Made by a program: the position numbers and the translations under genes. From Longimicrobiales bacterium (GTDB lineage: Bacteria > Gemmatimonadota > Gemmatimonadetes > Longimicrobiales > Gaopeijiaceae), in NCBI GenBank assembly GCA_965202985.1, contig CBDBCF010000001.1, forward strand, positions 1-64,000: a DNA stretch of 64,000 nucleotides, given 5' to 3'. This document shows positions 1 through 64,000 of the stretch, in pieces. The notes below the pieces were generated by a model. That model made no database searches, was not told the origin of the DNA, and saw only the letters and a program-made list of their open reading frames with translations. Within the stretch, counting starts at the first letter, position 1; every line of letters starts with the position of its first letter.

Positions 1-3000
1 ACGTCTGACCGCTCGCCGGAGCGCTCGACACCGTCACCGCAGTCACTGCCGGCACCGTGAACGTACTGCCGGACACCTGGTGGCCGCCGCTGTTCGTCAC
101 CACCACGCCCGTGCCCAGCCCCAACGTCGCGTCCAGCGTCCCGCCAGCCAGACGGATCGTACCGCCGCTCAACGTCAACGCGCCCGACCCGATGCTCAAT
201 CCGTCCGCGTCCGCGTCGCCCGACGCCACCACGTACCGGAACACCAGCCCCGTCGTCCCCGTCCCGCTCGCGTAGCTCGCCTGCCTGGTCGCCGAACCGA
301 TCGTCAGTGCGAGCCGCGGCGTGCCCGTCACGTCCACCGCGCGGTTGAACTCCAGTTCGACCTCGATCGTCTCGCCACGCTCGAACACGTCGCCAACCAC
401 GGGAGAACCGATCGCCAGTCCCGTCACGCCCGGCGGTCCCAGGCTCCCGTTCACCTTGTGCGCCGCAGCGTTCGTTATCGCGTGCGTGCCCAGCCCCAAC
501 GTCGCCGCCGTCGTGCCGCCCGAAAGCACGATCGCACCGCCGTTCAGCGTCAGCGCGCTCGCGCCGACGCTGATCCCCGTCGAATCCGCGTCCACAGCCG
601 CCACCACGTAGCGGAACGTCAGAGTTCTCGTACCTCCCCGCTCGCGTACGACGCCTGACGCGTCAGCGTGTCGATCGACAACGCCAGCTGCGGCGCCCCC
701 GTCACGTCCACCGAACGCTCGAACTCGACCTCGACCTCGATCGCCTCCGTGCGTCCGTACGTGCTGTCGCTCGCCGGCGCGCTCGATATCGCCACGCCCG
801 CCACGCCCGGCGCCACCTCCTTGCTCCCGTCCACCTGGTACGCCACCGCGTCCGCGAAGTTCCACGGAACCAGCGACAGCCGAGCGTCCGTCGTCGTCCC
901 CGTCGCTCGAATCGTCGCGCCGCCCGGCAACGTCAGCGCGCTCGCCCCGATGCTGATCCCCGTCGAGTCCGCGTCCGCAGCAACCACCGTGTAGCAGAAC
1001 ACCAGGATGACGCCGCCCCCTGTCGTGCCGCACTGCGCAGCGCTCCGCGTCTGCGCGCCGATCCCCAACGCCAGCCGCGGCGTGCCCGTCGCCGTCACGC
1101 CCGCGTTGAACCCGACCCCCACCCGAATCTGGTCGCCCAGTCCGAACACGCTGTCCGTGCTCGCGTACGACAGCCCCGCGTTCGTCGCCGACAGGAAGAA
1201 CGCGCTCGTCACGTACGGCACGGCGCCCGCAACCTTGTGCCCCGAAGCGCTCGCGATCGCGTGGCTACCCAGACCCAGACCCGCCGCCGTCGATCCGTCC
1301 CGAGCGTCCACGATCGTGCCGCCGTTCAGCGCCAGCGCCCCCGACCCGATGCCGATCCCGTCCGCGTCCGCGTCCGACGCCGCCACCACGTACCGGAACT
1401 CCAACGTGCTCGTGCCGCTGCCGCTCGAGTAGCCCGCCTGTCGCGTCGAGTCGCCGATCGCCAGCGCCAGCTGCGGCGTCCCCGTCGCCGTCACCGGCCG
1501 CACGAACGACACCTCCACCGCGATCGTGTCGCCCTGCACGTACGTGTCGCCTACCACCGGACTGCTCGTTATCGCCAGCCCGCTCGGCGACGACGCCGTG
1601 AGCGTCGCGCCCGACACCTTGTGGCCCGCGCTGTTCGTCACCGCGTGGCCGCCCAGCCCCAAGACCGCGTTCGTCGTCGTGCCCGTCCGCCGGACCGTCC
1701 CGCCGTTCAGCGCCAGCGCGCTCGCGCCCACGCTCAACCCGTCCGCGTCCGCGTCCGCCTGAACCACCGTGTAGCGGAACACCAGCGACGACGTGCCCGT
1801 CCCCGACGCGTAGCTCGCCTGCCGCGTCACCGCTCCGATCCCCAACGCCAGCTGCGGCGTGCCCGTCACCGTCACCGCCGCGTTGAACTCGACCGTCGCC
1901 GCCACCACGTCGCCTCGCTCGAAGGCGTCGCCCACGGGCGGCGACGCGACGACCAAGCCGCTCACGCTCGGCGCGCCGATGCCGCCGTTCACCTTGTGGT
2001 TCGCGTCGTTGCTGAACGCGTCGCCGGAGGTGGTCAGAAACACAGCCGACCCGCCCACCCGAGCGTCGTTGATCGTGCCGCCGTTCAGCGTCAACGCGCT
2101 CCCGCCGACGCTCAACCCGTCCGCGTCCACGTCCGCTGCCTGCACCGCATAGACGAACACCAGATCCCTCGTGCCCGTACCCGAAGCGTACTCCGCCTGC
2201 CGCGTCTGCGAACCGATCCCCAGCGCAAACTGCGGCGCGCCCGTCACGTCCACCGCCCGCGCGAACCCCACCGTCACCTCGATCCGCTCTCCAAGCTGGT
2301 ACGTCTGACTGCTCGCCGGCGTGCTCTGGACATGGAAGCCCGTCACGTGCGGCGTCGTGAAACTCGAGCCGTCCACCCGGTGGCCACTGTTGTTCGCGAC
2401 CGCGTGCGAACCCAGCCCCAGAAGCGCGTCCACCGTCGCGCCCGACAGCCGGATCGCGCCGCCGTTCAGCGTCAGCGCGCTCGCTGCGATGCTGATCCCG
2501 TCCGTGTCGCTGTCCGACTGCACCACCGTGTAGCGGAACAGGAGCGTCGTCGTGCCCGTCCCGCTCACGTAGCTCGCCTGACGCGTCGCGCTCCCGATCC
2601 CCAGCGCCAGCTGCGGCGTCCCCGTCACGTCCACCGCCCGATGAAACTGGACGCGGACCTCGATCCGCTCGCCCCGCTCGTACTCCGTGTTGTACGGATC
2701 GTTCCCGAGCGACACGCCGCTGACGGTCGGCGGTCCCAAGCTGCCGTCCACCTTGTGCGCCGCAGCGTTCGCTATCGCGTGGCTGCCCAGCCCCAGGCCC
2801 GCCGCCGTCGAACCGTCGCGAGCGTCGTTGATCGTTCCGCTGTTCAGCGTCAGGCGCGCTCGCACCGACGCTGATACCCGTCGAGTCCGCGTCCGCCGCC
2901 ACCACCGTGTAGTGGAACGCCAGCGTGTTCGTGCCGCTCCCGCTCGCGTACGACGCCTGCCGCGTCAGCGTGTCGATCCCCAAAGCCAGCTGCGGCGTGC

Positions 3001-6000
3001 CCGTCACGTCCACCGGGCGCGTGAACGACACCTCGACCTCGATCACCTCCGTACGTCCGTACGTGCTGTCGCTCGACGGTGCGCTCGCGATCGCCACGCC
3101 GCTCGGCGCCGACGCCGTGAACGTCCCGCCCGCAACCTTGTGGCCCGTGCTGTTCGCGACCGCGTGCGCGCCCAAACCCAGCAACGCGTCCGTCGTCCCG
3201 CCCGACACACGGACCGTACCGCCGTTCAGCGCCAAAGCGCCCGACCCGATGCTCAATCCGTCCGCGTCCACGTCCGCCGTCACCACCACGTACCGGAACA
3301 CCAGCGTGTCCGTGCCCGTGCCCGCGGCGTAGTCCGCCTGCTTCGTCGCGCTCCCGGATCCCCAAAGCCAGCCGCGGCGTGCCCGTCACGTCCACCGACT
3401 TGTTGAACACGACCTTGACCTCGATCGTCTCGCCGCGCTCGAACGTGTCGCCCACCTCCGGCGAGCCGATCGCCAACCCCGCAACGCCCGGCGGCCCCAG
3501 GCTGCCGTCCACCTTGTGCGCCGAAGCGTTCGCGACCACGTGGACCCGCAAGCCCAGGTAGGCGTTCACCGTCGCCGACCCCGCCCGCCTGACCGTCCCG
3601 CCGTTCAGCGCCAGCGCGCCCGCGCCGATGCTGATCCCGTCGCTGTCCGCGTCCCCAGCCGCCACCACGTAACGGAACACCAGCGAATCGCCGCCCGTCC
3701 CCGACACGTAGCTCGCCTGCTTCGTCGCCGACCCGATCCCCAAAGCCAGCTGCGGCGTCCCCGTCACGTCCACGTTCTCGTTGAACACCAGCCCGACCTC
3801 GACGGTGTCGCCCAGCGCATACGTGTCGTCGCCCCCAGCGTCGCTCGCAATCGCCGTGCCCGTCGCGTGAGGCACCGCCTGAGCGCCGTTCACCTTGTGC
3901 GCCGAAGCGTTCGCGATCGGCGTGAACTCCAAGAAGGCGTTCGCCGCGCCCGCCGGCGCTCCGGCCGTCCTGACGTAGTCGCTGCCGCCAAGCGCGACGC
4001 TGTCCACGCTGAGCCCGTCCGCGTCCAGGTCGGCCAGCGTCGGAACGTACCGCCAGTGCAAAGTCCGGGTGCCAGTGTTCACGTTGTGTATGTAGCCCGC
4101 GCGGACATCCTCCCCGATCGTGAGGTATATGGCCGACGACGCCGTGACCGACGCCGCTATGCCCCGATCGAACACCGTGAAGAAGTCGATGATCTCGCCG
4201 CTCGCCCACGTCTGGTCGGCGCCCGCGCCGGTGGGAATCGAAACGCTGCTCACTTTCGGCACTTCCCACACGCGGTGGGACCTGTCGTCCGTCGCGACGT
4301 GAGTCCACAAGCTCAGGTACGCGTCCGTCGCCGTGCCCGCCCTTCTGATCGTGCCGCCGTTCAGCGTCAGCGCGTCCCGCCCGTAGCTGATCCCGTTCGT
4401 GTCCGAGTCTCCCGACGCCACGACGTAGTTGAACCTCAGCGTGGCGGTGCCCGTCCCCGACACGTAGCTCGCCTGCACCACCGCGCTCAGCACCAGCGCC
4501 AGCTGCGGCGTACCCGTCACGTCCACCGCCTGGTTGAACACGACTTCCACCGCGACCGTGTCCCCTTCCACGTAGATGCTGTCGGTGCCCGCGTCGCTCG
4601 CGAACGACGTGCCCGTCACGATCGTCGCGCCCGAGCCCAGTACCTTGTGGGCCGCCGCGTTCGCCACAACGAAGTTCGCCGTCGACAGCGCAGCGTCCAC
4701 CGTCGCGTCCCCCGCCCGCTTGATCGTACCCCCGTTCAGAGCCAAAGCGCTCGCCCCGATGCTCAACCCGTCCGAGTCCGCGTCGCCGCTCGCCACCACG
4801 TACCGGAACGTCAGCGAATCCGTCCCCGTGCCGCCCGCGTAGCTCGCCCGACGCGTCCGCAGACCGATCCCCAGCGCCAGACGCGGCGTACCCCCCACGT
4901 CCACGCTCTCGTTGAACACCACCGCCACTTCTATCGTGTCGTTCGCCGCATACGTGCTGTCCGTGCCCGCATCGCTCGCGATCGGCATCCCCACCACGGC
5001 CGGCGGCCCCGCCGCGCCGTCCACCTTGTGCGCGCCGGCGGCGGCGACCGTGTGGACCCGCAAGCCCAGGTAAGCGTCCACCAAGGCGCCAGTCCGCCGA
5101 ATCGTCCCGCCGTTCAACGTCAACGCGCTCGAACCGATGCTGATCCCGTCCGCGTCCACGTCCCCAGGCCCAACCACGTAGCGGAACGCCAGCGAATCGC
5201 CGCCCGTCCCCGAAGCGTAGACCGCTTGCCGCGTCGCCGTCCCGACCGTCATCGCCAACCGCGGCGAGCCCCCCACGTCCACGTTCTCGTTGAACCCGAC
5301 GCCGATCTCGATCACGTCGCCACGCGCATACGTGCTGTCGCTCCCCGCATCGCTCGCAATCGACGTGCTCGTCACGTGAGGCACGTTCCTAGCGCCGTTC
5401 ACCTTGTGAGTGGCCGTATCAGCAAGAGTCACGGCTGAAAGATCGTTGTCCGCCTCGACCAACGTCCCCTCGAGCGTGACGCTGCCGATGTTCGTCAACG
5501 CGTTCTCCGGCAAGCTTATGCCGTTCTCGTCCAAGTCGGCGTTCGTCACCGTGTATCGAAACCATACCGCCCAAGGGTTCTGCTGGTACGGCATCGCCGT
5601 CACCGTGTCCGCGCCGATCTCGATCGCCAGCCTCATACCCTGCCACGTCGGCTTGTCCACGCGGGTGTTCCACGTGATGCGCAGCTCGATGTTCTCACCC
5701 GCCGCGAACGTCTGGTCGCTCGCCGGGTTCGTCTGGAAATGTATCGGGGCCATCGCCGGCCTGCGCGCAACTTGGTGGTCCCTGTCGTTGCTGATCGCGT
5801 GGGCCCCCAAACCCAGCGTCGCGTTCACCGTGCCCGACCCCGCCCTTCTGATCGTCCCGCCGTTCAGCGTCAGCGCGCTCGCCCCGATGCTCAACCCGTC
5901 CGCGTCCCTGTCCGTCGACGACCCCGGCAGCACGTAGTGGAACGCCAACGAATCGTTCCCCGTGCCCGACACGTAGCTCGCCTGTCGCGTCAGCGTGTCG

Positions 6001-6962
6001 ATCCCCAGCGCCAGCTGCGGCGCCCCCGTCACGTCCACCGACTCGCTGAACACTACCAACACCTTGATCGTGTCGCCCTGCACATACGTGCTGTCGCTCC
6101 CCGCAGAACTCGCGATGCCCACGCCGATCACCACCACTCCGCCGTCCACCTTGTGCGCCGCAGCGTTCGCGATCGCATGGCTGGCCAAGCTGCCCAGGAA
6201 CGCGTCCTTCGTGCCGAGCCTGATCGTCCCGCCGTTCAGCGTCAACGCCCCCGCGCCGATGCTGATCCCGTCCGCGTCCCTGTCCCCCCCAACCACCACG
6301 TACCGGAACACCAGCGACGCCGAACCCGTCCCGCTCGCGTAGCTCGCCTGCCTAGTCGCGCTCCCGATCCCCAAAGCCAACTGCGGCGTGCCCGTCACCG
6401 CCACAGTCGAGTCGAACGCCACCGTCACCGCTATCGTGTCGCCAGCAGCGTACGTGCTGTCCGAACCCGCGCTGCTGCTGATCGTCACCCCCGTCACCTT
6501 CGGATACCCAAACGCGCCGTCCACCTTGTGCGCCGCAGCATTCGTGATCGTATTGCCGCTCAAGCTGTGGTTGATCGGGTTGGCCGAGGTGCTGTCAAAG
6601 ATGTGCTGTTCCAACGCGTTCGCGCCGACGCTGATCCCGTCCGCGTCCCAGTCCGCCAGCTGCACAATGTACTTATGCTCTAGCCAATCAAGCCCTGCGG
6701 GCTCGTTGGTTACCCACCTCGCCGTCCCCGTCGCCGACCCGATGTTCAGGGTAAGGTTCGAAAAACCAGAGGCTGCGTCTATGTCACCGCTAAACCATAT
6801 CCGCAGCTTGATCGTGTCGCCCTGCACGTACGTGCTGTCCGTCCCCGCAGAACTGACGATCCTCAGACTGTCCACGCCCACGCTTTGGGCGCTCAGCGGC
6901 GCCGTGGTCCCGAGCGCCGCCAGCAGGCCGAACGCCGCGAGCGCGGTTCTCGCTACCGGCAT
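1..6962 (-). CDS. Giant secreted repetitive surface protein/adhesin with at least 18 tandem ~120-aa Ig-like repeats; 3' end runs off the window; three 1-nt frameshifts (~3356, ~2853, ~634)
   Basis: Signal peptide MPVARTALAAFGLLAALGTTAPLSAQ is followed by repeats of the consensus S..GxDSTY..GDTIxVxVxF..VxVTGTPQLALGIG..TRQASYxSGxGT.xLxFRYxV..xDxDxDGISIG..ALxLNGGTI...HKVxG. The repeat continues across ORFs 2850..6962, 1265..3301 and 619..2865 and to position 1. Confidence 0.85.
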
Positions 6963-7022
6963 CAGTACAGACCGAAACCTGGCGTCCGATCCAGGCTTGC
7001 TGAAAGAAAGTCGCTTTGGGGA

Positions 7023-7048
7023 GGGGGGGGGGGGGGGGGGGGGGGGGG
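7023..7048 (-). repeat. Homopolymer G26 (C26 on the coding strand) just upstream of the giant gene
   Basis: Directly visible run of G at 7023-7048, flanked by A and a further GGGG at 7018-7021. Confidence 0.95.
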
Positions 7049-7182
7049 ACGAGTCATTTGTCGGTGCCGGGTGTCGGTTGATCGATCACGACATGCTGCC
7101 TGCCGTCAGTCAGGGCGAGAATATAGCGAAATCGCCTGGTCCGTTCCAGGGTTCGCGGACTGCGCATGGAATCTATTTCGAT

Positions 7183-8946
7183 TCAACGGACCGACGGGAG
7201 CGCTTCTTCTTGCCGTGCTTCCGCCAAGCACGCCTCCAGAGCCCGACGCGCAGACGCGCCGCTGGGCGCAGCCATGGCCTGGGCGGCCGCCGCCCGGACG
7301 TCGGAGATGCGCAGCCGGCGAATCAGCCGCTCGACCTCGGGCAGCGACGGCCAAGCCACGGACAGAACCTTGACACCCAGGCCCAGAAGGAGCGCGGCGC
7401 CCAGGGGGCGGGCCGCCATCTCGCCGCAGGCGCTCACCTCGATGCCGGCGGAGCGGCCGGCTTGCGACACCATCGATATCAAGCGGGCGACCGCGGGGTG
7501 AAGGGGATCGAAGAGGCCGGCCAGACGACGGCTGTTGCGATCCACCGCCAGCGTGTATTGGACCAGGTCGTTCGTGCCGATGGAAAAGAAGTCGGCGCGA
7601 GTCGCGAGTTCGCGCGCCAGGAGGGCGGCGGCGGGCGTCTCGACGGCGGCGCCCAGCTTGACGGCGGGAGCAAAGGGCGTGCCGGCGCGGCGCAGATCGT
7701 CCGCCGCTTCGTCGACGTGCTGTCGGACGAACCGCAGGTCGTCGGGCGTGCTGACCAGCGGGACCATGATCCGCAGGTCGCCGTGGACGGCAGCCCGCAG
7801 CAGGGCGCGGAGCTGCGTGGCCAGCAGCTCGGGCTCGTCGCGGTAGACGCGGACGCCGCGTCGGCCCAGGAACGGGTTCTTTTCGCTGGGCGTCCGCAGG
7901 AAGATGGGGAACTTGTCGCCCCCCAAGTCGAAGGTGCGGACGATCACCGGTTGACCGGGAAAGGCTTCGACCACCAAGCGGTAGGCCGCGTATTGCTCCG
8001 ATTCGTCGGGGGCGACGGCTCGGCCCGCGGCCAGGAATTCGGTGCGGAACAGCCCCACTCCGGCGGCGCCGTGCTCGCGGGCCCGGACGGCCTCGGCGGG
8101 CAGGTCCAGGTTGGCACGGAGGACGACCGGCTCGTGGTCCCGGGTCGTCAGCGTCCGGCAGGCGACGGCGGGCGCGCTCCGGGGGCGAGCCGCCAGCTCG
8201 GTGCGATGTCGCTCGAACCGCGTCCGTTCGGAAGCTCCGGGGTTCAGGACGACCCTTCCCGACCGGCCGTCCACGATCATCGCTTGGCCGTCGCGGGCGG
8301 CGCGGCAGACGTCGCCCAGCCCGGCGACGGCGGGGATCCGGAGGGATCGGGCCAGGATCGCCCAGTGGGAGGTTCGGGCACCCTCGTCGGTGGCCACGGC
8401 CACGATCTTGGCCGGGTCCATGCGCGCCGCGAAGCTGGGGGTCAGGTCCGGCGCCACGGCTACGGTTCCGGCTTCGACGTGGTCCAGGTCCCACGGGCCG
8501 GGCAGGTCCAGGAGGCGGCCCAGGACGCGCAGCTTCAGGTCTTCCAGGTCGTTGATCCTGTCCAGCAGGGTGGGCTGGGACGCGCGGGTCCAGCGTTCCT
8601 TGAGCTCGAGCATCCGCCAGTCGAAGGCGCGGGCGGCGGACAGGCGGTGCTCGGCCACGTAGCGTCGGGTGCCTTCGACCACCTCCGGGTCGTCCAGCAT
8701 CAGGATCTGGGGATCGAAGATGCGGGCCTCCACCGGACCCAGGCGGGCCTGCGTGTCGTTCTTCAGCGCCTCCAGACGGGTCCTGGCCCAGTCCAAGGCG
8801 TCCTGAAAGCGCGCCAGCTCGCTTTCGCGGGCGTCGGCGGCCACCGTCTGGTGGGGGACCTCGGGAACGCGCCAGTCGAAGCGGCGAACGACGCCCATGG
8901 CCAGTCCCTCGGAGGCTGCGAAGCCGTCCAGGACCGGACTACTCAC
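7183..8946 (-). CDS. ptsI: Phosphoenolpyruvate-protein phosphotransferase (PTS enzyme I)
   Basis: Motifs RTSH(W)AILARS (phospho-His), GLFRTEF, RTFDLGGDK, FFSIGTNDLVQY and CGEMA. GTG start at 8946 overlaps the end of ptsH. Confidence 0.93.
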   Translation of the reverse strand: MSSPVLDGFAASEGLAMGVVRRFDWRVPEVPHQTVAADARESELARFQDALDWARTRLEALKNDTQARLGPVEARIFDPQILMLDDPEVVEGTRRYVAEHRLSAARAFDWRMLELKERWTRASQPTLLDRINDLEDLKLRVLGRLLDLPGPWDLDHVEAGTVAVAPDLTPSFAARMDPAKIVAVATDEGARTSHWAILARSLRIPAVAGLGDVCRAARDGQAMIVDGRSGRVVLNPGASERTRFERHRTELAARPRSAPAVACRTLTTRDHEPVVLRANLDLPAEAVRAREHGAAGVGLFRTEFLAAGRAVAPDESEQYAAYRLVVEAFPGQPVIVRTFDLGGDKFPIFLRTPSEKNPFLGRRGVRVYRDEPELLATQLRALLRAAVHGDLRIMVPLVSTPDDLRFVRQHVDEAADDLRRAGTPFAPAVKLGAAVETPAAALLARELATRADFFSIGTNDLVQYTLAVDRNSRRLAGLFDPLHPAVARLISMVSQAGRSAGIEVSACGEMAARPLGAALLLGLGVKVLSVAWPSLPEVERLIRRLRISDVRAAAAQAMAAPSGASARRALEACLAEARQEEALPSVR

Positions 8947-9226
8947 CGAAGCCGGCTTCCACGAGGGCCGCCAGGGCTTCGGCGGCCGGGCCGGCGTCGT
9001 CTCCAACGGCGGTGACGACCAGAACGCTGCCCTGCTCCGCCGCCAGCATGAGCACGCCCATGATGCTCTTGCCGTTCACCGACACGTCGTCCTTGCGGAC
9101 CTCGACCGACGACGAGAACCGGCCGGCGATCTTGACGAACTCCGCCGCGGGACGGGCGTGCATGCCCAGCGGGTTGGGGACGCGGGCCGTCCGCGTGCAG
9201 CGGGTCTCGGGGCGGTCGCGCTTCAC
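8939..9226 (-). CDS. ptsH: Phosphocarrier protein HPr
   Basis: GMHARPA (His15) and GKSIMGVLML (Ser46) motifs. Confidence 0.95.
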   Translation of the reverse strand: MKRDRPETRCTRTARVPNPLGMHARPAAEFVKIAGRFSSSVEVRKDDVSVNGKSIMGVLMLAAEQGSVLVVTAVGDDAGPAAEALAALVEAGFGE

Positions 9227-9618
9227 GGGGCGAACGGACCCCGACCGGCGATCGCGGCGCGCCCCTTGTCCGCCAAGCGGGGGACGAGCTCGTCGAAGCT
9301 CAATCGGCGGTTGAACACGAAGTCCAAGAGCATGGGGAGGTTGACGCCGGTCACCACGGTCACGCCGGCGTGGTCGCGAGCCACGTCGAGCGCGGCCCGG
9401 TGGCAGCTGCCTGCGGACAGGTCGGTGAAGATGACGTTCCTGGTCCCCGACAAGGCGGCCCGCGTCTTCGCGCGCAGGTCTTCCCCGCTCGTCCCTCGGT
9501 GGGCGACGACGGCCAGCGCGCCCGGCGGCGAGCCGGCGATCTGCCGGACCGCGTCCACCAGTCCTCGCGCCATTTCGCCGTGGGTCACCACTACGCCGCG
9601 GGCGGGCTCGTCACTCAT
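9223..9618 (-). CDS. PTS mannose/fructose-family EIIA component
   Basis: VVVTHG, IFTDL.GS and VVTGVNLPMLL motifs; lies between hprK and ptsH. Confidence 0.88.
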   Translation of the reverse strand: MSDEPARGVVVTHGEMARGLVDAVRQIAGSPPGALAVVAHRGTSGEDLRAKTRAALSGTRNVIFTDLSAGSCHRAALDVARDHAGVTVVTGVNLPMLLDFVFNRRLSFDELVPRLADKGRAAIAGRGPFAP

Positions 9619-10570
9619 AGTCCTCCACCAGCGACTCGCGGGGGTTCATGGCGCGGCGCAAGCCGTCGTCGAAGCGGGTGGGCACGTCCACCCCCGCGTA
9701 GGCCAGGAGCTGGTTCATGGCGACGACCTCGGTGATCACCGTGAGGTTCTTGCCCGGGTTCACCGGGATCACGAGTCGCGGCAGCTCCACGCCCAGGACG
9801 TCCGTCGATTCGCGCCCGAAGCCGGTGCGGTCGTACTCCTGGGCGTCGTCCCAGGCCTGGAGGTCCACGATCACTTCCACGCGCTTGCGTTGGCGGGTGG
9901 CGCGGGCGCCGAACATCGACGCCACATCGATGATCCCGATCCCCCTGATCTCCATGTGGAAGCCCTGCAGCTCGGCGCCCCGCCCCATGAGCACATCGGC
10001 TCGCCGACGGGAGACGAACACCAGGTCGTCGGCGACCAGGCGGTGGCCCCGCTCCACCAAGTCCAGCACGCACTCCGACTTGCCGATCCCGCTGGGGCCG
10101 GTGAAGAGGATGCCGATGCCGTACACGTCCGCCAGGGAGCCGTGCATGGTGGTCGTCGGCGCCAGCGCGTCTTCCAGGTAGGGCTTGAGCGCCCGGTAGA
10201 AGTCGCCCGTGGACATGCTGCTCCGCAGAACGGGAACGCCCGCCCGCTCCGCCTGGGCCAGAAACGGCGCCGGCACGTCCTGTCCGCGAGTCACGAAGGC
10301 CACGGGCACGTCGCGGGCGAAGACGGCGGCCATGCGCCTGCCCATCTCGTCGGGGGGCAAAGCGGACAAGTAGCCCATCTCGGTCTCGCCGTACACCTGC
10401 GGGCGACCTTCGGCGAAGCGGTCCGTGTAGCCGGCCAGCGCCAAGCCGGGGCTGGCCACGTCGGGGTCCTCGATGCGCCCGTCCAGGGGAACGCCGGGCG
10501 TGAGCAGACGCAACCCCAGCGACGCCTCCTTGGCCGCAAGGAGACGTTGGACCGTGAGCGGCGCGTTCAC
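9611..10570 (-). CDS. hprK: HPr kinase/phosphorylase
   Basis: PGLALAGY, HG.L.DVYG.G, Walker A GPSGIGKSE, LVADD and MEIRGIGII motifs. Confidence 0.96.
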   Translation of the reverse strand: MNAPLTVQRLLAAKEASLGLRLLTPGVPLDGRIEDPDVASPGLALAGYTDRFAEGRPQVYGETEMGYLSALPPDEMGRRMAAVFARDVPVAFVTRGQDVPAPFLAQAERAGVPVLRSSMSTGDFYRALKPYLEDALAPTTTMHGSLADVYGIGILFTGPSGIGKSECVLDLVERGHRLVADDLVFVSRRRADVLMGRGAELQGFHMEIRGIGIIDVASMFGARATRQRKRVEVIVDLQAWDDAQEYDRTGFGRESTDVLGVELPRLVIPVNPGKNLTVITEVVAMNQLLAYAGVDVPTRFDDGLRRAMNPRESLVEDYE

Positions 10571-10589
10571 GACCGCCGGCGCCGCGGGA

Positions 10590-10907
10590 TCACGCGCCGG
10601 GATCGGCGGACGTGTGGCGAAACTCCTTGCGCCGCTTCCGGTCGCGCCGGAGGATGCGCTTGACGTGCTGGTCCAGGTCGTCCAAGGCCCCCCGGAAGTC
10701 GGGACCCTCGCCGCGCGCCACCACGGGCTGCCGGCGACGGCGCGAGACGATGGCCTCGGCGAACCGGCGACGGCCTTCGGTCTCGAAGACGAAGCTCACG
10801 TCCATGACGGCCGCGTCGAAGCGGGGCCAGCGCTCGGCCAGCGCCTCCGCCTGCCGCCTGTCGCCGGAACTGATGCTGCAACCGCGGGCTGTGATGCGTA
10901 CGGCCAC
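10590..10907 (-). CDS. hpf: Ribosome hibernation factor HPF/RaiA family
   Basis: C-terminal part of ORF 10590..12122 from GTG at 10907: VRITARG...VVARGEGPDFRGALDDLDQHVKRILRRDRKR; typical position upstream of hprK. Confidence 0.75.
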   Translation of the reverse strand: MAVRITARGCSISSGDRRQAEALAERWPRFDAAVMDVSFVFETEGRRRFAEAIVSRRRRQPVVARGEGPDFRGALDDLDQHVKRILRRDRKRRKEFRHTSADPGA

Positions 10908-10963
10908 CTGTCTCGGGCCTCCGTTGTCGAGGGTTCGTCGGTCTCCCAAGGGCTCGCCCAATT

Positions 10964-12082
10964 CTAGCCTTCGGCCGCGACCGACTCCAACAGGTCCTCG
11001 AAGGCGAGCGCAGCCCGGTCCCAGGTGTACGCCTCGGCCATGGCTCGGGCGGCGCGGCCGAGCCGGTCGCGGACGGCCGGGTCCAGAAGTCGGGCCAGCG
11101 CGTCGGCCAGCGCCTCCACGTCTCCGTGGGGCACGAGAAGGCCGGTCTCGCCGTGGCGAACGGTCTCGCGCAGTCCGGGCGCGTCCGACGCGACGGTGGC
11201 GGTGCCGCACGCCGACGCCTCGACGCTTGCGATTCCCCAGCCCTCCTTGGGCGAGACGAAGGCATGGACCCACGAGCGCGACAGCAGCTCGCGCTTTTGC
11301 TCGTCGGACACGAAGCCGGCGAAGCGGACTTGGGCGTCGATGCCCAGCCGGCGGGCCGTCCGCTCCAGCCCTTCGCGAGCGTCTCCCTTGCCGGCGATCG
11401 CGACGTTCACGGTCGTGCCCCGGTCCCGGAGGACGGCCGCGGCGTGCAAGACCAGGTCGATCCCCTTGTAGCGCTTGAGGCGACCCAGGCAAACGACCGT
11501 GGGTACCGGGAACCGCTCCTGCGCGGGCCACAGGCGGTCCAACACGACGCCGTTCCGGATCACGGCGGTGCGCGAGGCCGCCAGACCGCGGCGGGTCAAG
11601 TCGTCCAGGGTGCTCTGGGAGACGGCCGCGCACGGCAGGCCCCGGTAGACCGACGGAATCGGGCGCTCCAGCAGCCAGGTGGCGGCGGCCAGAACCCAGT
11701 TGGCCTCGCGGAAGGCGGTGGCGCCGAAGAGGTGGTGGACCAGCAGGAGACGGGCGCGGGCGCGGACCCAAAGCGGGGCCAGCATGGGGACCTTGTTCAG
11801 GTCCTCGACCACTACGTCGAAGGGCTCGTCCGCCAAGCGGCGCTCGTAGTAGAGGGGGGCGGCCGCGCCGAAGGTGTACCGGCGCCCGGCCCGATGCACG
11901 CGGATGCCGTCCACCTCGGCGCGCCGAGGTGCGCCGCGCCATCCCGAGCAGAGCAGCGTGACTTGGTGACCTCGGGCGGCCAGTCGTCCGAAGACTTGAT
12001 GGAGCTGCTCCTCGGCGCCGCCGGCCAACGGGTTCCGGCGGTCCTGCCAGTTGACGACGAGCAGGCGCAGGCGAGCGCTCAC
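10964..12082 (-). CDS. Glycosyltransferase family 4
   Basis: LLVVNWQD..NP.AGGAE, GRLKRYKG and KEGWGIASVEASACG (E-x7-E) motifs; GTG at 12082 overlaps the upstream TGA. Confidence 0.9.
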   Translation of the reverse strand: MSARLRLLVVNWQDRRNPLAGGAEEQLHQVFGRLAARGHQVTLLCSGWRGAPRRAEVDGIRVHRAGRRYTFGAAAPLYYERRLADEPFDVVVEDLNKVPMLAPLWVRARARLLLVHHLFGATAFREANWVLAAATWLLERPIPSVYRGLPCAAVSQSTLDDLTRRGLAASRTAVIRNGVVLDRLWPAQERFPVPTVVCLGRLKRYKGIDLVLHAAAVLRDRGTTVNVAIAGKGDAREGLERTARRLGIDAQVRFAGFVSDEQKRELLSRSWVHAFVSPKEGWGIASVEASACGTATVASDAPGLRETVRHGETGLLVPHGDVEALADALARLLDPAVRDRLGRAARAMAEAYTWDRAALAFEDLLESVAAEG

Positions 12083-13092
12083 CGCGTGCGTTCGCTGCGC
12101 AGGACGCCGGCCAGAACGCCATTGACGAAGCGGGCGGACTCGTTGCCGCCGTACTGGTCCGCCAGCCGGACCGATTCCTGCAGGACGACCTTGCCCGGCA
12201 CGTCGGGGACGCAGACGATCTCGGTCGTGCCCAGCCGAAGGACGCCCCGGTCCATGAGCGACAGGCGGTCCATGCGCCAGTTGTCCAAGGCCGCCGTCAC
12301 GACTTCGTCGATCCGGGCGTGGTTCGCGCCGAACTCCTGCACCAGGCGTTCCAAGTAGGGCACTCTGCGAGGGGCGACGCGCCGGCGGGCCAACGTCGCG
12401 GACAGGGCTTGGTCCGGGCTGAGCGCCCCGCGCTCCGCCTCCCATCGGTAGTGAACGTGCAGGAACCACGCCCGCGACCGGCTTCGATCCCGCTTCTCCC
12501 GCGAAGGCTTGGCGTCGGCGGGGGCTTGGCGGGCTTGGGGCGGAGCCTGCGGTCCGGCAACCGACGGCGGGTCGGGGGCGCCGTCGGGCCGCACCAGGAC
12601 CTTCCATCGCCGGCGAGCCGTGTCGGATGGGCCGGAGAGCGACCGGAAGAGGGCCGCCATGTCCAGGGCCGCCTGGGCGAACTCGGCGCCCTTGTCGGCG
12701 TCGCCGCGGCCGACACGCGCCATGGCCTGCTCGGCGTCGTCGGTGGCCAGCACGCCGAAGACCACGGGGATCGGAGCGGCCAGGGCGACCTGTCCCAGGC
12801 CTTCGTTGGCCTGGGCCGCCACCAGCTCGAAGTGGGTCGTCTCGCCTCGGATGACGCACCCGATCGCCACCAGCGCGTCGTGCTTGCCCGAGTTCGCGAT
12901 CCGCTGCGCGGCCTGGGGAAGCTCCCAAGCCCCCGGCACCCGGTAGACGGAGATACGGCCAGCGGACACGCCTTGGGCCAGCAGGTGTTCGCGCGCGCCC
13001 TGCAGCAGCTGCTCGGTGATCATGCTGTTGAAGCGGGCAGCGAGCAGGGCGACCCGGAGTCGGCGCGGGGCGGTCGGCTCGGGCGGCGTCAT
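12079..13092 (-). CDS. ribH-nusB: Fused 6,7-dimethyl-8-ribityllumazine synthase (RibH) and transcription antitermination factor NusB
   Basis: N-terminal RibH motifs (ARFN, VPGAWELP, GCVIRGETTHF, PVVFGVL), a Pro/Ala linker, then NusB motifs (NWRMDRLSLMDRGVLRLG, ESVRLADQYG..ESARFVNGVL) in one frame. Confidence 0.85.
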   Translation of the reverse strand: MTPPEPTAPRRLRVALLAARFNSMITEQLLQGAREHLLAQGVSAGRISVYRVPGAWELPQAAQRIANSGKHDALVAIGCVIRGETTHFELVAAQANEGLGQVALAAPIPVVFGVLATDDAEQAMARVGRGDADKGAEFAQAALDMAALFRSLSGPSDTARRRWKVLVRPDGAPDPPSVAGPQAPPQARQAPADAKPSREKRDRSRSRAWFLHVHYRWEAERGALSPDQALSATLARRRVAPRRVPYLERLVQEFGANHARIDEVVTAALDNWRMDRLSLMDRGVLRLGTTEIVCVPDVPGKVVLQESVRLADQYGGNESARFVNGVLAGVLRSERTR

Positions 13093-14255
13093 GGGCGGGT
13101 CGCGGGGGCCGAGGGCAAGGCGACGGGGGAAGGGTCGTCGGCTTCGGCGGGCAGCGGCTCTCGACCTACGACCTCCAGGGCGTACCCGTCCAGCCCCACG
13201 ATGTGTCTCTTGCTGTTGGTGAGGAGCCTGACGGAAGCGAGCCCCAAGTCCAGCAGGATTTGAGCGCCGATCCCGTAGTCCCGCAACGCCTGTCGGGGAG
13301 CGACGGGAGCGGAGGATTCGCCGGCGGCGCCCCGAAGGCGATCGACCAGCCGTTCGCCCGCCCGGTCTCGGTGCAGGTAGACGACCACGCCCTCGCCTTC
13401 CTCGTGGATGCGTCGCATGGCCGCCGCCAGCAGCCCGCCCCCCGGCTCGTCCAGGCACGAGAACACGTCGCCCAAGGGGTTCGCGGCGTGCATCCGGACA
13501 AGAACGCCGGGCTTGCCCTCGACCGCGCCCTTGACCAGCGCCACGTGGACGCGGTCGTCGATCTCGCTCCGGTAGGCCGCGGCCTGGAAGTCGCCCCAGG
13601 CGGTGCGCAACGGCGCCTCTACCACCCTGCGCACCAGGCGCTCCCGCGCAAGGCGGTAGGCCACCAGCTGCTCGACCGTAATGAACTTGAGGCCGTGGTC
13701 GCGGGCCATGACCTCCAACTGGGCCCGGCGGGCCATGGTGCCGTCCCGGTTGAGGATCTCGCAGATGACGCCCGCGGGCGCGAGTCCGGCCAAGCGCGCC
13801 AAGTCCACCGCGGCTTCGGTCTGGCCCACGCGGCGCAGCACGCCTCCCCGGCGGGCGCGAAGGGGAAAGACGTGACCGGGGCGCCTCAGGTCGCTCGGGA
13901 CCGAGGCGGGGTCCACGAGCACTTCGATCGTCTTGGCCCGGTCGTGGGCGGAGATGCCCGTGGTCACGCCGAAGCGCCGGTGCGCGTCCACCGACACGGT
14001 GAAGGCTGTGCCCTGCGGGTCCGTGTTGCGGTCGGTCATGGGGGGCAGGTCCAGGGCGTCGGCGCGCTCCGGGTCCAGTGCGGCGCAGATGAGCCCGCGC
14101 CCGTGCCGAGTCATGAAGTTGACCAGCTCCGGCGTGATCTTCTCCGCCGCGCACACCAGGTCGCCCTCGTCCTCGCGGTCCTCGTCGTCGGCGACGATCA
14201 CCAGCTTGCCCGCGGCGACGTGGCGGACGGCGTCGGGAACGGTGTCAAGGGGCAT
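13089..14255 (-). CDS. ribB: 3,4-dihydroxy-2-butanone-4-phosphate synthase with a degenerate GTP cyclohydrolase II-like domain (RibBX type)
   Basis: DDEDREDEGD, AFTVSVDA, RRPGHVFPL and ICEILN.DG motifs. The C-terminal domain keeps RDYGIGAQIL/LLTN but lacks the Zn-binding Cys motif. Confidence 0.9.
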   Translation of the reverse strand: MPLDTVPDAVRHVAAGKLVIVADDEDREDEGDLVCAAEKITPELVNFMTRHGRGLICAALDPERADALDLPPMTDRNTDPQGTAFTVSVDAHRRFGVTTGISAHDRAKTIEVLVDPASVPSDLRRPGHVFPLRARRGGVLRRVGQTEAAVDLARLAGLAPAGVICEILNRDGTMARRAQLEVMARDHGLKFITVEQLVAYRLARERLVRRVVEAPLRTAWGDFQAAAYRSEIDDRVHVALVKGAVEGKPGVLVRMHAANPLGDVFSCLDEPGGGLLAAAMRRIHEEGEGVVVYLHRDRAGERLVDRLRGAAGESSAPVAPRQALRDYGIGAQILLDLGLASVRLLTNSKRHIVGLDGYALEVVGREPLPAEADDPSPVALPSAPATRP

Positions 14256-14895
14256 GGCCGGCGTCGGAGGCGGGTTGACGGAGGGCGGGCGGAAGCGGCC
14301 TCGACTCGAGGAACCTGCGAACGTACTTGCCCACCAAGTCCGCTTCCACGTTGACGGGCGTACCCGGCTCCAGGGCGGCGAAGTTGGTGTGCTCCCACGT
14401 ATGGGGCACCACGGCGACTTGGCAAACGCCGCCGTCCCCGTCGTCCCGCAGGTCGTTGACGGTCATGCTCACGCCGTTGAGAGCCACGGAGCCGTAGAGG
14501 ACGCTGCCGGCGTGAACGTCTTCGGGCAAGCGGAAGTCCAGGAGGCGGGTTGCGCCCTTGCGACGGCGTCCCAGGTAGGCGCCGACGCCGTCCACGTGCC
14601 CTTGGACCCAGTGGCCGTCCAGGCGGTCCCCGGCCCGGAGGCCGCGCTCCAGGTTGACGCGGGTGCCGACCTGGTAGCCGCCGGCGATGGTGCGCGCCAA
14701 GGTTGCGGCGCCGGCTTCCACGGCGAACGCGGATTCGCCGCAGGAACGGACGGTGAGGCAGGCGCCGTCCAGCGCCACCGACTGGCCGGCGACCATATCC
14801 CCCGCAAAGGGCGCCTCGACGAGGAGCGTTCGGGCCGCTTCACCCTCCCGCACCTCGGCGATCTTGCCGACCGCCTCGACGATCCCGGTGAACAC
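14245..14895 (-). CDS. ribE: Riboflavin synthase (alpha chain)
   Basis: MFTGIVE N-terminus; GACLTV, VNLER, GHWVQGHVDG and VNVEAD motifs. Confidence 0.95.
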   Translation of the reverse strand: MFTGIVEAVGKIAEVREGEAARTLLVEAPFAGDMVAGQSVALDGACLTVRSCGESAFAVEAGAATLARTIAGGYQVGTRVNLERGLRAGDRLDGHWVQGHVDGVGAYLGRRRKGATRLLDFRLPEDVHAGSVLYGSVALNGVSMTVNDLRDDGDGGVCQVAVVPHTWEHTNFAALEPGTPVNVEADLVGKYVRRFLESRPLPPALRQPASDAGHAP

Positions 14896-14896
14896 G

Positions 14897-16165
14897 TCAG
14901 CCTCGGGCGGCCGCGGCGGGGCCTGGGTCAGGCCGCTGCGAGCGCGGTCGGCGCTGGGGACGCGCCGGGGTTGCGGATCGGTCGCGGTCGAGCACGGTCA
15001 GCGTGTCGTTGCCGAAGCGGGTCGGCGGGGCGGCTAGCCTCCAGCCGCTGTGTTGCGTGGACGTCGGCTGGCCGGACAAAGGGGAGTTCGCGGGCAGGGG
15101 GGCGTTTGCGGCCGGAGGGGCGTTCGCGGTGAAAGGGGCGGCGGCGGCGAAGGGAAACGCGGGCGTGGCGTCGGGGCCCAGGAAGACGGGAGCGACGAAG
15201 TGGTAGAGGCGGTCCACCAAGTCGCCGGCGAGCAGGGAGGCCGCCACGCGCCCGCCACCTTCGCACAAGACGCTTGTCGCCCCGCGCCGTGCCAGGTCGC
15301 GAAGGAGGGCGTGCAGGTCCAGGCCGGGGCGGCCCTCCTTGGCAGGGGGAACGGCGGCGACTTCCGCGCGTCCCTTCAAGCGGTTGCGGAGGCGATGCGC
15401 ACGGTCGGGCGACGTGGCCACCAACGACGGTGCGCCGCAGTCCGGGTCCAGGGCGCGGGCCCGTTCCCCGATCCGGCCTTTCCGGTCCAGCAGCACGCGC
15501 AACGGGGGGATTCGGGGCGTCACCGGCCCGCGCGCCGTCAGCGACGGGTCGTCGGCCTGCCAAGTTCCCCGGCCCACCAGGACGGCGTCGAACCCGGCGC
15601 GAAGGCGGTGCACTTCGGTGCGGGCCTCGGGGCCGGTGAGCCACGTCCGGCGTCCTCCGGGAGGCGCGATGCCCCCGTCCAGACTCGCCGCCAGCTTGAG
15701 GGCAACGAAAGGTCGAGAAGGGCCAGCGGCGGCGTGGAAGAACGACGGGTTCTCGGCGGCCCACTCGCGCGGTTCGCCGAAGGGGCCGTCCACGCGCACG
15801 CCGGCCCGTTGGAGCCACTCGCCGCCGCCGCGGGCCAGCGGGCTCGGATCGGCGGCCCAGTACACCACGCGTGCCACGCCCGAGTCGCGCACGGCGGTCG
15901 TGCACGGGGGAGTCTTTCCAGAGTGGCGGCAGGGCTCCAGGCTACAGTACAGGGTGGCGCCTCGGGCGGCGTCGCCCAGTCCGGCCAAGGCGGCGGCCTC
16001 GGCGTGGGGGCCGCCGAACTCCTGGTGGTGAGCCTCGGCCAGCACCGTCCCGTCACGCGCCACGACCGCGCCCACCATGGGGTTGGGGTGAACGCGGCCC
16101 CACCCCCGGCGGCCCGCCCGGACCGCCTGGGCCAGCAAGCGCCGGTCGGCGTCTCCCAGTGTCAA
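14897..16165 (-). CDS. ribD: Bifunctional riboflavin deaminase/reductase
   Basis: PNPMVGAVV, HAE, LEPC.H.GKTPPC, LKLAASLDG and CEGG motifs; probable TTG start at 16165. Confidence 0.93.
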   Translation of the reverse strand: MTLGDADRRLLAQAVRAGRRGWGRVHPNPMVGAVVARDGTVLAEAHHQEFGGPHAEAAALAGLGDAARGATLYCSLEPCRHSGKTPPCTTAVRDSGVARVVYWAADPSPLARGGGEWLQRAGVRVDGPFGEPREWAAENPSFFHAAAGPSRPFVALKLAASLDGGIAPPGGRRTWLTGPEARTEVHRLRAGFDAVLVGRGTWQADDPSLTARGPVTPRIPPLRVLLDRKGRIGERARALDPDCGAPSLVATSPDRAHRLRNRLKGRAEVAAVPPAKEGRPGLDLHALLRDLARRGATSVLCEGGGRVAASLLAGDLVDRLYHFVAPVFLGPDATPAFPFAAAAPFTANAPPAANAPLPANSPLSGQPTSTQHSGWRLAAPPTRFGNDTLTVLDRDRSATPARPQRRPRSQRPDPGPAAAARG

Positions 16166-17265
16166 AGGGTCACGCGGAGCGCCGCCGCCGCGAACCAAGT
16201 GCGGCCGGCGGGGTCGAAGGCGCCGACCCGGTCCGGAAAGGGGTCCGCGGCGCCCTGGGCGATGCCCGCCTCCAGCGACAGTTGGGAGATCAGGAAGCTG
16301 TACCAGGCGGCGGCGAAGAGCAGGGTGCGGCCCGCGCGCACCCGTCCCTCGGCGGCGGCGGGCTCGCGTCCTCCCTGAGCGGCGGAGATGCGCGCGTCGC
16401 CCTCGTACCGATCCCAGCCGGCCCCCGCCATGACGCCCACCACGAACCAGTTCTTGCCCAGGGTCGCTCGGAACGAGGTCACGGCCAGCTCCGCCTCCAG
16501 CTCGCCGGCGTCCCCCTCGGAAACGGAGCCCGCGCGCACGGCGCCGTGCCAGCGGCGGACGGCAGACACGGAGAGGCCGGGCAGCGTGAACGACTCGCGC
16601 ACCAAGCCGAGACGGGCGCCGGCGCCGAAGCCGTGCGACGAGCCCCGGAAGCCCTGGCCGGCGGGCAGGCGAACGAAGGAGTAGGAGCCGACCAGGTCCA
16701 CGGAGAGCACGCCTCCCAGGTTGGGCATGAGCTGGAAGCCGTCCCACACGCCGGCCGCGGCGCCGACCCGCAGCCCCAGTAGCGAGGCCGTTTCCTGCGA
16801 CTGCAGCTCGCTCGTCGACGCGCCGCCCAGCCCGGGCATCTGCATCCGAGTCCCCGCGGCCGACAACGAGAGACCCAGCCGAGGCATGCGTCCCATCCGT
16901 CGGCCCAGGGTGCTGGGCGAACCGGGGATGTCGCTCCCCGCCGCGGACGCCAAGCCCACGCCGCGCTGCACCACCATGGCGCCGAGGGCCAGCTCGTTGC
17001 ACGCGGGCAGCAGCCCCGGGCGCCCCGTCGCGCACCGCGCGGCCAACTCCGTCACGCCGCGGACCGAGCTCTCGGGCACCGCCTGGGCGGCCAGGGGCGG
17101 CGCGGCCAACGCGATCGCAAGCGGCAGCCAAGCCGCCGACGGCAACCGAGCCGCCAACGGCGAGTCGGCCGGCAACCGCAACTCGGCGGTCGCGAGCACA
17201 TCCACCTGCGCCGGCGAGGCCTTCCCCGCGCGAGCCGTCTCGAGCGTCGCCAGCCTCCCGGTCAT
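16162..17265 (-). CDS. Hypothetical exported protein, probably an outer-membrane beta-barrel
   Basis: Signal-like segment WLPLAIALAAPPLAAQ, amphipathic beta-strands and C-terminus ...ALRVTL; overlaps both neighbours by ATGA/TTGA. Start uncertain. Confidence 0.6.
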   Translation of the reverse strand: MTGRLATLETARAGKASPAQVDVLATAELRLPADSPLAARLPSAAWLPLAIALAAPPLAAQAVPESSVRGVTELAARCATGRPGLLPACNELALGAMVVQRGVGLASAAGSDIPGSPSTLGRRMGRMPRLGLSLSAAGTRMQMPGLGGASTSELQSQETASLLGLRVGAAAGVWDGFQLMPNLGGVLSVDLVGSYSFVRLPAGQGFRGSSHGFGAGARLGLVRESFTLPGLSVSAVRRWHGAVRAGSVSEGDAGELEAELAVTSFRATLGKNWFVVGVMAGAGWDRYEGDARISAAQGGREPAAAEGRVRAGRTLLFAAAWYSFLISQLSLEAGIAQGAADPFPDRVGAFDPAGRTWFAAAALRVTL

Positions 17266-19358
17266 GCGACCCCCTCCAACTCGCCGATCCCCACCAAATC
17301 GACCGAATCGCCGGCCACCACTTCGCCCAGCGCCCAGGCGCCCTCCGGCAGCGCATCCAGCACGGCCTCCACGTCGCCCCGCCCCACGACCAAGATCATC
17401 CCCACCCCCATGTTGAAGACCCGGTACATCTCGTTCGCCTCCACGCTTCCCGCGCGAGCCAGCACGCGGAACACGTTCGGGACCGTCCACGACCGGCAGT
17501 CGATCCGGGCGCCCAGCCCCGGCGGCAGCACGCGCGGAAGATTGCCGGCGATTCCGCCGCCCGTCACGTGGGCCAGCGCCTTGAGCCGAGCGGGCTCGTC
17601 GTCGATCAGCCGGCCCACCGGATCCAGGTACGACCGGTGGACCCGCAGGAGGACATCGGCCACCGACGCGCCGTCCTCGCCGGGAAAGGCGTCGCCCACG
17701 TCCAGACGCATGCGCTCGAACACGATGGCTCGCGCCAGGGTGAATCCGTTGGTGTGCAGGCCGGACGAAGGCAACGCGATCAGCCGGTCGCCGGGGGCCG
17801 GGCCGGGCGAGGTCGATCCGGAACGGGCCAGGGCTTGGTCGGGGGCCACCGGGGCCGCGCCGGGATCGTTCGCCGCCGCAACGGCGCCGTCCGCGCCGGC
17901 GTTCCCCAGCAGCCTGCCCCGCTCCACCACGCCGACGACGAAGCCGGCCAAGTCGTATTCGCCCGCCCCGTAGAAGTCGGGCATCTGGGCCGTCTCGCCG
18001 CCCAGCAGCACACATCGGTTTTCTCGGCACGCACGCGCAACGCCCGCCACCACCTGGGCCACCACCCCCTCCTCCATGTCGCCCGTGGCCAAGTAGTCCA
18101 GGAAGAAGAGCGGGCGCGCGCCCTGCACCAAGACGTCGTTCACGCAGTGGTTGACCAGGTCCTGGCCCACGGTGTCGTGGCGGCCCGCGGCGAACGCCAC
18201 CTTGAGCTTGGTGCCCACGCCGTCGGCGCTCGCCACCAGGACCGGTTCGTCCAGCCCCGCCGGGAGCGCGTAGGCGCCCCCGAACGCGCCCATGGCGGAC
18301 AGCGTGTTGGCGTCGCGGGTGTCGGACAGAAGCCGTCCCAACGCGGACTTGGCCCGATCGGCGGCGTCCAGGTCCACCCCGGCGGCGTCGTAGGTGAGCG
18401 GCGGGTTCAACGACGCCGCCCGCGCTTCCACTTCGTCGCCGTCCAGTCCTCGAAAGCGGTCCACCGAGAACGCCTCCACCGCGCAGGACCCCATGACCGC
18501 GCCGTAGGCCATGGCCTGCTTCCAGTCGTCCCGCCGCCAAGACTGGTCCGGCGCCGGGTTCTGCGGTGCACCCGGCGACGCTTGCTCCTGCCTCGGGGGG
18601 GCGTGCCGCCGGCGAAGTTCCCGGTCCAGGTGTCCCAGGAAGCCGCCGGCGAAGGCGTCGCCCGCTCCCGTGGGGTCCACGACCGCGCTTGCAGGATGCG
18701 CGGGACACGAGAACGTCCAGCCGTCGGCGAACAGCACGGCGCCGCGCGCGCCCCGCTTCACCACGACCAAGGCGGGACCTCGATCCCGAATCCAGGCGGC
18801 GGCTCGGGACAGGTCGGCTTCGCCTGCCAACTGCCGGGCCTCTTCGTCGTTCACGAGCAGCACGTCCAGACGAGCCGCCAGCGCGAGCACGGCGTCGCGG
18901 GAGCGTTCGATCCAGTAGTTCATGGTGTCGGCGGCGACCAAGCGGGGCGACGCGATCTGGTCCAGAACGCCAAGTTGCAGGACGGGATCGATGTTGCCCA
19001 GGAAGACGACCTCCGAGTCCCGGTAGGCGTCCGGAACCACGGGGTCGAAGGCGCCGAAGACGCCCAAGCGGGTCTCCAGCGTCTCGCGCCGGGCAAAGTC
19101 GTCCGAGTATCGGCCCGCCCAGAAGAAGCTGGAGCCCTCCGCCCGTTCCAGCCCCTCGAAGTTCACGCCGGCCTCTTCCAGGAAGCGTAGCTGGTCCAGG
19201 GGATAGTCGTCCCCCACGACCGCGACGACCCGAACGTCCGTGAAGAACGAGGCGGACGCGCCGAAGAAGACCGCGGAGCCGCCGATGACGCCGTCCACGC
19301 GCGCCTGGGGGGTCTCCACGGCGTCCAGCGCCACGCTTCCCACGACCAGCAGCGACAC
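17262..19358 (-). CDS. purM: Fused PfkB-family carbohydrate/nucleoside kinase and phosphoribosylformylglycinamidine cyclo-ligase (PurM)
   Basis: N-terminal PfkB (GSVALD, DTMNYWI, VDPTGAGDAFAGG); C-terminal PurM (TYDAAGVD, DGVGTK, GGETAQMP, SSGLHTNG, AHVTGGG, VFNMGVG). Confidence 0.88.
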   Translation of the reverse strand: MSLLVVGSVALDAVETPQARVDGVIGGSAVFFGASASFFTDVRVVAVVGDDYPLDQLRFLEEAGVNFEGLERAEGSSFFWAGRYSDDFARRETLETRLGVFGAFDPVVPDAYRDSEVVFLGNIDPVLQLGVLDQIASPRLVAADTMNYWIERSRDAVLALAARLDVLLVNDEEARQLAGEADLSRAAAWIRDRGPALVVVKRGARGAVLFADGWTFSCPAHPASAVVDPTGAGDAFAGGFLGHLDRELRRRHAPPRQEQASPGAPQNPAPDQSWRRDDWKQAMAYGAVMGSCAVEAFSVDRFRGLDGDEVEARAASLNPPLTYDAAGVDLDAADRAKSALGRLLSDTRDANTLSAMGAFGGAYALPAGLDEPVLVASADGVGTKLKVAFAAGRHDTVGQDLVNHCVNDVLVQGARPLFFLDYLATGDMEEGVVAQVVAGVARACRENRCVLLGGETAQMPDFYGAGEYDLAGFVVGVVERGRLLGNAGADGAVAAANDPGAAPVAPDQALARSGSTSPGPAPGDRLIALPSSGLHTNGFTLARAIVFERMRLDVGDAFPGEDGASVADVLLRVHRSYLDPVGRLIDDEPARLKALAHVTGGGIAGNLPRVLPPGLGARIDCRSWTVPNVFRVLARAGSVEANEMYRVFNMGVGMILVVGRGDVEAVLDALPEGAWALGEVVAGDSVDLVGIGELEGVA

Positions 19359-19362
19359 GACG

Positions 19363-21252
19363 CTAGGAGCTCCGGGAGGGGTCGGGCCGCTGGCCGGGAA
19401 GCGGCGGGACGGAGTGCGGGGCTCCGCCGACCGCGGGCGGGCGCCCTTGCGCTTGCGAAGGCTCGCTGGGCTCCCTGTGCATCTCCTCGGGCGCGGTCAC
19501 GCCGAGAACATTCAGGCCGTTGCGAAGCACGATCGCGGCGGCCGTCGCCAGCGCCATGCGCGCGGCGCTCAACATGGGGTCGCTTGTCAGGGCGGCCATC
19601 TCGGGGTTCCGGGAGGGGTGCCCGGTTTGGTACCACGAGTTCACCAGCCCCGCGGTCTTTTCCAGGTATCCGCACAGGACTTGGGGCGCGCGCTGGGCCG
19701 CCGCCCGCGCCACGAAGTCCGGGAACTCGCCGAGATGACCGGCCAGTTCGCGTTCGGCAGGGGCGCACAGGAGCGACAGGTCCGGCTCCGGTTCGACGGC
19801 CGCACGCGAGTTCGCGGCGCGAGGACCCTTGTCGGAGGCGGCGGCGGAGTTCTTTCGCGAATCGGCCAACCTACCGAGCCTGCACAGGCGGGCGTGGGCG
19901 TACTGGACCTTGTACACCGGGTTCTGGTCGGACTGGTCCAAGGCCACGTCCAAGTCGAAGGTCAGGTGGGCCTCCGGTCGGCGCATCAGGAAGAAGTAGC
20001 GCGCCACGTCGACGCCCGTTTCCGCCACGAGCTCGGCCAGCGTGGTGTACGACCCGACCCGCTTGGAGAAGCGAACCTCTTCGCCCCCGCGCTCCACGGT
20101 GACCATCTGATGCAAGACGTATTCGGGGTAGCCCTCGGGACGTCCCAAAGCCTGCAAGCCGGCCCGAACCCGGTCCACGGTGCTGTGGTGGTCCGAGCCC
20201 TGCACGTTGACCACGTGGTGGAAGCCCCGCTCCCACTTGGACATGTGGTAGGCCACGTCCGGCAAGAAGTAGGTGGGCGATCCGTCGCGCTTGACCATGA
20301 CCCGGTCCTTCTGGTCGCCGAAGCGAGTCGTGCGAAGCCACGCGGCCCCGTCCTTGCGGTAGGCCAGCCCGGTCTCGTCCAAGGCCCGGATGGTGTCGGC
20401 CACCCGACCGTCTTCGTACAGCCGGGTCTCGGGGTAGAACTCGTCGAAGCGAACGCCGAACTCGTCCAGGTCCCTCTCCTGCTCCCGGCGAAGACGGGCG
20501 ACCGCGAACAGACGCATCGCGTCCAGCGACGGCAGGCTCGAGTCGGCCGGATCGGTGTCGGCCCGTCCAGTTTCGGCGGACTTGGCTTCGTTGGCGTCGT
20601 CGGGCACGCGGGCTCCCCCCTCGCCGTCGCCGGACTCCGCAATCAGGGCCTTGGCGATCTCGGTCACGTACGCCCCGCGATAGCCGCCTTCGGGCACCGG
20701 CTCGTCGCCCCCCAGCGCCTGGATGCACCGCGCCCGGACGCTTTCTGCCAAGCGGTCCATCTGCTTGCCGGCGTCGTTGAAGTAGAACTCCCGGTGCACG
20801 TCCCAGCCCGTCCATTCCAGCAGGTTGGCGATGGCGTCTCCCAGCGCGGCCTGGCGCCCGTGGCCCAGGTGCAGCGGTCCGGTCGGATTGGCGGAGACGA
20901 ACTCGACCATGATCCGACGGCCGCGCCCTTCGTCCGCCCGCCCGTAGTCCCCGTCCTCGACCAGAATGCGGCGGAGGGCGTCGCCGACCTCTCCCGCGCC
21001 CAGCCGGAAGTTGAGAAAGCCCGGCCCGGCCACCTCGACCCGATCCACGCCCTCCAGCGTCCCCAGCCGCTCGGCCAACTCTTGGGCGATCTGCCGCGGC
21101 GGGCGGCGGAGCCGGGAGGCCAGCGCCAACGCCACGTTCGACGCCCAGTCCCCGTGGGTCGGGTCCTTGGGACGCTCCATGCGGAACGCCGCGTCGTCCG
21201 CACCCATCGTCTCGGCGGCCGCCCGGATCGCCTGGGCAATCCGCTCCTCCAT
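19363..21252 (-). CDS. argS: Arginine--tRNA ligase
   Basis: HGDWASNVA, VAGPGFLN, EFVSANPTGPLHLGHGR, FSKR and QYAHAR motifs. Confidence 0.95.
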   Translation of the reverse strand: MEERIAQAIRAAAETMGADDAAFRMERPKDPTHGDWASNVALALASRLRRPPRQIAQELAERLGTLEGVDRVEVAGPGFLNFRLGAGEVGDALRRILVEDGDYGRADEGRGRRIMVEFVSANPTGPLHLGHGRQAALGDAIANLLEWTGWDVHREFYFNDAGKQMDRLAESVRARCIQALGGDEPVPEGGYRGAYVTEIAKALIAESGDGEGGARVPDDANEAKSAETGRADTDPADSSLPSLDAMRLFAVARLRREQERDLDEFGVRFDEFYPETRLYEDGRVADTIRALDETGLAYRKDGAAWLRTTRFGDQKDRVMVKRDGSPTYFLPDVAYHMSKWERGFHHVVNVQGSDHHSTVDRVRAGLQALGRPEGYPEYVLHQMVTVERGGEEVRFSKRVGSYTTLAELVAETGVDVARYFFLMRRPEAHLTFDLDVALDQSDQNPVYKVQYAHARLCRLGRLADSRKNSAAASDKGPRAANSRAAVEPEPDLSLLCAPAERELAGHLGEFPDFVARAAAQRAPQVLCGYLEKTAGLVNSWYQTGHPSRNPEMAALTSDPMLSAARMALATAAAIVLRNGLNVLGVTAPEEMHREPSEPSQAQGRPPAVGGAPHSVPPLPGQRPDPSRSS

Positions 21253-21260
21253 CGGCACGC

Positions 21261-21656
21261 TCAACCGGAGCCCGAATCCGAGCCGCCGGCGCCTGTCCCG
21301 GAGCCCTTCGAGCCCCTGCCGGCACCCTTGGACGCCTTGCCCGCGTCCCCCACGCCCTTGCCCGCGCCGTCCTTGCTGGGCCGGTCCTTTCCGCCTCCGT
21401 CCTTGTCCGCGCCGCCCCCTGCGTCCTTCTCCTTCTTGTCCCCGCCTTCCCGCTTGGCCTTCTCCTTGTAGGCGTCGGAACGATAGTCCGTGATGTAGAA
21501 GCCTTCCCCCCTGAAGAGAAGGCCCCCGCCCGCGGAGATCAGCCGCTCGGCGGCCTTGCCGCAGTCGGGACACGGCGCGCCGGGCGGATCACTCATCCGC
21601 TGGAACAGCTCGAAATCCCGGCCGCACGCGGGACACCGGTACTCGTAGGTGGGCAT
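21261..21656 (-). CDS. FmdB-family zinc-ribbon protein with a low-complexity G/K/D tail
   Basis: MPTYEYRC..CG...CP.CG...FRGEGFYITDY. Confidence 0.88.
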   Translation of the reverse strand: MPTYEYRCPACGRDFELFQRMSDPPGAPCPDCGKAAERLISAGGGLLFRGEGFYITDYRSDAYKEKAKREGGDKKEKDAGGGADKDGGGKDRPSKDGAGKGVGDAGKASKGAGRGSKGSGTGAGGSDSGSG

Positions 21657-22859
21657 GGTGGGGCGGCGAATTGCTGGGGCGGGGGTTGCCTCGTGTCGAG
21701 GATAAACCTAACGTTAAGCGGCCCGCAATGAGCGGCTGGCCAGAAGGGGGAGGCCAATGACGAGAACGCGAGGAGAATAATGTGGCCCGTGACCTAGGCG
21801 CGGTCGAATGTCCGCCCACCGGCCTGCAGGGCCGCCCCGCCGCAGCGCAAGCTGTGCTCGATTCCTGCGCGACGGACACCGCAGACTCCGTTTTCCGCCG
21901 ATTTTTGCCGCAAATCGGCCGCTCTCGAGCCGCTTCTGCGCCTCTTGGGGCCGCTTCAAGCCCAATTCCGCGAATTCCGTGCGTTCGCGCCGTCGAGAGC
22001 CCGGTAAACGCCCGTGTCCCGCCAAGTTCCGTCGCGCACGCGCCACAACCGTTTATCCACAGGCTGCTAGCATGACGAACAAGCCGCCGTCTTTGGCTTC
22101 CGCCTGGCGCTACGCGGTGCCGTTGCTGTCCATTTTAGCTGTGCTTCTTGTTCTGGAAGTCGTTTTTGCTTTACTTCCGGTTCGCGACTTCGAGTACCGT
22201 GCGCCTCTGGACGAGAATCCGGTCGTGCGATACCAGCCGTTGCGGCAGTTCACTTGGTCGCGAGGTTGGAACTTTGAAGTCGTCAACCAAGTTCGAATCA
22301 ACAATTATGGATTCGTCAGCAATTACGACTACATCCCAGATGAAACGACTCCGTTGACGGCGGTGATCGGAGACAGCTTTGTGGAGGCCTTCATGTTACC
22401 GTATGGCGAGACGTGCGCCGGGCGGTTGGCCGATCATATGGCACCCGCCGGCCGCGTTTATTCCTTCGGCCTTGGGGGTGCCCCGTTGAGTCAGTACCTG
22501 CAGTACGCACAGTACGCGCAAGAGACTTTTCGTCCACATGCAATGGTGTTCATTATTATTGCCAACGACTTCCACGAAAGCTGGCTCAAATACTCGTCGG
22601 GCGCTCCGCTTCTTTATTTCGAAGAAAGCGACATGGGCGAACCGCACCTGGTTCAACCCTTCTGGGAACCAAAGATTTGGAAGCAAGTTCTAAAAAAGTC
22701 GAACCTGTTCAAATATATTTTTCTGAACTTGGACTATGGAAACAAGTATCAAATATGGAAGACGGGGAAAGTGCCCCTCTCCCCGGATGTTCTGCACCAG
22801 TCGGCCAGCTTGCGGCCGGACTTGGCTGAAGAATCGCGTCGCGCCATCGACCATTTTTT

Positions 22860-24253
22860 GGCTCTTCGCTTAACCTAGTGGGTTCGCGGTTGGGCAGGGT
22901 GCTGAGCATCGCTTGTCGAGGAAGGCGGGACGAGGGGTCTACGGGGTCACCGGCGGGCGGTGCGGGGCGAGAGGTCGAGGCCGCCGAGGTGGAAGAGGAT
23001 GGCGGTGACGAAGCGGTCGTAGTTGCGGAAGCCGCGGCTGCGGGCCTTGACCATCTGGATCCTGCTGTTGATGCTCTCGGCCGGGCCGTTGGTCGCTCGC
23101 AGCACGACGGCGTTGAGTATGCCCCACAGGTGGGCGCCGACCATCTCGGCGACCTTGTGAACGGGCGCGAGCCCGCAGCCCGACGCCCATTGCAGCCAGT
23201 GCAGCCAGGCGTTCTCGGCCGAGCCCCGGAGCTTGTAGTCCCACAGCTTCGATGCCGCCTCCTTCACCGCCCAGGCGCGGGCGGTCCGGTCCACGTTCTT
23301 GCGCAGCGCCGCGAACGCCAGCTTCTCGGCGTGACTCATCTTGCCGCGTCCAGTCAGCCACCGGTAGCGCGTCCTCGCGAGCACGGCGCTGCCCTGCGCC
23401 AGCAGCTCGCGGTGCTCGGCGCGCCGCACCTTGTCCACCGCGTCCGCCAGGTGCTTGGCCACGTGGAAGCGGTCGAACGCCGTCTTCAGCTCCGCGCCCG
23501 GCACCCACTCCCCCGTCGCCGCCACGTAGGGACCCCACATGTCCATCGACACGCTCTCCAACCCGGCCAGCCAGCCGCCGTCCCTGCTCCGGTAGAACTG
23601 CGCCAGCGACTCTCGGGTCCGACCCTTCGCCACGTGCAGCACGCGCCCCGTGTCCGTGTCCGACACGATCGTCGCGTACCGGTGTCCGCGCTTGACCGAC
23701 GTCTCGTCCACCGCCAGCCGCCGGACCGGCTCCGCCTTCCGGCGCTCGAGCCCCCGGCGCACCGCCCGCTCCATGATGCCGCTCACAGCGTTCCAGCTCA
23801 TCCTCATGCGCTTCGACACCCCCAGGATGCTGGCCTCGCCGAGCCACGCCGTCACCTCCTCCTCGAACGCCGCCGTGTACCTCGACTTGTCCGCCGCCCA
23901 GGGCATCGATGCCGTCCGCACCCCGTGCTCCGGACACTCGACCCGAGGCAGGTCGCAGACCACGAACGTCTTGTAGCCCCAAGCGTCCAGGTGCCGCCAC
24001 TCCCGCTCCCGAGCGTCGTATCCCGGACACGGCCGGCCGCACTCGGGACACGTCAACGGCTCGCCCGTCCGCCTCGCCACGCGCACCCGCGCCTCCATCA
24101 GCACCGGGTCCTCCTCGACCCCCTTCACCTCCCAGCCCGGCCCCAACGCCATCAAGCTCTCCACCCACTTCCGCATCTCCATCCTCGCCTCCTCGGTTCA
24201 TGGTCCATGTCGCCCCTTGATCCTACACAGCCCACACCATATGGGGAAGCGCC
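22860..24253 (-). mobile_element. ISL3-family insertion sequence with 8-bp target-site duplication CATTTTTT
   Basis: Imperfect terminal IRs GGCTCTTCGC...GTGGG and GGCGCTTCCC...GTGGG; CATTTTTT at 22852-22859 and 24254-24261. Confidence 0.92.
22947..24182 (-). CDS. ISL3-family transposase (apparently intact)
   Basis: Zn finger CPECG...CPEHG; VDETS, SMDMW.PY, FDRFHV and TNGPAESINSRIQ motifs. Confidence 0.93.
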   Translation of the reverse strand: MEMRKWVESLMALGPGWEVKGVEEDPVLMEARVRVARRTGEPLTCPECGRPCPGYDAREREWRHLDAWGYKTFVVCDLPRVECPEHGVRTASMPWAADKSRYTAAFEEEVTAWLGEASILGVSKRMRMSWNAVSGIMERAVRRGLERRKAEPVRRLAVDETSVKRGHRYATIVSDTDTGRVLHVAKGRTRESLAQFYRSRDGGWLAGLESVSMDMWGPYVAATGEWVPGAELKTAFDRFHVAKHLADAVDKVRRAEHRELLAQGSAVLARTRYRWLTGRGKMSHAEKLAFAALRKNVDRTARAWAVKEAASKLWDYKLRGSAENAWLHWLQWASGCGLAPVHKVAEMVGAHLWGILNAVVLRATNGPAESINSRIQMVKARSRGFRNYDRFVTAILFHLGGLDLSPRTARR

Positions 24254-24592
24254 CATTTTTTTAGTCTGTTGCCGACGATGGCGGGCTTGGCGCCTCCGCA
24301 GATCACCTTTGTCGTGGACGGTCCCCGGTTCGTTCTCTACGGCGAAGAAGCGGAGTACAACCAAGACAGTCATCGAGCCCTTAACCGACAGTATTTTATG
24401 GCGGTTTCTAGGCGCCTCGGCTACGAAACCTTGGACATGTTTCCCGTGTTCTCCGATCACTGGAATACGAACCGGGCTCGCTTCGACTGGTATCCAAAGG
24501 ATACCCATTGGAACGCCCTCGGTCATAGCCTTTGCTTCGAAGCCTTGGTCAAGTCGACACGGGTAGACGATAGGTCTGTCACCTCGCATTAG

Positions 24593-25748
24593 CCCGAAGT
24601 TCCGGAGTCTCTAATGCTGTAAGTCTTTGCGTGGTGGCGAAATAGATCATGCTGGGGTTGTACGCTACTGGGTACGTCGGCTCATGGCTTGACGCCGAGG
24701 AGTCGGAAGGCGCGGTCCTGAACCAGCGTGGGAACGGTGAGCACGTCCACGGCCGCGGCTCCCTTGGGCTGGACGCGGTTGCGGGCCAGCGTGCCCAAGT
24801 CCTCGAGCAGGGTCTGGAAGCTGTGGACGGGCAAGCCGTCGGAGGTGCGCTTCCGACCGCTGGCCTTGGCCCGGGCCGCGGGCGACGACCGCGCGAGCGC
24901 CACGGAGACGGTCGCGCCTCGGCGGCGGTCGCCGCTTCGTGGTCGTCGAAGAGCATGGGAGCCAGCGCGCGGCGCATGTGCCACTCGACGTAGTAGGCGA
25001 GCATGCACAGGAACACGCGAATGCCCTCGCTTCACCAGCGGACAGCGACGGCCCTCGAAGTACAACGACGTCACGTCGCACAGCACCAGCGAGCCGTCCT
25101 GCAGGCGCCTCCGCGCCAGTCCGCGCTCGATCCCCTCCTGCCTCGCCAGCAGCCAGTCCATCGCCCAGTACAGCTCGTCGGCGTCCGCGTCCTCGACATC
25201 CAACTCCTCGGCCAGCGTGCTGGTCAGCGTCTCGCGGCCCAAGCCCCGAGCCGTCGCCAGCTTCGAGCCGGGGTCCAGTATGCGCGCCAGCGCCATTGGC
25301 GGCGGCCAGCGACCGGTTCCTCGAGGGCTTGCGGTCCAGCAGCCGTTCGAAACCCAGCTTGCGGGCGGTGCCGACGACGGCTGCGACGTGGCCGTGAGGA
25401 CGCGAGCGCTCGATGCGGAAGACGTCGTCGATCGACGGCAGCGCGACGCCGCCCTTGAGCAGGACGCGGAGCCCCTCGACGAGCTCGTCGGGCCAGCGGG
25501 AAAGGTTGGCCAGCGTCTGCTTGCGCACCTTGCCGCCTTCGCGGTAGGAGCGCCGCAACAAGACGGCGGGCGGCGAGTTCCGGTTGGGCACGCGTTCGAT
25601 GTACATGACCGTAGCTCAGAACGAAATCATGTCAACTCCATCCAAGACCATTACATGGGTACATACGGACAACGGCGGAAAACCCGTAAGTCATTCAAAT
25701 GCAACGACTTACGACGCTAGAACCGGCAAATTCCTGCGGAACTTCGGA
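24593..25748 (-). mobile_element. Decayed IS1634-family element
   Basis: Terminal IRs CCCGAAGTTCCG (24593) and CGGAACTTCGGA (ends 25748), flanked by TTAG and CTAG; contains transposase remnants. Confidence 0.8.
24682..25606 (-). pseudogene. IS1634-family transposase pseudogene (frameshifts and a large internal deletion)
   Basis: MYIERVPNRNSPPAVLLRRSYREGGKV, DVTSLYFEG..CPL..GHSR and FLCMLAYYVEWHMR lie in different frames. The GHSR region joins directly to the C-terminal region near 25015. Confidence 0.85.
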
Positions 25749-26043
25749 CTAGCGGCCGATATGGCGATCCGCTGTCTGCATACCGGAATGCTTTCCCGGT
25801 ACACACCAGGCGAAATCAAGAAGAAGATGGAGAGTCGTCATGCGGCAAGCGCCAGTCGGCACTCGGAAAACCGACGAGATGGAGACGGCCCATGAACGTT
25901 GCGATCGTACCCTGAGGCGAATTGAGCCGTTCGTCTCCCCGAAGCGAGAAGAAGCTTCCGTGAAGGTTGGCAGATGGCGGCGAGCCGTCGACTAGCCCAA
26001 CGATTCCAGCGAGCGATACCGGTTCAAGTTCTACAAGCGGTAG

Positions 26044-27114
26044 TCAGTAGCCCGCGGACTTGTTCACGAGGTTTCGCAGCGGTTCGCCGCGGGCGAAGCG
26101 GGCGATGTTGTCGGCGATCAGGTCCGCTTCGCGCTCCCAGAAGCGTCGCGTGGTGGCGGAGACGTGGGGGGTGACGAGGACGAGGGGGTGGTGGTAGAAC
26201 GGGTGGCCTGGGGGGAGCGGTTCCGCGTGGAAGACGTCGAGGGCCGCGCCGCGCAGGTGGTCCGCGTCTAGGGCTTCGAGCAGCGCACCTTCGTCGAGGA
26301 CCCGGCCTCGGGCGACATTGACGAGCACGGCGCCGCGCTTCATGGAGAAGATGCGCCGGCGGTCGATCAGGTTCCTTGTGCGAGGGGTCTCCGGGACGGC
26401 CAGCACCACGTAGTCGGATTGCTCGAGGACGCGGGCCAGCCCTTTGGGGCCGGTCTCGACCTCGGTGCCCGTCTCGACCTTGGGGGCGGGTTCCACCTCG
26501 GGGGCCGGCGCATCGGGCGGCGCGGGGCTTCCGGTCCGGCGGACGGCAACAACCCGGCTGCCCAGGCACGACGCGCGGCGCGCCACTTCGCGGCCTACGC
26601 CGCCGTAGCCCACGATGCCGACGGTGCTTTCGGCCAGCTCGGCCACTGGCGAATCCGCGGCCCAGAACGCCTCCGCGCCCCAGCGGCCCTCTTGCTGGGC
26701 GCGCACCGCCAAGTCGAGGCCCCGCGCGAAGTAGAGCAGCATCGCGACGACGGACTCGGCCATGGGCGGGCCGTGGACGCCGGCGGAGTTGGTGAAGAGG
26801 ACGTCCCGTTCGAGCATGGCGGCGCCCAGCGACGACCCGACGCCGGCGGCGGCCGAGTGCACCCACTCCAACCGTCGGCCCGCCTCCAGCACTTGTGCGG
26901 GGATGCCGTAGCCCATGTACACGCGGGCGTCGGCCACGGCGCGCAACAGCTCGGGGGTCGCGCGCAACGCCCCGTCGCCGGAGCCGTCGGCGGGCGTCTC
27001 CAAAAAGGCCACGGACCAAGCCGACGGCGCCGCGCTCCGTATCCTGTCCCGCGCCCAACCGGGCAGCGACCAGACGGGCCGCCGGTCTTGCAGATCGACC
27101 ACCAGTGTCGGCAC
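26044..27114 (-). CDS. D-2-hydroxyacid dehydrogenase
   Basis: WVHSAAAGV, GIVGYGGVG, LVNVARG, AALDVF..EPL and TPHVS motifs; start may be 27114 or 27138. Confidence 0.9.
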   Translation of the reverse strand: MPTLVVDLQDRRPVWSLPGWARDRIRSAAPSAWSVAFLETPADGSGDGALRATPELLRAVADARVYMGYGIPAQVLEAGRRLEWVHSAAAGVGSSLGAAMLERDVLFTNSAGVHGPPMAESVVAMLLYFARGLDLAVRAQQEGRWGAEAFWAADSPVAELAESTVGIVGYGGVGREVARRASCLGSRVVAVRRTGSPAPPDAPAPEVEPAPKVETGTEVETGPKGLARVLEQSDYVVLAVPETPRTRNLIDRRRIFSMKRGAVLVNVARGRVLDEGALLEALDADHLRGAALDVFHAEPLPPGHPFYHHPLVLVTPHVSATTRRFWEREADLIADNIARFARGEPLRNLVNKSAGY

Positions 27115-27127
27115 GGAGGCGTCCGGC

Positions 27128-28441
27128 CTACGGCGCAAGCCTGTTCAAGGTGCGCGGGAACGGAACCAGCTCGCGGATGTGACGGCGCCCCGCGATCCAG
27201 CCCACCGTGCGCTCCACGCCCAGCCCGAACCCCGAGTGCGGGAAGGTTCCGTAGCGTCGCAGGTCCAGGTACCAGCCGTAGGCGTCCTCGGGCAGGTCCT
27301 CTTCGCGGATGCGCGCCAGCAGGCGGTCGTGGTCGTCTTCGCGCTGGCTGCCGCCGATGATCTCGCCGTAGCCTTCGGGTGCCAGCAGGTCGTTGCACAA
27401 CACGGTGCGCGGGTCGTCCGGGTTCTCCTTCATGTAGAAAGCCTTGGCCCGCTTGGGGTAGTCGTGCACGAAGACGGGCTTGTCGAACCAGCCGGAGATC
27501 GTGGTTTCCTCCACCGCGCCCAAGTCCTTGCCCCACTCGAAGGGACGACCTTGGCCGTTCAAGCGCTCGACCGCCTCGGTGTAGCTGACGCGGGGGAACG
27601 GAGGCGCGATCGCCTCCAGCCGCGACGGGTCGCGCCCCAGCGTCTCCAGCTCGGCCGCGCAACGGTCGAGGGCGCTGGCCGCCACGTGCGCGATCAACGC
27701 TTCCTGGAGCGCCATGTTGTCGTCCGAATCTGCGAACGCCACTTCGGGCTCCACCATCCAGAACTCGGTCAGGTGGCGGCGCGTCTTGGACTTTTCGGCG
27801 CGGAAGGTGGGGCCGAAGCAGTAGACCTTGCCGAACGCCGGGCACGCGCACTCGGCGTAGAGCTGGCCCGTTTGCGCAAGGAAGGCGCGCTGGCCGAAGT
27901 AGTCGGTCTCGAAGAGGGTGCCCGCGGACTCGCCGATCGCGCCGGTCAGGATCGGCGTGTCGATGCGCACGAAGTCGTTCTTGTGCAAGAAGTCGTGGAT
28001 GGCGTGCTCGACCTCGGCGCGAAGGCGCAGGCCGGCGCGCTGCAGACTGGACCGCAACCACAGGTGACGGTGGTCCAGCAGGAACTCGGCGCCGTGCTCC
28101 TTGGGCTGGATCGGGTAGTCCTGGCTGGCGCCGATCAAGCGGACGGCCGACACGCCCAGCTCGTAGCCGCCGGGCGAGCGCGGTTCGGCGCGGACCTCGC
28201 CTTCCAGGGCGACGCAGCTTTCCTGGGACAGCGCCGCGACCAGCGCCCAAGTCTCGTCGGGCACCTGGGCCTTGAGGACGACGCCCTGTACCGAGCCCGT
28301 CCCGTCGCGCAACACCACGAACGCGACCTTGCCGTGAATGCGGAGCGCCTCCACCCAGCCCGAAACGCAGACGACTTGGCCCTCCAGGCCGGACAGGTCC
28401 CGCACGAGGGCGGCCGCGGCGCCTCCGTTCTGCGATTGCAC
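27128..28441 (-). CDS. asnS: Asparagine--tRNA ligase
   Basis: LRDGTG, RHLWLRS, GPTFRAEKSKTRRHLTEFWMVEPE, GEIIGGSQRE and PHSGFGLG motifs; GGAGGAG SD before GTG at 28441. Confidence 0.95.
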   Translation of the reverse strand: MQSQNGGAAAALVRDLSGLEGQVVCVSGWVEALRIHGKVAFVVLRDGTGSVQGVVLKAQVPDETWALVAALSQESCVALEGEVRAEPRSPGGYELGVSAVRLIGASQDYPIQPKEHGAEFLLDHRHLWLRSSLQRAGLRLRAEVEHAIHDFLHKNDFVRIDTPILTGAIGESAGTLFETDYFGQRAFLAQTGQLYAECACPAFGKVYCFGPTFRAEKSKTRRHLTEFWMVEPEVAFADSDDNMALQEALIAHVAASALDRCAAELETLGRDPSRLEAIAPPFPRVSYTEAVERLNGQGRPFEWGKDLGAVEETTISGWFDKPVFVHDYPKRAKAFYMKENPDDPRTVLCNDLLAPEGYGEIIGGSQREDDHDRLLARIREEDLPEDAYGWYLDLRRYGTFPHSGFGLGVERTVGWIAGRRHIRELVPFPRTLNRLAP

Positions 28442-28520
28442 TACCGAGCGCTCCTCCGAAGGGTGGTCGCTTGCGTCGGCCGAAGCTTCGGCCTGCGGCC
28501 AAAGGTTGTCAACGGCGCGG

Positions 28521-30695
28521 TCAGCCGACGCCGAACAGCTGGGCGCGGTCGCCGTAGCGGCGCTCCAGAAGGATGCGAAGAAGGGCGTTTCGCTCGTGGG
28601 CAAGGTCGGGGTCGCGGTCCACGACGGCGCGAGCGCGATCCTGGGCGGGACCCACCAAGTCCCGATGCTCGAAGAGGTCGGCGAAGCGGAGGTCGGTGCG
28701 GTGGCCGTGCTGGTCGGCCCCGAACACGTCTCCCTGGCCGCGCAGCCGCAGATCTTCCAGGGCGACCTCGAAGCCGTCGTCGGTCTGGGACAGGAGTTGG
28801 AGGCGTTCTTGGGCGTCGGCGTCCCCGCCGGCCATCATGACGAACAGGCCGGCCTCGGACCCGCGGCCCACGCGGCCCCGCAGCTGGTGAAGCTGGGACA
28901 GGCCGAAGCGCTCGGCGTTCTCGACGACCATGACCGTGGCGTTGGGCACGTCGATGCCGACCTCGACCACCGTCGTCGCCACCAGCAGGTCGATCCGGCC
29001 GGCCTGGAACCGTCGCATGATCCGGTCCTTCTCGTCGGGGGGGAGTCGGCCGTGCATGAGCGCCAGCCGCCGGCCGGGGAACGCTTCCTCTTCCAGGCGC
29101 GCGAACTCGGCCTCGGCGGCCCGAAAGTCCGACTTCTCCGACTCCTCGATCAAGGGGTAGACCAAGTACGCTTGGCGACCCTGGGCCAGCCGACGCGCCA
29201 CCTCTTGGTAGACGGAGGAGCGACTGCCGGAATCGGCGACGCGCGACTTCACGGGACGCCGACCGGGGGGCAGCTCGTCCAGGATGCTCATGTCCATGTC
29301 GCCGTGGAGGGTCATGGCCAGCGAACGGGGAATCGGCGTGGCGGACATGACCAGGACGTCCGGCCGGGGGTCGCGTTCGGCCAAGGCCATGCGCTGACGG
29401 ACCCCGAAGCGGTGCTGCTCGTCCACCACCACGAGTCCCAAGGACTTGAACTCGACGCCCTCTTGAATCAGGGCGTGCGTGCCCACGATCAGCTGGGCGC
29501 TGCCCGACGCCACGCGGGCCCTGGCGCTGCGGCGGCGCTTGCCCATGTCGGCGCCCACTACGACCTCCACCTCGACGGGGAGCGGCCGAACCAGCTTCTG
29601 GATGCTCCGTGCGTGCTGGTCCGCCAAGATGCTCGTCGGGGCCATGAGGGCGGCTTGACGGCCGGATTCGGCGGCCAGGACCATGGCGAAGAGGGCCACC
29701 AGGGTCTTGCCCGAGCCCACGTCGCCTTGGAGCATCCGGTTCATGCGTCGGGGCAAGGTCATGTCCGCGTAGATCTCGCGGAGGACGCGGGCTTGGGCGC
29801 CGGTGAGGGCGAACGGCAGCGAGTCGTGGAGCGCCTTCACCAGGGCGTTGGTGCGGACGAAGGCGAGGCCGGGCTGCGCTTGCGTGGCGCTGTGGCGAAG
29901 CCGGGCCTGCATGAGCTGCAGCAGGAAGAACTCGTCGAAGGCCAGGCGACGGACGGCGGGCTTCGTCCGGTCCATCGACGGGGGGGCGTGAAGCGTGCGC
30001 AGGGCGTCGGCGAGCGACACCAGGCCCAGCGTCTTCCGGATGTCGGCGGGCAGGAAGTCCTCGGCAACCACGTGCTTGACCAGCCAGTCCAGGTTGCGCG
30101 CCACGACCTGGCGAAAGAACCACTGGGACAGGTCCTCGGAGGCGGGGTAGACGACGAAGATCGTGCCGGCCAGATCGTCGTCGGGATCGGCGGAGGCGTC
30201 GCTTCCGCTGGGGTTGCGCGACAGCAGGACGTGTTCGCGGGGCTGGATTTGGCGGCCGTGAAAGAACTTGACGGGTCCGGTGACCAGAATGCGGTCGCCC
30301 ACGCGAAGGTTGCGGCCCACCCACGGCTGGCCGGGCCAAGCGCAGGTGACGACGCCGGAAGCGTCGCAGACGACGGCCTGGAAGATGCGCAGGCCCGAGC
30401 GGGTGGGCACGACGCCCTTGCTTCGCACTTCGCCGGCCACGGTGACGTCCATGCCGACCTGGGCCAAGGCCACGGGCGTGATCGTCGAGGCGTCGTCGTA
30501 GCGCCGCGGCACGTGATACAGCAAGTCGCGAGCCGTGAGGATCTTCATGCGCGCCAGCGCCTCGGCCCGCTTGGGGCCGACGCCCTTCAGGAACTGGACG
30601 GGCATGTCCAGCCGCAACAGGGGCGGGCCGGAGGCGGAGGAAGAGGGGGACGGGGACGCGGGGCCGGAGGGAGACGCTGGGACGCCGCCGGTCAC
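28521..30695 (-). CDS. recG: ATP-dependent DNA helicase RecG
   Basis: LKGVGPK, QGDVGSGKT, DEQHRFG, MSATPIPR and QLHQLRGRVGRG motifs. Confidence 0.96.
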   Translation of the reverse strand: MTGGVPASPSGPASPSPSSSASGPPLLRLDMPVQFLKGVGPKRAEALARMKILTARDLLYHVPRRYDDASTITPVALAQVGMDVTVAGEVRSKGVVPTRSGLRIFQAVVCDASGVVTCAWPGQPWVGRNLRVGDRILVTGPVKFFHGRQIQPREHVLLSRNPSGSDASADPDDDLAGTIFVVYPASEDLSQWFFRQVVARNLDWLVKHVVAEDFLPADIRKTLGLVSLADALRTLHAPPSMDRTKPAVRRLAFDEFFLLQLMQARLRHSATQAQPGLAFVRTNALVKALHDSLPFALTGAQARVLREIYADMTLPRRMNRMLQGDVGSGKTLVALFAMVLAAESGRQAALMAPTSILADQHARSIQKLVRPLPVEVEVVVGADMGKRRRSARARVASGSAQLIVGTHALIQEGVEFKSLGLVVVDEQHRFGVRQRMALAERDPRPDVLVMSATPIPRSLAMTLHGDMDMSILDELPPGRRPVKSRVADSGSRSSVYQEVARRLAQGRQAYLVYPLIEESEKSDFRAAEAEFARLEEEAFPGRRLALMHGRLPPDEKDRIMRRFQAGRIDLLVATTVVEVGIDVPNATVMVVENAERFGLSQLHQLRGRVGRGSEAGLFVMMAGGDADAQERLQLLSQTDDGFEVALEDLRLRGQGDVFGADQHGHRTDLRFADLFEHRDLVGPAQDRARAVVDRDPDLAHERNALLRILLERRYGDRAQLFGVG

Positions 30696-31612
30696 GGTCC
30701 CGCCAGTACGCCTTGGACGAACTGCTCCGGGTCGAAGGGCTCCAGGTCGTCGGGCGCCTCGCCGCTGCCGACCAGCTTGACGGGCACGTCGAGCTCCTGG
30801 CGCAGCGCGACCACGATGCCGCCGCGGGCGGTGGAGTCGGCCTTGGCCAGGACGATTCCGGTCACGGCGACGAAACGGGCGAACTCGCGGGCTTGGACCA
30901 AGCCGTTCTGGCCCACGGTCGCGTCCAGCACCAGCAAGGTCTCGTGCGGGGCGCCGTCTTGGTGCTTGGCGACGACGCGCTCCACCTTGGCCAGTTCGTC
31001 CATGAGCCCGCCGTGGGTGTGCAGCCGCCCCGCCGTGTCCACCAGCACCACGTCCGCCCGACGAGCCCGCGCCGCGGCCAGGGCGTCGAAGGCCACGGCC
31101 GCCGGGTCGCCGCCGGGCTGGCCGGCCACGAACTCGGCCTGGGCGCGCTCCGCCCACCGGGCCAGCTGGGCGACGGCCCCCGCCCGGTAGGTGTCCGCCG
31201 CCGCCACGATCACCTTCCGCCCTTGCGCCGTCAGTCGGTGGGCGACCTTGCCGATCGTCGTGGTCTTCCCCACGCCGTTCACGCCGACGATCAGGTAGAC
31301 CGTCGGCGGACGTGGCGCCACGGCTAGTTCAGGCGCTTCGTCTCCAGAGAAGACGGCCTGGAGCTCCTCGGCCAGGAGCCGCCGAAGGCCCGCTTCGCTG
31401 CGGACGCCCTCTCGCTTGGCCGCGTTCTGCACGCCGGCAACCAAGCGCTCGCTGGCGCCCACGCCGAAGTCGGCGGCGATCAGTCGTTCTTCAAGTTCTT
31501 CCAGGGTGGCGTCGTCGATCCCACGAAGTCCGGGCGGCACCACCTTTGCCAGCGCCCGCGCCCACACGGACGGGCCGGAAGAGGGTTCCTTGCTTGGGCG
31601 GAAGAGTCGCAT
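30692..31612 (-). CDS. ftsY: Signal recognition particle receptor FtsY (NG domain only)
   Basis: GVNGVGKTTT, AADTYRAGA, DTAGRL, LDATVGQN and GE..DDL.PF motifs. Confidence 0.95.
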   Translation of the reverse strand: MRLFRPSKEPSSGPSVWARALAKVVPPGLRGIDDATLEELEERLIAADFGVGASERLVAGVQNAAKREGVRSEAGLRRLLAEELQAVFSGDEAPELAVAPRPPTVYLIVGVNGVGKTTTIGKVAHRLTAQGRKVIVAAADTYRAGAVAQLARWAERAQAEFVAGQPGGDPAAVAFDALAAARARRADVVLVDTAGRLHTHGGLMDELAKVERVVAKHQDGAPHETLLVLDATVGQNGLVQAREFARFVAVTGIVLAKADSTARGGIVVALRQELDVPVKLVGSGEAPDDLEPFDPEQFVQGVLAGP

Positions 31613-31633
31613 GACGGGCGAGAGTTTGACGGG

Positions 31634-31795
31634 CGTCGGGAAACGGGCGTTGGGGAACTGGCGGGCGTCGGGAACGTGGCAGACGTCGAGAAATGTGGTA
31701 TATGACGGGAACGTGGTACGTATCGGATGACGTGGTAGGTGATGGGAAACGTGGTAGGTGTCGGAACGGTGGCAGGCATTGGGAAACGTGGCGCC
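31634..31795. repeat. Degenerate tandem array of ~9 units of 18-19 bp, consensus yGTCGGGAAACGTGGyAGG
   Basis: Units include cgtcgggaacgtggcaga, cgtcgagaaatgtggtata, tgacgggaacgtggtacg, tatcggatgacgtggtagg, tgatgggaaacgtggtagg, tgtcggaacggtggcagg and cattgggaaacgtggcgcc. Confidence 0.75.
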
Positions 31796-31846
31796 CGGAG
31801 ATCGGCCGGCCCGAAAGCCCGGCGCGAAGAAAGACGGGCGACGCCC

Positions 31847-33910
31847 TTAGCGCAAGCCGGCGCGCCTCCGCCCGGCCCACTCCGCGCACAGGGCCGCCAA
31901 GACCACAAGATAAGGCCATGGCAAGGTGCGAAGCCGGCGGACGCGGCGGTGCGAAGCGGGCGAAGCGGCGAGGCCGAAAGCCAGTCTAGGCGCTTCCACG
32001 GGGCGTCGCAGGGCCTCCCGGGTAAAGGACTCGACTTCGAAGAGCCCGGCGGTCGCGGCGGGGGCCGGGGCAACGGGGGCGCCTGGGGGGCCCACGGCAT
32101 CCGCGGCGTTCGGGGCGCCCGACTCGCCGGGGTCGACCGGCTCGGCGGCGTAGCGGTAGGGTCCCGGCGGCAGTGCGGGCGTGGCGAAGACGCCCGTCGG
32201 CGAGACGGTCCACGTCGAATCCAGCACGGCGGCGCCCGTGGAATCGGTCACCGAAAGACGGACTTCCCCGCCCTCGATGTCGCGCGCCCGCCACCACACG
32301 GGCCGCCCCGGCGGGGCCACCCACGTCTCGGGGGACACGTCGGCGCCGGCCGTCGCGGACTCGCCGCCCAGCAGCCAGCCGCCCACGGCGCCCCAGAGCA
32401 AGCGGTACCGGTCCCGCGGCTCGCCGTCGCGGAAGGCCCACCGCCAGAAACCCCGAGCCAGGACGACGACCACGCGCCGTCCTCCCGCGGCGCGGCGCAG
32501 AATCAGGGCGGGCCGGGGTTCGCCCGTGCCGCCGAGCCGCACCTCCAGCACCCCGCCGCCGGGGTCCGCGACCGGCAGCACCTCCGAAAGCGGCGGGAGG
32601 CCGCCGTAGAGGAACTGCCCCAGCTCGACCGAGATCGGCGACGCGGGCGCGGCGCTGGCGTACCATTCCCCGCCCTGCGGCTCTCCCGCGGCCACGCCGC
32701 CCGCCGCCGCCCCGTCGGCATCCGTCGGAAAGACGGCCAGCCCGCTTGCGCGCCCGGCCGCCCGGTCCAGGAACTCCCGTTCGGACGCGTCCACCCCCAT
32801 GGCGACCACCACCACGGCTTGGCCGATCCGCCGCTCCAGCTCGGCCCGGTCCACCGCCAAGGGACCGGGCGGGCCGGTCGTGCCGCCGGGCGCGCCGGGG
32901 GCTCTGCCGTCGTCGCCCATGGCCTGGAAGCGGTTCGGGCCAGCGCGAACGTAGCCGCGCACCGGCAGGCCCGTGACTTGGCGCAGCACCGGAAGCAGGA
33001 ACCGCGGCTCCCAGTCCGGCGCGAACGAGACGAGGACGATGCCGGCGTCCTGGGCGTCGACGTGCACGATGCGGACGCGCTGGTCGTCGGGGGGATAGGA
33101 GTCCGGGGCGGTCAGCCGGGCCGACACGCGCCTGGGGCCGGGCGACAGCGACCCGGGGAGCACGAAGGGCGCGGAAGTCGTCTCGCCGTCGGCGGCGGGT
33201 GCGGGAAGGCGGAGGAGCTGGGCGACCCGGCCGTCCACGGTCACAACCACGTCCACGGAATCGCCGGGCGCGCGGCCCTCCACGTGCACCGTGCCCCGCA
33301 ACGCGCGGCCGCTGTCGGCGGCGGCGGGAAGGACCAGCCGGCTCACAGCCAGGTTGGGGGCCGGCGCGGCCACCGCCGAATCCACCTCGACACGCACGCC
33401 CAAACGGCGGGCGGCGGCGGCCACGGCCACGGGGTCCGCCACGCGACGGTCCGTCACCAGCACGATCTCGCGGGCGCCGGCCTCGGCCGCCGTGCCCACC
33501 GCCGTCGCCAGGACGGACTCGTGGCCGCTCGGCGACAGCGTGGCCAGCGAGTCGGGGTGCGCCGCAAGCCCGGCGCCGAAGGGCTCGGCCCCGGCCACCA
33601 GCACGCGCGCGCCTTCTTGCGCCATGGCCCGGGCCCGAGCGGTCGCGCTGGCCCATACGGGCTCGCCCGTCGTGCTAAGGGCTGACATGGAGGCGCTGGC
33701 GTCCAGGATCACGAAGCGCTCCGAGACGGCCCGGCCGGCTGCCGCGGGCACGTCGGGGTTCCAGAGGATCGCCAGCACGCCGGCCAGGGCCAGCAGGCGG
33801 GCCGCCAACAGGAGCGCCCTGCCGCGGACGGCGAACTCCCGGCGGTAGTAGACCCAGGCGAAGAACCCGCCGGCCAGGACCAGCAACGCCAGCGCCGGCA
33901 GGAGCGGCAC
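31847..33910 (-). CDS. Membrane protein with a vWA-like domain
   Basis: Two N-terminal TM helices, ILDASASM (DxSxS), IVLVTD, and a C-terminal TM ending AEW.GRRRAGLR. Confidence 0.7.
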   Translation of the reverse strand: MPLLPALALLVLAGGFFAWVYYRREFAVRGRALLLAARLLALAGVLAILWNPDVPAAAGRAVSERFVILDASASMSALSTTGEPVWASATARARAMAQEGARVLVAGAEPFGAGLAAHPDSLATLSPSGHESVLATAVGTAAEAGAREIVLVTDRRVADPVAVAAAARRLGVRVEVDSAVAAPAPNLAVSRLVLPAAADSGRALRGTVHVEGRAPGDSVDVVVTVDGRVAQLLRLPAPAADGETTSAPFVLPGSLSPGPRRVSARLTAPDSYPPDDQRVRIVHVDAQDAGIVLVSFAPDWEPRFLLPVLRQVTGLPVRGYVRAGPNRFQAMGDDGRAPGAPGGTTGPPGPLAVDRAELERRIGQAVVVVAMGVDASEREFLDRAAGRASGLAVFPTDADGAAAGGVAAGEPQGGEWYASAAPASPISVELGQFLYGGLPPLSEVLPVADPGGGVLEVRLGGTGEPRPALILRRAAGGRRVVVVLARGFWRWAFRDGEPRDRYRLLWGAVGGWLLGGESATAGADVSPETWVAPPGRPVWWRARDIEGGEVRLSVTDSTGAAVLDSTWTVSPTGVFATPALPPGPYRYAAEPVDPGESGAPNAADAVGPPGAPVAPAPAATAGLFEVESFTREALRRPVEAPRLAFGLAASPASHRRVRRLRTLPWPYLVVLAALCAEWAGRRRAGLR

Positions 33911-33923
33911 GAGAAGCGTCCCC

Positions 33924-35273
33924 TCAGGACCCCCGGTCGTCGGCGATCGCCCGCGGCGGCGCCGAGGCGGTTGCGCCGGGCCGACGATGCCGAGGCAGCA
34001 GAGCGAGCCGGGCGGCCCGCGCCTCTTCCCAGCGGTCCCGGGCCTCCGGAGGCACCGGATCGCCGGCGGGCAGGTCCACGGCCAGCGGGTCGATGGGACC
34101 CCGGGACGTGTGCATTTCGTAGTGGAGGTGCGGGCCGGTGGCCAAGCCCGTCATGCCCACGTAGCCGATCACTTGCCCTTGGACGACTCGCGCGCCTTTC
34201 GAGACGCCGCGGGCCCAAGCGCGCAGGTGGGCGTAGCGGGTCAGGAACCCGTTGGCGTGGCGAATGTCCACGACCCGGCCGTAGGTGTCGCTCCAGCGGC
34301 GGCTGGCCACGACCCCGTCGCCCGTGGCCTGGACGGGGGTGCCCGAGTCGGCCGCGTAGTCCACGCCCCGATGGGCCCGCCAGCGCTTCAGCACCGGGTG
34401 GAATCGGCGCCCGCTGTACCGAGAGGAGATGCGCCGGAACTCGAGGGGCTTCTTCAGGAAGGCGCGCCGCACCGACTCGCCGTCCAGGTCGTACCAGCTT
34501 CCCATGCCGTCTTCTTCGGCGTCGAACCAGACGGCGTGCAGGGAACGACCCTGGTTCACCAGCTCGGCGGCCAGGAGACGCTCCGACTTCATGCTGCCGT
34601 CGGGCCGCATCTGGCGTTCCACGACGAAGCGGTACGAGTCGCCCGGGCGGAGCTGGCGCGAGAAGTCGAGCTGCCACTGGAAGACCTTGTCCAGCCGGTC
34701 CACCAGCTTGCTGCGGTCCGGGCGCGGCAGGTGCTCCAGGGCGGCGTGGCCCACGACGGCGGGCCAGAGCCCGGCGCCGGGCATGATCTCGCCCGTGGCC
34801 GCCAGGGTGTCGGTGGTGGTCGGAGTGGCGATCTCGGAGGGGGTCCAGCCCGCGCCCGAACGGTCCAGGCGAACGGTGCGGTCGGGGTTCAGGACGACTT
34901 CCACGGCGTGGGGCCGCCCGCCCTCCGTCCGTCGCAGGAACCGCACGCGGACGCCGCTTCGCATCCGGCGAGGATCGGCCGCCTCGCGGAAGGCGTACAG
35001 AAGCGAGGTCCGGTCGCCATGCTCCATGCCGCCGTCGGCCAGCACGCCTTCCAGCGTCCTGCCGCGCGCCAGCTCGCGGGCGTCAGCGTGTTCGGGGGGC
35101 TGGGCGTGGACGGGCGCCAAGGTTCCTGCGTCGGGCGCCGACGGTTGGAAGAGCGAGTAGGTCGCCGCCCCGCCCAGAGCGACGGTCGCCGCGACCGCCA
35201 GGGCTGCTGCGGCCGCGCCGGCGGGTCGGCGGGCGGCGCCGGCGTCGAACGTCTTGCGGATCTTCAGGGTCAG
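33924..35273 (-). CDS. M23-family metallopeptidase (MepM-like peptidoglycan endopeptidase); start uncertain
   Basis: ISS.Y..RRFHPV, HRGVD, YAHL and TGLATGPHLHYE motifs. The frame is open upstream of TTG 35120 and encodes a TM anchor up to CTG at 35273. Confidence 0.88.
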   Translation of the reverse strand: MTLKIRKTFDAGAARRPAGAAAAALAVAATVALGGAATYSLFQPSAPDAGTLAPVHAQPPEHADARELARGRTLEGVLADGGMEHGDRTSLLYAFREAADPRRMRSGVRVRFLRRTEGGRPHAVEVVLNPDRTVRLDRSGAGWTPSEIATPTTTDTLAATGEIMPGAGLWPAVVGHAALEHLPRPDRSKLVDRLDKVFQWQLDFSRQLRPGDSYRFVVERQMRPDGSMKSERLLAAELVNQGRSLHAVWFDAEEDGMGSWYDLDGESVRRAFLKKPLEFRRISSRYSGRRFHPVLKRWRAHRGVDYAADSGTPVQATGDGVVASRRWSDTYGRVVDIRHANGFLTRYAHLRAWARGVSKGARVVQGQVIGYVGMTGLATGPHLHYEMHTSRGPIDPLAVDLPAGDPVPPEARDRWEEARAARLALLPRHRRPGATASAPPRAIADDRGS

Positions 35274-36616
35274 GCCCTCCGGATGAAGGTGGGCAGCTCG
35301 ATCTCGCCGATCGGCATGGTGGGGCTCAGCCGGACCTGGGAGTCGGCGGCCAAGCCGCCCGTCGCGCCGGCAGCGGCGAAGGGGGACTGCACGCGCGCCG
35401 TCGCGGCGCCGGCGGTCGGGAAGGGGCGCTCCGCCGGGTCGGGCGTCAAGAGAGCGGCGGGGCGGGCGGTTGCGGGCGACGAGGTCGCTGCCGGGGACCC
35501 GTTTCCGGGGCTCCGCGCACCCAGGGGGTTGGGCGGGGCAGACGGCCCCACGGTCGCGACGGCGGCGGGCCGCGCGGGCACAACGGGAGCGACCGGCGCC
35601 GTGGACGGCGTCAGGAACCGCGGCCGGATCACGACATCGCCGTCGCGACGGTCGCTGTGGTCCTCGAAGCCGGTGGCGATCAGGGTCACGCGCACCTCGC
35701 CCTCCATGGCCGAGTCCTGCACGGCGCCGAAGATGATCTCGGCCTCGTCGCCCGCCTCTTCCTGGATCAAGGTGGAGATCTCGGTCACCTCGTCGATGGC
35801 CAGGTCCGAGCCCCCGGTGATGTTGATGAGCACGCCCTTGGCTCCCCGTATGGAAACGTTGTCCAGCAGGGGCGAAGTGACGGCGTCCTGCGCCGCGCTG
35901 ATCGCTCGCTTCTCGCCCCGGCCGACGCCCGTGCCCATGAGGGCCGCCCCGCAGGACGACATGATCGTGCGAACGTCGGCGAAGTCAACGTTGACGTCCC
36001 CGCTCACGCGGATCAAGTCGCTGATCCCCTGCGTGGCGTGGAGCAGCACCTCGTCCGCCTTCTTCAGGGCGTCGCGGAACGAAGTCCCCTTCCCCACCAC
36101 GGACAGCAGCCGGTCGTTGGGCACCACGACCATGGTGTCGACCGTCCGCCGCAGTTCGGCCAAGCCCTGCTCGGCCTGGCGCATGCGCTTCTTGCCCTCG
36201 AAGGAGAAGGGGCGGGTGACCACGGCGATCGCCAGCGCGCCCAGCTCGCGGGCCATCTCTCCGATGACGGGCGCCGCGCCGGTTCCCGTGCCCCCGCCCA
36301 TGCCGGCGGTGATGAAGATCAGGTCGGCGCCTTCCAGGACCTGCCGGACTTCGTCGGCGTCCTCGGCTATCGCCTGGCGTCCGATCCCGGGCCGCGCGCC
36401 CGCGCCCAGACCCCGCGTGAGCCGCTTGCCCAGCTGGATCGTGTGCGCCGCCTTGGAGCACTCCAAGGCTTGGGCGTCGGTGTTCGCCGAGACGAACTCG
36501 ACCCCTTCCAGGTCTTCGTCGATCATGCGGTTGACGGCGTTGCCGCCGGCTCCGCCGACGCCGATGACTCTCATCAGCGCCGTGTTTCTCGGGGCGGCGT
36601 CCAGTTCGAAGATCAT
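35270..36616 (-). CDS. ftsZ: Cell division protein FtsZ
   Basis: GVGGAGGNAV, GMGGGTGTG, NVDFAD and C-terminal ELPTFIRR; GGAGG SD before ATG at 36616. Confidence 0.97.
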   Translation of the reverse strand: MIFELDAAPRNTALMRVIGVGGAGGNAVNRMIDEDLEGVEFVSANTDAQALECSKAAHTIQLGKRLTRGLGAGARPGIGRQAIAEDADEVRQVLEGADLIFITAGMGGGTGTGAAPVIGEMARELGALAIAVVTRPFSFEGKKRMRQAEQGLAELRRTVDTMVVVPNDRLLSVVGKGTSFRDALKKADEVLLHATQGISDLIRVSGDVNVDFADVRTIMSSCGAALMGTGVGRGEKRAISAAQDAVTSPLLDNVSIRGAKGVLINITGGSDLAIDEVTEISTLIQEEAGDEAEIIFGAVQDSAMEGEVRVTLIATGFEDHSDRRDGDVVIRPRFLTPSTAPVAPVVPARPAAVATVGPSAPPNPLGARSPGNGSPAATSSPATARPAALLTPDPAERPFPTAGAATARVQSPFAAAGATGGLAADSQVRLSPTMPIGEIELPTFIRRA

Positions 36617-36675
36617 GTTCTCTGCTCCTCCGGGACCCTCGTCCCGGCTGTGGTGGGACTGCTTCTTGCCGTTGT

Positions 36676-37905
36676 CTAGAAGAACTCCTTGAGCCACGCC
36701 CCCATGCGGGCGACCAGCCCGGAGGTGGCGGTGGATGCGCCTTGGCCGGTCTCGATGAAGCGGTCGGCCGCGTGAAGGGCCAGCCCGGCACCGGCGGCGA
36801 ACCCGGGGCGCGCCACGATGCCCGACAGCCCGGAAACGCCCTCTTGGGGCACGCCGATCCGGACGGGCGCCGCCAGGCAGTCCTGCGCCAGGCCGCCTAT
36901 GCCGGGGATCGCGGCGCCGCCGCCGGTCACGACCACGCCCGCGCCCAGGGCCTCGCCGCCGCCCATCTCTCGTATGCGCTCGTGGATGCGGGCGAACATA
37001 CTCTCGAGCCGCTCCTCCATCATTTGGGCCACAAACCGCCGAGCCACCGACCGGGGGCGGCCGTTGGACGACGGCGGAAGCTCGACGGTCTCGCGCGGGT
37101 CCACGATTCGGCTACTGGCCGCGCCGTGGAACTCCTTGATGCGCTTGGCGTCGGCGAACGGAATGGACAGGCCGCGGATCAGATCGCTGGTGATCGTGCT
37201 GCCCCCGAACGGCAGGACCTCCAGCTTGCGCAGGCCGCCTTCGTAGTGGACCGCGAGTCCCGTGGTGGCCGCGCCCAGGTCCACCATGGCCACGCCCAGC
37301 TCCTTCTCGTCTTCGGTGAGGACGGCGCGCGCGGCGGCCAACGGCTCCAGGATCCGGCCCTCGACGCGGTAGCCGGCCTTCTCGACGGCTCGAGTGATGT
37401 TCTCCACCGCCGACGACGAGGCAGTGACCAGGTACAGGTCGGTCTCCAAGCGGGTGGCCGGCATGCCGACCGGGTCCCGGATGCCCCTTTGGTGGTCCAC
37501 CACGTACTCCTGGGGGATCGCGTGCAGGAGCTCCCGGTCCGCTGGGAGAGCCACCGTGCGGGCCACGGCGTGCACCCGGTCCACGTCGCTCCGCACGATC
37601 TCTTCGGCCGCGACCGCCACGACGCCCACCGAGCGGTTCGCGTCCACGTGGTCGCCCGAGACGCCCACGTGAAGGCAGTCGACGCGCGCGCCGGACATGG
37701 TCTCGGCCTCTTGGACGGCCCGGCGGATGCACGCGGTGGCCTCTTCCAGGTCCGTCACCACGTCCTTCCTCATGCCCTCCGTGCACGTGCGACCCACCCC
37801 CACGACGCGGAGCTCGGGACGGCCGAGGTCGCGCTCGACTTCGCCGACGACGGCGCGGGTCCAGGTGGAGCCCACGTCCAGCCCGGCCACCAGGGCGGCC
37901 CTCAC
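36676..37905 (-). CDS. ftsA: Cell division protein FtsA
   Basis: AGLDVGS, LLHAIPQEY.VD, EKELGV.MVDLG and GVVVTGGG motifs; C-terminal amphipathic WLKEFF. Confidence 0.95.
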   Translation of the reverse strand: MRAALVAGLDVGSTWTRAVVGEVERDLGRPELRVVGVGRTCTEGMRKDVVTDLEEATACIRRAVQEAETMSGARVDCLHVGVSGDHVDANRSVGVVAVAAEEIVRSDVDRVHAVARTVALPADRELLHAIPQEYVVDHQRGIRDPVGMPATRLETDLYLVTASSSAVENITRAVEKAGYRVEGRILEPLAAARAVLTEDEKELGVAMVDLGAATTGLAVHYEGGLRKLEVLPFGGSTITSDLIRGLSIPFADAKRIKEFHGAASSRIVDPRETVELPPSSNGRPRSVARRFVAQMMEERLESMFARIHERIREMGGGEALGAGVVVTGGGAAIPGIGGLAQDCLAAPVRIGVPQEGVSGLSGIVARPGFAAGAGLALHAADRFIETGQGASTATSGLVARMGAWLKEFF

Positions 37906-38996
37906 AGGGCGCCTCCGGGGGTCGAGCGCTCGGGGCGCACCACCACTTGATCCTCGAAGCGGAGATCGACTTCGCCCGGCGGGCTGTCCGGGAAGCGCTC
38001 CAGGGCGTCGTTCATCGCCACGATCCCGTCGCGGAGGCGCTTCTCCGAGATGGGGGGGCGGTAGCGGATCCTCGGTCCGGAATCGCCCAGAAGAAGCGTG
38101 ACCAGACCGTCTTCCAACAGGACTTCGGACACGACGGCCAGCACCTCGGGCGCGACCTCGTCCAGGTGGGCGGTCTCTCGGGCCAGGAGGCTCACGCCCA
38201 GCGGGGCCGCCGCCGAGTCCGGGTTCGCGACGCGGATCACGGGCAGGTCCAGGACCGGCTGCGTGGGGTCCACCGGGAGGCGGACGCCCCTGCGGTCCAC
38301 GGCCTCGACCACCGGCGCGGCCAAGAGGGCGACGGGCTTGGCCTCGGTCACGTGGAAGACGAGGGTGGACGGAGGACGGCGCCGGACCTCGGCCGACTCG
38401 ACCAGCGGGTGCGACTCCAGGTCTTCCAGCCACTTGGCCTTGGGCTCCCACAGGCTGGCGCCGTCGTCCAGGCCGGCGGCGGTTCGGATGTCGGCCGCGG
38501 CCAGGTAGGTGGCACCGGAGACGTGAACGTCGTCCACCAGGAACAGGGGCATGCCGGACAGGATGCCCAGCACGGCCCGCACCAGCAGGGCGGCCATTCC
38601 GGCCACGCCAAGGAAGGCGGCGCCTCGCGCCAGCGCGCGACCGGGCGAGGCGCGGCGACGGGGCGGCGAACGGCGGCCGGCGCGAGAGCGACGACGGGGC
38701 GCGGGCGGCCGGGGGAGCTGGCTTGGCGGGGGCTGCGCCGGCGGCCCGGGAGGCGGGGCAAACAGCTCTGGAGGCTGGCCGGGCGGCCGGGGGAGCTGGG
38801 CAGGCAGCCCGGAGAGCCCGGAGGACTGGGCAGGCGGCCCAGGGGGCTGGACAAACGGCTCTGGGGGCTGAGCACGGGGTCCGGGGGCTTGGGCGTCCCG
38901 CCCGGAAGCTTGGGCGCCCGCGGCCGGACCGGCGTCGCCAATGGCGGACCGGGCCCAGAGCGGAGGCTGGGTTCGGCGACGGCGGCGGCCTCTCAT
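37902..38996 (-). CDS. ftsQ: Cell division protein FtsQ with a long Pro-rich repetitive N-terminus
   Basis: TM helix, POTRA (F.V..V.VSG...HPLVESAEVRRRPP) and C-terminal VDLRFEDQVVVR; lies between murC and ftsA. Confidence 0.88.
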   Translation of the reverse strand: MRGRRRRRTQPPLWARSAIGDAGPAAGAQASGRDAQAPGPRAQPPEPFVQPPGPPAQSSGLSGLPAQLPRPPGQPPELFAPPPGPPAQPPPSQLPRPPAPRRRSRAGRRSPPRRRASPGRALARGAAFLGVAGMAALLVRAVLGILSGMPLFLVDDVHVSGATYLAAADIRTAAGLDDGASLWEPKAKWLEDLESHPLVESAEVRRRPPSTLVFHVTEAKPVALLAAPVVEAVDRRGVRLPVDPTQPVLDLPVIRVANPDSAAAPLGVSLLARETAHLDEVAPEVLAVVSEVLLEDGLVTLLLGDSGPRIRYRPPISEKRLRDGIVAMNDALERFPDSPPGEVDLRFEDQVVVRPERSTPGGAL

Positions 38997-40387
38997 GGGG
39001 CGCGTTCCTGGAGCAGGGACAGGATTCGGGGGCCTGCGGCTTCAATGGAGCCGGCCCCCATCACCACGCACACATCCCCGGACGAGAGGTCGGCGGCCAC
39101 GGGCTGAGCCAGGGTGGCCAGCTCCGGGTGGTACGCGACGCGGGCGGCGTTCCCTGCCACGGCGTCCGCCACCAAGTCGCCTCCGACCCCGGGCAACGGC
39201 TCTTCGCGGGCCGGGTAGACATCCGTGACCCAAACCGCGTCCGCGGTGCCCAGGGCCTTCCCGAACTCCCGATGGAAGTCGCGCGTCCGGCTGTACAAGT
39301 GGGGCTGGAACACGGCCACGACCCTCTTGCCCGGATTGGCCCGGCGGACCGCGGCCAGCGTGGCGGTCACCTCCGTGGGGTGGTGCGCGTAGTCGTCGAT
39401 CACGGTGACGCCGGAAGCGGCGCCCAGAACCTCGTAGCGTCGTCCCACGCCCTTGAACGCGGCCAAGCCGGAGCGCGCCTGGTCCCACGTCGCGCCCAAC
39501 GACCGCCCCGCACCGATCGCCGCCAGGGCGTTTCGTACGTTGTGCAGACCCGGAACCGGCACGAAGAACTGGCCGACCGGCCTTCCGTCTGCAACCACCG
39601 AGAAGCGGCTCCCGCCTGCGTCGCGCTCCATGTCCACGGCCCGAAGCTGCGAACCGGCCGACAGCCCGAAGCTGCGGGTGCGACTGCCTCCCGAAACGCC
39701 CGCTCGGGCCGCTCCGTGGTCGTCGGCGCAGACCCAGAGCACGCCGTCGGGCGCCAGGCGAGCGACGAACGAGGAGAAGGACTCCCGAACGCCGTTCAGG
39801 TCGCCGTAGACGTCCAGGTGGTCGGCCTCGACGTTGGTCACTACGGCGACCGACGGGCTCAGGGCCAGGAACGAGCGGTCGTACTCGTCGGCCTCCACCA
39901 CGAAGAGGTCGTCGCTCCCGGGGCGGAGGTTGCCGCCCCAGCCGGACACGCGACCGCCCACAACAGCGGTGGGGTCGGCTCCGGCCCGCTCCAGGACGTG
40001 AGCGGCCATGGCGGTGGTGGTGGTCTTGCCGTGGGTGCCGGCGACAGCAACCGTTCGGCGTCCGGCCGCCCACTGGGCCAGGGCCACGGCGCGCTTGACC
40101 ACGGGCACGTTCGCGGAGCGGGCGGCCTCCAGCTCCGGATGGTCCGGCGGCACCGCCGACGTCGCGACCAGGGCGGCGGCTCCGACGACGTGGGCCGGGT
40201 CGTGGCCGTGGTGGAAGGTCATTCCCATGGCCTCCAGCCGTTCGGTCGCTGGGCTTCGGGCCAAGTCGCAACCCGAAACCGTCCCGCCGGTCCGCAGCAC
40301 CAACTCGGCAAGGGGAGCCATGCCCGCGCCGCCGACCCCCATGAAGTGAACGGGACCCTGGGCGGCCCACTCGCGCAGGCCCGTCAC
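38993..40387 (-). CDS. murC: UDP-N-acetylmuramate--L-alanine ligase
   Basis: HFMGVGGAGM, GTHGKTTTT, EADEYDRSF, DDYAHHPTE and FQPHLYSRT motifs. Confidence 0.96.
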   Translation of the reverse strand: MTGLREWAAQGPVHFMGVGGAGMAPLAELVLRTGGTVSGCDLARSPATERLEAMGMTFHHGHDPAHVVGAAALVATSAVPPDHPELEAARSANVPVVKRAVALAQWAAGRRTVAVAGTHGKTTTTAMAAHVLERAGADPTAVVGGRVSGWGGNLRPGSDDLFVVEADEYDRSFLALSPSVAVVTNVEADHLDVYGDLNGVRESFSSFVARLAPDGVLWVCADDHGAARAGVSGGSRTRSFGLSAGSQLRAVDMERDAGGSRFSVVADGRPVGQFFVPVPGLHNVRNALAAIGAGRSLGATWDQARSGLAAFKGVGRRYEVLGAASGVTVIDDYAHHPTEVTATLAAVRRANPGKRVVAVFQPHLYSRTRDFHREFGKALGTADAVWVTDVYPAREEPLPGVGGDLVADAVAGNAARVAYHPELATLAQPVAADLSSGDVCVVMGAGSIEAAGPRILSLLQERAP

Positions 40388-41634
40388 GACGCCGACGCTC
40401 CCTCGGCGCCCGGACCGTCCCGTGCACCCGAGCCTTCCGGCGCCGACCGACCGGTCGCCAATTCGGCCACGGCGGCGGCGATCTTCCGGGCGGCGCCGGG
40501 ACGCGCGCGGCGACGAGCGGCGGCGGCCATCGCCTCCATCCGAACGGGATCGTCCAGGATCCCGCGGACGGCATCCCACAAGCGCCGGCCCGTCAGCGCG
40601 CGACCGTCCGAAGCGGTCTCGGGCAGGTGGACGGCCGCGCCGGCGGCCTCCAGTCCCCGCGCGTTGTCGGCTTGGTGGTCCTCGGCGGCGGCGGGAAAGG
40701 GGACCAGGACGGCGGGCAGACCCCATGCCAGGAACTCCGAAGTGGCCATGGCGCCGGCACGCGACACGGCCACGTCCGCTGCCGCCAGCGCCTGGTACAT
40801 CTCTTCGGGCTCCAGGTACGGCGCGACCCGAACGTTCTTGGCCTCGGCTCGCGCCACTGTCCGTTCGGCTTCCTCGTGATGCTGCCGGCCCGCGACCCAG
40901 AAGACGGTCTCGCCCTTGCGGACGACGCCTTCGGACACGACCTGGGCCATCGCCCGGTTCAGCGCTCGGGCGCCTTGGCTCCCGCCCACGACCAGCACAA
41001 CGGGCGCCTTTGCGGGCAGTCTCATGGCTCGACGGGCCGTTTCCTTCCGCGACGCGGAGGCGGACGGGACGGGGCGGATCGGGTTGCCCGTGTCCCGAAC
41101 TCGTCGGCGGGCGCGCTTCGGCAGGCCGGCCGCGGCCTCCGGATAGGCCAGATGGACTTGGCGGGCCCACAGCGAGACGAGACGGGTCGTGATCCCCGGC
41201 CGCATGTTCTGCTCCTGAACCAGCACGGGAAGGCGCAGCAGCGCCCCGGCCACGCCCGCCGACGCCGAGACGTAGCCGCCGGTCAACACGACCGCCCGCG
41301 CCTTCCGCCGGCGGAACTCGGGGACCAGGCCGGCCACGGCCGCCGCGAGCAGCGCCACCGCCTTCGCGTTGCCGGTCAAGGCACCGGCGAACCGGCCCAA
41401 GCCTTGCAGCGCCCCGCCCGCCCGCCGGGCTTCGCGCACAGGACGGCGAAGGCCTCGCGTCCGCAGCAGCACGTACGGATGGCCCGTCTTGGGAAGCTCG
41501 CCGGCTTCGATTCGCCCTTCGGTGCCCACGAAGAACGGCTGGGCGCCGGGCAGCTCGCGGACCAGGGCGTCCGCGATGTTGCACGCCGGATGGAAGTGCC
41601 CCGCCGTGCCGCCGCCGGAGAAGACCACTACCAC
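40384..41634 (-). CDS. murG: Undecaprenyl-PP-MurNAc-pentapeptide GlcNAc transferase
   Basis: GGGTAGH, QEQN..PG, TGNPIR, GGSQGA and HQ..NA motifs. Confidence 0.95.
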   Translation of the reverse strand: MVVVFSGGGTAGHFHPACNIADALVRELPGAQPFFVGTEGRIEAGELPKTGHPYVLLRTRGLRRPVREARRAGGALQGLGRFAGALTGNAKAVALLAAAVAGLVPEFRRRKARAVVLTGGYVSASAGVAGALLRLPVLVQEQNMRPGITTRLVSLWARQVHLAYPEAAAGLPKRARRRVRDTGNPIRPVPSASASRKETARRAMRLPAKAPVVLVVGGSQGARALNRAMAQVVSEGVVRKGETVFWVAGRQHHEEAERTVARAEAKNVRVAPYLEPEEMYQALAAADVAVSRAGAMATSEFLAWGLPAVLVPFPAAAEDHQADNARGLEAAGAAVHLPETASDGRALTGRRLWDAVRGILDDPVRMEAMAAAARRRARPGAARKIAAAVAELATGRSAPEGSGARDGPGAEGASAS

Positions 41635-42854
41635 GCGGGCCTCCTCTCCGCCGGTCGCTCGCGCCGTCCTTCGGGCGCCTCCCGCGCCACGGCCAGCAGA
41701 ATGCCGACGGCGGCCAGCAGCACGATCATGTTGGTGCGGCCGAAGGACACGAACGGCAGCGAGAGTCCGGTTGCGGGGAACACGCCCAAGCCGACGCCGA
41801 TGTGGAAGAACGCCTGCATTCCGACCAGCGAGGTCGCGCCCACTGCCAGCAGTTCGCCGAACAGGTCCTTGGCCCGGCGCGCCACCCGGAATCCGACGAC
41901 GATGAAGACGCCGAACGCCAGCACCACCGTCAACGCGCCCAGGAACCCCCACTCCTCGCCGATCATGGCGAAGATGAAGTCGTTGTGCGCTTCGGGAAGA
42001 AACCCGAACTTCTGGCGCCCTTTGCCGAAGCCGACGCCCGTGACGCCGCCGGAGCCGATCGCCACCAGGCTCTGGTAGCTCTGGAAGGCCGATCCCAGGG
42101 GCGCCGAACCCGGGTCCAGCAACAGCGACTCCCAGCGCGAACCGCGGTAGCCGGACTTGAACAGGTGGGACGCCATCGGGACGAGCAGCAGGCCCAGGAA
42201 GGCGAAGTGGCCGATCCGCGCGCCCGCCACGAAGACGATCACCGTGCCCACGAAGGCGATCAGGCACGCCGTGGACAGGTCCGGCCCCAGCATGATCGGC
42301 ACCAGAACGCACGTCCACACGGCCAGGAAGGGGCCCAGTCCGCGGGTCAGGCTGGTCAGCATGGCCTGCTTCTTGACGGCCGCCGCCGCGGTCCACACGA
42401 CCACGGCAAGCTTGGCCAAGTCCGACGGCTGGATGGTGACGCCGATCCGCAACCACCGTCGTGCGCCGTTCACGGTGGGGGCGATGCTCTCGGTAAAGGG
42501 CAGGACCACCAGGATCAGCAGGAAGGCGGAGACCGCCATCATGGGAACGGCCGCCCGCCGCCACCACGCCACGGGAACCCGCGAGCACGCCAGCAGGACC
42601 ACCAGCCCGAATGCCACGCCGGCCCCCTGACGGGCCACGTAGTAGTAGTGGGGAAGGTCGTTCCGCTGGGCCATCACCGAGCTGGCGCTGTAGAGCGTGA
42701 GCAGGCCGAAGAGAAGCAGGAGCACCACGACGGCCAGGATCGCCGGCGACTCCCAGCCCCGCCCCAGGCCGGTCTCGGGCAGCGAGCGACGCAGGGCGGG
42801 CGCCACGTCCCGGTCCCACGCGGCCACGCCGCCGCGCACGTGGCCGACGCTCAC
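41628..42854 (-). CDS. ftsW: Peptidoglycan glycosyltransferase FtsW (SEDS family)
   Basis: NGARRW, IQPSDLAK, LPEAHNDFIF..IGEE.G and GLSLPFVSFG motifs. Confidence 0.95.
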   Translation of the reverse strand: MSVGHVRGGVAAWDRDVAPALRRSLPETGLGRGWESPAILAVVVLLLLFGLLTLYSASSVMAQRNDLPHYYYVARQGAGVAFGLVVLLACSRVPVAWWRRAAVPMMAVSAFLLILVVLPFTESIAPTVNGARRWLRIGVTIQPSDLAKLAVVVWTAAAAVKKQAMLTSLTRGLGPFLAVWTCVLVPIMLGPDLSTACLIAFVGTVIVFVAGARIGHFAFLGLLLVPMASHLFKSGYRGSRWESLLLDPGSAPLGSAFQSYQSLVAIGSGGVTGVGFGKGRQKFGFLPEAHNDFIFAMIGEEWGFLGALTVVLAFGVFIVVGFRVARRAKDLFGELLAVGATSLVGMQAFFHIGVGLGVFPATGLSLPFVSFGRTNMIVLLAAVGILLAVAREAPEGRRERPAERRPAW

Positions 42855-44290
42855 CGGACCGGCTCGCCTCCCGGCGGTCCCGAAGCACCGTCGCGCGTTG
42901 CCGCCGCCTGGGCCAGGGCGCGGAAGGCGTCGCCTCTGGCCTCGTAGTTCGGGAACATGTCGAAGCTGGCGCACGCCGGAGACAGCAGCAGCGCGTCTCC
43001 CGGTCGGGCCAGGGCGCTCGCCCGCTCCACGATCTCCGAAAAGTCGCCGAAGGCCTCGACGACGGGGAACCGTCCCCCAGCGGCGGTCCGCACGTCCGCC
43101 AACGCCCGCCCCCCGGCAGCGCCGTAGGCCACCACGGCCCGCACCTTGTCGGCCATCTCCGCCGCAAGCGACCGAAAGTCCTCTCCCTTGTCGCTCCCGC
43201 CCAGCAGGAGAACCAAGGGGCCGTCCAGGCCCCGGAGCGCCGACGCGCACGCCGCCACGTTGGTGGCCTTGGAGTCGTTGATCCAGCGGACGCCACCGAC
43301 CTCGCCCACCTGCTCCAGCCGATGGGGAAGCGGTCGGAACGAGGCCAGTGCGGGTCCCAAGGCGTCGCGGTCCGCTCCCGCCGCCCACGCGGCCAGCACG
43401 GCGGCCAGCGCGTTGGCCGCGTTGTGACGTCCTGGAAGACGCAGGGTCGCCGCCGGCGCCAGGGGCCAAGGGCCGTCGTCGTCGGTGTTCAGCGTCAGCG
43501 CGCCTGCTTGCAGGTAGGCGCCGGGCACCTGCGGCCGCTCCAGCGAGAATGACAGCCGCCGTCCGGGCGCGCCTTGGGCCAAGCGGTCCACCGCCGGGTC
43601 GTCCGCGTTGAGGACCCAGGTCGTGTCGTCCGTGCCCGCCTCCAGAAGACGCCGCTTGTCCCGGTGGTAGGCCGCCACCGACGGGTACCGGTCCAGGTGG
43701 TCGGCGCCCAGGTTCGTCACCACGCCGACGGCCGGGACGAGGTCGCGGATTCCGGCCAGCTGGAACGACGAGGCCTCCAGGACCACCACTTCGGGCGCCG
43801 GTTCCAGCAACGCCAACGCGGAGGCCGGCGGACCCAGGGCGGGGCCGGTGTTCCCGCCCAACGCCGCATCCGTCCCCGACTCCCGGAGGAGGTGGGCGGT
43901 CATGGCCGCGGTCGTGGTCTTCCCGTTGGTGCCGGTCACGACGACTAGTGGACTCGCGATGAACCCGCTGGCGAACTCAGGCTCCGATATCCAACCGACG
44001 CGCCGCTCGCGTAGGGCTCGGAACACCGGGGCGTCCGGCGGGATGCCGGGACTGGCCACCACGACGTCCGCTTTCGCGATCCGCTCGGGATCGTGGCTTC
44101 CCAGCTGGACGGCGGCCCCGAGGCGCCGCAATCCGGCTCCACGAGCTGCAACTGCTTCGTCGTTGCTCGCGTCCGTGACATGAACTTTTGCTCCTTTGTT
44201 CAGGGCCAGTCGGGCCGCGGCATCTCCGCTGGCGCCCAAGCCGACCACGGCAACTGTCCACTTGCCCCGGGGCACGTGCCCGGGTCTCAC
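42851..44290 (-). CDS. murD: UDP-N-acetylmuramoyl-L-alanine--D-glutamate ligase
   Basis: GLGASG, SPGIP, TGTNGKTTT, LEASSFQL, NDSKATN and LLSPACASFD motifs. Confidence 0.95.
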   Translation of the reverse strand: MRPGHVPRGKWTVAVVGLGASGDAAARLALNKGAKVHVTDASNDEAVAARGAGLRRLGAAVQLGSHDPERIAKADVVVASPGIPPDAPVFRALRERRVGWISEPEFASGFIASPLVVVTGTNGKTTTAAMTAHLLRESGTDAALGGNTGPALGPPASALALLEPAPEVVVLEASSFQLAGIRDLVPAVGVVTNLGADHLDRYPSVAAYHRDKRRLLEAGTDDTTWVLNADDPAVDRLAQGAPGRRLSFSLERPQVPGAYLQAGALTLNTDDDGPWPLAPAATLRLPGRHNAANALAAVLAAWAAGADRDALGPALASFRPLPHRLEQVGEVGGVRWINDSKATNVAACASALRGLDGPLVLLLGGSDKGEDFRSLAAEMADKVRAVVAYGAAGGRALADVRTAAGGRFPVVEAFGDFSEIVERASALARPGDALLLSPACASFDMFPNYEARGDAFRALAQAAATRDGASGPPGGEPVR

Positions 44291-45489
44291 CGCACCTTCA
44301 GGGTTGCAAAGCCGACCAGCGCGCACAGAATCCCCAGGATCCAGAACCGCACCACCACCTGTTCGTCCTTCCATCCCAGCATCTGGAAGTGGTGATGGAC
44401 GGGCGCGCACTTGAACACGCGGCGAGGCGTGCCGTAGCGGCGTCTCGTGTAGCGGTAGTACTGCCTTTGCAGCAGCGACGAACCCGCCTCCATGACGAAG
44501 ACGCCGCCCACCAGCGCCAGCAGGAGTTCGGCCTTCAGCAGCACGGCCATGGCGCCCAGGCAGCCGCCCAGCGCCAGCGAGCCCGTGTCGCCCATGATGA
44601 CTTGCGCCGGCTTGGCGTTGAACCACAGGAAGCCCAGCACGGTGCCGGTCACGGCGGCGGCGAAGACGGCCAGCTCGCCGGCGCCGGGCAGGTAGATCAG
44701 TCCCAGGTAGGCCGAGGTGTCCACGCGGCCGATCAGGTAGGCAAAGACGCCGAAGGTGATCGTGGCGATCGCGACCAAGCCGGGCGCCAGCCCGTCAATG
44801 CCGTCGGTCAGGTTGACCGAGTGCGTGGCGCCCGTCAGCACCACGACGACCCACGCCAAGTAGGCCCAGACCGCGAAGACCAAGTGGTGGTCGTCCACGA
44901 ACGGCAAGTTGGTTGCCGTTGCCCCGGCGGTTCCGACGGGCGCCAGCGGACAGAGCACGAGGAAGAGGCCAAGCCCCAGGCAGAGCACGACCGACCCGAT
45001 CCACTTGTATCGCTCGACAAGGCCTCGAGGCGTTCCACGCACGACCTTCAAGTAGTCGTCCAGAAACCCCAGGCCGCCCATCCAGGTCATCACGATCAGG
45101 GCAGCGAGCGTGTAGGGGTTGGCCAGCTCGGCCCACAGAAGGGTGCAGGACACGGAGACGAAGACGATGAGGAGTCCGCCCATGTTCGCCTTCGGCTGGG
45201 GGACGCCGGGCTGCGCCGGATCGCTTGCCTGCGCCGGGTCGCCCGCCTGCGGAGGATCGCTCGCCGACCCGGCGTCCGGGGCCGACGCCTGGGTCGCCAC
45301 CTTCTGCGGCCCCATGCGGGGAACGTCGTGGATGCCGCGGGCGTGGAGCGCGCGGATGAAAGGCTTGCCCAGGATCAGCGCCAGGAGCAGTCCTGTGGCC
45401 AGTGCGCCGGCGGACCGCACGGTGATGTAGTTGAAGAGGTTGAAGACGGTGCTCACGTCTTCCAAGCCGGGGAGCAGGTGGTACAGCAT
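44287..45489 (-). CDS. mraY: Phospho-N-acetylmuramoyl-pentapeptide transferase
   Basis: GFLDDYLK, NLTDGIDGL, MGDTGSL and APVHHHF motifs; repeat insertion in the first loop. Confidence 0.95.
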   Translation of the reverse strand: MLYHLLPGLEDVSTVFNLFNYITVRSAGALATGLLLALILGKPFIRALHARGIHDVPRMGPQKVATQASAPDAGSASDPPQAGDPAQASDPAQPGVPQPKANMGGLLIVFVSVSCTLLWAELANPYTLAALIVMTWMGGLGFLDDYLKVVRGTPRGLVERYKWIGSVVLCLGLGLFLVLCPLAPVGTAGATATNLPFVDDHHLVFAVWAYLAWVVVVLTGATHSVNLTDGIDGLAPGLVAIATITFGVFAYLIGRVDTSAYLGLIYLPGAGELAVFAAAVTGTVLGFLWFNAKPAQVIMGDTGSLALGGCLGAMAVLLKAELLLALVGGVFVMEAGSSLLQRQYYRYTRRRYGTPRRVFKCAPVHHHFQMLGWKDEQVVVRFWILGILCALVGFATLKVR

Positions 45490-46874
45490 TAGGCGCGGGC
45501 CTCTCCGAAACGGGACTCCAGGGCCGGGATCGCCCGCTCCAGGCCGACGCCGCGGGACGCTTTGAGCAGCACGGCGTCGCCGGGGGCCAGCAGCTCGGGC
45601 AGGCGATCGGCCAGGTCTTCCACTTTGTCCACCAGGTGCACGCGGGCCTCGGCGCCGGGGGCGTCGTCGTTCGCGAATGCGCGCGCGAAGGCGCCGGTCA
45701 GGACGAGGCGGTCGACGCCGGCGCCCAGCACCCGCCGCAGCGTCTCGCGGTGGATGGCGCGACATCGCTCGCCGAGCTCCAGCATGGTGCCCAGCACCGC
45801 CACGCGCCGGCCTCGGGCCGCCATGTCGCGCAAGGTGGAGACGGCTGCCACGACCCCCGCCGCGTTGGCGTTGTAGCAGTCCACGAGCAGGGTCAGCTCT
45901 CCCAGTCGCCGGACCTCGTTCCGCATGGGACCGGGCGCCACCGCCGACACGTCCGCCGCGGCGGCGTCGGCCGGGACGCCCAGCGTTCGCGCCGTCGCCA
46001 GCGCGAGCAGCGCGTTGTAGACGTTGTGGGCGCCGGGCATGCGGAGAGCGACCCGCTGGCCGGCCCAGGAGAACGACCACGCGCCGTTCGAACCCGCCCG
46101 CGCGTCCGCAGGTCGCAGATCGCGGTCGGCCCGACGCGACCAGCCGGCCACGACCGTGCCCGACCGAAGCCGGCGGGCCAGCCGGGCCAGCTCGGGGGGC
46201 TCGTCTCCCACCACGGCGACGGCGTCCGGTGCCAGGGATCGAATCAAGTCCAGCTTCTCGGACATGACGCCTTCCAGGTCCCGCAGCCGCTCCACGTGCG
46301 TCTCGGAGACGGTGGTGACCACGGCGACCGTGGGCCGGGCCACGCGGGCCAGCTCGGCGATCTCGCCGGGCTCGTTGGCGCCCATCTCCAGGACCAGGGC
46401 CGTCGCGCCTTCGGGCATCGACAGGATCGTCTGGGGCACGCCGATCCGGTTGTTGTGGTTCGCGGGGGTGCCGTGCACGGTCGGCAGGGAAGACAGGGCG
46501 CCCACGAGAAGGTCCTTGACCGTGGTCTTGCCCGACGAGCCGGTGATTCCGACCACGGGGACCGGGGCGTGGTCGCGCCGGTGGCGTGCTAGGTCGCCCA
46601 GCGCCGCCAGCGTGTCGGGCACGCGGTACAGGGGGACCGCCACATCCACGGGGCGCCGGGCCACGATCCCTCCGCAGCCGGCCGCGACGGCGGTTCCGAC
46701 GAAATCGTGTCCGTCGAAGCGGTCGCCCTCCAGCGCCACGAAGAGGTCTCCCTGGCTCAGGGACCTCGTGTCGGTGGAAACTGCCCGGTAGATGCGCCCG
46801 GCGTCGCCCGGACCCGGCAGGCCCAGCGCAGCGCGGACGCCGGCGTCGCTCCAGCGGAAGGCAGGGGCGCTCAC
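45489..46874 (-). CDS. murF: UDP-N-acetylmuramoyl-tripeptide--D-alanyl-D-alanine ligase
   Basis: FDGHDF, ITGSSGKTTVK, EMGAN..GEI, DCYNAN and LKASRG motifs. Confidence 0.95.
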   Translation of the reverse strand: MSAPAFRWSDAGVRAALGLPGPGDAGRIYRAVSTDTRSLSQGDLFVALEGDRFDGHDFVGTAVAAGCGGIVARRPVDVAVPLYRVPDTLAALGDLARHRRDHAPVPVVGITGSSGKTTVKDLLVGALSSLPTVHGTPANHNNRIGVPQTILSMPEGATALVLEMGANEPGEIAELARVARPTVAVVTTVSETHVERLRDLEGVMSEKLDLIRSLAPDAVAVVGDEPPELARLARRLRSGTVVAGWSRRADRDLRPADARAGSNGAWSFSWAGQRVALRMPGAHNVYNALLALATARTLGVPADAAAADVSAVAPGPMRNEVRRLGELTLLVDCYNANAAGVVAAVSTLRDMAARGRRVAVLGTMLELGERCRAIHRETLRRVLGAGVDRLVLTGAFARAFANDDAPGAEARVHLVDKVEDLADRLPELLAPGDAVLLKASRGVGLERAIPALESRFGEARA

Positions 46875-48424
46875 GAGTCGTCCTCTCCTGCGCCGACGGG
46901 GCCGGGCGACCGCGCAGCCAGACCGGCAGCCACGATCCGCCGCTCGTCGAAGGGCAGCCGTTCGGTCCCCACTTCCTGATAGCTCTCGTGACCCTTCCCG
47001 GCCAGCAGCACGGCATCGCCCGGCGTCGCGGCGTCCAGCGCGTGGCGTATGGCCTCCCGGCGGTCCACGATCTCGACGACCCGACAGCGTCGTCCGGACC
47101 CGTCCCCGTGGTCGGCCGCAGCGGTCCCCGCCGACACCTGGACCACGATCGCCGCCGGGTCCTCCGTCCGCGGGTTGTCGGAGGTGACCACCGCCACATC
47201 GGCCCAGCGCGCCACGGCCGCGCCCATGAGAGGCCGCTTGGCGGGGTCGCGGTCGCCCCCGGCCCCGAAGACGGCGAACAACCGGCCCGACACCAGGGGT
47301 CGCAGCGTCTTCAGCACCTGTTCCAGGGCGTCGGGCGTGTGGGCGAAGTCCACGAACACGGGGAACGGCGCCTTCGCGATCCGTTCCAGTCGGCCGGGAA
47401 CCGGGCGCGCGGCAGCCAGTCCGCGGGCCACGTCTTCCGGGGAAGTGCCCAGCGCCAGCGCGCAGGCCGCGGCGCACAGCGCGTTGGACACGTTGAAGGC
47501 ACCGGGAAGCCGCAACGTCACCGGTGTCCGCTGGCCGTTCCATTCCAGGTCGAAGGCGGAACCGGAGGCCGAGAGGCGCACGTTCCGCGCCCCCAAGTCG
47601 ACCCCGGGCTCCAGCCCGTAGGCCAGCACCGGACCTTGGGGCCGGAGCGCGCGCCAGGCGGGATCGTCGGCGTTGATCACCGCCGTTCCGGCGTCCTTGC
47701 GGAGCTCCAGCAGGCGCGCCTTGGCGGCCCGGTAGCGCTCCAGGTTCCCGTGGTAGTCCAGGTGATCCTGGGTCAGGTTGGTGAAGGCGGTTGCGTCGAA
47801 GCGCACGCCGTCCAGGCGGAACTGGTCCAGCGCGTGAGAGGACGCCTCCAGGACCACGGCCTCCACGCCGGACCGCTCCAAAGACGACATCCACTCGGCC
47901 AGGCGAACCGGCCCCGGGGTGGTCAGCCCGGCGGTGCCCTCTTGGACGCGGCCGTCGGGTCCGGTCAGACCGAACGTGCCGATCGCCGCCGCGGGGGCGG
48001 TCCGTTCCAGGATCGTTCGCAGCAGGAGCGACGTGGTGGTCTTGCCGTTGGTGCCGGTGACGGCCGCCACGCGCATCCGGGGCCACGGCGAACCCGCGGC
48101 GAACCCGGCGGCGGCCGCGGCGGCCAAGCGGGCGTTGTCCACATGCACCTGGGGCAAGCCCGCGCCAGCAACGAGGCGCTCCACGACTGCCGCGGCCGCC
48201 CCCCGACGGGCCGCGGCCGCCACGAAGTCGTGGGCGTCGCTGGCGGCGCCGGCCCACGCCACGAACAGGTCGCCGGGCCCCACCCGCCGGGAGTCGTGCT
48301 CCACGCCCCGGATCGCGAGCGCGTCCCAGCCGCCTTCCGACCCCGAAGGCGCGTCCACCAGCGACTTCACGGCCACGCCGGCGCCCTCCAGGACGGCAAG
48401 CATCGCGGACATGGACACGGTCAC
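46871..48424 (-). CDS. murE: UDP-N-acetylmuramoyl-dipeptide--meso-diaminopimelate ligase
   Basis: TGTNGKTT, LTTP, FTNLTQDHLDYH, DFAHTPD, SDNPR (meso-DAP type) and AGKGHE motifs. Confidence 0.95.
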   Translation of the reverse strand: MTVSMSAMLAVLEGAGVAVKSLVDAPSGSEGGWDALAIRGVEHDSRRVGPGDLFVAWAGAASDAHDFVAAAARRGAAAAVVERLVAGAGLPQVHVDNARLAAAAAAGFAAGSPWPRMRVAAVTGTNGKTTTSLLLRTILERTAPAAAIGTFGLTGPDGRVQEGTAGLTTPGPVRLAEWMSSLERSGVEAVVLEASSHALDQFRLDGVRFDATAFTNLTQDHLDYHGNLERYRAAKARLLELRKDAGTAVINADDPAWRALRPQGPVLAYGLEPGVDLGARNVRLSASGSAFDLEWNGQRTPVTLRLPGAFNVSNALCAAACALALGTSPEDVARGLAAARPVPGRLERIAKAPFPVFVDFAHTPDALEQVLKTLRPLVSGRLFAVFGAGGDRDPAKRPLMGAAVARWADVAVVTSDNPRTEDPAAIVVQVSAGTAAADHGDGSGRRCRVVEIVDRREAIRHALDAATPGDAVLLAGKGHESYQEVGTERLPFDERRIVAAGLAARSPGPVGAGEDDS

Positions 48425-50514
48425 GCGCCCCCCCTGCCCCGCACCCGCACCGTGTCCCCGGCCGCGACGACGGCCCCGGGGCCGGGAATGGTCCGGGTCA
48501 CGGCACCGCTTCCCTCCAGGCGCACCCGGAGCCCCATCTTGTGGAGGCGCCGGACCGCCACGCGCATCGACGCGCCCTCCAACCTGGGCACCACCATCGA
48601 CTGCGCCGCCGCGGAAGTCTCCGCCGCTCCGGCGACTCCGTCGGGCCCCGCGCCGGCCGCTCGGCCGCCAATGGTCGCCGGAACGCCACCGCTTGTCGGC
48701 ACGCCGCCGCCCGACGACGACGCCAAGCGGAACGGACTGGGACCGCCCTCGACGGCCGCCACGGCGAAGCGCACCAGCGGCGTGGTGGGCGGAGGCGGGA
48801 TGTAGTGGCGCTGCACGCGGGCCAGGGCGCGTCGGTCGATCGGCGACTGCCGAGCCGACAGCAGGCTTTCCAAGGCCGTGCGGGTCACCGGCGCCGCGGT
48901 GGCGCCCCCGTAGTACTCCCCCTTCGGCCGGTCCAGCTTCACGAAGAAGAGCAGCTGCGGATCGTCGGCGGGAAAGTAGGCCCCGAACGACGAGTGGTAC
49001 GCGCCCGGCTCGTAGCGTCCGCCGACCCCCACCGCGCGCGCCGTGCCGCTCTTCCCCGCCACCAGGAACGACGACATGCGGGCGCGACTCCCGGTCCCGT
49101 TCTCCACCACGTCCACCAGGACGCGGGTCAGCGCCTCGGCGACCCAGGGCGCCACCACGCGCCGCACCACGCGAGGGCGCCCGAAGCGCACCGGACTCCC
49201 GTCGGGCTGGCGCACCTCCTTGATCAGGCGGGGCTCCATGAGCAGTCCGCCGTTGGCCAGCACGCCGAACGCCACGGCCATCTGCAACGGCGTGACGGCC
49301 AGCTCGTAGCCGAACGACAGCGAGTGGGACGACTGCCCCGACCACTGCTCCGGCCGTCGCAGCAGCCCCGCGGCCTCGCTGGGCAGAAGCACGCCGGTGG
49401 GCGTCCCGAAGCCGAAGTCGCGCAAGCTGGTGTACTGCTGCCCCCGCGACAGGCGTTCGCCGAACTTCGCGATCCCGACGTTGGACGACTGCTGGATCAC
49501 CTCGTGAAGGGTCATCCAGCCGCCGCCGTGCACGTCGGTGATCTCGCGCCCCGCCACCTCCCACGCGCCCTGGCCCGTGTCCACGGAGTCGGACAGGGCG
49601 GCCAGCCCATGGGACAGCAGCGCCGCCGCCGTGAACGGCTTGACCGTGGAGCCGGGCTCGTAGGTCGTGGTCACGGCCGAAAGCACCGCCTCGGCGCCGC
49701 GCCGCACCGACGCCATCGCCAGGATCTCGCCGGTCACCGGGTCCGTCACTACCAAGTCGCCGCCCCGAGCGCCGGCCGAGCCGACCGCGTCCGAGAGCAC
49801 TTCTTCGGCGATGGCCTGAAGATCCATGTCGATGGTGAGCACCACGTCGTGGCCGGCCACGGGCTCCTGCACCGCGACGACCTGGCCGGGGATTTCGGCG
49901 CCCAGGTTGTCGCGGGCCACCGTCTCCCGCCCCGCTTGGCCCGCCAGCATCGAGTCCATGGCCTGTTCAACCCCGCCCGCGCCGACTCCGTCGCGGACCG
50001 TTCCCAGCAGACCGCGCGCCAGTCCCTCCCTGGGGTAGAGACGCCGCAGTTCGCCCTGGACGTGAACGCCTCGGACGCCTCGGAGCCTGGAGACCTGGGT
50101 CATCGAGTAGCGACCCGGCGCCACCTGCCAGGAACGCTCGGCGTCCGACACCCGCCGCGCGGTCCGGGCGCGCACGCCCAAGTTCTCCACAAGCGCGGCG
50201 ACAACCTGTTCGCGATCCCGAATCTCGTTCGGCGCCACGCCCACGGAGGCCCGCCAGTGGGTCACCGCCAGCTCGCCCCCGTTGCGGTCCAGGATCCGCC
50301 CCCGCGAGGCCGGAACCACCTGGCTTTTCTGGTGCTGGCCCAAGGCGTCGGTCGCCCACTGCTGTCGCTCCAGGATCTGAACCTCCGCCGCGCGCACGAC
50401 CATGACCGCCGACAGCAGCAGCCACGACAGGAGCACGAACCGGCGGCGGGCTCGCACCTTGCGGTAGGGCGGCGGACGCTTTCCCGGCGGGGGGCGCGTA
50501 ACGTGGACGCTCAC
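48421..50514 (-). CDS. ftsI: Division transpeptidase FtsI/PBP3 with a C-terminal PASTA domain
   Basis: RGRILDRNG, EPGSTVK (SxxK), SSN and GKSGTA motifs; PASTA-like VVPRLEG.. Confidence 0.93.
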   Translation of the reverse strand: MSVHVTRPPPGKRPPPYRKVRARRRFVLLSWLLLSAVMVVRAAEVQILERQQWATDALGQHQKSQVVPASRGRILDRNGGELAVTHWRASVGVAPNEIRDREQVVAALVENLGVRARTARRVSDAERSWQVAPGRYSMTQVSRLRGVRGVHVQGELRRLYPREGLARGLLGTVRDGVGAGGVEQAMDSMLAGQAGRETVARDNLGAEIPGQVVAVQEPVAGHDVVLTIDMDLQAIAEEVLSDAVGSAGARGGDLVVTDPVTGEILAMASVRRGAEAVLSAVTTTYEPGSTVKPFTAAALLSHGLAALSDSVDTGQGAWEVAGREITDVHGGGWMTLHEVIQQSSNVGIAKFGERLSRGQQYTSLRDFGFGTPTGVLLPSEAAGLLRRPEQWSGQSSHSLSFGYELAVTPLQMAVAFGVLANGGLLMEPRLIKEVRQPDGSPVRFGRPRVVRRVVAPWVAEALTRVLVDVVENGTGSRARMSSFLVAGKSGTARAVGVGGRYEPGAYHSSFGAYFPADDPQLLFFVKLDRPKGEYYGGATAAPVTRTALESLLSARQSPIDRRALARVQRHYIPPPPTTPLVRFAVAAVEGGPSPFRLASSSGGGVPTSGGVPATIGGRAAGAGPDGVAGAAETSAAAQSMVVPRLEGASMRVAVRRLHKMGLRVRLEGSGAVTRTIPGPGAVVAAGDTVRVRGRGGA

Positions 50515-50795
50515 CGGAAGCCTCCCGACGGGATGACCACCTCTCGCTCGGTGGGCGGTCGCAGTCCCAGCCGACGAGCGGCCTCCGCCCCGATCCACGA
50601 ACGCCCTTCAATCACCACCAGGCGCCGAGCCAGCTCTTCCTGCTCGTCCGCGGCCAGGGCCAGATCTCGGACCACGTCGTCCAGCGCCGCCATCGTCTCG
50701 CGCGCGGTGGACTGGCGCCATGCCACCAGCGTCAGCGCGCCGACCACGGCGGCCAGGGCCAGGACGGCGCGGCCCACCGAGCCCTTCCTGCTCAT
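50511..50795 (-). CDS. ftsL: FtsL-like cell division protein
   Basis: Small TM plus coiled-coil protein ending A..RLGL..P...EVV; lies between rsmH and ftsI. Confidence 0.75.
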   Translation of the reverse strand: MSRKGSVGRAVLALAAVVGALTLVAWRQSTARETMAALDDVVRDLALAADEQEELARRLVVIEGRSWIGAEAARRLGLRPPTEREVVIPSGGFR

Positions 50796-51724
50796 GCCGC
50801 CTTCCTCCATGCCCGCAACCGGGCCGGCTTGGCCCGGGAGTTCGACCGCACTTCGGCGTCTGCCGGCGTGACGGGCCGCCGCGTCAGGACGGCGCCGGCG
50901 CCGGGAAGCTCCCCCTGCCGGACCGGGACCCGCCGGGGCAGCGCGGCGGCGGGGTCGCTCCACGCTCGGAACGCCTGCTTCACCAAGCGGTCCTCGACCG
51001 AGTGGTAGGAGATGACGACAAGAACGGCACCGGGCCGCAGGACGTCGCGGATGGCGGGAAGCGCCTCGGCCAGGGCGCGCTTCTCGTCGTTGACGGCCAT
51101 GCGCAGCGCCTGAAAGAGCCGCGCCTTCTCGCCGTGGCGCGCGCGCCGGCCCAAGACCGACTCCAAGACGGCCACCAAGTCGTCGCTGGCGCGCAGCGGC
51201 CGTTCGGCCCGCCGGCGGACGATCCTGCCGGCCAGCGTCGTGGGGCGGGGCGCGTCTCCTTCCTTCAGGGCTTGGACCAGCTCCTCGCGCGACGCCGACG
51301 CCAGGAGGGCGGCCGCCGTGACGCCTGCGCCCTGGTGCATCCTCATGTCCAAGGGCGCGCCCCGGCGGAACGTGAACCCGCGGCGGTCGTCGTCCAGTTG
51401 GCGCGAGCTGGTGCCCAGGTCCAGGAATGCCCCTGCCAGCCCCTCGGCACGCACCCACGGAAGCGCGGCGGCGCGCCGAAACGACGCGCGCTCCACTCTG
51501 GCGCGGTCGCGGAATGCGGCCAGCCTTGCCCGCGCCGCCTTCAGCGCCTCGGGGTCCCGGTCCACGCCCAGCAGCCGACAGCGGGGCAACCGCCGAAGGA
51601 GCGCCTCCGCATGGCCCCCGCCGCCGACCGTTCCGTCCAGGTAGAGGCCGTCGTCGCACGCGGGCGTGCCCGCGGTCCAATAACTCACGGCCTCCTCCAC
51701 GAGGACCGGGCGGTGGTGCGGCAT
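50792..51724 (-). CDS. rsmH: 16S rRNA m4C1402 methyltransferase
   Basis: HRPVL.EE, DGTVGGGGH, DLGTSS.QLD..RGF, FQALR.AVN.E and ISYHSVEDR.VK motifs. Confidence 0.95.
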   Translation of the reverse strand: MPHHRPVLVEEAVSYWTAGTPACDDGLYLDGTVGGGGHAEALLRRLPRCRLLGVDRDPEALKAARARLAAFRDRARVERASFRRAAALPWVRAEGLAGAFLDLGTSSRQLDDDRRGFTFRRGAPLDMRMHQGAGVTAAALLASASREELVQALKEGDAPRPTTLAGRIVRRRAERPLRASDDLVAVLESVLGRRARHGEKARLFQALRMAVNDEKRALAEALPAIRDVLRPGAVLVVISYHSVEDRLVKQAFRAWSDPAAALPRRVPVRQGELPGAGAVLTRRPVTPADAEVRSNSRAKPARLRAWRKAA

Positions 51725-51746
51725 CGCACGCGAGGGCTCCCCGTCC

Positions 51747-52175
51747 TCACCCGAAGATCTGGGCGGCGAAGTCGTCATCGGGAGCCTCGCGGGCGATCTG
51801 CTTCTCGAAGTCGGCGGGGTTCCAGAGTTCGATGCGGTCGACCGCGCCGATGAAGAGCACCGTTCCATCCAGCCTGGCGCTCTCGCGCAACAGGCCGGGG
51901 ATCAGTATCCGCCCGGCGCCGTCCGGCTCCACCTCCGCCGCGCTGGCGGTGATCCGCCGCAGGTAGGCCCCGCGGTCCGCTTGGCGCTTGCGGTGGTCCA
52001 AGAGGTTCTCCCGGATTCGGGCCCAGGTCTTTGCCGGAAACAGGTCCAGGTGCGTTTCCTGCCACTGAAGAAGGACCAGCGGACCCGACGACACGGCGCG
52101 ACGAAACGCCGAGGGGAGGCTGACGCGCCCCTTCTCGTCGATTCGGAAATCGTGTCTGCCGAGCAGTCCAAGCAT
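51747..52175 (-). CDS. mraZ: Division/cell wall cluster transcriptional repressor MraZ
   Basis: IDEKGRVSLP..FR, D.AGRILIP and G..DRIELW motifs. Confidence 0.93.
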   Translation of the reverse strand: MLGLLGRHDFRIDEKGRVSLPSAFRRAVSSGPLVLLQWQETHLDLFPAKTWARIRENLLDHRKRQADRGAYLRRITASAAEVEPDGAGRILIPGLLRESARLDGTVLFIGAVDRIELWNPADFEKQIAREAPDDDFAAQIFG

Positions 52176-52198
52176 GGTTTCGTGGTTTCGGGGCATGG

Positions 52199-52258
52199 CC
52201 CATTGTCCCATTTTATCCCATTGTGCCCCACTTTAACACACCACGACCCCGATTGCAA
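52199..52258 (-). promoter_or_regulatory. dcw promoter (TTGCAA-N17-TAAAGT) with overlapping and downstream MraZ TGGG direct repeats
   Basis: Minus-strand -35 at 52258-52253 and -10 at 52235-52230. TGGG occurs at 52230, 52220 and 52210 (10-bp period) and at 52202, matching the known MraZ box arrangement. Confidence 0.8.
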
Positions 52259-52343
52259 GCGAAAAGTTCCCGGAAGGCCCGGCGACGGTCGGACAAGACG
52301 CGGACGACTTGGGCGCACGGGGCGTCTTCGAGGGGGAAACCGG

Positions 52344-52382
52344 GAACAACAAAAGCGCCGCGAGCCCGAAGGCCCGCGGCGC
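52344..52382 (-). terminator. Rho-independent terminator after the TPR gene
   Basis: Minus strand reads GCGCCGCGGGCC-TTCG-GGCTCGCGGCGC followed by TTTTGTTGTT. Confidence 0.85.
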
Positions 52383-52435
52383 CTTGCCGCCCCTAGCCAG
52401 CTAGGCGGATCAATAGGGGGGAAGCCCGCCCCTGG

Positions 52436-54193
52436 TCAGTTACCCCGCTGAATGATCGTCTGCTGGATCTCGATGTACTGCTGGGTAGCGTCGCGGAACT
52501 GCTGGAGCGAGATCGACGGCCGCGTCGCTATGTACGCCGCGACCCGAGCCAAGCCGAAGAGGCGCGCCGCCTCGCGGAACTTGGGCAGGGTGGTCTGGGC
52601 GGTCTGAAGGGTTTGAGGTTTTTCCTGCTCCAAGCCCTGGTTGTAGAGCACGTAGGCGTGCCAGAAGTCCAGCTCGCCGGCTTCCTCGTCGGAAAGCTGG
52701 CTCTCGAACTCCTTGCCTAGCTTGATCAGGCGCTCGGCGTACGGCCAATTCTTCGGGGTCGCAACGATGCCCCTGGCGTGACCTCTGGCGAACAGGTTGC
52801 GGGCCACGACGCGAGCGGGCTGCTCGCCCTTCTGCACGGCCTGCTGGAAGTACGAAAACGCGTCGTCCACGCGGTCCGCCGCCAGCAGCCACGTCCCTTG
52901 CCGCATCTTCACGTTGGGGAAGTCCGCATCGAGGCTCTCGACCCGGTCCAGCGCGGCGACCGCGTCGTCCAACCGGTCGGCCCTCTGGAGGATGTTGGCG
53001 TACTGGGACCAGATCTCCACCTCTTCGGCGTGCGTTTCCAGTGCGCGCTCCGCCATGGAGACGGCTTGGTCCAGCATGTCCAGCTCGTAGTAGGAGGCGA
53101 TCATTTGCCGGAGGTGGGCGCCGTCCATCTCCACGCCTTGGACCTCGTAGGCCTTCTCGTACGAGTCGACCGCCTTTCGGTAGAGCGCGGCCACTTCGGG
53201 CGGCAAGGACTCGTCCGCGGACCCGGCGCCGCGAATGTCCTGCGCCGCGCGGGTGGCGAACGAGGCGTGCTGGAGGAGGAGGTCCACGTTGGCGTCGTCC
53301 AAGCTCAGGCCCTCTTCGATGAGCAGCATGGCGCCCTCGGGGTCGCCGGCCGTGGCCAGCTCGTAGGCGATGTTCATGCGGATCACGGCATTGCCCGGAT
53401 CCAGCTGCAGGTAGCGCGTATACAGCTCCCTGCCCTCGTCGCGACGGCCCATCTGCGTGGCCTGGTAGCCAGCCAGCTGCAGCGCCTGCTCGTTGAGCGG
53501 GTCGAGCTCGATGACCTTCATGGCCTCGTCGTAGGCCTCCTGGTCGCGCCCCTGCTCACGATGGACCATGGCGTACACGAGCCTGACCTGGGCGTCGTCC
53601 GGGTTCATCTCCAAGGCCCGCGTGCAGTTGGTCTCGGCGCTGATCCAGTCCTTGGAAGCGTAGTACTCGGCGCAGAACGCCTTGTGGCGAAGCTGGTCGA
53701 CGTAGGTGCTGAAGGAACCGGAGATCTCCTGCGCGGCGGCCTCGTACTCCTTCTCGCCCCACGTCCGGTCCGGGATCGGGAAGTTGGTGCCGCCGGGGGC
53801 CGAGAAGCGAACGCCGGAGAGAGACACTTCCTTGGTGTCCTTGTTCTCCGTGTACTGGCCGCAGAAGACCAGCTCCACGTTCATCTGAGTCGCCAGCTGC
53901 ACCGAGCGGATGCAGTCGAGTTCGTCGAGGTCCAGGTCGAAGTCCCTCGCCTTGTCCTTGATCTCGTCCTCTTCCACCGGCTGGTGAGTCGGAAACTGGT
54001 TGATGAGCTTCCGCAGCTCCTTGGCCAAGTCCTTGCCGAAGTCGTCGTCGGCGTCGGCCATCGGGACCAGGTTCGTGACCATCACCCGGTACCGCTCGGC
54101 CACTTGAGCGCCCGCCCCGGGCGTCAGGAGTCCTCCGAGCAGGACGAACACGCCTGCACCGGCTACCCCGAAGCGCAGCCACCAACTTCTCAT
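52436..54193 (-). CDS. Exported tetratricopeptide-repeat protein
   Basis: Signal peptide MRSWWLRFG...PGAGAQ and several TPR-like helices (ALEMNPDD, IELDPLN, LQLDPGN); SD-like GGGAGAAGAGAG upstream. Confidence 0.8.
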   Translation of the reverse strand: MRSWWLRFGVAGAGVFVLLGGLLTPGAGAQVAERYRVMVTNLVPMADADDDFGKDLAKELRKLINQFPTHQPVEEDEIKDKARDFDLDLDELDCIRSVQLATQMNVELVFCGQYTENKDTKEVSLSGVRFSAPGGTNFPIPDRTWGEKEYEAAAQEISGSFSTYVDQLRHKAFCAEYYASKDWISAETNCTRALEMNPDDAQVRLVYAMVHREQGRDQEAYDEAMKVIELDPLNEQALQLAGYQATQMGRRDEGRELYTRYLQLDPGNAVIRMNIAYELATAGDPEGAMLLIEEGLSLDDANVDLLLQHASFATRAAQDIRGAGSADESLPPEVAALYRKAVDSYEKAYEVQGVEMDGAHLRQMIASYYELDMLDQAVSMAERALETHAEEVEIWSQYANILQRADRLDDAVAALDRVESLDADFPNVKMRQGTWLLAADRVDDAFSYFQQAVQKGEQPARVVARNLFARGHARGIVATPKNWPYAERLIKLGKEFESQLSDEEAGELDFWHAYVLYNQGLEQEKPQTLQTAQTTLPKFREAARLFGLARVAAYIATRPSISLQQFRDATQQYIEIQQTIIQRGN

Positions 54194-54255
54194 GTCTCTC
54201 TTCTCCCTCTGGGGTTCGCGAAGCGTGCCAAGCGAGCGGGGCTTGGCAAGCGCGT

Positions 54256-54285
54256 AATGTATAGAAACGTCTTGCGGAAGGTCAA
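54256..54285 (-). promoter_or_regulatory. Putative sigma70 promoter of the TPR gene (TTGACC-N18-TACATT)
   Basis: Consensus-like hexamers in an AT-richer intergenic segment; motif match only. Confidence 0.45.
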
Positions 54286-54427
54286 CCGGTCCGCCGCCGC
54301 CGGCCTTCGCGTCTGGCAGAATCTCCGCCGGTTGGGCAGATTGGTTGACGCTCCGTCGGCGCCCAAGCGCGGCAGTCGGCGGGAATCGGTCAGCAAACCG
54401 CGCCTCGACAGGCGCAAGGAGGCAACC

Positions 54428-54997
54428 TTGAAGAAGATCGTCCTGACGGCGTTCGCACTCGTGTCGGTCGCCGCAGCTTCTCCGGCAGGCGTGGGCGCCC
54501 AGAACTGCTGGGTTCGCGGCGACTTGGACGACCGGCCCAGCCCGCTCGATTCGGCGATGGTGGCCGTCGGCGGCGCCGAGGTGAAGGTGTGCTACGGCGC
54601 ACCCTCGGCACGGGGGCGGACCTTGATCGGCGGCGAAGGCCACCGGAACGCCTACCCCTTCGGCAGCACGTGGCGGCTCGGCGCCAACGAAGCCACGTCG
54701 ATCCACCTTCCCTTCGCCGCCTCGGTGGCGGGCGTGGATTTGGACGCAGGCTCCTACTCCCTGTACGCCGTCGTCGGCGAGACCTCGTGGGAGATTCACG
54801 TCCACGGCGTGGCCGAGCGGTGGGGCGTCCCCATCGACGGCGATGGCGACGTGGGGTCGGGCTCGGTTTCGGTGAGCACGGGCGACCACGTGGAGCGTCT
54901 CTCCATGTCGTTCGAGGACGCCTCCGACGAAGGCGCCACGCTGGTGGTGGCTTGGGAGAGCTACCGGGCGGAGGTGCCGGTCCGCCGCAGGAACTGA
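54428..54997 (+). CDS. DUF2911-family exported protein
   Basis: AAGGAGG SD before TTG; signal peptide; RPSP, V.YG.PS.RGR and PFG..WRLGANEAT motifs. Confidence 0.85.
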   Translation: MKKIVLTAFALVSVAAASPAGVGAQNCWVRGDLDDRPSPLDSAMVAVGGAEVKVCYGAPSARGRTLIGGEGHRNAYPFGSTWRLGANEATSIHLPFAASVAGVDLDAGSYSLYAVVGETSWEIHVHGVAERWGVPIDGDGDVGSGSVSVSTGDHVERLSMSFEDASDEGATLVVAWESYRAEVPVRRRN

Positions 54998-55013
54998 TCC
55001 GGCCCGGACGCGC

Positions 55014-56198
55014 CTAGAGAAGAGCGTCTTCGACAAGCTCGGCGACCCCCGGCGGGGTGCGGGGGTCGCCGGGGTCGAAGACGGGTATTGACCAGGGGAG
55101 GTCGGGCTGGTCCGTGACCACGGCCAGGGCGCCCGCCTTCCGGGCGTCGCGGGGTTGCAGGACGGGCTCCGGCTGGGCCGTCGCTCGATAGATCTCGATC
55201 TTGGGCACGGACGCGGCGCGGAAGCCCTCCGCAACCACGAGGTCGGCTCCCCGCATGTGGCGGCTCAGCAGCAGGTCCAGGGGCGGCTCGGCGGGCCAGT
55301 CGCCGATCAGCGCGAACTCGGCGGGGCCGGCCAGCAGGACTCTCTCGGCGCGGCCTTCGCGTCGGTGGCGCCACGAGTCGGTTCCCGGCGTGTCCAGGCG
55401 GAAGCGGTGGCCGTGCTTGACGGACATGACCCGATGCCCCCGTCGCGTCATCTCGGCCATGAGCGCCACGGCCAACGTCGTCTTGCCCGAGTTCTTGTTG
55501 CCCACCACCGAGACGGTCGGGGGCGGCAGGTCGCTTGGCCGGTTCACGTCGCGGAAGGCCTCTTGCGGAAGGCCCGCGTCGACGACCGCAGGCTCCAGGG
55601 AGCGCGCGAACGCCCCGGTTCGCAGGTCGCCGCCGTCCAGCGTCGCGCCCAGCCGCCCTCGATCCCGTGCCGGATAGACGGCGCACAGAGGTTCGAAGCC
55701 CCAGGGAGAGCCGGTCCGGGCCGCGACCGGCGCCGAAGCGCCCCCAGCGTACCCGGAGCGCCACGCCTCCGCCAGCCGCTTCAGCGCCGAAGCCTCCACC
55801 CACGGCATGTCCACCGCCAGCACCAACGCGCCGTCCAGACCCGCTTCCGCCGCCGCGCGCAGGGCCGCGTCGATCCCGCCCAGCGGGCCCAGTCCCGGCC
55901 TTCGGTCGCCCGCAACGGTCACGCGGGCCGGCGGCGCCTCATGCCCGCGAATCGGCGCCCCGGCGCCCGGCACGCGGTCGGCCGCCAGCCCCTCGCGCAC
56001 CCTCTTGGTCACGACCGGGTCGTTGGCCACAACCACCACGCGGTCGCACACCGTCGCCAAGCGATCCGCCGCCACGCGCCACAGGGGACGCCCGTGGAGC
56101 CGCGCCAGCGCCTTGGGCGACCCGAAGCGCCGACTGGCGCCGCCGGCCAGCACCGTCCCCAGCAGGCCGCCCCCTCCGGGCGGGCCAGGCGCCGTCAC
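55014..56198 (-). CDS. mobAB: Fused molybdenum cofactor guanylyltransferase MobA and MobB
   Basis: VLAGGASRRFG.PKA, GPLGGI, EPLCAVY and VN.P.DL, followed by the MobB motifs VVGNKNSGKTT, VKHGH, D.PG.DSWRH and VAEGF. Confidence 0.88.
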   Translation of the reverse strand: MTAPGPPGGGGLLGTVLAGGASRRFGSPKALARLHGRPLWRVAADRLATVCDRVVVVANDPVVTKRVREGLAADRVPGAGAPIRGHEAPPARVTVAGDRRPGLGPLGGIDAALRAAAEAGLDGALVLAVDMPWVEASALKRLAEAWRSGYAGGASAPVAARTGSPWGFEPLCAVYPARDRGRLGATLDGGDLRTGAFARSLEPAVVDAGLPQEAFRDVNRPSDLPPPTVSVVGNKNSGKTTLAVALMAEMTRRGHRVMSVKHGHRFRLDTPGTDSWRHRREGRAERVLLAGPAEFALIGDWPAEPPLDLLLSRHMRGADLVVAEGFRAASVPKIEIYRATAQPEPVLQPRDARKAGALAVVTDQPDLPWSIPVFDPGDPRTPPGVAELVEDALL

Positions 56199-57061
56199 GC
56201 CTTCCGCACGATCCGCTGGGCGCCCGCGTACACGTTGCAGCCTCCGTCGTCGGTGAAGCCGGTCAGCGTCATGTTGAAGCGTCGCGCGAAGTCCACGGCC
56301 AAGCTGGTCGCCGCCCCCACGGCCACCACCATCGGGAAGCCCGCCATGGCCGCCTTTTGGAGGATGTCGAACGACGACCGCCCGGAGACCACCAAGCCGA
56401 GGCCCGGCGCCGGCAGCTCCCGGGACAGCACCAAGCGTCCCGCCACCTTGTCCACCGCGTTGTGGCGCGCCACGTCCTCGCGGACCAGAACCATGCGCCC
56501 GGTGGAGTCGAAGAGCCCCGCCGCGTGGATGCCGCCGGTTCGATCGAAGACCTTCTGGGTGGCCCGCAGCGCCCCCGGCAGCGCCCGCACCGCCGCCTCG
56601 GAAACGGCGAACTCGCCGCTCGCCACCGCAGGCCGACCGGCCATGACCTCCACGGCCTCCAGCGACCCCTTCCCGCACACGCCGCACGACGACGCGACGT
56701 AGAAGTTGCGGACCAAGCCGGCGGCGTCGAACGCCTTCGGGTCTCGGATGGACACGGTGACCACGTTGTACTCCTGGGGCGTCGCGTTCCGGCAGTAGCG
56801 CGCGCCCGCCACCGCTTCCGCGCTGGTCACGACGCCCTCGGTGACGACGAACCCGGCGGCCAGCTCGAAGTCGTCTCCCGGCGTGCGCATGGTAACGGCA
56901 ACTGGACGCTCCACGGCGCCGCCGTCGGGCGAAGGCGCCTCGATCCGCACTTCCATGGGCTCTTCCACGGCCACCCGGTCGGCGCGGTCCGCGAGCCCCC
57001 CGCCTCGCAGTCGCGCCATTTGGATGCGGGCCGTCCTGCGCCGCCGCCCGGTCTTCGCCAC
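56195..57061 (-). CDS. fdhD: Formate dehydrogenase accessory sulfurtransferase FdhD
   Basis: VAVEEP, TMRTPG.D.EL..GF, SSCGVCGK, TGGIHAA and REDVARHNAVDK motifs. Confidence 0.93.
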   Translation of the reverse strand: MAKTGRRRRTARIQMARLRGGGLADRADRVAVEEPMEVRIEAPSPDGGAVERPVAVTMRTPGDDFELAAGFVVTEGVVTSAEAVAGARYCRNATPQEYNVVTVSIRDPKAFDAAGLVRNFYVASSCGVCGKGSLEAVEVMAGRPAVASGEFAVSEAAVRALPGALRATQKVFDRTGGIHAAGLFDSTGRMVLVREDVARHNAVDKVAGRLVLSRELPAPGLGLVVSGRSSFDILQKAAMAGFPMVVAVGAATSLAVDFARRFNMTLTGFTDDGGCNVYAGAQRIVRKA

Positions 57062-57110
57062 TAACCCCCCTCGCTTTGGTGCTGCCGACAAGAGAACATA
57101 TGTTCCTGCC

Positions 57111-58784
57111 ATGGCCACGCCCACCGATGCACAGCTGCTGGAACGCTGGAAGGACCAGCCTGCGCCCCTTCTTCCGGTGCTGCATGCGTTCCACGAACGC
57201 GACGGCTGCTTGTCGGAGGCGGCGCTACGGGCCGTGTCGGACGGCTTGGGCATCCCCATCGCCGAGCTCTTCGGCACGGTCACCTTCTACCACCACTTCT
57301 CGCGCGACGAAGGTGGCCTGGACCGCCCGCGCGTGTGCACCGGCCCCGTGTGCGAGCTCCAGGGGGCCGGCGAGCTCGTCGCCGCGCTGGAGGCGTCCGG
57401 CCGACGGCCCATGCCGATGCCCTGCCCCGGTCGCTGCGACCGGCCCGTTCCGGTCCTTCACGGGGGGACGGTCCTGACGGGCCGGCGTTCCGGCGAACTC
57501 CGGCGCGAGCCGTCGCCGTTGCCGGACCCTGCGCCGGACGGCGTCGAAGAGTGCGTGTTCGCCGGCATCCGCGCCCCCGACCGGGCCACGTTGGACGGGT
57601 ACCGGCGCCAGGGCGGATACCGCGCGCTTCGGAAGGCGGTTCTGGAGACGACGCCGGAGGCGGTGATCGGCGCCGTGGACCGGAGCGGGCTGGCCGGGCG
57701 CGGGGGCGCGGGCTTCCCCACCGGGCGGAAGTGGCGGGCCGTGGCCGAGGCGCCGGGAACGCCCAAGACCGTGGTGTGCAACGCCGACGAGGGCGAGCCC
57801 GGCTGCTTCAAGGATCGCGTCCTCATGGACCACGACCCGCACGGCCTGCTGGAAGGGATGGCGCTGGCGGGGTACGCCACCGGCGCGGGCCTGGGGTTCG
57901 TGTACCTGCGCTACGAGTATCCCGAGACCTTGGGCGTGCTGGAACGCGCCGCGACCGAGGCGACGGAGGCGGGCTTGCTGGGCGACTGCATCCTGGGCAC
58001 GTCGTTCTCCTTTCGCGTGATCGTGCGTCGCGGGGCGGGCGCCTACATCTGCGGCGAAGAAACCTCTCTGCTCAACTCCTTGGAGGGCAAGCATCCTTTC
58101 CCGCGGAACCGTCCCCCCTTCCCCGTGACTCACGGCTACGAGAACCGGCCTACGGTCGTGAACAACGTGGAGACCCTGTCGTCCGTGCCGCCGATCGTGG
58201 ACAAGGGCGCCGACTGGTACCGGGGGCTGGGACGGGGCGAGCACGCCGGCACCAAGGTGATCAGCCTGTCGGGCGACGTGGCGCGGCCCGGCAACTACGA
58301 GGTCCCGCTGGGGCTGCCGTTGTCCGAGCTGCTTTGGCAGTGGGCGGGCGGCCCGCTTCCCGGACGCAGCTTCCAGGCCGTCACGATGGCGGGGCTTTCA
58401 GGGGGGTTCCTGGGGGCCGCGGACTTGGACGTCACGCTGGACGAGCCGGCGATCCGGGCCAAGGGCAGCTTCCTGGGGGCGGGCGGGGTGATCGTCTACG
58501 ACGACTCCAGGAACATGGTGGCGGCGGCCCAGGCAGCGATGGAGTTCTTTGCGGAGGAGTCGTGCGGCAAGTGCTTCCCGTGCCGGATCGGGACGCGGCG
58601 GCTGGCGGATCGACTGGGGGGCGACGGTCCTCGAGATCCGGAGCGATGGGTTGACGAGGTACGGGACATGGGGGCTATCATGAAGCGTACGAGCGCGTGC
58701 GGCTTGGGGCAGGCGGCGCCGCTGCTGACCGAGAGCCTGCTGAAGCGCTTCGCCGGCCAAGTGCGCGCCCACGTGGAGGGATAG
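57111..58784 (+). CDS. Fused NuoE/NuoF-like (FdsG/FdsB-like) NADH-binding diaphorase subunit
   Basis: N-terminal TFY..F...VCTGPVC...CPGRC; then GRGGAGFPTG.KW, CNADEGEPG, GAGAYICGEET and ESCGKCFPC...SACGLG motifs. Confidence 0.9.
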   Translation: MATPTDAQLLERWKDQPAPLLPVLHAFHERDGCLSEAALRAVSDGLGIPIAELFGTVTFYHHFSRDEGGLDRPRVCTGPVCELQGAGELVAALEASGRRPMPMPCPGRCDRPVPVLHGGTVLTGRRSGELRREPSPLPDPAPDGVEECVFAGIRAPDRATLDGYRRQGGYRALRKAVLETTPEAVIGAVDRSGLAGRGGAGFPTGRKWRAVAEAPGTPKTVVCNADEGEPGCFKDRVLMDHDPHGLLEGMALAGYATGAGLGFVYLRYEYPETLGVLERAATEATEAGLLGDCILGTSFSFRVIVRRGAGAYICGEETSLLNSLEGKHPFPRNRPPFPVTHGYENRPTVVNNVETLSSVPPIVDKGADWYRGLGRGEHAGTKVISLSGDVARPGNYEVPLGLPLSELLWQWAGGPLPGRSFQAVTMAGLSGGFLGAADLDVTLDEPAIRAKGSFLGAGGVIVYDDSRNMVAAAQAAMEFFAEESCGKCFPCRIGTRRLADRLGGDGPRDPERWVDEVRDMGAIMKRTSACGLGQAAPLLTESLLKRFAGQVRAHVEG

Positions 58785-58796
58785 GGAGGAACGCCC

Positions 58797-61565
58797 GTGA
58801 ACCGGATCGACGCCGCCCCGGGGAAGAACGGCTCCGCGCCGACGCGGAACGGCTCCGCCCCTGCGCCGGACGGTCCCGCGCTGACGCTGGACGGTAAGAG
58901 GACCCCGTTCCGCCCTGGCGAGAGCCTCTACGAGGTGGCCCAGCGCGTAGGCACGGAGATCCCCTCTCTTTGCTACGACCCGCGACTGGAACCGTTCGGG
59001 GGCTGCCGGCTGTGCGTGGTCGAAGTGGAGGGGGCGCGGAACCCGGTGGCGGCGTGCACGACGGCAGCGGAGGAGGGCATGGTCGTCCGCACCGGGAGCA
59101 CCGCCGTGGAAGCGGATCGCCGCGTACTCCTGGAGATGCTGGCGTCCGAGAACCGGGACACGGAGGTGGACCCGCTGCACGGGCACGCCTCGCAGGAGAT
59201 GGCCCGTCTGCTGGACCGCTACGAAGTCCGCGGGGGGCGGTTCGCAGGCGCCCGCTCCGGCACGAGCCGCCCCGACGACGACAACCCCTTCATCAAGCGC
59301 GACTACGAGAACTGCATCTCGTGCTATCGGTGCGTGCGCGTGTGCGCCGAGCAGGAGGGCGACTACGCCATATCGGTCGCGAACCGGGGCTTCGACACGC
59401 AGATCGTCACCGAGTTCGGCGGCCTGCTCAAGGACTCGTCCTGCACCTTCTGCGGCCAGTGCGTCCAGACGTGCCCGACGGGGGCGCTGGGCGACTTGAA
59501 GGCGCTGGCCAACCGAGAGCTGCCGGGCAAGACCGAGACGACGCGGACGGTGTGCACCTACTGCGGCGTCGGGTGCTCCGTGGACGTCCTGACGCGGAAG
59601 GATCGCCTGGTCGGGGTTCTGCCGGCCATGGATGGGCCCGCCAACGAAGGGGCGCTGTGCGTGAAGGGCCAGTTCGCCTTCGACTTCGTGCAGCACGAGG
59701 ACCGCTTGGCCACGCCGTTTGTTCGCGACAAGGCGACCGGACGGCTGCGGCCCGCGTCGTGGGAGGAGGCGCTCGACCGCGCGGCGGCGGGGCTCTCGGA
59801 GGTCGTGGAGAAGCACGGTCGGCACGCCGTGTACGCGATCGCTTCGGGCCGGGCGCCGCACGAGGCCGCCTACATGATGCAGCGGTTCGTCCGCGCTGGG
59901 CTGGGGACCAACCACATCGACAACTGCAGCCGGGCCTGACACGCCCCCACAGTCGCCGGTCTGGCGGCAACCATCGGATGGGGCGCCACGTCGAACCCGC
60001 TGGCGGACATGGACAAGTCCGACGTCGCGTTCTGCATCGGCACCAACATGACCGAGTGCCACCCCGTGGCGGCCACGCGGCTCAAGCGGGGGCTGGCGCG
60101 CGGGACCAAGATGATCGTGGCGGACCCGCGTCGGATCCCCCTGGCGGAGCTGGCGGACCTGCACCTGCCGATCCGGGTCGGTTCGGACGTGGCCCTGCTG
60201 CTGGCCATGGCCCACGTGATCGCTCGCGAGGGTCTGGTGGACGAGGAGTTCATGGCCGCGCGCACGACCGGCGGCGCCGAGTTCCTGAAGCACGTGGAGA
60301 ACTTCGCCCCGGAGTGGGCGGCGGAGCTGTGCGAAGTGCCGGCGGCCGACATCGAAGCCGCGGCGCTCCTGTACGGACGCGCGGCGCGCGGCGCCATCTA
60401 CTACACGCTGGGAATCACCGAGCACATCTGCGGCGTGGACAACGTGCAGTCCTTGTGCAACCTGGCATTGATGACCGGGAACATGGGCCGCGAGGGCACG
60501 GGCGTGAACCCCATGCGCGGCCAGAACAACATCCAGGGGGCGGGCGACAGCGGGGCGTTGCCGAACAACTACCCAGGCTTTCAGCCGGTCGTCGACCCGG
60601 CCGCGCAAGCCAAGTTCCGGCGCGCCTACGGACGGGAAACGGACCTTGCCGAGGGCATGACCAAGGTCACGGCGCTGGAACGCGCCGGCGGCGAGATTCG
60701 GGCCATGATCATCGACGGCGAAAACACGCTCGTGTCCGACCCGGACCGCAAGCACTGCCGCCACGCGCTGGAGAGCCTGGACTGCCTGGTGGTGATCGAC
60801 CTGTTCATGACCGAGACGGCGGAGCTGGCCGACGTGGTGCTGCCTGCGACGGGCTGGGCGGAGACGGACGGCGTTTGCTCCAACACGGAGCGTCGCGTGC
60901 AGCGGTTGCGGGCGGCCGTTCCGCCGCCGGGCCAGGCCAAGCCCGACTGGTGGATCGTGTCGCGGCTGGCGCAGCGCATGGGATGGAGCGGCTTCGAGTT
61001 CGACTCCGCCAAGGAAGTGTTCAACGAGCTGTGCTCGCTTTCGCCGACCTACAAGGGGCTGGATTGGGACCGGATCGAGCACGGGGAGTACCAGTGGCCC
61101 GTGCCCGAGGCCGGGCATCCGGGAACGCCGCGCCTGCACGAGGGCGAGTTCGCGAACGGCCGGGGCATCTTCACGAAGGTGTGCTACCGCGACCCGGCCG
61201 AGACGATCTCCGAGTCGTACCCGGTCTGGCTCACCACCGGGCGGCGTCTGCCGTCCTACCATACGCGCACGCAGACGGGCCGGTCGGCCGGCATCGACTA
61301 CCTGCACAGCGAAGAGACCTTGGAAGTGCATCCGGACGACGTGGCGGCGCTGGGGCTGCGGGACGGGGGCTGGGCGGAGATGTCCAGCGTCCGGGGCAGC
61401 GTCGCGATCAAGGTGCGCGCCAGCGACCGTTCCCCGCCGGGAACCGTCTTCACGTCCTTCTCGTTCGACGACGTGCCGGTCAACGTGCTCACGGGCGGCG
61501 GCTACGACCCGGTGACGCACACGGCGGAGCTGAAGGTCTGCCCCGTGGCGGTCAAGCCGCTGTGA
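58797..61565 (+). CDS. fdhF: Selenocysteine-containing formate dehydrogenase alpha subunit (Mo/W-bisPGD), ~922 aa, Sec at TGA 59937-59939
   Basis: ORFs 58797..59939 and 60009..61565 are in the same frame, joined by NHIDNCSRA-U-HAPTVAGL. Fe-S motifs, RGQNN and TGRR are present. Confidence 0.92.
59937..59975 (+). promoter_or_regulatory. Bacterial SECIS element
   Basis: TGA CAC GCC CCC ACA is followed by the hairpin GTCGCC-GGTCT-GGCGGC, with position and loop like the E. coli fdhF SECIS. Confidence 0.8.
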
Positions 61566-62047
61566 ACGCGCCTCCGGCCTCGCCGCCAGTCCCTCGGGCC
61601 TCGTCGCCAGCCGCTTCCCGTGCCTCGTCGCCGCTGGAGCTCGCGGGGTTCGAGCCCCGGCCGACCGTGGGCTCCGATCGCGCGTTCGGCGTCGTCTTCG
61701 TCGTGGTGTTTTCCATGATCGGCTTCTTCCCGCTCCTCGGGGGCGGGTCGCCCAGAGCTTGGGCTCTCGCCACCGCAGGCGTGCTGCTCGCGACGGCGAT
61801 CGCCCGGCCCCGCTGGCTGTCGCCGCTGAACCGGGCGTGGTTCCGGTTCGGGTTGATCCTGCATCGAATCGCAAGCCCGGTGATCATCGCGGCGATCTAC
61901 TTCGCGGTCGTGACGCCGACGGGGCTCCTGCTGCGCCTTGTGCGCAAGGACGTGCTGAAGCTGAAGAGGGACCCCCGGGTTGACAGCTACTGGATCGCTC
62001 GCGATCCTCCGGGGCCTTCCCTCGAGTCGTTGCCGCGGCCTTGGTAG
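61562..62047 (+). CDS. SxtJ-family membrane protein
   Basis: SDRAFG, TM helices, L.PLN.AW.RFG..L, Y..V.TP.GL and SYWI.R motifs; GTG start overlaps the fdh TGA. Confidence 0.85.
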   Translation: MNAPPASPPVPRASSPAASRASSPLELAGFEPRPTVGSDRAFGVVFVVVFSMIGFFPLLGGGSPRAWALATAGVLLATAIARPRWLSPLNRAWFRFGLILHRIASPVIIAAIYFAVVTPTGLLLRLVRKDVLKLKRDPRVDSYWIARDPPGPSLESLPRPW

Positions 62048-62103
62048 GTCGCCCCAAGTACATCGACACTGGACAATCGGACATTGCACCTGGAGAGATC
62101 AAG

Positions 62104-62274
62104 ATGAAGGCCCTCGGTTCGGCGATGGAGTTTCTTGGCGAGTTCTGGGCGTTCCTGCGCGTTCGCAAGAAGTATTGGCTGTTCCCGGTCATCGTCACGC
62201 TGTTGGCGTTGGGCGGCCTGATCGTGCTGAGCCAGACCAGCGCCGTGGCGCCGATGATCTACACGATCTTCTGA
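62104..62274 (+). CDS. DUF5989 / SxtK-like small membrane protein (start 62104 or 62125)
   Basis: [15 protein letters not shown]...SAVAP.IYTIF. Confidence 0.88.
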
Positions 62275-62323
62275 TCCCGGTACCTTCGGGTCCGCGGCCC
62301 GTTCCTGCGGCGCAAGATCCGCG

Positions 62324-64000
62324 ATGCGCGTCCTAGGCCTTTCCGCCTTCTATCACGACAGCGCCGCGGCCCTCGTGGAGGACGGGCGAATCGTCGCGGC
62401 CGCCCAGGAAGAGCGGTTCACGCGCAAGAAGCACGACGCCTCCTACCCGGCCCGCGCCGCGTCCTGGTGCTTGAAGCGGGCGGGCCTGCAACCGCAGGAG
62501 ATCGACCGGGTCGTCTTCTACGACAAGCCTTTCCTGAAGTTCGAACGGCTGGTGGAGACGGCGGTCGCCTTTGCGCCGCGGGGCTTCCGTTCCTTCTCCG
62601 CCGCGATTCCCGTGTGGGTGAAGGAGAAGCTGTTCCAGAAGAACTTGTTGCGAAGGAAGCTGCGGGCGATGGACCCGGACGCGGACTGGAGCCGGAAGCT
62701 GCTCTTCGCCGAGCATCATCAGTCGCACGCCGCCAGCGCCTTCTACCCCTCCCCTTTTCGCGAGGCCGTCGTGCTGACGATGGACGGCGTCGGGGAATGG
62801 GCCACAACATCCGCGGCGGTGGGGCGAGACCGCTCCTTGGAGGTGATCCGCGAACTGCACTTCCCGCACTCGCTGGGGCTTCTCTACTCGGCGTTCACCT
62901 ACTACACGGGCTTCCGGGTAAACTCCGGCGAGTACAAGGTCATGGGCTTGGCGCCCTACGGCGAGCCGGCGTTTGCACAAGCGATCTTGGACAACCTGAT
63001 CGACCTGAAGCCCGACGGCACCTTTCGCCTCGACTTGGACTACTTCGGCTACTGCACGGGCCTCGAGATGACGAACGCGCGCTTCGACGCCCTCCTCGGC
63101 GGACCCCCGCGTGCGCCGTCCGAACCCTTGGCAAAGCGGCACATGGACTTGGCGGCGTCGGTGCAGGCGGTCGTGGAAGAGGCGGTGTTGCGGCTGACGC
63201 GGTCTTTGCGCAAGGAGACCGGCTTGCCGAACTTGTGCATGGCCGGAGGCGTGGCTCTAAACTGCGTGGCAAACGGCAAGGTGCTGCGCGACGGCCGGTT
63301 CGACGGCATCTGGATCCAACCGGCCGCGGGAGACGCCGGCGGCGCCTTGGGAGCAGCGCTGGCAGTCAGCCACGGCCTGTTCGACGAGCCCCGCCCGACG
63401 GCGCCGGGGAGGCGAAGCTCGGACGGCGCCGGGCTCGGGGGAACGGACGCGGCGGAGGATGCCGCCACGCCGACCTCGGCGCGGTCGGACGCCATGCAGG
63501 GCGCCTTTCTGGGTCCAGAGTTCGGGCCGGACGAGGTGCGGGCCGCCCTGGACGAGGCGGGGGCGCGCTACCAGCGCCTGGAGCCCGACGCCTTGATCGG
63601 CGCGACGGCGGAAGCGCTGACGGACGGCAAGGTCGTGGGCTGGTTCCAGGGCCGCATGGAGTTCGGCCCTCGCGCCTTGGGCGCCCGCTCGATCCTGGCG
63701 GACCCTCGGCGCCCCGAAATGCAGAAGACGCTGAACCTGAAGATCAAGTTCCGCGAGTCCTTTCGGCCGTTCGCGCCCAGCGTGCTTCGCTCCGACGCGG
63801 CGGCTTGGTTCGAGCTGGACGGCGACAGCCCCTATATGCTGCTCGTGGCGGACGTGAGGCCGGAGCGCAGGCGGCCCGCCGACGACCACGACGGGGCGCG
63901 GGAGAACGGCGCGACGGGCCAGGGCGGACCGGAGGCGGCCGAGATGCTTCGCCGACTGGGCCTGGTGCGCTCGGAGATTCCCGCGGTGACGCACGTGGAC
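62324..64000 (+). CDS. O-carbamoyltransferase (NodU/CmcH/SxtI family), 3' partial
   Basis: Read by hand, as it is absent from the ORF track: [74 protein letters not shown] and [11 protein letters not shown]. Confidence 0.93.

Follow-up and report, generated by a model that had tools for sequence, protein, structure and literature searches.

To our knowledge, no functional reason is known for the widespread adjacency of ribH, which encodes lumazine synthase, and nusB, which encodes an antitermination factor. Lumazine-synthase C-termini face outwards and tolerate fusions (passages of PMC7369331), contacts between Aquifex pentamers involve E5, R21, D36, R40, H41, L121, I125 and E145 (excerpted text of PMC4737204), and L121A alone still yields cages in Aquifex (part of PMC13376624). 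According to sections of 10.1101/2020.12.23.423990, the engineered nucleocapsids NC-1 to NC-4 (PDB 7A4F-7A4J) combine the Aquifex enzyme with the lambda N peptide in circularly permuted cages, into which BoxB-tagged RNA is packaged.

Here we describe a natural RibH-NusB fusion from a Longimicrobiales bacterium (Gemmatimonadota), encoded in a stretch of 64,000 nucleotides (contig CBDBCF010000001.1, positions 1 to 64,000; hereafter the window). Compared with the lumazine synthases of Bacillus subtilis (1RVV) and Aquifex aeolicus (1HQK), it shares the fold, the active-site residues and the place in the rib operon, but differs in its C-terminal NusB, its short proline-rich N-terminus and its changed R40, H41 and L121 contacts. 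Relative to the NusB family, the full domain, the arginine-rich N-terminus, the F122-N124-G125 equivalents and the position after ribH are all retained, whereas the N-terminus is tethered, helix 7 carries alanine for aspartate, and five copies per ring are predicted. Like NC-1 to NC-4, the fusion joins lumazine synthase to an RNA-binding antitermination module; unlike them it has the native chain order, a NusB predicted to face outwards and read boxA, and a doubtful cage. An RNA-packaging lumazine-synthase nucleocapsid was considered and rejected, given the outward C-terminus, the native order and the changed cage contacts. Other RibH-NusB fusions in databases have the same domain order on one chain, but are of separate origins with unlike linkers, and many are single records, some of them error-like. 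The architecture is thus already in databases and apparently undescribed in papers: no description was found in the literature, including passages of PMC5312566, PMC6362234, PMC4572677, PMC10012899 and PMC4921024, although a riboflavin table in Additional file 1 of the last may list one.

The fused gene (Table 1) reads through 337 codons with no internal stop. Its start lies in an ATGA overlap with the ribBA stop (13089-13092), which supports that start, and its own stop overlaps the GTG of the next gene (12079-12082). The N-terminal half scored 151.3 bits against TIGR00114 (cut-off 84.6, aa 12-148) and 161.2 against PF00885 (cut-off 26.7), and stayed below the cut-off of the narrower RibH model NF000814 (106.7 vs. 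174), while the C-terminal half scored 102.1 bits against TIGR01951 (cut-off 88.35, aa 203-332), lacked a methyltransferase domain and stayed below the cut-offs of the narrower PRK00202 models. Pfam concurred with both domain assignments (PF01029 for NusB). Translation and curated family scores thus confirm the single ORF with RibH and a full NusB proposed in the initial annotation, and the structure prediction suggested there (AlphaFold; mean pLDDT 88.4, pTM 0.52) gave two confident domains and a linker that the model does not resolve. The fusion is the sole ribH and the sole nusB found in the source genome (92% complete), in which a second NusB-like match corresponds to RsmB, a separate gene.

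Table 1. Features of the ribH-nusB locus (window coordinates).
Feature	Position	Strand	Basis or remark
ribH-nusB fused gene, 337 aa	12079..13092	-	ORF; family models; a single ORF in all 28 sequences and in the X3, X6 and X7 contigs
Lumazine synthase (RibH) domain, aa 12-149	12646..13059	-	Pfam; residue alignment; model overlay on 1RVV
Conserved first half of linker, aa 153-170, 75% mean identity	12583..12636	-	Alignment; predicted low-confidence helix 157-166
Codon 163 (TGG, Trp), putative former ribH stop	12604..12606	-	W, R or L across clade
GGAAGG (12605-12600) and in-frame GTG (12594-12592, Val167), which may be a nusB start, relic or live	12592..12605	-	
Variable Pro/Ala-rich tether, aa 171-196, 37% identity, length-variable, pLDDT <50	12505..12582	-	
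NusB domain, aa 206-332, Arg-rich start from ~aa 197	12097..12477	-	TIGR/Pfam models; residue alignment
ribBA, upstream of fusion	13089..14255	-	ORF and Pfam
ribE (riboflavin synthase)	14245..14895	-	ORF and Pfam
Open frame with ribD, Pfam matches aa 404-734, true start not fixed	14897..17356	-	
PfkB-family kinase and PurM fusion, 698 aa, same gene run	17262..19358	-	

The RibH-NusB fusion is real and no assembly error. A protein search returned 7 clusters (at 90%) of full-length fused proteins, with 76-97% identity and 28 sequences in total (from ENA, Logan, JGI and NCBI); 5 of the 9 records that hold them are labelled sponge metagenome. The whole ORF was spanned in three of the four runs compared, by contigs of X3, X6 (study P2) and X7 (study P3), with no spanning piece in the fourth (X8). 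This comparison is one of contigs rather than raw reads, and X3, which is near-identical, may be the source; X3, X6 and X7 differ from the window by 2, 7 and 27 letters, respectively, and the sole length change, in X6 and X7, is a 12-base in-frame insertion. No stop-making change stood among the differences listed, which bears, for two studies, on the concern raised at the outset that reads over the linker might reveal a stop codon. Of the 24 differences listed between X7 and the window, the domains hold 14 synonymous and 3 replacing changes and the tether 2 and 4. Mean identity among seven members is 86% for RibH and 88% for NusB, so that, judging from these alignments, both domains look conserved and under selection while the tether drifts.

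Outside this clade, the relatives examined almost all keep two separate genes. Among relatives (59 of 60 matched), all 29 non-self loci returned have separate ribH and nusB; of 160 further loci, 117 hold both genes, each time separate, and 43 have no nusB in the piece examined; and 41 more loci, a few of which repeat earlier genomes, comprise 39 separate pairs, the window itself and one fusion. Three genus mates are all unfused, with a ribH TGA, two bases, and then a nusB TTG start. In a tree of both domains the fused clade is sister to these genus mates with a bootstrap of 100, which indicates one gain, later fixed. Separate genes in all close relatives, together with detection of free NusB only, had been named as grounds for doubting the fusion; the gene pattern holds outside the clade, including the three genus mates, but within the clade the fusion is fixed.

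The domain-architecture search also revealed something the initial annotation had not foreseen, namely RibH-NusB proteins in further lineages. Both domains were matched in 61 of 479 proteins examined: 28 of this clade, 7 of a second Gemmatimonadota lineage (near Palauibacteraceae, cluster of MCE2421747.1), a 4-member group from several sources, single records elsewhere, an error-like set partly out of frame and one spurious match. One origin shared by this clade and the second lineage (P0333) was rejected (AU p-value 4e-117, 30 rows), and the linkers of lineages with separate origins have no sequence in common. The ESM Atlas holds a 90-member RibH/NusB cluster, mostly Pseudomonadota, and JGI has two records named for both functions. 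The one fusion among the 41 loci (L229; G368:C4:425434-429360) is the phylum's third in-frame RibH-NusB join; it retains an ATG where NusB starts and has intact cage residues, and as a single record it may be an error. P0185, a candidate for the reversed NusB-RibH order, was rejected as a tandem RibH. Separately, many lumazine synthases of 280-330 aa carry an unannotated N-terminal domain of ~130 aa (P0235, P0262, P0308, P0026), and records related to this group are named Acidobacteriaceae.

Within the lumazine synthase half, the model overlays on 1RVV with an rmsd of 1.2 Å over 141 columns, and on the known structures 1RVV and 1HQK with 1.2-1.4 Å. Of the residues F22, H88, R127 and K135 (B. 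subtilis numbering), which we take to be those of the active site, the equivalents F21 (27/27 aligned), H87 and R126 (28/28 each) are invariant, and K134 is lysine in 26 and glutamine in 2 of 28. The B. subtilis K131 equivalent is absent in the clade and in the genus mates, and aspartate for Asn134 is common to the clade and its unfused relatives.

Among the contacts between pentamers, equivalents of R40, H41 and L121 are altered in 28/28 fused proteins and in 3/3 unfused genus mates, the I125 equivalent is M in 26 and S in 2 of 28, and the N-terminal strand region is changed in 28/28, with a short, proline-rich N-terminus; R21 is retained, and D36 and E145 mostly show conservative changes. 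On a four-residue cage score devised here, all 28 fused proteins score 0 and the genus mates 0, 0 and 1, while among 160 distant loci 53 score 4 and 15 score 0. Cage contacts were therefore lost before the fusion, being already altered in the unfused genus mates, and this prior loss may have eased it. The same residues, altered throughout the clade and in its genus mates, suggest that a five-armed pentameric ring is likelier than a 60-mer cage, although the cages formed by L121A in Aquifex and the hydrophobic Met at 125 leave the latter some probability. Of the suggestion that a lumazine-synthase scaffold displays NusB multivalently, the several outward copies are thus expected, in line with the outward C-termini described in passages of PMC7369331, but the 60-mer capsid finds no support. 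A complex prediction with four RibH and one NusB domain (score 0.01, mark 0.32) was too low to weigh either way.

On the NusB side, positions equivalent to F122 and D128 follow E. coli NusB numbering. F322-N324-G325 (in F-V-N-G, the F122-N124-G125 equivalents) and an RDRSRSR N-terminus are kept in 28/28, whereas the helix-7 D128 equivalent is Ala328 in 28/28 fused proteins and Asp in all 33 unfused loci of the family and order that aligned (7 did not). NMR places helix 7 within the boxA surface (passages of PMC3177189). A 12-mer resembling boxA occurs twice in the 3.86 Mb source genome (0.08 expected), once ~185 bases ahead of the 16S gene and once within an array of 17 tRNA genes. In four relatives the exact 12-mer was absent from such places, so the boxA call rests on position and on an assumed boxA consensus. 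Genes for S10 and NusA were found in the source genome; nusG and rplK, both present in 4/4 relatives, were not, and since rplK is absent along with nusG, this likely reflects an unassembled block.

The linker spans aa 153-196. The ~45-residue Pro/Ala linker initially annotated is thus present, as 44 residues with the Pro/Ala-richness confined to the second half, and the other two minus-strand frames are indeed also stop-free across it (ORFs 10964-12928 and 12297-12716). Across the fused clade its length ranges from 31 to 59 residues and RRR 160-162 is invariant. At residue 163, every option lies a single base away from TGG, which is in turn one change from TGA; V occupies residue 167 in 26/28 and M in 2/28; and conservation falls directly after residue 170, which together fits an ancestral ribH end at 163 and an in-frame nusB start at 167. 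Copying of the ribH 5' end, or insertion of DNA from another part of the genome, was rejected as the source of the linker, since only short GC-rich matches were found. Scans of contigs and genomes, including 313 family genomes, yielded no further DNA of the fused clade.

Upstream, the gene run continues through the riboflavin genes to a second fusion, pfkB-purM, five kilobases from ribH-nusB. These genes are separate in 3/3 genus mates and fused in 13 of 120 clusters among those listed, and mixed within one cluster (9 long and 3 short among 12 members), and in the second Gemmatimonadota lineage pfkB-purM is also fused, four accession numbers from its RibH-NusB. Fusion of this unrelated pair in the same two lineages points to junction read-through rather than shared function. 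Nevertheless, the genome is not broadly fusion-prone: a screen based on 20-kb regions of a genus mate, 20 of them evenly spaced, gave 11 candidates, of which 2 are the known fusions from deliberately chosen regions, 3 were set aside by position only, and 6 comprised one stop-less junction, three apparently split in the relative and two without family. The evenly spaced regions therefore account for a single stop-less junction. Fusions of ArgS with PurM were noted as well. At the L275 locus (C1:1869195-1875305, minus strand), an upstream coding region runs stop-free into a TonB-dependent receptor that keeps a signal-peptide-like start; G003 has two ORFs instead. An in-frame stop splits a Schlafen/AlbA-RecG-like gene (L281; C1:585435-587543) that is whole in G003.

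Given these observations, our favoured reading, which we hold with middling confidence, is a read-through fusion that is tolerated and fixed in the lineage, with two domains working independently on a tether in a fixed 1:1 ratio. A single ancestor of a sponge-associated Gemmatimonadota clade joined ribH to nusB, presumably when the ribH stop turned into a sense codon, now codon 163, with a nusB start in frame four codons past that stop and a Pro/Ala-rich N-terminal extension. The product would fold as two independent domains, the RibH part forming the usual pentamer, probably without a 60-mer cage, and making lumazine, while five NusB domains would hang outside the ring on tethers of ~30-60 residues, long enough to let one NusB partner S10/NusE while binding boxA of the 16S leader and of the tRNA array. 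There would be no regulatory crosstalk, the effect being the fixed enzyme:NusB ratio, and some free NusB from the relic GTG would be possible and not required. Such a fusion should arise easily, given its recurrence elsewhere with unlike linkers and the state of the neighbouring pfkB-purM junction, itself fused or mixed. Several points count against this reading: aa 153-170 are more conserved than a passive tether needs, the Asp128-to-Ala change, fixed in the clade, is left unexplained by it, a cage keeps some probability, the genome shows no broad tendency to fuse genes, and the exact boxA-like 12-mer was absent from rRNA leaders of four relatives.

A tentative but serious alternative is that one frame gives two products, with the internal GTG at 12594, or cleavage of the tether, releasing free NusB for antitermination and the full-length chain acting as an enzyme with NusB baggage. 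As free NusB is monomeric and partners S10, the small form would be favoured. The V or M at residue 167 fits a kept GTG or ATG codon, the drop in conservation lies just past residue 170, and the five-base spacing from GGAAGG to GTG gives a ribosome site (dG -6.7) stronger than those at the ribH and ribBA starts. The site proposed initially for free NusB is therefore present, but taken by itself it does not exceed chance: among 300 random coding windows of 45 codons, 33-47% contain a start codon whose ribosome site is equally good. Moreover, the residues spelling the site vary across the clade (W-K-V, W-Q-V, R-Q-V, R-Q-L, L-H-V), so GGAAGG cannot be conserved as such.

We consider it unlikely that the fusion is an adaptive coupling, in which five NusB on a ring would bind boxA avidly, or enzyme ligands would tune NusB and link flavin status to stable-RNA synthesis, with the arginine-rich linker segment and the Asp-to-Ala change extending the RNA-binding surface. 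The adjacency of ribH and nusB is widespread (passages of PMC5312566, PMC6362234 and PMC10012899; both genes in 117/160 loci), fusions recur independently (as the rejected single origin with P0333 and the 90-member Atlas cluster indicate), this one is fixed in all 7 clusters, with RRR 160-162 and A328 unchanged throughout, and a putative boxA has been noted upstream of ribH in six Pseudomonas species (part of 10.1101/091223). Against this, linkers of separate origins are unlike in sequence, the unrelated pfkB-purM is fused in the same two lineages, and fusion is rare (1/40 other non-self loci, 0/29 and 0/117). Nor do boxA-like sites in the window, including upstream of the operon, exceed expectation (7 vs. 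7.9 expected), on which ground boxA autoregulation upstream of this rib operon was rejected. The proposed link between flavin synthesis and rRNA antitermination thus finds no backing, with no crosstalk in anything tested and a linker length that varies from 31 to 59. It is tempting to speculate further on a natural five-armed antitermination hub, where a lumazine-synthase ring holding five NusB domains would gather separate 16S, 23S and tRNA-array transcripts via boxA and flavin-pathway ligands would tune stable-RNA synthesis; we rate this as slightly more doubtful again. If true, it would explain ribH-nusB adjacency across bacteria and repeated fusion, and would be the natural counterpart of engineered lumazine-synthase RNA binders.

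Decay of one domain is very improbable: A328 in 28/28 could mean that NusB lost boxA function, and Asn134 to Asp, or Lys135 to Gln (Q134) in two members, that the enzyme is impaired, but both domains keep 86-88% identity with mostly synonymous change, F322, N324, G325, F21, H87 and R126 are kept, Asp at 134 is common to unfused relatives, and the rest of the riboflavin pathway adjoins. Finally, an assembly or sequencing error that deleted the ribH stop is refuted to near certainty, for although such errors exist (several single RibH-NusB records of another group are partly out of frame), the 28 sequences in 7 clusters from several sources, the spanning contigs from two other studies and the in-frame linker length changes contradict it.

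With its only NusB found chained to an oligomeric enzyme, the clade is a natural test case. If tethered NusB works in five copies, it constrains models of the rRNA antitermination complex; if an internal start rescues free NusB, it is an example of two proteins from one frame; and if flavin ligands affected boxA binding, metabolism would feed into ribosome synthesis by a new route. Without coupling, it would be a clean neutral, recurrent fusion and a warning against inferring function from fusions.

Several minor observations concern the window and source genome. The window held no FMN riboswitch or other Rfam RNA, its promoter and terminator scan gave nothing above chance, and ARAGORN found no tmRNA in the source genome. 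The 16S and 23S-5S genes are unlinked (C2:377500-379060 and C1:~2843480-2846700), with no tRNA or 23S after the 16S, and in the 17-tRNA array (L282; C1:1863700-1865556) the boxA-like 12-mer, identical to that of the 16S leader, separates tRNA-Asp from tRNA-Ala. Positions 1-7000 of the window (minus strand) encode a large repetitive, probably secreted protein or proteins, with a signal-peptide-like start at 6962 and frames broken near 2850-3300, and similar long proteins occur in G001 and G003. Seven dispersed, operator-like elements of ~40 bases (C1:116633, 136647, 256570, 333903, 1290363 and 1566045; C2:904000) consist of a short direct repeat and, after it, an inverted repeat whose spacer measures 9-11 bases, in differing flanks.
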